Positions 1 to 24,000 of a DNA stretch of 24,000 nt are shown here, piece by piece. The stretch is from assembly GCA_016217675.1 (NCBI GenBank), contig JACRHC010000072.1, positions 1,742 through 25,741 of the forward strand, read 5' to 3'. Both the position numbers and the translations under genes were made by a program. The notes below the pieces were generated by a model that was not told where the DNA came from, did not search any database, and saw nothing but the letters and a program-made list of their open reading frames with translations. Positions within the stretch are counted from its first letter, which is position 1. The number at the start of each line of letters is the position of its first letter. This DNA is from Nitrospirota bacterium (GTDB lineage Bacteria; Nitrospirota; Thermodesulfovibrionia; Thermodesulfovibrionales; UBA6898).

Positions 1-1357
1 TTCCCATGGAATTGAGCTTGCGGCGGAGGGTGCTGTAATCGATTCCAAGTATTCTGGCAGCCTTGCTCTTATTGCCGCCCACGGACTTTAAGACATCCGC
101 AATATGAAGCCGTTCAAGATCAAAAAGTGTAAGATTTTTGGGATATGCTGCAGCGCTCTCCGGCAGTGCTTCGCTTTCAGTTTTGATCTCATCAGGCAGG
201 TACTCCGTGCTGATGAAATCATCATCAGTCATCGTAATAGCCCTTTCAATAACATTCTCAAGCTCTCTCACATTTCCTTCCCATTTATATCGTTTTAGTA
301 GCTCTTCAGCATCTTTGTTTATGCCTGAGATATTCCTCTCCATTTTGGAAGAGAATTTCCTGATAAAATGTCTGATGAGAAGCGGGATGTCTTCTTTTCT
401 TTCCCTCAAGGGCGGGATCTCGATGGGGATGACATTCAACCGGTAATAAAGGTCTTTTCTGAAGGCTCCCCTGTCCACAGCATCTTTAAGATATTCATTC
501 GTAGCTGCAATAACCCTGACTTCAACACCTATAGTCTCTTTACCCCCGAGTCGCATAAAGGTTCTCTCCTGCAAAAACCTGAGCAGCTTTACCTGCATCA
601 TCGGGCTTATGCTGCTGACCTCATCGAGAAATACCGTACCTCCGTCAGCTGCCTCAAACAGGCCTGTCTTTCTGTTTACTGCACCAGTGAATGCACCCTT
701 TTCGTAACCGAACAACTCGGACTCCAGAAGATCATCAGGCAGTGCGCCACAATTGATGGCTATGAAGGGCCTCTGTGCCCTTTTGCTGCCATAATGGATT
801 GCTCGTGCAACAAGCTCCTTGCCTGCACCGCTTTCTCCTATGATCAGGACCGTTCCGTCCGTGTCCTTGACCTTTTCGATCATGCTGAATACCTGGCGCA
901 TAGCAAGGCTTGAGCCTATGATCTCGCCTGAGCCCGGCAATCCTTCCAGCTGTCTCTTCAGGCCTATGTTTTCGAGCTTCAGACTTCGTGTTTCAGCAGC
1001 CCGCCTGACAACAATCGCTATATGCTCGGGGTCAAAGGGCTTCGGAATAAAATCATACGCACCTGATCGTATGGCTTTGACAGCAGATTCGACAGATGAA
1101 TAGGCCGTGATCACGATTACGAATATATTTCTGTCAACCTTGTGCGCCTCCTCGATCACCCGGAAGCCGTCAATGTCCGGCAGCATGAGGTCGGTTATTA
1201 CAATATCGACAGGCTCACCGCTGCCAAGTCTTTCTATTGCAGCAGAAGCATTACTGAAGGTCTCAACAACGCAGCTCTCCGGTTCAAGAGACCTCCTGAT
1301 TATCTTCAGCATGGTCTCTTCGTCATCTATGGCTACTACATTAAGCGGCCTATCCAT
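1..1357 (-). CDS. sigma-54-dependent response regulator (NtrC/AtoC type: receiver + AAA+ + Fis-type HTH); C-terminal end runs off the left edge
   Basis: Absent from the ORF track because there is no stop inside the window. My reverse-complement translation from ATG 1357..1355 gives MDRPLNVVAIDDEETMLKII...ITDLMLPDIDGF (receiver). It continues with GESGAGKE (Walker A), YEKGAFTGA (GAFTGA sigma-54 contact loop) and ...GGNKSKAARILGIDYSTLRRKLNSMG (HTH), reaching base 2. The ATG overlaps the stop of the upstream kinase by 8 nt. Confidence 0.9.
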   Translation of the reverse strand, partial: MDRPLNVVAIDDEETMLKIIRRSLEPESCVVETFSNASAAIERLGSGEPVDIVITDLMLPDIDGFRVIEEAHKVDRNIFVIVITAYSSVESAVKAIRSGAYDFIPKPFDPEHIAIVVRRAAETRSLKLENIGLKRQLEGLPGSGEIIGSSLAMRQVFSMIEKVKDTDGTVLIIGESGAGKELVARAIHYGSKRAQRPFIAINCGALPDDLLESELFGYEKGAFTGAVNRKTGLFEAADGGTVFLDEVSSISPMMQVKLLRFLQERTFMRLGGKETIGVEVRVIAATNEYLKDAVDRGAFRKDLYYRLNVIPIEIPPLRERKEDIPLLIRHFIRKFSSKMERNISGINKDAEELLKRYKWEGNVRELENVIERAITMTDDDFISTEYLPDEIKTESEALPESAAAYPKNLTLFDLERLHIADVLKSVGGNKSKAARILGIDYSTLRRKLNSMG

Positions 1358-3080
1358 TTTCTTCTCCCATGGGAAGCCTGATCCTGAAGGTGCTTCCCTG
1401 TTCTTTTCCGCTCTCTGCAAAGATCTCGCCTCCGTGGTTCTGAACTATGCCGTAACTTATTGCAAGTCCAAGGCCAGTGCCTTCACCCACTGCCTTTGTC
1501 GTAAAGAAAGGATAGAATATTTTGTCTTTGATCTCATCGGCAATTCCGATGCCGTTATCCGATATCGATATCTCGGCCATATTGTCGCTTGAGACGGAGG
1601 TCCTGATTATTATGTTTCCTGACGATTCGATGGACTGAATCGCATTAAATAGGATATTGCTCAGAACCTGGCTCAACTGGAGGGGATCAACACGGATATC
1701 CTGAAGTCCTGGATCAATCTCCCTGATGATCTCGATTTGTTTTGAGTTGGCCTGATTCATTACAGTTTTAATTGCACCGTCAATAAGAAAGGTCAGCGAT
1801 GTCATCTCTTTCTTCGGGGGGGACTGCCGGGAATATACAAGTAGATCCTTGATTATGTTTGCGCACCTGCCTGAATCCTTGATGATTGATTCAAGGTCCT
1901 CCCGCGCAGCAGTGTCTTCGGTATTTTTCAGTCTGAGCTTGGCAATGCCGATCACATTGCCTATGGGGTTATTAATCTCATGTGCAATGCCTGCGGCAAA
2001 CTTGCCTATGGCTGCAAGACGTTCTGACTGGTAAAGGCGCTCCTCCATGCTCCTCATTTTTTCGAGGTTCGCAGCCATTCTGTTAAACCCCTCTGAAAGC
2101 TCTCCGATCTCATCCTTTGATACAACCACGATCCTGTGGCCGAACTCGCCCTTCCCGATTCTTTCAGCCCCTTCTCTGAGCTTCACCACTGGCCGCAGCA
2201 CTCTGTTGAGGACAAGAAACAGAACAAAGACCGAACCGGCGGATATAGTCAGAATAAAAATCAGAAGAGTCAGATGCGTTTTCGCAATTATCCCCGGCAG
2301 TCTGTCTTCCTGAATGATCATAACGTTTCCGATTGCTGCATTGGTCATATCAGTGAGCGGGAACTTTATAAGCAGCCTGCCGGACAGGTCTTTCTCTGAA
2401 AGAGTCTTGCGATCCGTTTTCCCCTGAGCCTGCAGTGTAGAAGATATGACACTGCCTGTGGAATCGACAATAACAAGATCGGTGTTGCTCAACTGTTTTA
2501 TCTTGGCCAGCAGGGTGTCATCAAGCAGTATACCGGCAGTGATCGTGCCTATAAGTTGATTCTCATTGTAAAGGATCGGCGCAGATGCCTTAATAATGAA
2601 CCCCTGCTTCGCAAGCACAATGCCGGACATCACCTTGCCCTGAAGGACACTTTTTATGAGGGGGTCCTGTGATCTGTCGTCGCTATATCGCTCAGGCGCT
2701 TCGGCAACAGCAACGACGCGGCCCCGAATATCGCCGATCTCTATAGTGCTGACATCAAACGACTTGAACAAACGGGTTATAGCTCTCAACGGGTGTTCGC
2801 GTTCACCGGAAAGCTCGGTGTGATAAAAGAGGCTGTCCTTTATCTCTCTGTCATTGCTGAAAAGCTTTGTGTAATTTGTGACCTTGCTTTGGTAGTCGTC
2901 AAAGAGTTTTGTTACGAGATTCTTCACGCTCTCCAGATTGGTCTGCTGCTGTTTGAGAAGGGCGTCTCTGACAACATAAGAAACGACGGGAAGAATTGTG
3001 ACTGTGACGAGCAGGATGGTAACAACAATGATCGAGATGATCTTATATCTGATCGAAAGTCTATTCCATAGATTCTTCAT
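1350..3080 (-). CDS. membrane sensor histidine kinase (large extracytoplasmic sensor domain, HAMP, HisKA, HATPase)
   Basis: 576-aa ORF. It has an N-terminal TM helix (IISIIVVTILLVTVTILPVV), a ~240-aa extracytoplasmic segment and a second TM helix (LTLLIFILTISAGSVFVLFLVL). The H-box is AAGIAHEINNPIGNV. ATP-binding boxes are LFNAIQS, DNGIGI and GTGLGL. Confidence 0.9.
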   Translation of the reverse strand: MKNLWNRLSIRYKIISIIVVTILLVTVTILPVVSYVVRDALLKQQQTNLESVKNLVTKLFDDYQSKVTNYTKLFSNDREIKDSLFYHTELSGEREHPLRAITRLFKSFDVSTIEIGDIRGRVVAVAEAPERYSDDRSQDPLIKSVLQGKVMSGIVLAKQGFIIKASAPILYNENQLIGTITAGILLDDTLLAKIKQLSNTDLVIVDSTGSVISSTLQAQGKTDRKTLSEKDLSGRLLIKFPLTDMTNAAIGNVMIIQEDRLPGIIAKTHLTLLIFILTISAGSVFVLFLVLNRVLRPVVKLREGAERIGKGEFGHRIVVVSKDEIGELSEGFNRMAANLEKMRSMEERLYQSERLAAIGKFAAGIAHEINNPIGNVIGIAKLRLKNTEDTAAREDLESIIKDSGRCANIIKDLLVYSRQSPPKKEMTSLTFLIDGAIKTVMNQANSKQIEIIREIDPGLQDIRVDPLQLSQVLSNILFNAIQSIESSGNIIIRTSVSSDNMAEISISDNGIGIADEIKDKIFYPFFTTKAVGEGTGLGLAISYGIVQNHGGEIFAESGKEQGSTFRIRLPMGEENG

Positions 3081-3088
3081 TCAATCCT

Positions 3089-3892
3089 TTATTTCGCCTT
3101 GGCAAAATTACGTCTGATGATGGCCTGCCCCTCTTCGCCCAGGACAAAATCCATAAATTTCTTTGTGAGCCCATCCGGCTGGCCCTTCGTTATGATATAA
3201 AGGTCGCCTTTCAGGGGATATAAGCCTTTCTCGGTATTTTCAGGAGTGGCAGCGATCTTGTCCACGCTCACTATCTTCACCTTTGCCTCTTGTGCGAAGA
3301 CCCTTGGAGCGATACCTATTGCACCAGGAAACTTTTCCACATATTCGACAACCTCTTTATCTGTTTTTACGACAATCGCTTTTTTCGCAACAGGTCCATT
3401 TATACCAAGGACCTTACGTACCGGCTCCTCCATATCCCTGCAGTGATCCCTGAAGACCAGGGCAATCGGCTTGTCCTGTCCTCCGACCTGCTTCCAGTTG
3501 GTGATCTTACCATTATGAATATCTGATACCTGCTTCAGGGTAAGGTTGCCCAGAGGATTCTTTGAGTGCAGCATGACCGCCTTGATATCAACTGCAACCT
3601 TATGCTGAACCAGATTAAGTTTCCTGGCCTTCTCAGGCGCCAGAGGGCAGCAAAGACCGCCCATCTCATGCTCGCCTTTCACGACAACAGCAATCCCGTC
3701 TGCACACCCGCCGCCTTTCACGAAGACCTTCAAGCCATACTTTTTCTCAAATGCTCTTGCCAGGTCTTCAAGTGCACCGTGGGTGAGGATATGAGTACCC
3801 TGATAGCCTATGTCTGACGATGGGGATGAAATGCCGGCTGAAGGAAAGATGCTGACTATGCAAGCCAGTGTCAATATTAATAAGAGTCTCAT
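3089..3892 (-). CDS. periplasmic PstS-fold (PBP_like_2-type) binding protein with Cys-substituted ligand pocket; probable co-sensor of the adjacent kinase
   Basis: Track ORF 3089..3928. The second Met (ATG 3892..3890) gives a clean signal peptide MRLLLILTLACIVSIFPSAG; 3928 is an alternative start. The block LTLKQVSDIHNGKITNWKQVGGQDKPI is the hallmark I associate with PstS-like binding proteins. No ABC permease or ATPase genes are adjacent; the kinase starts 9 nt downstream. Confidence 0.75.
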   Translation of the reverse strand: MRLLLILTLACIVSIFPSAGISSPSSDIGYQGTHILTHGALEDLARAFEKKYGLKVFVKGGGCADGIAVVVKGEHEMGGLCCPLAPEKARKLNLVQHKVAVDIKAVMLHSKNPLGNLTLKQVSDIHNGKITNWKQVGGQDKPIALVFRDHCRDMEEPVRKVLGINGPVAKKAIVVKTDKEVVEYVEKFPGAIGIAPRVFAQEAKVKIVSVDKIAATPENTEKGLYPLKGDLYIITKGQPDGLTKKFMDFVLGEEGQAIIRRNFAKAK

Positions 3893-4011
3893 TGTTTGTA
3901 TTATAAAAACTGCCGGCAATATTTGCATGTAATCTTTTCATAGCAAGATGAAAAGTGCTTCACTAAACCGGCTTTCCTATCAGCGCTCTGGCTATCGTGT
4001 ATTCATGCAGC

Positions 4012-4026
4012 GCTTATATCCTGCCA
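4012..4026 (-). promoter_or_regulatory. weak sigma-54-type -24/-12 candidate upstream of the binding-protein/kinase/activator cassette
   Basis: The minus strand reads TGGCAG-gatat-AAGC. GG and GC are spaced exactly as in the consensus TGGCAC-N5-TTGC. The site sits between the upstream hairpin terminator and the 3892/3928 start. The -12 box is degenerate. Confidence 0.3.
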
Positions 4027-4028
4027 AA

Positions 4029-4068
4029 CAATAAGCAGGGGAAGGCAAACACCTTCTCCTGCTTATTG
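4029..4068 (-). terminator. intrinsic-terminator-like hairpin after the rhodanese operon
   Basis: Minus-strand RNA: CAAUAAGCAGGAGAAGG-UGUUUG-CCUUCCCCUGCUUAUUG. That is a 17-bp stem with one A-C mismatch, followed by UUUGG. It begins ~92 nt after the stop at 4161. The U-tract is short. Confidence 0.6.
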
Positions 4069-4160
4069 TCACGGCCGACTGATCACATTATGTGCGCTAT
4101 TTTCGTTCTAACTGAAATTCGCATCGGCAAATCGATACGACAAACATTGCTTTAACTATC

Positions 4161-5591
4161 TCAAACTCCCTCCTTGCCTTTATTTCCACCAGTCAACACA
4201 CTCTGTCGTCCCTTCTGGTAAGCCCCTTCCTGCAGCACACCCTTGCTGAAATCTTTTATGTGGCCGTCTACCCACCGAACGTCCTTAAAGCCGTTGTCCA
4301 TGAGTTGCCTGTACACCATCAGCGCCCGGTTGCCGGCCTCGCACTGCAAGACTATTTTCTTGTCTCTGGGCAGTTCAATCCAGCGTCTGTTCATTGTTTC
4401 GATAGGGATCGTCAATGCCCCAGGTACCATGCTCTTCATGTATTCAACAGGACTTCTGACATCCACAATGATGGTATTCTCAGGCTTATTGGCGATCAAT
4501 TTCTCATATTCATCGATATACATGGCGCCGGGCAGTGGAGTCTTCTTGTAGGCAATTTTAGTCTGCAGCTTATTGTTCTCCAGAGGGTATCCTTTTGCCT
4601 TCCATGTATCTATGCCGCCGTTCAGAATATATCCGTCTTCCCATCCGTTAATGCGCATTATTTTATGCGCCTGAAGAGCCTCCTCAGGGTTGTCTGAATA
4701 GTAGATTATTCTCGCCTTCTTGTCTGAGGGCAGGGCCTTATTCAGTTCCTTCATTGCTGTTAGCGGATCTTTGCCCAGTGGATAATTGACCGCGCCTCTG
4801 ATATGCGCTTGACGCGCCTTCTCAGGACTTCTCAGATCAACCAAAATATGGGATATGCCCTCGTCAAGCGCCATCTTCAGGAATTCAGGTTCCGTGTAGT
4901 AGGGGTTTATGTCTGCCTGCCATATCATATGACCTGAAACCATGTACTTTACGTTTTTGTAGCCGTACACTTCCTTTGCCAACCTGGCAAAGTGGGGGCT
5001 CATGCCTCAAGAGGCTCCCCGGCAGTAGGCCACTATCAGGGTATTTTTGTCCGCAGGCATGCGGTCCTTGAATGCCTGGAACTGGTAGTGGGGCATCAGT
5101 ACAGCGCCGGGCAGATGTCCTTCAATAAAGTTGTCATATCCCCGGGAATCGAAGATGACATAGTTCGCAACCTTGGGGTCTTTCTTCAGAAGCTCGACCA
5201 CTTCGCTGACGGAGATGACATCGTCAGGATTTTTGAAACCGTAGTTTGACTTGTAACTTAATTCCTCGGCGTAAACCTGACCGTTGTCTTCAGTCCTGAA
5301 CCTGACCTTGACCGCTTTTTCATCAGGCAGATCCTTGACTGTTGCAACCTTGTTCAGCTTCGAATTCTTGTCATAGCGCACAGACCAGATGTCTTTTCCA
5401 GCCTGAACCTGAAATGAATCGTTTTTTTGAGAGCCCGGGACAAGAGTCCCCCTGATGGTCTGACTTTCATTCTTGTGGCACTCGGCACAAATAGCGCTGA
5501 TGCGCTCCTTGCCGTTGTCAGCTGATGCGGTCCCGGCAGCAATTAGCATTACTGCTGTCAGCAGACTTGTGAATAATCTTTTTCTTTTCAT
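4161..5591 (-). CDS. secreted CxxCH-domain / triple-rhodanese sulfurtransferase with in-frame TGA (5009..5007) read as candidate selenocysteine, 476 codons
   Basis: Track ORFs 5007..5675 and 4161..5003 are in the same frame, separated only by TGA plus one Gly codon. The start is taken at ATG 5591..5589 (MKRKRLFTSLLTAVMLIAAGTASA signal peptide), 7 nt after AAAGGAGA. A CAECH motif follows. Rhodanese domain 1 straddles the TGA: ...LIVAYCRGAS-TGA-GMSPHFARLAKEVYGYKNVKYMVSGHMIW. Domain 2 lacks Cys (YYSDNPEEA). Domain 3 has the loop CEAGNRA. Confidence 0.65.
4961..5000 (-). promoter_or_regulatory. SECIS-like stem-loop immediately 3' of the in-frame TGA
   Basis: mRNA: UGA GGC AUG AGC CCC CAC UUU GCC AGG UUG GCA AAG GAA GUG UAC GGC U. 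The upper stem CUUUGCC/GGCAAAG is 7 perfect bp (plus-strand 4974..4992). The apical loop AGGUU begins at nt 25, counting the U of UGA as 1. A lower stem AGCC/GGCU lies across an internal loop. Confidence 0.5.
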
Positions 5592-5614
5592 GCACTGTCT
5601 CCTTTCTTGGTTTA

Positions 5615-5851
5615 TTATTTCTTCTCTGTATACCAGACCTGGTCTTCTGCAGGCAGTGAAAGCAGGGTTGCCCATTCGAGCCAGGAGCCGTCATAGACCT
5701 TGTTAGCCTTTTCAGGGACTTCAACGATGCGGATACTCTTGTTGTCGAGGTTTTTCTTGAGCCAGTCTGCGTCCACAAGAGATATTGCCCAGCCTGCAGA
5801 AGCCCAGAGTAAGACGACGAGACAGCTGATCCAGAATGTTTTTTGTTTCAT
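5615..5851 (-). CDS. small secreted protein made of only the first and last segments of a rhodanese domain (no active-site loop)
   Basis: 78-aa ORF with signal peptide MKQKTFWISCLVVLLWASAGWA. It continues LVDADWLKKNLDNKSIRIVEV (typical rhodanese N-terminal strand) joined directly to KVYDGSWLEW (typical rhodanese C-terminal motif). SD AAGGAGG lies 5 nt before the ATG. Confidence 0.55.
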   Translation of the reverse strand: MKQKTFWISCLVVLLWASAGWAISLVDADWLKKNLDNKSIRIVEVPEKANKVYDGSWLEWATLLSLPAEDQVWYTEKK

Positions 5852-5877
5852 ATGCGCCTCCTTTTGGGAGGAGTTAT

Positions 5878-5894
5878 TTCAAGAGTCGTGCCAG
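5878..5894 (-). promoter_or_regulatory. sigma-54-type promoter candidate for the rhodanese operon
   Basis: Minus strand: tcaCTGGCACGactcTTGAAataactcctcccaaAAGGAGGcgcatATG. The -24 box is a perfect CTGGCACG. The -12 box is TTGA (consensus TTGC) at the exact N5 spacing. The predicted start leaves a ~15-20 nt leader containing the SD. Confidence 0.5.
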
Positions 5895-5979
5895 TGAGGT
5901 AGCGCAAAGAAATTGGCGCAAATTCAAGTCGTTAGTAGAAAATAGAGGCGGCTTGTGAGACTGTTGGTGAGAGTCAGGA

Positions 5980-6011
5980 ACTGCAAAATGCAATGACACT
6001 GCAAAATGCAA
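5980..6011 (-). promoter_or_regulatory. direct-repeat pair, candidate enhancer (UAS) for a sigma-54 activator
   Basis: The 14-nt unit ACTGCAAAATGCAA occurs twice (5980..5993 and 5998..6011, 18-bp period). Each unit contains two TGCAA half-sites 7 bp apart. The pair lies ~90-120 bp upstream of the -24 box and directly after the stop of the activator gene at 6033. Confidence 0.4.
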
Positions 6012-6032
6012 GGTAACAAAGAAAGAGACGGA

Positions 6033-7370
6033 CTATTCCAGATCGTACTTCTTCAGTTTTCTCCAGAGTGTGGTGACATCAATGCCCAGAGCCTCAGCTG
6101 CCCTGTTTTTTTGTCCATCAAGAAGCCTCAGGGTTCTCTGGATAAGAAATTTCTCCATTTCATCGATCGTCATAAGCCCTATATGAGAAAGGGGATCATG
6201 AAGCTCCTTTTCCATATCAGGAGGAAGTGAATGGACAGTGATCATTGCTGACTGCTCCATAATCACCGCCCTTTCTACTGCGTTTTCAAGCTCCCTGACA
6301 TTGCCGGGCCACGGGTAGGCATTGAATACCTCTAATACTTCAGTAGCGAATGCCCGGATTTCCTTGGTGAATTTCTTTCCGTATTTATTCAGAAAGTGAT
6401 ACGCAAGCAGCGGGATGTCATCTTTTCGGTCTCTGAGTGACGGGATGGCCAGCACAACCACATTCAGCCGGTAGAAGAGGTCTTTTCTGAACCTGCTGTC
6501 AGCCACTTCTTTCTGAAGATCGGCATTAGAGGCTGCTACTATCCTGACATTTACCGGTATGGGCCTCGCAGCGCCGACCCTCATGATAGTCTGCTCCTGA
6601 AGCACACGCAGGAGCTTTACCTGCATTGCAGGCGACGTTGCATTGATCTCATCGAGAAAGATCGTACCCTTGCTTGCTGTTTCGAAAAGCCCCTTCTTTT
6701 CAGCAACCGCACCGGTAAAGGCGCCCTTTTCGTGGCCGAAAAGTTCTGACTCAAGGAGTGTTTCCGAAAGGGCTCCGCAATTTACAGGCAGAAACAGATT
6801 GCCGGATCTTGAGCTCTGCCTGTGGATCAGCCGTGCGATCAGCTCCTTGCCTGTGCCTGTTTCCCCCTGTATCAGGATGGTCGTGTCAAGTGGTGCGACC
6901 TTGTCGATAAGCTGCCTGACCGACATCATGCCCTGGCTCGAACCGATGATATCATCCTCCTGATAGCTTCTGACCTCTGCTGACAACCTTCTGTTTTCGT
7001 CCAGCAGATCATGGTGCTCAAGAGCCCTCTTTACCAGGAGCAGGAGATGGTCCGGATCAAAGGGCTTCTGAATATAGTCGTACGCCCCCTTTCTGATGGC
7101 CTCTATTGCAGACTCTACTGTGCCATGGGCTGTGACCATGACCACCAGTGCTTCAGGGTTTATATCTTTTGCATAGGCAAGTACTTCGAGGCCGCTTACA
7201 TGGGGCATTTTGAGGTCTGTGATAACAATATCAAAGGCCCTCTCTTTCAGCATCATAAGGGCCTCTCTTCCGTCACCCGTTGAATAGACAGTAAATCCCT
7301 CTGTCCTGAGCAGTTCTTCTATCAGTTGCCGCATTCTCAGGTCGTCGTCAACAACGAGTATCTCAGCCAT
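6033..7370 (-). CDS. sigma-54-dependent response regulator (NtrC/AtoC type)
   Basis: Track ORF 6033..7436. I place the start at ATG 7370..7368 (MAEILVVDDD...), which overlaps the kinase stop by 8 nt exactly as in the other cassette. Motifs: receiver (VITDLKMPHVSG), Walker A GETGTGKE, HEKGAFTGA, and C-terminal HTH GQKNRAAEALGIDVTTLWRKLKKY. Confidence 0.92.
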   Translation of the reverse strand: MAEILVVDDDLRMRQLIEELLRTEGFTVYSTGDGREALMMLKERAFDIVITDLKMPHVSGLEVLAYAKDINPEALVVMVTAHGTVESAIEAIRKGAYDYIQKPFDPDHLLLLVKRALEHHDLLDENRRLSAEVRSYQEDDIIGSSQGMMSVRQLIDKVAPLDTTILIQGETGTGKELIARLIHRQSSRSGNLFLPVNCGALSETLLESELFGHEKGAFTGAVAEKKGLFETASKGTIFLDEINATSPAMQVKLLRVLQEQTIMRVGAARPIPVNVRIVAASNADLQKEVADSRFRKDLFYRLNVVVLAIPSLRDRKDDIPLLAYHFLNKYGKKFTKEIRAFATEVLEVFNAYPWPGNVRELENAVERAVIMEQSAMITVHSLPPDMEKELHDPLSHIGLMTIDEMEKFLIQRTLRLLDGQKNRAAEALGIDVTTLWRKLKKYDLE

Positions 7371-9084
7371 GGTTCTCCTTTTCTGATGGCAGCCTGACAA
7401 TGAATGTTGCTCCTTCCCCAATCCGGCTCTCAACATTAATTGTTCCGTTATGGTCCCTTATGATACCGAGACAGATCGAAAGGCCGAGGCCTGTGCCCTT
7501 GCCGACCGGCTTTGTAGTGTAAAAAGGGTCGAATATTTTACACTGCAACTCTTCTGTGATGCCCGGCCCGGTATCTTTCACCCTGATCTCCACATTTCCG
7601 GATGCAGTCTGCCCGGTTGTGACTCTCACTGCCCCGGAGGTATCTATCGCCTGCATCGCATTTAAAACAAGATTAAAGATGACCTGCTCGATCTGGCGCG
7701 GATCAGCCTGTATATACGGGATATCTGCAAGCTCCTGTTCAATGCCGATCCCGCTCTTTTGAGCCTGAGGGGAAAGGAGCCGGACCACATTTTCAATTAT
7801 GGCATTAAGAGATACTGATTCCCTTATTGAGATAGACTGGCGTGAAAAGTCGAGCAGACCCTGAACGACAGAGCTGCCCTTTCTGGCCTGCTCCGCAATT
7901 ATCTCAAGTTTTTCTCTCTGGACGTTACTGAGGGAGTTGTCTTTCAGCAGAAGTCTTGCATAGCCTAACACGTTGCCGAGCGGGTTGTTTATCTCATGGG
8001 CAAGGCCTGCAGACATCTGTCCGATCGCAGCAAGTTTCTCTGCCTGACAGAGCATACCCTGCTGTTGTTTATCATCAGTAATGTCCCTGAAGGTCTGAAC
8101 TCCGCCCAGGGTGCGGCCGTCGCTGTCCCGGATAATGGCGGAGCTTACTGACACGATCCTGCGTCTGCCGTCCTTTGTGATGATCTCTGTCTCCTTGTTC
8201 CTGATCGTCTTGTCCTCATTATGCAGGGCGCAGGCATCGGCGCATAGCCTTGTTTTAAAAACTTCTTCGCAATGCATTCCGAGGACCTCCTGCTCCTTAT
8301 AGCCTGAGATGTACTCGGCAGAGTTGTTGAAGGAGACGATAAGCCCGTCGCTGTTGCTCACAAAAAGACCGTCAGCCAGACTCTGGACAATGGTCTCAAG
8401 CTTGATCTTCTCTGTCTGTATATCTTTCCGGCCTTTCATAAGGTCATTAAAATTCGCATCAAGGGAGGCAGCCATATCATTAAAGGCCGCAGCCAATTCT
8501 TCGAACTCATTTCCTGCATCAAGAATAATACGGTCCTTCAGATTCCCCTCTTTTATTGTCCTTGTGCCTCCGATAAGCGCGGTAATAGGGCATATGAGCA
8601 GGGAGTTGACAATGGCATTGTTTAGCACAAGACCTATAATATGTACGGCAAGAATAAAGACAACCGCTGATATGATGATATTCCGCGAAAGCGCGTTGAC
8701 CCTTGTCATGGCAAAGGATACTTCAACCTTGCCGAGTCCGGACCCGCCTATCTCGATAGGGTAGCTCACCTTCATGGCATCCGGCCCTTCTTTGCCTTCT
8801 TTTGCCTCCGCCAGTACCTCTCCGTCGTCACGCACGATCCTGAGAGAGACAATATCCTTTTCCTCTGCAACCTGCCGGACATAACGCTCCATGGTGCCAT
8901 AGTCATGAGTGAGCATGGCATCCATCGTTACGGTTGAAAGCACCCGTGCTATTGATTCACCCTTGTCCTTCATATCCTCAAGAAGGACCTCACGTCCTTT
9001 ATATATTATGACCGAGATCAGGACCAGGGCAGATATTGTCAGGATCACGCTCAGCCGTTTATAAAAGTCGCTCTTCAGGCTCAT
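7363..9084 (-). CDS. membrane sensor histidine kinase (short periplasmic domain, HAMP, PAS, HisKA, HATPase)
   Basis: 573-aa ORF. TM helices are LSVILTISALVLISVIIY and IIISAVVFILAVHIIGLVL. A HAMP-like segment (EFEELAAAFNDMAASL) and a PAS-like segment (LADGLFVSNSDGLIVSFNNSAEYISGY) follow. The H-box is SAGLAHEINNPLGNV, with DTGPGI and GTGLGL boxes. Confidence 0.9.
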   Translation of the reverse strand: MSLKSDFYKRLSVILTISALVLISVIIYKGREVLLEDMKDKGESIARVLSTVTMDAMLTHDYGTMERYVRQVAEEKDIVSLRIVRDDGEVLAEAKEGKEGPDAMKVSYPIEIGGSGLGKVEVSFAMTRVNALSRNIIISAVVFILAVHIIGLVLNNAIVNSLLICPITALIGGTRTIKEGNLKDRIILDAGNEFEELAAAFNDMAASLDANFNDLMKGRKDIQTEKIKLETIVQSLADGLFVSNSDGLIVSFNNSAEYISGYKEQEVLGMHCEEVFKTRLCADACALHNEDKTIRNKETEIITKDGRRRIVSVSSAIIRDSDGRTLGGVQTFRDITDDKQQQGMLCQAEKLAAIGQMSAGLAHEINNPLGNVLGYARLLLKDNSLSNVQREKLEIIAEQARKGSSVVQGLLDFSRQSISIRESVSLNAIIENVVRLLSPQAQKSGIGIEQELADIPYIQADPRQIEQVIFNLVLNAMQAIDTSGAVRVTTGQTASGNVEIRVKDTGPGITEELQCKIFDPFYTTKPVGKGTGLGLSICLGIIRDHNGTINVESRIGEGATFIVRLPSEKENHG

Positions 9085-9089
9085 GCTGC

Positions 9090-9917
9090 TTACCTGTCCT
9101 CCACGAAATTGACTATATCACGGGCCTGCCTGAAATCATTGTCAGATACAGTCCCGAAACTCTCAAGCGCAGGATCAACACCTTGAAGCACGCGCCTGTC
9201 TTTAATCCCCATAAGAGCAGTCCTGATCTTTGATTTCAGTCCGGCGGGCAGTTTATTACTGCAGACGATCACGTGAGGCGGGATCGCATAAGGCCCGGCA
9301 ATGACCTTGATAGGTCTGTCTCGGTATTTTTCATAGATATCCTCCCGGACCCCACCTGCGTCGAAGTCTTTGTGCGAAACTGCAAGAACCACCTTCGAAT
9401 GGCTGCCTAAAAAGTCATAGGATTTCAGGTCCTTCAGCTTTACGCCTTCCCTGTTCAGGAGATAGCGGGGATAAAAATGGCTGCCATAGGACTGAAAATC
9501 TCCAAAGGCAAAGGTCTTGCCCCTGAGGTCCTTCAGATTTCTGATGCCGCTGTCTTTGTGCGCTATGATGACAAGCCTGTCGTTTTTATTGTCCCGCATG
9601 ACCAGCCGCGAGATAAGTTCCACACCGCCGTATTTGTCCTTTGCCCTGATATAGGGAGATGGGCCCATGAAACCGAGATCTACCCGTCCCTGGCCGATAT
9701 TAATTATGTGGGACATATAATTTGGCGCAATAACGATCTTTACCGGAATGCCGATCACTTTTGAGAGGTGTTTTAGCAGCGGCTCAAAGCTCTGATATAT
9801 CTGCGTCGGTGTGTCATATGGATATATACCAAAGGAAAGTTGTGCGGGCTCTGCGGCAAGGGCAGAGGTCAGAAACAGTTGCATGACAAAAATTACTGAC
9901 ACAAAAAGCTTATTCAT
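9090..9917 (-). CDS. periplasmic PhnD-like (phosphonate/phosphite-type) substrate-binding protein, orphan (no transporter genes), probable co-sensor
   Basis: 275-aa ORF with signal peptide MNKLFVSVIFVMQLFLTSALA. LSFGIYPYDTP...VDLGFMGPSPYI...GKTFAFGDFQSYGSHFYPRYLL resembles the PhnD family as I remember it. SD AAGGAG is upstream. The kinase starts 6 nt downstream. Confidence 0.7.
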   Translation of the reverse strand: MNKLFVSVIFVMQLFLTSALAAEPAQLSFGIYPYDTPTQIYQSFEPLLKHLSKVIGIPVKIVIAPNYMSHIINIGQGRVDLGFMGPSPYIRAKDKYGGVELISRLVMRDNKNDRLVIIAHKDSGIRNLKDLRGKTFAFGDFQSYGSHFYPRYLLNREGVKLKDLKSYDFLGSHSKVVLAVSHKDFDAGGVREDIYEKYRDRPIKVIAGPYAIPPHVIVCSNKLPAGLKSKIRTALMGIKDRRVLQGVDPALESFGTVSDNDFRQARDIVNFVEDR

Positions 9918-10058
9918 TCACAATCTCCTTGCAATCTGCATGCCCGCAGACGTTTTCAGCATAGAAAACATCTTTTGCGGCACTTTCGCATGTCATGCGG
10001 GAAACCAAATATTTGGAATTAATACCAGGCATCCGGAAATCACAGGACAAAGCTGTTG

Positions 10059-10940
10059 TTAAGAGGTCTTTTTTCCTTTTTTATCAATGTACATCAGATT
10101 GTCAGCCTCCTTCAGCGTCAGAACGAAATCGTCGCCCTTCTTCCAAGTGGAGCAGCCTACGCTTAGAGAAAGGCTGAACCCCTCGTAGGAATTATGCTGA
10201 GCATTCCATTTTTCGACCGCGCCGAGGAGCCTCAGTTTTACTGCTTCTGCCAGCTCACAGTCAGTATGGGGAAGGACTATAAGGAACTCGTCACCACCAT
10301 AGCGGAACAACAGATCTGACTGGCGGATATTATATTCTATTAATTTCGCAGTCTCGACAAGGACGAGGTCTCCTGCCTGGTGGCCGTATTTGTCGTTCAA
10401 TAACTTGAACATGTCGAGGTCCACCATTATGAATGATGCGATCTCCTCATACCGCTCCGATTTGGCCAGGAAATTATTGATATACTCGTTAAAATAGGTT
10501 CTGTTGTAGGCATTTGTAAGAGAGTCTCTTATGGCCATGTTGACGATCTTTTCATCCCTGTTTTTAAGGTGATGTATAAGGATGTTTATATTTTCATAGA
10601 GCATGCGAATCTGGTCTGACTCTATCTGTTTCATTACATCGCATTCAAAACAGCTTCTGTATTTCCTCGCAAAATCCCCCTGTACAGATCCACCGCAATG
10701 CGTTCCAACACGAAGCCAGCATCTGCAGTCAGCGTCTCTGAAAGAAGGGCATAACTCATTGCTGCAATTCTTGATTTCCCAGCATCTGATCCTGTTGAAA
10801 CCAAAATCAAAGGCCGTCCACTTCTCCCAGAACGATTCAGAATTCAGGGAGTGTTCAAGAAAAGCCCTCAGTTCCCTGTTGATAGCAGGAAGATACCCCT
10901 GATAAAGCTTGTCGTCTGTTTCCATCAAGTTCTTTTCCAT
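10059..10940 (-). CDS. diguanylate cyclase: N-terminal Cys-rich 'two-CW'-like domain + GGDEF domain with I-site
   Basis: 293-aa ORF. The N-terminal domain reads CWEIKNCSNELCPSFRDADCRCWLRVGTHCGGSVQGDFARKYRSCFECD. The GGDEF domain has an intact RYGGDEF, and RQSD (RxxD) sits 5 residues upstream. Confidence 0.85.
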   Translation of the reverse strand: MEKNLMETDDKLYQGYLPAINRELRAFLEHSLNSESFWEKWTAFDFGFNRIRCWEIKNCSNELCPSFRDADCRCWLRVGTHCGGSVQGDFARKYRSCFECDVMKQIESDQIRMLYENINILIHHLKNRDEKIVNMAIRDSLTNAYNRTYFNEYINNFLAKSERYEEIASFIMVDLDMFKLLNDKYGHQAGDLVLVETAKLIEYNIRQSDLLFRYGGDEFLIVLPHTDCELAEAVKLRLLGAVEKWNAQHNSYEGFSLSLSVGCSTWKKGDDFVLTLKEADNLMYIDKKGKKTS

Positions 10941-11016
10941 AATAGTTCCTTTAAATTTTATAAGTAAAAAACAATTAATGGACTGAATTTATTGCGACTC
11001 ATCCCGCAGTCCGATA

Positions 11017-11940
11017 TTAAGAAAAAGGGGCCTCAGGCATCTGAAGTCTTTCCATGATTTCGATAACTGAAAGCAGGCTGTGTTTACAATCCGCAGACAA
11101 GTCCTGAAATTCGAGCCCGCTAAAACAGAATTTCTCTGTTATGCCGGTTTTCTTTACAGTACAATCAATATCTTTAAAGCATTTATCCAGGAAAGAAAAA
11201 GACAGTTTGAAAACCCTGTCTGGTCTTATCTGGTGAGCAGCCCGATCGGACACCTTGAGCCTGCAACCACCTTCGCCCAGGTCAACTGTCAGGGCATTAA
11301 TTGAGCAGTCTTCACCGTCTGCTGCGGTCAGCGTCGATTCCAGTCTGGTCACATATCTCCGGTGCTTTCTCAGGGATATCTTATCCACGGACAGCGGATA
11401 CCGGAAAAAAGCCAGAGGCAGTGGAAATGATTGCACTGCCACGAGGTCAGAATCGAAGATATATGCATCTCCATCCTTGATGTATTTCAGACCATATCTT
11501 CCTTTGCCGAACGGAAGACCGTTAATATAGGGCAACTGGGTTATCAGGTATTCATTGACTTTCCAGCCGGTCAGGTAGCTTAACGACTCTTCCTGCCTGC
11601 CTGTCTTTATGAGAATAGGTAAGCCCACATGGAATACCCTGTTGTGGAGGCTGTCCATGATCTCCTTTGAGGTCTGGAAATTCAGGCCTTCTTCGGAGAC
11701 TACCTGTCTGTAGCATTCACATTCAAGGCAGTTTTTGACCTTTGCTGCAAAGGTCCCCTGCACTACGCCGCCGCAGAAGGTGCCTGCAACCGGCCAGCAG
11801 GCCCTGCCAGCGTACTTCCCGTCATGCATGCCATCGAGTCGTTCCTCTTTTGCAACAGGACAGACACCGAGTTCATTGATTCTCGCTCCATCAGTCTCTC
11901 GCCCGCATTTCTTGATCTCCCAGCAGTTGAGCTTTGTCAT
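11017..11940 (-). CDS. c-di-GMP receptor candidate: Cys-rich 'two-CW'-like domain + YcgR-like (PilZN + PilZ) region
   Basis: 307-aa ORF. The N-terminus reads NCWEIKKCGRE...GVCPV...GRACWPVAGTFCGGVVQGTFAAKVKNCLECEC. The C-terminal part has RKHRR (RxxxR) and DLGEGG (D-x-S/G-x-x-G), the PilZ signature. The preceding VGLPILIKTG...GDAYIFDSDLV resembles a YcgR N-domain. The gene starts 13 nt after the kinase stop. Confidence 0.65.
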   Translation of the reverse strand: MTKLNCWEIKKCGRETDGARINELGVCPVAKEERLDGMHDGKYAGRACWPVAGTFCGGVVQGTFAAKVKNCLECECYRQVVSEEGLNFQTSKEIMDSLHNRVFHVGLPILIKTGRQEESLSYLTGWKVNEYLITQLPYINGLPFGKGRYGLKYIKDGDAYIFDSDLVAVQSFPLPLAFFRYPLSVDKISLRKHRRYVTRLESTLTAADGEDCSINALTVDLGEGGCRLKVSDRAAHQIRPDRVFKLSFSFLDKCFKDIDCTVKKTGITEKFCFSGLEFQDLSADCKHSLLSVIEIMERLQMPEAPFS

Positions 11941-11953
11941 ATCGCAGTCACGA

Positions 11954-13885
11954 TCACCTGTCCAACACCTCCCTGATCTTTTTCAAAAGGTCATTTGGCA
12001 ATACCGGCTTCTGAATGAACTCCGGCCCTTTTTCAAAGACTCCCCTGTCCTGAATAAGGTCTCTCGCATAGCCGCTTAAAAATATTGCCTTTATATCCTG
12101 CCACATACCCCTGATATCTTCGTAGGCATCCTTTCCGTTTTTCTTCGGCATTATCACATCCAGCAGCAGAAGTTGAATGTGGTCCTTATTATCCCTGAAT
12201 TTGTTCACAGCGTCCTCGCCGTCCACAGCCTCGATCACGGCATACCCTGATCCGGCAAGTATCTGGCTGATGAGCGTTCTTACCGTAGGGTCATCTTCTG
12301 CCAGAAGTATTGTCTCTGTGCCCCTGCTTGTTGCTGCGGGCTCTCCTTTCTCTTCCTTTCCCTCAGCTGGTGAAGCGATGGGAAGATAAAGCATGAACGA
12401 GGTCCCCTGTCCAGGTTCACTGAGACAGTCTAAAAAACCTTTATGCTGTTTGACAATGCCAAACACTATTGAGAGGCCAAGTCCGGTGCCTTTGCCGACT
12501 TCCTTGGTCGTAAAATAGGGCTCAAATATCCTCTGTCTGGTCGCATCGTCTATTCCTGTTCCGGTGTCTGACACAGAGATCAATACATATCTTCCGGGCT
12601 CGCCAAAACTGTGTTTCTTGATGAAACGGCTGTCCATGTTAATGCTTCCGGTCTGTATGGTCAGAACGCCTCCATGGGGCATAGCATCCCGCGCATTCGC
12701 TGCAAGATTCATCAGGACCTGCTCGATCTGCCCCGGGTCTGCATTGATCATCATATCCTCTTCTGCAGGTATTATCCTCAGCTCAATGTCCTCTCCGAGG
12801 ATCCGTTCTATCATCTTCTTGAAGTCGGCAATAATGCTGCAGACATTCACGGGTTTCAATTCCATTACCTGTTTCCGGCTGAAGGCAAGGAGTCCTCTGG
12901 TAAGCTGGGCAGCCCTGTTTCCTGCGTCAAGTATCGCTTTCAGATGCTCTGATGAGGCCCCATCTTTTTTTATCTGCCTCTGCATAAGGTCTCCATAACC
13001 TATAATGACACTAAGCAGGTTGTTGAAGTCATGGGCAATGCCGCCTGCAAGCGTGCCGATCGCCTCCATCTTCTGGGCATGTCTGAGCTGCTCTTCGAGC
13101 CTCCTCATCTCCGTGATATTGTTCAGAGTCTCGATGACCGCAGTCACCCTGCCGGCCTCATCCTTTATGGGATATGATCTTGTCTCAATATAGAGATGCT
13201 TGCCATCACTGTCATAGTGTGTATGAATGGCAAGGGAAGGAGCACCTGTCTTAAAAGTGCGAGAAGGAGCGCATTCCTCGCCGTTCCAAAAACACGGTTT
13301 GTCCAGATGATGAGAAACCTCGAAGCAGTGTTTTCCTGTTATGTTTTCGACATGGCACTTCACCTGTCTGCAATATGCCCTGTTCGCCGAGATGATCCGG
13401 AATTCAGGGTCGATTATAATAAACCCCTCGTCTATACTTTCGAGGATGTTCCTCATGAAAGACTCGCTTTTCTTCAGTGCAGAATCAGTTCTTTCCAACT
13501 CCATGAGGGATTGCCTGAGAGACTCCGCAGTTTTTTCTTCTTCAGTTATGTCCCGCAATACTTCGATCATCCGGATTACTCTGCCATCAGAATCTGCTAT
13601 CGGAGACGCCGAGATACTGAATACTTTGGACTGGCCGTCACTGCAATAGTGTGTGTGTTTTAACACAATAGGTCTTCCGGTCGAAAAAACCTCCTTATGA
13701 GGGCATTCCTCAGGTAAAGAACAGGGCGTGGGACAATGATGAGAGATCTCATGGCAGTTTTTGCCTGTTATATCTTCACCACTTACACCACAGAGATGAA
13801 GAGCCGCCTCATTGGCAAAGACTACTTTAAAGTCTTTATCAATTATCAGCATGTAGTCAGTAATGCTATTGAGAATGTCTCTCAT
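11954..13885 (-). CDS. soluble hybrid histidine kinase: two Cys/His-rich PAS domains + HisKA + HATPase + C-terminal receiver
   Basis: 643-aa ORF with no TM segment. PAS1 carries [24 protein letters not shown]2 carries [22 protein letters not shown]. The H-box is [15 protein letters not shown], with DTGTGI and GTGLGL boxes. The receiver reads ILLAEDDP...[13 protein letters not shown]. Confidence 0.9.
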
Positions 13886-13887
13886 TG

Positions 13888-13919
13888 TCTGACTCTCTGA
13901 CTCTCTGACTCTCTGACTC
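13888..13919. repeat. perfect 4 x 8-nt tandem repeat (TCTGACTC; GAGTCAGA on the coding strand) ending 2 nt before the kinase ATG
   Basis: Read directly: tctgactc tctgactc tctgactc tctgactc. On the minus strand this is cGAGTCAGAGAGTCAGAGAGTCAGAGAGTCAGAcaATG. Confidence 0.95.
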
Positions 13920-13963
13920 GTTTTCTTGATTCATGTGCCACCCCTTGTTCATACTTTATGCCT

Positions 13964-14222
13964 TTATTTTAATGTCCCTTTTACAATAACATCCACCGCC
14001 TCTTCCGGAGTAAGCCCGCGCGCCACGAGCGTCTCCATCTGTCGCTTGTCCACGCTGCTGATAGCGGCCTCATGCGTAATCTTCACAATCTCCATGCAAT
14101 CCACATGCCCGCGCGTGTTAATTGCGGTACTTTCCGCAATGCCAGATCAGAGACAGTCCAATGGCGCGGAAGTTCTCTGGCTCTTTTCTAACTAAACCAA
14201 CAGATACAAGCTCGATCTTCAT
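13964..14222 (-). pseudogene. decayed SufB/SufD-family fragment (short N-terminal ORF, frameshift, C-terminal ~60 codons)
   Basis: Minus-strand ATG 14222..14220 (ATGA overlap with the upstream stop) gives MKIELVSVGLVRKEPENFRAIGLSLIWHCGKYRN*. One frame over, 14146..13964 encodes SGIAESTAINTRGHVDCMEIVKITHEAAISSVDKRQMETLVARGLTPEEAVDVIVKGTLK*. That resembles the HEAA-iG-(i/v)d...RGl.eeeA...iv.GF C-terminus of SufB/D proteins. The bulk of such a protein is missing. Confidence 0.45.
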
Positions 14223-14494
14223 GATGGATGCTGACCTTTGACAATCTCGCCCGCAAGCGAATCAATATCGTATAATGCGTCTTGAGAGATATATTTCTTC
14301 TCCTGTGAGTATTGTATCATCTTATCAACGACAGCCCGGAATTCCTCTTTCATGGTAGCCAGCTCACCCATGCCGTCACACCCCTTCTGCCTCTGTCTTG
14401 CGAGCAGATAGATATGAGCATACTCACTCGCATCGGAAAGAAGCCTTGCAAGCTGGTTGTCTGATTTTGATGCCTGTTGAATTGCGTTGAGCAT
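14219..14494 (-). CDS. hypothetical helical protein, 91 aa, no recognisable motif
   Basis: ORF in operon context, preceded by GGGAGAAAAAGA before the ATG. I recognised no motif, so coding status is inferred from position and length only. Confidence 0.5.
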   Translation of the reverse strand: MLNAIQQASKSDNQLARLLSDASEYAHIYLLARQRQKGCDGMGELATMKEEFRAVVDKMIQYSQEKKYISQDALYDIDSLAGEIVKGQHPS

Positions 14495-14511
14495 TCTTTT
14501 TCTCCCAATTG

Positions 14512-14557
14512 AACGGCCCTGCAGTGTGTGCGTGCTGCACTCCGCTGCAAGGCCGTT
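14512..14557 (-). other. large intergenic hairpin (13-bp stem, 20-nt structured loop) between the AhpD-like gene and the 91-aa ORF
   Basis: The arms are aacggccctgcag and ctgcaaggccgtt. The single non-Watson-Crick position is G-U on the minus-strand RNA but C-A on the plus strand, so the element fits the transcribed strand. The loop holds an inner GUGC-A-GCAC mini-hairpin. No U-tract follows. Confidence 0.5.
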
Positions 14558-14581
14558 TCACGGTAACCTGCTGACCGTTTG

Positions 14582-14842
14582 TTAACTACATCCGCAACCT
14601 GCTGCAGCCGGAGCGCCGGCATTCGATGGTGCAGTCTTACTGATAGTTGCAGCGAACTGATCCATCTTTCCCGCAGCGCCCTTCCTGACCGCTTTTGCAA
14701 CTTCGATTGCCTCTGCAATTTCAAAGTCGCTGGCACCGCTTTCCAGTGCCTTCTCAACATGGTACTGCAGACACGGTTGGCAGTTTGCGGTTACTGATGC
14801 CCCGATTGCGATCAATTCTGTAATGCGATTATCAAGCTTCAT
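14582..14842 (-). CDS. AhpD-like / carboxymuconolactone decarboxylase (CMD) family protein with CxxC and a C-terminal GCGCS tail
   Basis: 86-aa ORF: ELIAIGASVTANCQPCLQYHVEKALESGASDFEIAEAIEVA matches the CMD/AhpD helix-CxxC-helix pattern. It ends in an Ala/Pro-rich tail, PSNAGAPAAAGCGCS. A strong SD GGAAGGAGGTGAT is present. Confidence 0.75.
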   Translation of the reverse strand: MKLDNRITELIAIGASVTANCQPCLQYHVEKALESGASDFEIAEAIEVAKAVRKGAAGKMDQFAATISKTAPSNAGAPAAAGCGCS

Positions 14843-14898
14843 GGTATATCACCTCCTTCCTGTTTCTATAGACGAGGAAGGGGCAGAAAAAGATACAC

Positions 14899-21930: not shown

Positions 21931-22746
21931 TTAACCATTATTATGTTTACCCGTCCGAAATCCCAATTTCATTGCATGCTCACTGCATACATCCATGCAT
22001 TTCGCGCAATTCGTGCATTCACCTGAGGTGACAAAACTGCTTGCTATCCCCACCATCGGAAGCACCTGCTGCTCAGGGCAGTGTTCGATGCACTGCATAC
22101 AATGCGTACAGTTATCCTTCAGGTGCCGCACCCGGATGAAACTGAACTTTCCTGCAAGCGAATAGAAGGCCCCCAACGGACAGACATGGCCGCAGAATCC
22201 ATACTGCACCAAGAGCAGATCAAAAAGAAATACTGCGACGATGGCTGTCCACCCGGCTCCCATACCAAAAATGAGCCCGCGATGAAGGGTCGAGATCGGG
22301 CTGATCCACTCAAAGGCTGCTATGCCGAGCACGGCTGAAAGCACGAGTGCAAGCCCGGCCGCCCAGTACCTGACATTCCGGTCCATGCGCAACGATATGC
22401 CTGCCTTTGCCGGCAGAACTCTTCTCAGCCTGTTGGCAAGGTCGGTGATCATATTCATCGGACAGACCCAGCTGCAGAATGCCCGGCCGCCGACAACAGC
22501 AAAAAATACAAAGATGAGAGCGCCCCCGATAAGGGCTTCGCGCGACGCAATATTGCCGGTCGCAGTCATCTGAAGCAGGGCAAACGGATCTGTCAGAGGA
22601 ACAACATCGAGAAGCCGGGAAGTGCTGAGATTGCCCCTCAAAACCTTCCATCCGTACAGATTGCCTCCGATGAAAAGGGCAAGGATCGAGATCTGCGAGA
22701 GTCTCCGCAATATCAGATAGCGGTTTCTATACATAAAATCTCGCAT
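21931..22746 (-). CDS. napH: NapH, membrane quinol-dehydrogenase subunit (4 TM + Fe-S)
   Basis: Motifs CSWVCP and CGHVCP lie at membrane-proximal positions. The C-terminal ferredoxin motifs are CTHCMQCIEHCP and CTNCAKCMDVC. Confidence 0.85.
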   Translation of the reverse strand: MRDFMYRNRYLILRRLSQISILALFIGGNLYGWKVLRGNLSTSRLLDVVPLTDPFALLQMTATGNIASREALIGGALIFVFFAVVGGRAFCSWVCPMNMITDLANRLRRVLPAKAGISLRMDRNVRYWAAGLALVLSAVLGIAAFEWISPISTLHRGLIFGMGAGWTAIVAVFLFDLLLVQYGFCGHVCPLGAFYSLAGKFSFIRVRHLKDNCTHCMQCIEHCPEQQVLPMVGIASSFVTSGECTNCAKCMDVCSEHAMKLGFRTGKHNNG

Positions 22747-22747
22747 C

Positions 22748-23560
22748 TCAGAACCCGTCCTTATTCAGATATTCAAGGGCAGACTTCTCACTTCTCGGCG
22801 TCACGGTCTTGGTCTCCTCTGAAACATCCTCGATCCTCTGCTCGTCCTTCTCATCCCAGCCGCGCACATACCGATCGCTCGACTCTCCCAATGCAAGGTG
22901 CAGGGGGAGGACAAATATGGATGCCTTCTTCGTAACGCATGCCCTCTCGCATGCGCCGCAGCCTGTACAATGATCACTATGCACGACCGGAGCAAGAATT
23001 GCATGTTTGCCGGTCCGGTCATTAGCGGTCCTTTCAACGGTGAGCGCCTTGTCTATTACCGGACAGACCCGATAGCAGGCATCACACTGGATACCCCAGT
23101 ATGCAATGCAGGTCTCCCGGTCAATGACCGCCAATCCTATCTTTGCAAGGTTGATATTAAGCTTGTCCCTGCCCCGCTCATCCTTATCTCTCATCAGTGA
23201 ACTGTCAAGAGCCCCGGTGGGGCAGGCAACTGCGCAGGGAATGTCCCGGCACATTTTACAGGGATTTTCGCGCATTATGAAATAGGGTGTACCGACAGGC
23301 CGTTCGTCGCCCGGTTTGGCAATGACAAGTGCCTTATACGGGCAGGCCTCGGCACAGAGGCCGCACTTGGTGCACAGAGCGAGAAACTTCTCCTCCTTCA
23401 CAGCGCCTGGCGGCCTCAGTACCGTAGGATATGCCTTCTTGCCGTCAAGAAATCCTGCCCAGGCCAAGCCGCCCACAGCGGCTGCACCTGCGCCTCTAAA
23501 CAGGTCTGCGAGAAACTGTCTTCTCTCAGGCATCTTCTCTGATCCCTCCGGTGCAGTCAT
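22748..23560 (-). CDS. napG: NapG, Tat-exported poly-ferredoxin subunit
   Basis: Twin-arginine signal PERRQFLADLFRGAGAAAVGGLAWA. There are four Cys clusters: CTKCGLCAEACP, CKMCRDIPCAVACP, CDACYRVCP and CTGCGACERAC. Met at 23533 is an alternative start. Confidence 0.85.
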   Translation of the reverse strand: MTAPEGSEKMPERRQFLADLFRGAGAAAVGGLAWAGFLDGKKAYPTVLRPPGAVKEEKFLALCTKCGLCAEACPYKALVIAKPGDERPVGTPYFIMRENPCKMCRDIPCAVACPTGALDSSLMRDKDERGRDKLNINLAKIGLAVIDRETCIAYWGIQCDACYRVCPVIDKALTVERTANDRTGKHAILAPVVHSDHCTGCGACERACVTKKASIFVLPLHLALGESSDRYVRGWDEKDEQRIEDVSEETKTVTPRSEKSALEYLNKDGF

Positions 23561-23571
23561 CTGCGTTCTTA

Positions 23572-24000
23572 TCAGGCTTTATACACTTTTACAGCGCACT
23601 TCTTGTAGTCAGGCTCCTTCGAGATCGGGCATGTCGCATCAAGTGTCACCTTGTTGATGAATACATGCTCATCAAAGAACGGAACAAAGATAAGACCTTT
23701 AGGGGGCAGATTTCTGCCTCTGGTCTCGACCCTGGCCTTCACCTTGCCTCTTCTGGATTCAATCCATATAAGTTCTCCGTCCTTCACGCCGCCCTTCTGC
23801 GCATCCTGGGGATGCATGAAGCAGAGCGCCTCAGGAACAGCCCGATACAGCTCGGGCACCCGCATGGTCATGGTGCCGGTATGCCAATGCTCAAGTACCC
23901 TGCCAGTGCAGAGCCAGAAGGGATATTCACTGCTCGGATTTTCCGGCGGCTCGATGTAATGGCGCAGAAATATCTTCGCCTTATTCGGGAGCTTCACCTT
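23572..24000 (-). CDS. napA: NapA, periplasmic nitrate reductase catalytic subunit, C-terminal ~142 codons (5' end beyond the right edge)
   Basis: ...[41 protein letters not shown]...[49 protein letters not shown] is the molybdopterin-binding C-terminal domain typical of NapA. The frame stays open to base 24000. Confidence 0.85.

Follow-up and report, generated by a model that had tools for sequence, protein, structure and literature searches.

The window, by which we mean the whole stretch of 24,000 nucleotides that was analysed, is highly likely to carry a genuine selenocysteine-encoding gene whose product joins a haem-attachment motif to three rhodanese domains. Taken by itself, the assignment of the UGA at 5009..5007 on the minus strand as a selenocysteine (Sec) codon of a genuine selenoprotein gene is very highly likely, as judged from sequence comparison. 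The codon would be read as Sec with the aid of a hairpin lying 18-36 nt downstream, which would act as a bacterial SECIS element. This reading is supported because, of 20 related genome loci, 15 carry TGA at this very column, and because Cys stands there in full-length homologues.

The gene begins with an ATG at 5591..5589 (minus strand), preceded by AAAGGAGA, and ends with a TGA stop codon at 4163..4161. As the first-pass annotation had described, two open reading frames share one frame here and are parted only by TGA-GGC; the joined translation (NTLIVAYCRGAS, the TGA, then GMSPHFARLAKEVYGYKNVKYMVSGHMIW) is exactly as it quoted it. The TGA at 5009..5007 is the sole interruption of the 476-codon frame and is followed by GGC and then by an ATG at 5003..5001. 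The joined protein matched related loci over residues ~1-460 in tblastn, and an independent gene caller picked the same ATG for the N-terminal piece in another assembly (L021). The TGA is located within the active-site loop of rhodanese domain 1, which reads YCRGAS-U-GMSP. Of the three rhodanese stretches that Pfam recognises in the joined sequence, the first is split by the TGA, in line with the earlier claim that this codon cuts a rhodanese domain. Since the break falls inside a single rhodanese fold, neither half is a complete domain.

Table 1. Features of the predicted selenoprotein gene and its surroundings (positions are those of the window).
Feature	Position	Strand	Basis
Predicted selenoprotein gene, complete, 476 codons including one UGA-Sec	4161..5591	-	one frame, tblastn of joined protein
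Signal peptide, residues 1-24, MKRKRLFTSLLTAVMLIAAGTASA followed by DN	5520..5591	-	translation: basic N-terminus, hydrophobic core, AxA site
CAECH, c-type haem attachment motif, residues 35-39	5475..5489	-	conservation
N-terminal domain, residues ~26-118, CxxCH arm and predicted five-stranded beta-barrel (OB-fold)	5238..5516	-	AlphaFold2
Rhodanese domain 1, residues ~124-226, loop Y-C190-R-G-A-S-U195-G-M-S-P	4914..5222	-	Pfam, alignment
Predicted selenocysteine codon TGA, residue 195	5007..5009	-	TGA/TGC column in loci, Cys in alignment
SECIS-like hairpin, 7-bp stem	4974..4992	-	CUUUGCC / AGGUU / GGCAAAG
Hairpin arms and loop	5' arm 4992..4986, loop AGGUU 4985..4981, 3' arm 4980..4974	-	sequence
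Rhodanese domain 2, residues ~240-340, without Cys, Asp300 at catalytic position	4572..4874	-	alignment
Rhodanese domain 3, residues ~360-452, canonical loop C417-E-A-G-N-R	4236..4514	-	Pfam best stretch 360-449
Terminator-like hairpin with T-rich tail, directly after the stop codon	4119..4140	-	sequence
78-aa ORF, first in unit, in-frame deletion remnant of a 309-aa periplasmic tandem rhodanese	5615..5851	-	
Sigma-54-type promoter-like site TGGCACG-ACTC-TTGA, 28 nt upstream of the 78-aa ORF	5879..5893	-	
Two copies of TTGCATTTTGCAG, 18 bp apart	5981..6011	-	pattern search
Upstream regulatory cassette, three genes	6033..9917	-	Pfam
PhnD-family periplasmic binding protein	9917..9090	-	Pfam
HAMP-PAS histidine kinase	9084..7363	-	Pfam
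Sigma-54-dependent response regulator	7436..6033	-	Pfam

The column occupied by the TGA was followed in the related genome loci and in an alignment of 59 rows; the window protein forms the first of these rows and is written there with Cys instead of Sec. The five loci without TGA carry TGC at this column, and the frame is conserved on both sides of it, as the tblastn matches span both. In the alignment, 58 of the 59 rows have Cys at this column, and the full-length homologues (452-458 aa, 41-52% identical) have it within the motif YCNGY[GT]C[GS]MSP. It had been proposed at the outset that relatives be searched for Cys or TGA at this position, and both kinds exist: the UGA aligns with Cys in homologues while the frame is kept on either side. 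The TGA forms belong to Thermodesulfovibrionales and other Nitrospirota, Desulfurivibrionaceae, Desulforhopalus, Desulfobacterales and Desulfobulbaceae, and so span two phyla, Nitrospirota and Desulfobacterota.

The hairpin downstream of the UGA, reported earlier as a 7-bp stem with the loop AGGUU beginning at nt 25 (counted from the U of UGA), is present as described. The accompanying warning that such a hairpin is not rare on its own proved well founded, since dinucleotide shuffling of the single window sequence gave z = -1.17, with 20 of 200 shuffles folding as well, and 12% of synonymous recodings of the same peptide also fold as well as the window hairpin. These single-sequence statistics are not significant, and the hairpin therefore had to be compared across relatives. 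There, 15 of 15 distinct TGA sequences have a stem of 5-8 bp, starting at nt 18-20 after the U in the same codon-aligned place; in all sequences the apical loop starts at nt 25-26, and its first or second base is G. The eight Cys-form sequences show only 0-4 bp of pairing at this site and none of them (0/8) has the hairpin; a stem-loop 3' of the UGA is thus conserved in structure among the TGA orthologues (15/15 vs 0/8). Three stem pairs are changed on both sides, comprising 9 cells in all; 86.7% of cells are paired, 0 of 500 shuffles reach the observed value, and slid registers all score lower. In the loci L007 and L008, the stem survives double changes from U-A to C-G and from G-C to A-U even though these replace residues of the protein (Ala by Thr, Ala by Val). 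The hairpin goes with the TGA forms and covaries, and its reading as a putative SECIS element is thereby supported. The 4-bp lower stem that had been claimed along with it was rejected, since the outer pairings given by RNAfold and RNAalifold are inconsistent and show no covariation beyond the apical stem. An Rfam scan of 4800..5200 with E up to 10 returned one chance miRNA match and no SECIS family.

The joined protein scores 147.8 bits against the Pfam rhodanese model PF00581 (cutoff 22.2) over three stretches, with C190 and C417 at the canonical position and domain 2 devoid of Cys. The signal peptide, called by eye from the translation, and the order of an active, a Cys-less and an active rhodanese domain had both been proposed before, and translation, Pfam and alignment agree on them. 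Domain 2 is presumably inactive. In domain 1, whose loop has an insertion of 2-3 residues, C190 aligns with the canonical catalytic Cys and Sec would be residue 195, which bears out the placing of the TGA five residues past the loop Cys (C-R-G-A-S-U). C417 is invariant (59/59), and C190, C/U195 and M197 are nearly invariant in the same 59-row alignment.

For the N-terminal domain, the CxxCH motif described in the first-pass annotation was confirmed. C35, C38 and H39 are each present in 57 of the 59 aligned family members, so that with its signal peptide the protein has the export and the conserved CxxCH of a c-type cytochrome, and haem c is presumably bound covalently at this motif. The predicted fold, however, is an OB-fold and not that of a known cytochrome c fold or family. 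Structures were predicted for a Cys homologue (P0003) and for the window's own N-terminal domain; the AlphaFold2 model of the latter has a pLDDT of 91.5, and Foldseek matched it, weakly in every case, to the OB-folds CcmE, CusF, YgiW and RPA. Pfam places no family over this domain and no cytochrome family anywhere in the protein, and no conserved distal His or Met is seen in the domain across the 59-row alignment.

Upstream of the gene lies the 78-aa ORF. Its residues 1-54 are 81% identical to residues 1-54 of a 309-aa protein from locus L001, its residues 51-78 are 100% identical to residues 282-309 of the same protein, and it is also found in the separate assembly L021. It is an in-frame deletion remnant of a periplasmic tandem rhodanese. 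The sigma-54-like site has GA at -12 vs GC in the consensus, and is a weak lead on its own since the pattern is not rare by chance. Matches to TTGCATTTTGCAG with at most one mismatch number three in the window vs 0.1 expected by chance; both upstream copies are exact, and the third (20412..20424, plus strand) has one mismatch. Pairs of TGCA-N3-TGCA 18 bp apart recur in L001, L002, L006, L012, L017, L022 and L025, and a comparison of gene coordinates places them between the response regulator gene and the rhodanese operon in L001, L002, L012, L022 and L025. The TTGCATTTTGCAG pair is probably a set of binding sites for the adjacent sigma-54 activator. The same three-gene cassette lies directly upstream of both Sec and Cys forms (L022/L023, L025, L026), and it would regulate the rhodanese operon: the periplasmic binding protein, the histidine kinase and the sigma-54 activator may together turn on expression via the tandem TGCA-N3-TGCA sites. 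Recurrent neighbours of the family are a porin, a tandem rhodanese, C_GCAxxG_C_C proteins, and TusA with a YeeE-type transporter. This neighbourhood points to sulfur chemistry and regulated expression.

On the basis of these features, the exported 476-residue product, with its signal peptide, CxxCH arm on an OB-fold barrel and three rhodanese domains, may carry out periplasmic, haem-linked Cys/Sec chemistry on sulfane sulfur. Domain 3 would take up sulfane sulfur in the form of a persulfide. The redox pair of domain 1 would consist of the canonical Cys and of the Sec five residues on; a selenenylsulfide would form and then be resolved, leading to cleavage of an S-S or S-Se bond, and the haem would relay electrons to or from periplasmic cytochromes. 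Likely substrates would be polysulfide, thiosulfate or related chalcogen species, the substrate being a guess based on neighbours that vary between loci. We put forward the specific reductive mechanism tentatively, as possible rather than probable.

A genuine selenoprotein might instead serve selenium, arsenic or mercury species (thioarsenate, or the trafficking or detoxification of selenide/selenite) and not sulfur respiration or reduction. We consider such a role unlikely, although the surroundings give it some colour: ArsR and ACR3 are immediate neighbours of the cassette in L022, ArsP and Trx3 lie upstream in L013, the window holds arsR, ACR3, ArsP and hgcAB 11-15 kb away, and the binding protein weakly matches a putative selenate-binding family (66 bits vs a cutoff of 250). 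Arsenic-type neighbours are, however, not consistently adjacent, whereas other loci have TusA with the YeeE-type transporter, the porin and extra rhodaneses, and Geobacter-type Cys forms adjoin a cytochrome bc-like cluster.

A bolder version of the sulfane-sulfur mechanism would have haem c and the Cys190/Sec195 loop form one catalytic centre, either with Sec, Cys or Met197 as the distal ligand or with the loop within electron-transfer distance. We regard this as doubtful, and less probable again than the selenium, arsenic or mercury role; it is compatible with the alignment since the N-terminal domain offers no conserved distal His or Met while the loop residues hardly vary. If true, the rhodanese scaffold would carry a self-contained haem-selenol enzyme of the periplasm that reduces or oxidises polysulfide, thiosulfate or Se species. 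The protein would also be a second, independently evolved solution to the chemistry of MccSep, a selenoprotein discussed below, and its haem might be the first in nature to have a selenolate within the coordination or reaction sphere on a fold other than that of a cytochrome.

As regards the reading of the UGA itself, the TGA could be a true stop separating two genes. The product of the first would then be a haem/OB protein of 194 aa whose rhodanese is truncated, and that of the second would run for 280 aa from Met197. This is the annotation given by gene callers and by NCBI (the post-TGA half is HZA15_10150, 280 aa), there is an ATG one codon past the TGA, and GGGGAG is located ~11 nt upstream of it. 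Against this, the break would leave both halves of a single rhodanese fold incomplete, and the covarying hairpin accompanies the TGA forms only. Met197 is moreover kept in 57 of 59 family members, Cys forms without any break included, and its conservation therefore appears not to be a start-codon signal. The database fragments argue in the same direction. In a single search, post-TGA fragments made up 50 of 113 match clusters, all of 261-282 aa and all beginning with MSPH or MSPY; pre-TGA fragments of 193-205 aa end in YCRGxx or FYCGGxx directly before the column; and a read-through form was absent from the proteins of these 113 match clusters. The break point falls exactly at the Cys column throughout lineages that are 41-91% identical. 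We therefore hold separate genes to be very unlikely, and read the locus as one gene rather than two.

We infer that Sec is inserted at this UGA in vivo, and this leaves a little room for recoding without selenium, by near-cognate insertion of Cys or Trp or by an alternative code, with the hairpin as a generic read-through stimulator; stimulation of read-through by a downstream structure exists in principle. TGA terminates this same gene as an ordinary stop, which excludes an alternative genetic code, and TGA always takes the place of the Cys of a redox-type motif, as is characteristic of Sec/Cys pairs. Both the placing of the hairpin and its G/U-containing apical loop fit the bacterial SECIS model used by bSECISearch. 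Further, the window holds a second in-frame TGA (17752..17750, minus strand) in a CopZ-like gene, at the GxUC position of a listed selenoprotein family; the similar geometry ascribed to it earlier is real, with a 7-bp hairpin and a loop start at nt 22. All this makes selenium-free recoding very improbable, slightly more so than two separate genes. Given this second TGA gene of a known selenoprotein family, and since Nitrospirae are reported to have selB/selC (PMC13188914), the organism probably decodes Sec. Sec-type MccSep has also been reported in Nitrospirota and Desulfurivibrio (PMC13510729). Within the 24-kb window there is no tRNA, including tRNA-Sec. A CMD-domain ORF at 14582..14842, considered as a third Sec candidate, was set aside as it is a complete CxxC form with no TGA.

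That the TGA arose by faulty sequencing or assembly, or by a recent pseudogenising change from TGC/TGT, the protein being in truth a Cys form, has next to no probability: the source is a metagenome-assembled genome and the neighbouring 78-aa ORF of the same unit has suffered a large in-frame deletion, but the same TGA occurs in the independent assembly L021 and in 15 other genome loci from different samples and phyla, the same truncation recurs in 50 database clusters, the whole clade holding the window protein (48 clusters) has no Cys member, and conservation downstream of the TGA is intact.

If the Sec reading is right, public databases systematically cut this family in two, as the post-TGA fragment clusters among the matches of that one search indicate, and the Sec forms extend across Nitrospirota and Desulfobacterota of sediment and groundwater origin. 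Once the annotation is corrected, the selenoproteomes of sulfur-cycling anaerobes would then gain a widespread member. By uniting in one protein a haem motif, a rhodanese loop of the type Cys-x4-Sec and a canonical rhodanese that forms persulfide, the family would link periplasmic sulfur transfer with electron transfer, and its conserved sensor cassette and putative binding sites offer a direct route to the inducing substrate.

Among known systems, the closest are the rhodanese-like selenoproteins. The first-pass annotation mentioned that such proteins were already listed, and a 2026 review confirms this, describing five forms: UxxS (form 1), UxxG (forms 2 and 4), CxU (form 3, NF041203) and UxxxxU (form 5, TsoB, NF045694) (PMC13188914). 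The window protein would be a further variant, sharing with them a PF00581 domain whose Sec lies within the active-site loop or adjoins it. Its U-G-M-S fits the UxxS of form 1; the form-1 reference WP_010941598.1, which we take to be a Geobacter sulfurreducens protein, is not among the matches listed in protein searches seeded with a Geobacter Cys homologue and a Desulfobacula two-domain relative. TsoB is the best curated relative of domain 1, and its U-x4-U spacing equals C190-x4-U195 here, but the match is confined to domain 1 at 71.7 bits vs the cutoff of 805, and TsoB is a rhodanese/DsbD fusion with two Sec, whereas the window protein has no DsbD_TM and only one TGA. The NF041203 model (rhodanese_LYCAU) scores 69.5 bits vs 115, best on domain 3, and its CxU differs from the C-x4-U found here; in the UxxG forms, unlike here, Sec occupies the canonical catalytic position. 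No NCBIfam model reaches its cutoff on the window protein. The word 'heme' is absent from the review, which therefore covers no rhodanese form linked to haem; nor is a triple-rhodanese architecture among those it gives for the five forms (PMC13188914). In the literature searched, nothing relevant to a haem-rhodanese fusion was found, and two other papers on selenoproteins say nothing of rhodanese.

As to the fold, YnjE of E. coli, a periplasmic three-domain rhodanese, and the multi-rhodaneses 1yt8 and EanB share the multi-rhodanese fold (Foldseek E 1e-10 to 1e-14), but at 14-18% identity and without the haem motif, the OB domain, Sec or a second loop chalcogen. CcmE, CusF and YgiW resemble the five-stranded OB barrel predicted for the N-terminal domain, and the OB-fold of CcmE carries haem covalently; these matches are, however, weak (E 1e-3 to 1e-2, TM ~0.5) and without sequence family membership, and CcmE binds its haem via His and not via CxxCH.

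In terms of chemistry, the parallel is with MccSep / ExtKL of Geobacter sulfurreducens, a periplasmic multihaem selenoprotein polysulfide reductase (PMC13510729). MccSep is a periplasmic protein with c-type haem and a Sec near a catalytic Cys acting on S-S bonds, as the window protein would be. The multihaem cytochrome fold of MccSep holds five haems and is joined to no rhodanese, whereas the window protein has one CxxCH on an OB-fold followed by three rhodaneses, and so lacks the five CxxCH motifs that go with the Sec/Cys site of MccSep. The resemblance is one of functional analogy only, no homology having been found. It extends to the loci, since the MccSep gene lies beside a porin-like protein and a rhodanese in extHIJKL (PMC6148476) and a porin and an extra rhodanese accompany some loci of the present family too, and to the databases, where annotation also splits MccSep in two at its TGA. 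The parallel with MccSep, a polysulfide reductase characterised only recently, is one that can be tested.

The haem-rhodanese gene is interrupted once, by an in-frame TGA at residue 195, after which come GGC and then an ATG (5003..5001) where mechanical ORF calling starts a second ORF. Translation across the TGA gave ...NTLIVAYCRGAS-TGA-GMSPHFARLAKEVYGYKNVKYMVSGHMIW, the same joined reading as in the first-pass annotation. The joined protein contains three rhodanese stretches (Pfam, 147.8 bits; cutoff 22.2), and the TGA does cut the first of these within its active-site loop, as had been claimed.

Features of the haem-rhodanese locus and of neighbouring genes in the window
Feature	Position	Strand	Remark
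Haem-rhodanese gene	ATG 5591..5589 to TGA 4163..4161	minus	one reading frame
In-frame TGA	5009..5007	minus	sole break in frame
Hairpin CUUUGCC-AGGUU-GGCAAAG	4992..4974	minus	loop starts at nt 25 from U of UGA
Terminator-like hairpin	after the gene's stop codon		
78-aa ORF	5851..5615	minus	directly upstream of haem-rhodanese gene, same orientation
Sigma-54-type promoter-like site	5893..5879	minus	upstream of 78-aa ORF
Two exact 13-nt copies of TTGCATTTTGCAG, 18 bp apart	6011..5981	minus	upstream of 78-aa ORF
PstS-like periplasmic binding protein	3089..3928	minus	second sensor module
dCache-HAMP histidine kinase	1350..3080	minus	second sensor module
Second candidate selenoprotein gene	17923..17696, TGA 17752..17750	minus	motif G-R-U-C
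hgcA, mercury-methylation corrinoid protein	16519..17613	minus	NF040863, 392 bits vs cutoff 275
hgcB-like 2x[4Fe-4S] ferredoxin ending ...GDCC	about 16226..16534	minus	after hgcA
Arsenic-type genes and adjoining nap cluster	18306..20973 and 21034..23997	minus	

A protein search with the joined protein identified about 25 full-length relatives (452-458 aa, 41-52% identical), whose motif YCNGY[GT]C[GS]MSP has Cys where the TGA falls. The same search returned the post-TGA halves as 50 clusters, 261-282 aa long and 47-100% identical, every one beginning MSPH or MSPY. All matches of more than 53% identity were fragments, and no read-through form was present among the matches listed. Complementary N-terminal halves of 193-205 aa, ending in ...YCRGxx or ...FYCGGxx right before the column, were recovered by searching exhaustively with the N-terminal domain, partly from far more divergent clades. 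In the family alignment the residue-195 column is Cys in 58 of 59 rows, row 1 being the window protein with Cys substituted for Sec. Relatives are encoded at 20 loci of species-representative genomes, where the tblastn query covered both sides of the TGA codon; 15 have TGA exactly at this column and five have TGC, so the proposed search for homologues with Cys or TGA yielded both. The TGA forms occur in Thermodesulfovibrionales and other Nitrospirota, Desulfurivibrionaceae, Desulforhopalus, Desulfobacterales and Desulfobulbaceae, and an independent assembly of the window's sequence (L021) has the identical TGA.

It is very unlikely that the TGA is a real stop between two genuine separate genes, as the break falls within one fold and Met197 is kept in 57 of the 59 family members, unbroken Cys forms among them. 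Recurrence of the TGA across assemblies and phyla excludes a sequencing error or recent pseudogene, and the use of TGA as the stop of the same gene excludes an alternative genetic code. In a neighbour-joining tree built from the C-terminal portion of the protein, the window protein falls in a clade of 48 clusters containing Sec forms only. Its sister clade intermingles Sec and Cys forms, and the sampled tree requires at least two changes between Sec and Cys.

The SECIS-like hairpin after the TGA was found as first described, and so was its modest standing by itself. Taken on its own sequence it is unremarkable: against dinucleotide shuffles z is -1.17, with 20 of 200 folding equally well, and recoding the peptide with synonymous codons gave an equally good fold in 12% of cases. 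The 4-bp lower stem that had been added to it found no support, since the outer pairings vary among predictions without covariation. A stem of 5-8 bp, starting at nt 18-20 with a loop of 3-5 nt, is possible in all 15 distinct TGA sequences at an identical codon-aligned position; just 0-4 bp are possible there in the Cys-form sequences (n=8). In two related loci (L007 and L008) the stem UUUGCC/GGCAAA has become UUCACC/GGUGAA by two compensatory double changes, which keep the stem but alter the encoded residues (Ala to Thr and Ala to Val), so that the peptide co-varies, preserving the RNA stem. In the alignment of the 15 sequences 86.7% of cells are paired and both-side changes occur in three pairs (9 cells in total); none of 500 shuffles matched the alignment's value, and slid registers were all worse. 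In L009, L012, L018 and L019 the register is shifted by one base, so that the stem has 8 bp and the loop 4 nt, and some cells were scored unpaired for this reason. All sequences have G at the first or second position of the apical loop; in the bSECISearch model, that G and the loop's position are the chief sequence criteria. The hairpin region matched no Rfam family.

The second TGA, for which comparable geometry had been noted, is indeed followed by a 7-bp hairpin, whose loop begins at nt 22 past the UGA. Its gene encodes 75 residues similar to CopZ N-terminal/BFD-like 2Fe-2S proteins, with NCBIfam matches under cutoff (57 bits vs 100), and shares its motif with the CopZ-type 'form 1, GxUC' family, one of the catalogued selenoprotein families (PMC13188914). 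This gene, the selB/selC noted in Nitrospirae (PMC13188914) and the Sec-type MccSep reported from Nitrospirota and Desulfurivibrio (PMC13510729) indirectly support Sec decoding by the organism; there is no tRNA within the 24-kb window. A CMD (AhpD-like) domain ORF (14582..14842, minus strand) with a CxxC motif (CQPC) belongs to a family with Sec forms elsewhere, and was rejected as a Sec candidate, being a Cys form here with no in-frame TGA.

The predicted architecture bears out the periplasmic protein with a haem motif and three rhodanese domains that had been envisaged. Residues 1-24 of the translation read as a typical signal peptide, and C35-A-E-C38-H39 is a c-type haem attachment motif present in 57 of 59 members. 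For the approximately 80 residues after CxxCH, a high-confidence prediction (pLDDT 91.5) gives a five-stranded barrel that no Pfam family covers and whose only structural neighbours are OB-folds, all weak (E 1e-3 to 1e-2; RPA, a tRNA-synthetase anticodon domain, the haem chaperone CcmE, CusF and YgiW). Five large proteins (P0235, of 2400 aa, P0240, P0241, P0243 and P0245) matched the barrel part 4 to 11 times each, and look like repeat proteins made of this OB-like module but lacking the CxxCH arm. The model of a Cys homologue, P0003, has three rhodanese domains (pLDDT 89, pTM 0.73), with the multi-rhodanese proteins 1yt8, EanB and YnjE as structural neighbours. In sequence alignment with rhodaneses of known structure, C190 of domain 1 falls on the canonical catalytic site; the domain's loop has a 2-3-residue insertion, with Sec195 five residues past C190, and the motif Y-C-x-G-x-x-[C/U]-x-M-S-P is almost invariant in the 59-row alignment. 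Asp replaces the catalytic Cys in domain 2; in domain 3, Cys417 is invariant and lies in a canonical C-x-x-G-x-R loop.

The 78-aa ORF is what an in-frame deletion of about 230 codons has left of a periplasmic tandem rhodanese of 309 aa; L001 and L025 carry the whole gene at this position, and L021 also has the remnant. TGCA-N3-TGCA pairs, spaced 18 bp apart like the two TTGCATTTTGCAG copies, are shared by at least seven related loci, Sec and Cys forms alike (L001, L002, L006, L012, L017, L022 and L025), and by coordinate comparison lie between regulator gene and operon in L001, L002, L012, L022 and L025; the pair is probably the operator of the adjacent sigma-54 activator. Farther upstream, Pfam identified a sigma-54-dependent response regulator, a HAMP-PAS histidine kinase and a PhnD-family periplasmic binding protein, a three-gene regulatory cassette also found upstream of Sec and Cys forms in other loci. 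A second sensor module (1350..3928, minus strand) lies downstream of the haem-rhodanese gene, beyond the terminator. Neighbours recurring in other loci are a porin, C_GCAxxG_C_C proteins and TusA with a YeeE-type transporter, and ArsR/ACR3 (L022) or ArsP/Trx3 (L013) adjoin the haem-rhodanese cassette. Geobacter-type Cys forms (more than 1600 matches) stand beside a cytochrome bc-like cluster. The window's own arsenic-type genes (arsR, ACR3 of the SBF family, ArsP permease and Trx3) adjoin a nap cluster of napD, napB, two Fe-S proteins, which by our reading of Fer4-type Pfam matches resemble NapH/NapG, and the C-terminal end of a molybdopterin subunit. A single run of genes on the minus strand holds hgcA, the hgcB-like gene, arsR, ACR3, a thioredoxin gene, a CcdA/DsbD_TM gene and the CopZ-like candidate selenoprotein gene.

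Among curated families, domain 1 is matched best by the rhodanese domain of TsoB. By a comparison of spacing, the two selenocysteines of TsoB (UxxxxU) lie as far apart as C190 and U195, which suggests a redox-active pair. C190 and U195 would form and then resolve a selenenylsulfide, the haem would link this pair to periplasmic electron carriers, domain 3 would by appearance be an ordinary persulfide carrier, and a periplasmic ligand may switch the system on. The unrelated MccSep/Ext, in which His/Cys-ligated haem and Sec reduce polysulfide (PMC13510729, PMC6148476), parallels the window protein in periplasm, haem and a Cys beside Sec, and likewise has a porin and an extra rhodanese, as at some loci of the haem-rhodanese family. 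From this parallel and the C190/U195 pair, the role we prefer is that of processing sulfane sulfur (polysulfide, thiosulfate or tetrathionate), either reductively or oxidatively. Given the neighbouring ars genes, Se or As species are a serious alternative as substrates.

No NCBIfam family covers the haem-motif/OB/triple-rhodanese architecture, and no description of such a selenoprotein was found in the literature searched, the 2026 review (PMC13188914) included. The protein falls below the curated thresholds of both rhodanese selenoprotein forms having NCBIfam models; its local motif fits form 1 'UxxS', a likeness by motif alone. Rhodanese-type selenoproteins are established as predictions, with five forms in that review (PMC13188914), in line with the first-pass annotation, which named rhodanese-related sulfurtransferases among predicted families. 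The window protein is a solid and useful finding, yet not a new principle.

Follow-up and report, generated by a model that had tools for sequence, protein, structure and literature searches.

The window, that is, the entire 24-kb stretch of DNA that was analysed, is rich in signalling genes, comprising three kinases and a sigma-54 regulator. Three successive, co-oriented genes are the subject of the present analysis:

11954 to 13885, minus strand: hybrid histidine kinase of 643 residues with PAS-PAS-HisKA-HATPase_c-REC architecture (Pfam matches)
11017 to 11940, minus strand: gene for a 307-residue protein composed of a long two-CW domain, PilZN and PilZ (ORF, NF045718, PF07238)
10059 to 10940, minus strand: gene for a predicted soluble diguanylate cyclase of 293 residues, with an N-terminal helix, a short two-CW domain, a coiled coil and a GGDEF domain (ORF, PF00990, TIGR00254)

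The original prediction had singled out the two smaller genes as encoding a writer and a reader of c-di-GMP which carry the same Cys-rich domain and would thus respond to the same input. Both open reading frames match the coordinates given there exactly and lie on the minus strand, and the 13-nt gap reported to the upstream kinase is likewise correct: the kinase stop codon precedes the start of the PilZ gene by 13 nt, and the kinase lies upstream of both two-CW genes. Promoter and terminator scans of the locus scored no better than shuffled or chance level, so that operon structure is judged here from spacing and orientation only; on these grounds, the kinase, PilZ and GGDEF genes probably constitute one three-gene signalling cluster and a single transcription unit. 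Both PAS domains of the kinase contain Cys/His-rich inserts. Although the first PAS domain is structurally closest to LOV domains, it has other residues in place of the NCRFLQ signature, and we rejected its assignment as a LOV photoreceptor.

One homologous domain in both proteins

The Cys-rich regions occupy the N-terminal parts of the two proteins:

11677 to 11940, minus strand: long-form two-CW domain of the PilZ protein, residues 1 to ~88 (hmmalign of 190 family members, AF2)
10617 to 10784, minus strand: short-form two-CW domain of the GGDEF protein, residues 53 to ~108 (NF045718, hhalign versus the long form)

The seven Cys residues of the PilZ protein (C6 followed by W7, C12, C27, C48 followed by W49, C56, C71 and C74) and of the GGDEF protein (C53 followed by W54, C59, C64, C74 followed by W75, C82, C97 and C100) are spaced as C-x5-C-x4/14-C-x9/20-C-x7-C-x14-C-x2-C across the two forms, with the Cys2-Cys3 and Cys3-Cys4 loops being shortened in the short form relative to the long one. 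In the hmmalign alignment of 190 sequences, all seven Cys as well as W7 and W49 are invariant, and all are kept in both proteins of the window; the core common to long and short forms reads CWE.K.C...CP...CW..AGT.CGG.VQG.FA.K...C..C. A direct BLASTP comparison of the two regions yields E=1e-13 at 33% identity with a 21-residue gap, and profile-profile comparison of the long with the short form (hhalign) yields a probability of 99.5% with E=3.5e-22. When scored against NF045718, the NCBIfam model two_CW_domain with a curated cut-off of 35 bits, the PilZ protein is placed above the cut-off (100.6 bits; residues 4-82 matching model positions 1-79 of 80) and the GGDEF protein below it (30.4 bits; E=3.7e-7; residues 52-108). 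It is thus confirmed by sequence comparison that the two N-terminal regions represent one homologous domain, the 'two-CW' domain of NCBI, and that the copy in the GGDEF protein is a short variant outside the coverage of NF045718 whose homology is secure by profile-profile comparison.

Hence, the common Cys pattern is found at the residues where the original prediction had located it in either protein, and it does align as one domain. The wording 'same domain' stands as far as homology and the seven retained Cys are concerned, and needs to be amended in that the cyclase copy is shortened and scores below the threshold of the family model.

A widespread family of predicted input modules

Long-form two-CW domains mostly represent stand-alone proteins (~100 residues) or are located N-terminal to signalling outputs. 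Among 64 long-form fusions, the partners are PP2C/SpoIIE (26), STK plus cNMP (18), cNMP (4) and CheW (2), with one case each of STAS, HATPase, class III cyclase, PAS_7 and rubrerythrin; the two-CW domain is N-terminal in these fusions, the rubrerythrin protein being the sole exception. The short form is found in line, directly before HisKA or GGDEF, and in 149 short-form proteins HisKA (73), GGDEF (38), HAMP (30) and MCPsignal (6) domains were identified. A search with the short-form region returned 885 clusters at 50% identity; ten of these were looked at, and all ten are metagenomic. A census of fusion partners had been proposed along with the original prediction: almost all partners turn out to be signalling outputs, which leads us to regard two-CW as a widespread sensor or input module. 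The two copies in the window belong to different subfamilies, each with its own typical domain organisation. Given this, and given their identity of 33%, the two copies may sense different things, and a common input is therefore an assumption.

At least 568 two-CW loci were found in species-representative genomes, with the dominant hosts being Thermodesulfovibrionia/Nitrospirota, Desulfobacterota, Planctomycetota, Omnitrophota, Peptococcaceae, Methanoregula and Methanospirillum. The hosts are thus mostly anaerobic bacteria and methanogens. This bias is not absolute, as some matches are labelled Nitrospira, Acidobacteriota or Terriglobia.

The genomic surroundings of the long form were surveyed in 80 reference loci. 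GGDEF genes are neighbours in seven of them, which is close to a rough chance estimate, and PilZ or short-form two-CW genes are neighbours of long-form genes in none; a general linkage of two-CW with c-di-GMP genes is therefore rejected. Clustering of 320 ORFs from these loci in search of conserved neighbours of stand-alone two-CW genes produced only a PAS/HK/REC class (25 loci), which is generic and was not taken as significant. Two-CW genes occur in multiple copies and frequently cluster, and tandem pairs occur at six of the 80 loci.

Fold and candidate cofactor

The two-CW domain comprises ~50-90 residues, is rich in loops, and features the seven invariant Cys along with two Cys-Trp pairs. 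The AF2 model of the long form has a pLDDT of 90.8. No relatives of this model were detected by Foldseek among 350,542 PDB chains (best E 9.3) or in BFVD (best E 8.2), and no sequence relatives were detected in a profile search of the PDB (best E 4.1). The two-CW region has no Pfam match, with no zf family at E<=0.1; neither protein matches the Fer4 HMM, and the two-CW spacing does not conform to the ferredoxin motif CxxCxxCxxxCP. The Pfam, PDB-sequence, PDB-fold and BFVD-fold searches rule out that two-CW is a known zinc ribbon or Fe-S fold, so that the characterised zinc ribbon which the original prediction had named as a possible outcome was not encountered. A literature search for two-CW or NF045718, or for a Cys-rich domain combined with PilZ, GGDEF or a kinase, returned nothing on the domain; a heliorhodopsin preprint describing seven-Cys extensions is unrelated. 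The domain is thus, as had been proposed, uncharacterised, being devoid of a Pfam model, a solved or structurally similar protein, or a paper, and its fold, judged from the model, does not appear to be represented in the PDB.

We infer that the seven Cys serve as ligands of a metal centre and favour Fe-S over Zn based on (i) the prevalence of anaerobic hosts, (ii) the Cys-Pro motif, (iii) the lack of His, and (iv) the fusion to rubrerythrin. Such use of Cys is well known from FNR, the NreB PAS domain, WhiB-like proteins and NsrR, where an output domain responds to O2, NO or redox state through the integrity of a Cys-bound Fe-S cluster. These proteins illustrate the principle that we propose for two-CW, which is, however, unrelated to them in sequence or fold and has seven Cys as opposed to three or four. 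It is tempting to speculate that two-CW is an unrecognised cluster-binding fold, probably of Fe-S type (e.g., with four plus three Cys), which gates both synthesis and reception of c-di-GMP at this locus, and we regard this specific proposal as less likely than not.

Alternatively, two-CW might be an interaction knot held together by structural Zn, with long forms binding to the short-form modules of kinases and cyclases; in the window it would then tether the PilZ receptor to the cyclase, and perhaps to the kinase, in a local complex. Most long-form proteins occur on their own, with no gene conserved beside them, which implies a partner in trans; moreover, the entire conserved core is common to both forms, the loop-rich fold resembles that of small metal-knit domains, and the window pairs precisely one long with one short form. 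Conversely, co-occurrence of long and short forms was not seen in the 80 reference loci, the in-line site before the HisKA or GGDEF helix is the classic place of a sensor (PAS, GAF, HAMP), and the anaerobe bias is hard to reconcile with a purely structural Zn module. We thus consider docking of this kind improbable.

The GGDEF protein is a predicted diguanylate cyclase

The C-terminal part of the 293-residue protein displays the following features:

10536 to 10616, minus strand: helical linker 'YENINILIHHLKNRDEKIVNMAIRD' from two-CW to GGDEF, ~residues 109-135 (subfamily alignment)
10068 to 10535, minus strand: GGDEF catalytic domain, residues 136-291 (Pfam alignment, positions 1-159 of 161)
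10325 to 10314, minus strand: RQSD I-site (R206-Q-S-D209), five residues before GGDEF (sequence read)
10298 to 10284, minus strand: GGDEF motif, residues 215-219 (sequence read)

The domain scores 134.1 bits with PF00990 (cut-off 23.8) and 140.5 bits with TIGR00254 (cut-off 37.4). Its metal- and GTP-binding positions are present (D-L-D..F-K..N-D, GH..GD and R-x-GGDEF with R213), and the I-site R206-Q-S-D209 is followed by LLFRY and then GGDEF. In an alignment of the 23-member subfamily, R206, D209, R213, G215 and G216 are invariant, and the linker shows a conserved 'LYENI..LI..L' which runs into the GGDEF start 'D.LT..YNR'; in the kinases, the corresponding linker position precedes HisKA. The protein is a typical member of this subfamily of ~300 residues. 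The claim that the GGDEF cyclase is intact and has an RxxD I-site is thus borne out by the HMM scores and by the motif and I-site as read in the sequence, and we predict the protein to be such an enzyme.

Comparable architectures are known from diguanylate cyclases regulated by metal or redox state: DgcZ contains a zinc-binding CZB domain, which forms a bundle of four helices with a His3Cys Zn site, and DosC contains a haem globin. In these enzymes, a small sensor domain that binds a cofactor precedes GGDEF and controls dimer geometry, and the window protein resembles them in the placement of its two-CW domain and in its RxxD I-site; two-CW differs from their sensor domains in both fold and ligands.

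The PilZ protein is a predicted receptor of YcgR/PlzD type

Downstream of its two-CW domain, the 307-residue protein comprises:

11395 to 11628, minus strand: PilZN/PilZNR-like β-barrel, ~residues 105-182 (PF12945 below cut-off, AF2, Foldseek)
11074 to 11373, minus strand: PilZ domain, residues 190-289 (PF07238)
11370 to 11356, minus strand: RKHRR, the RxxxR motif R191-K-H-R-R195 (sequence read)
11283 to 11266, minus strand: DLGEGG, D220-L-G-E-G-G225 (sequence read)

The PilZ domain scores 31.0 bits with PF07238 (gathering cut-off 22.5), and the preceding barrel scores 18.1 bits with PilZNR PF12945, which is below the Pfam cut-off of 23; PF12945 is listed for the four orthologue clusters (P0122-P0125) of the two-CW-PilZ protein, the architecture of which was found in only five protein clusters. 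In the full-length AF2 prediction, which is based on a five-sequence alignment, the two-CW part has a pLDDT of ~30 and we used only the PilZN-PilZ half, in which the strands of the PilZN-like barrel have a pLDDT of 70-86. Foldseek aligns this two-barrel model with PlzD, MotI, PP4397 and YcgR over 213-229 columns with a probability of 1.0. The best profile match in the PDB is c-di-GMP-bound VCA0042 (E=7e-8), whose RKEPR and DLSRSG align to RKHRR and DLGEGG. Based on sequence and model, the protein is thus a predicted YcgR/PlzD-type receptor with an extra N-terminal two-CW domain. Of the YcgR-like PilZN plus PilZ receptor that had been proposed, the fold, the above-cut-off PilZ domain and RKHRR hold, while PilZNR is sub-cut-off and DLGEGG is non-canonical. 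The window contains no flagellar genes, so that a motor-brake role of the protein cannot be assumed.

The second motif deviates from canonical (D/N)xSxxG in that Gly replaces Ser, with Asp and the final Gly being kept. In a close relative (L003, see below) it reads DLGKGG, and three more distant orthologues retain Ser (DLSMEG, DISEDG, NVSEGG). The Ser is one of three residues of the motif that contact base and ribose of c-di-GMP (PMC7288161). This raises the alternative that, with Gly in this place, c-di-GMP is bound much more weakly or not at all, and that the protein is a two-CW-driven adaptor in no writer-reader relation to the cyclase; the rather modest Pfam PilZ score points in the same direction. 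However, (i) the PilZ domain scores above the Pfam cut-off and retains RxxxR, Asp and the final Gly, (ii) PilZ families with an altered second motif have been reported still to bind c-di-GMP (bioRxiv 10.1101/2020.02.11.943704), and (iii) a cyclase gene is located next door. We therefore consider loss of binding quite improbable; with Asp and the final Gly in place, c-di-GMP binding by the protein is possible.

The window protein shares with YcgR, PlzD (VCA0042), MotI (DgrA) and FlgZ-PP4397 the two-barrel body of PilZN and PilZ with an RxxxR switch between the barrels, and differs from them in its ~90-residue N-terminal domain with seven Cys, in DxGxxG and in its sub-cut-off PilZNR. The NF045718 consensus and its seven Cys match this protein; the model covers only the long, mostly stand-alone form and misses the short form placed in line in kinases and cyclases. 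Acquisition of sensor-like domains by a YcgR scaffold with retention of the c-di-GMP motifs has been described for YcgR-GAZ of Leptospira and for YcgR-NpzN, which are treated as new subfamilies (PMC11800159). The window receptor likewise represents a YcgR scaffold with an added domain; in contrast, the addition in YcgR-GAZ is a GAF-like segment inserted into PilZ, and that in YcgR-NpzN is a pentahelical subdomain at the N-terminus, and neither is Cys-rich or related to two-CW.

Conservation of the pairing in relatives

In L003, a syntenic locus with 80% identity, the kinase, two-CW-PilZ and PhnD-like genes are present and the GGDEF gene is absent. The blastn alignments (L003 2572-3529 with window 11940-10983, and L003 3544-3997 with window 9985-9532) delimit one further feature:

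9986 to 10982, minus strand: single-gene indel of 997 nt holding the GGDEF gene (blastn breakpoints versus L003)

Besides the gene, the indel includes 42 nt on its upstream side and 73 nt on its downstream side, and L003 has 14 nt in its place. A low GC content (0.43) of positions 10001-11000 suggested an insertion of foreign origin, but GC3 of the GGDEF gene (0.551) equals that of its neighbours and no flanking repeats were seen, so that this idea was abandoned.

The kinase precedes the two-CW-PilZ gene in the window and, as an 81%-identical orthologue, in L003; it precedes the short-two-CW-GGDEF gene in the window and, as a C-terminal fragment with 57-70% identity, in L006 (~65% identical), where PilZ is absent. 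The constant element upstream of the two-CW genes is thus the hybrid kinase. The GGDEF orthologue is found in other contexts in L006, which has four to five two-CW copies within 9 kb, and in L007. In L002, the two-CW-PilZ gene stands alone between TetR/efflux and MgtC genes. In L004, it is paired with a gene for GAF-GGDEF, not two-CW-GGDEF, that ends 1 nt before it, which supports the view that cyclase and receptor form a local pair. Writer and reader as a conserved 'system' with the same input could thus not be sustained: L003 lacks the GGDEF gene, L006 lacks PilZ, L004 features a different cyclase, and the two-CW subfamilies differ. Instead, the pairing is lineage-specific: it brings together, at a kinase-linked locus, two two-CW genes that are mobile independently of each other, and is not an obligate conserved system.

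The same findings invite the interpretation that the genes are independent neighbours, i.e., that two-CW and signalling genes accumulate at a kinase-linked spot, with the cyclase feeding a global pool, PilZ reading any pool, and the common domain reflecting the abundance of two-CW in the organism. The single-gene indel, the mobility of the GGDEF orthologue, the solitary receptor in L002, the tandem pairs and multiple copies of two-CW genes, and the density of signalling genes in the window are all in line with this explanation. It is less easily reconciled with the finding that in three lineages the same hybrid kinase lies ahead of one or the other two-CW gene, and with L004, from which it follows that adjacency of cyclase and receptor arose at least twice for a receptor type that is very rare. 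We regard such independence as unlikely, albeit as an explanation to be taken seriously.

Implications

Based on the evidence collected here, our preferred reading is that the kinase, the two-CW receptor and the two-CW cyclase constitute a lineage-specific signalling cluster, to which we assign a probability of about 0.45. The signal would be the state of the two-CW metal centre, that is, its oxidation, its loss or a bound ligand. In the cyclase, this state would alter packing of the linker helices in the dimer and thereby switch c-di-GMP synthesis. The receptor would read c-di-GMP via RxxxR/DxGxxG, and its own two-CW domain might gate it or target it to a partner, such that output would depend on the nucleotide together with the appropriate cofactor state in a coincidence or feed-forward arrangement.

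Many sensor domains are known in c-di-GMP circuits, but, as far as could be found, there is no description of a receptor with a sensor of the same family as the neighbouring cyclase. If the same type of sensor indeed gates both synthesis and reception, this would constitute a coincidence detector undescribed for any c-di-GMP circuit. With its soluble cyclase of 293 residues, offering an easy enzymatic read-out, and its receptor of 307 residues, the window also provides a compact test bed. In hundreds to thousands of protein clusters from anaerobic bacteria and methanogenic archaea, two-CW takes the input position; these clusters include kinases, cyclases, phosphatases, Ser/Thr kinases, CheW and STAS proteins and chemoreceptors. 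Identification of cofactor and signal would thus annotate many 'orphan' signalling proteins of sulfate reducers, Nitrospirota and methanogens and, if two-CW is a cluster-binding fold, it would rank among the most widespread unstudied redox, O2 or metal sensor modules of anaerobes and methanogens.

The gene cluster

Three genes lie co-oriented on the minus strand of the window, and every feature that the original prediction had read in the receptor and the cyclase was found in place:

13885..11954 (-), hybrid histidine kinase, 643 aa (PAS, PAS, HisKA, HATPase_c, REC)
11940..11017 (-), receptor ORF, 307 aa, starting 13 nt past the kinase stop
11370..11356 (-), RKHRR of the receptor
11283..11266 (-), DLGEGG of the receptor
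10940..10059 (-), cyclase ORF, 293 aa, 76 nt beyond the receptor ORF, with an AGGA ribosome-binding site in front
10325..10314 (-), RQSD I-site of the cyclase, five residues upstream of GGDEF
10298..10284 (-), GGDEF motif of the cyclase

The spacer between kinase stop and receptor start (11941..11953) measures 74 nt (2498..2571) in L003, a syntenic relative of about 80% identity, so that the close coupling of these two genes is not conserved. Both kinase PAS domains carry a Cys/His-rich insert (residues about 41-63 and 180-205), of which three Cys and a His are retained in the L003 orthologue. Their closest solved PAS structures are LOV domains, the flavin signature NCRFLQ being replaced by NCHEIS in the window kinase. 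A second kinase (7363..9084(-)) contains a similar stretch, ‘GMHCEEVFKTRLCADACALH’, and all these stretches may constitute further metal or redox sites within the same cluster.

Directly downstream of the cyclase (6033..9917(-)), a HAMP-PAS histidine kinase and a sigma-54 response regulator are encoded together with a PhnD-like periplasmic binding protein, whose gene is not accompanied by ABC transporter genes; the set resembles a binding-protein-dependent two-component system. The regulator ORF as listed (6033..7436) shares 74 nt with the kinase gene; its true start is probably Met23 at 7370. The window further encodes a thioredoxin, a DsbD-like protein, an ECF sigma factor, two rhodaneses and, within 18306..23997(-), a periplasmic nitrate reductase cluster adjoined by an arsenic-resistance set:

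23997..23572 (-), NapA C-terminus
within 18306..23997 (-), NapG- and NapH-like ferredoxins
21923..21363 (-), NapB
21366..21034 (-), NapD
20973..20023 (-), ArsP-type permease
19765..19394 (-), ArsR
19403..18306 (-), ACR3/SBF

Cyclase and receptor

The cyclase possesses a full GGDEF domain (134 bits) and is, as originally proposed, intact in sequence, with an RxxD I-site. It is a typical representative of a fairly large family composed of an N-terminal helix, a short-form two-CW (2CW) domain, a coiled coil and GGDEF, in which the I-site Arg and Asp and GG(D/E)EF are invariant or nearly so (23-sequence alignment). A 69%-identical orthologue (P0190; 58..738 of contig L007) has lost 74 residues in frame (equivalent to 133-206) and retains the 2CW domain and the GGDEF motif; since the deleted stretch includes the portion of GGDEF that binds metal and GTP, P0190 is probably a dead cyclase.

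In the receptor, PilZ scores 31 bits (cut-off 22.5) and PilZNR a sub-threshold 18.1 bits (cut-off 23). A profile of five 2CW-PilZ proteins retrieves V. cholerae VCA0042/PlzD at E=7e-8, with RKEPR and DLSRSG aligned to RKHRR and DLGEGG, followed by weaker matches to PP4397 and YcgR. The full-length model comprises two beta-barrels (pLDDT 70-86) and matches PlzD, MotI/DgrA, PP4397, YcgR and MrkH at probability 1.0. The VCA0042 match and the two-barrel fold thus agree with the YcgR-like PilZN+PilZ assignment made originally: the protein is predicted to be a receptor of the YcgR type to which a domain has been added at the N-terminus. Recent work treats YcgR homologues that carry additional domains as new subfamilies (PMC11800159), which are a precedent for the receptor, whose extra domain is the N-terminal 2CW. 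This 2CW-PilZN-PilZ architecture appears to be undescribed; just five protein clusters were found to have it, the window’s own and P0122-P0125. The Ser of DxSxxG is one of the residues through which PilZ touches the c-di-GMP base and ribose (PMC7288161); the receptor and its 79%-identical relative have Gly instead, Ser being retained in the three orthologues that are more distant. The substitution is a caveat in favour of a receptor that has lost c-di-GMP binding, which we nonetheless consider quite improbable.

The two-CW domain

BLASTP aligns cyclase residues 48-110 with receptor residues 1-84 (E=1e-13, 33% identity, a single 21-residue gap). NCBIfam model NF045718 (two_CW_domain) matches the receptor with 100.6 bits and the cyclase with 30.4 bits (E=3.7e-7, below the 35-bit cut-off), confirming the name given in the original prediction. 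Alignment of 190 family members (hmmalign) reveals seven invariant Cys (profile positions 6, 12, 27, 48, 56, 71 and 74) as well as an invariant Trp directly after Cys6 and another after Cys48; all are present in the cyclase, where only the Cys2-Cys3 and Cys3-Cys4 loops are shorter. Profile-profile comparison of long forms, as in the receptor (132 sequences), with short forms from cyclases of ~300 aa (23 sequences) yields 99.5% probability (E=3.5e-22). Taken together, these results establish that the Cys-rich regions of both proteins are one domain; a lack of such alignment would have told against the original view.

An AlphaFold2 model built from a deep alignment (mean pLDDT 90.8, pTM 0.77) is confident and loop-rich; its helices are short and lie at 6-10, 21-24, 65-73 and 75-87. 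Pfam-A yielded no family for either N-terminus at E<=0.1, the family profile found nothing among PDB sequences (best E=4.1), and Foldseek runs against 350,542 PDB chains and against BFVD detected nothing of similar structure (best E=9.3 and 8.2, respectively). Hence, 2CW is not a characterised zinc ribbon, an identity that would have spoken against the original view. Literature searches retrieved no paper on the domain, in line with the original view that its function is undescribed; it is essentially unstudied, and catalogued by NCBIfam by name only.

Distribution and fusion partners

A census of fusion partners, suggested with the original prediction, establishes 2CW as a widespread input module, joined in both forms mostly to signalling domains. 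The long form is mostly stand-alone and about 100 aa long (87-143 aa in all 120 best matches listed). The 64 longer proteins include 26 PP2C/SpoIIE phosphatases, 18 Ser/Thr kinases with a cNMP-binding domain, four cNMP-binding proteins, two CheW fusions, eight proteins with no Pfam domain, and single fusions to STAS, HATPase_c, class III nucleotidyl cyclase, PAS_7, epimerase and rubrerythrin. The domain is N-terminal in all fusions of this set except the last (P0126, 265 aa, JGI metagenome; 2CW C-terminal, at residues 167-263), the sole fusion seen with 2CW elsewhere, which ties it to an oxidative-stress protein of anaerobes.

For the short form, exhaustive phmmer with the cyclase’s first 135 residues returned 885 clusters (50% identity) at E<=1e-3 and 209 at E<=1e-10; the compact pattern CWE.K.C....CP.Y......RCW..AGT.CGG.VQG.FA.K...C..C occurs in 127 of the 150 best matches. 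Among 149 proteins scanned we found HisKA (73), GGDEF (38), REC (33), HAMP (30) and MCPsignal (6), others having Cache, GAF, HD-GYP-type HD or EAL domains. Typically the short form sits immediately ahead of a helix running into HisKA or GGDEF, and the breadth of this in-line form appears to be undescribed.

A pattern search across GTDB, with each species represented by a single genome, gave at least 568 long-form loci, the best 80 of which belong overwhelmingly to anaerobic lineages (Thermodesulfovibrionia and other Nitrospirota, Desulfobacterota, Planctomycetota, Spirochaetes, Omnitrophota, Peptococcaceae, Methanoregula, Methanospirillum), a minority being labelled Nitrospira, Acidobacteriota or Terriglobia. 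Long-form paralogues lie side by side in six of these 80 (L037, L080, L058, L026, L012 and L047; in L058 at 5989-6294 and 6294-6614), so that tandem paralogy recurs in the family. Contig L006 (1..9041; ENA ERZ25039512 contig_25073) packs 4-5 2CW-type ORFs into 9 kb, interspersed with PAS kinases and a response regulator:

616-1399, short-2CW cyclase, split by a frameshift
1507-1863, long form, frameshifted
2587-2784, ‘mini’ seven-Cys form, 65 aa
7889-8227, stand-alone long form

The mini form points to a third size class, missed by the NCBIfam model.

Conservation of the gene pair

L003 (kinase 81%, receptor 79%, PhnD-like protein about 86% identical to the window) has the order kinase, 2CW-PilZ, PhnD-like, with no cyclase gene between. 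Window positions 9986..10982 (997 nt; the cyclase gene with 42 nt upstream and 73 nt downstream) replace 14 nt of L003 between the homology breakpoints, a clean single-gene indel. Because the GC3 of the cyclase gene (0.551) equals that of its neighbours and no flanking repeats were noticed, insertion and deletion are not distinguishable. In L006 an orthologue of the short-2CW cyclase (64-66% identical, with a frameshift in that assembly) directly follows a kinase whose C-terminus is 57-70% identical to the window’s, and there is no PilZ gene. The L007 cyclase gene adjoins one for phosphatidylserine decarboxylase; L002 has a lone 2CW-PilZ orthologue between a TetR/efflux cluster and MgtC; in L004 the orthologue starts 1 nt past a GAF and GGDEF gene (GGEEF, RxxD). 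Around the 80 long-form genes (796 kb) GGDEF neighbours occur in seven loci, roughly our chance estimate, and PilZ or short-form neighbours in none.

From these neighbourhoods it follows that cyclase and receptor are not an obligate system; within reachable data, the pairing of two 2CW proteins is unique to the window. The original interpretation of a system built on one shared module is thus partly supported: the domain is common to both proteins, but the pair is not conserved. Two features do recur, namely the hybrid kinase upstream of either 2CW gene (three lineages), and a cyclase abutting the rare 2CW-PilZ receptor, which arose twice with different cyclase sensors. It is possible, if rather unlikely, that the two genes are unconnected and share only their location, a hot spot of signalling genes.

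Proposed function and significance

We infer that 2CW is a sensor. Its placement suits this role, whether at the N-terminus of varied outputs or in line ahead of the signalling helix of HisKA or GGDEF, as do seven invariant Cys in the absence of His, the Cys-Pro motif, the loop-rich fold, an anaerobe-biased distribution and the rubrerythrin fusion. As its signal we propose the state of a metal centre bound by Cys, with Fe-S favoured over Zn. In the cyclase, the conserved ‘YENI..LI..L’ helix might relay cofactor state to the GGDEF dimer; in the receptor, 2CW might gate the c-di-GMP-dependent output, which would then depend on both nucleotide and cofactor state, or target the protein. A structural or docking role, with long forms binding short forms and so tethering receptor to cyclase, is improbable.

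The cluster brings parts of known kinds (a GGDEF cyclase, a YcgR-type PilZ receptor and a hybrid kinase) together with a domain that is essentially unstudied. It is the 2CW domain family, rather than the gene pair, in which the main value of the finding lies.
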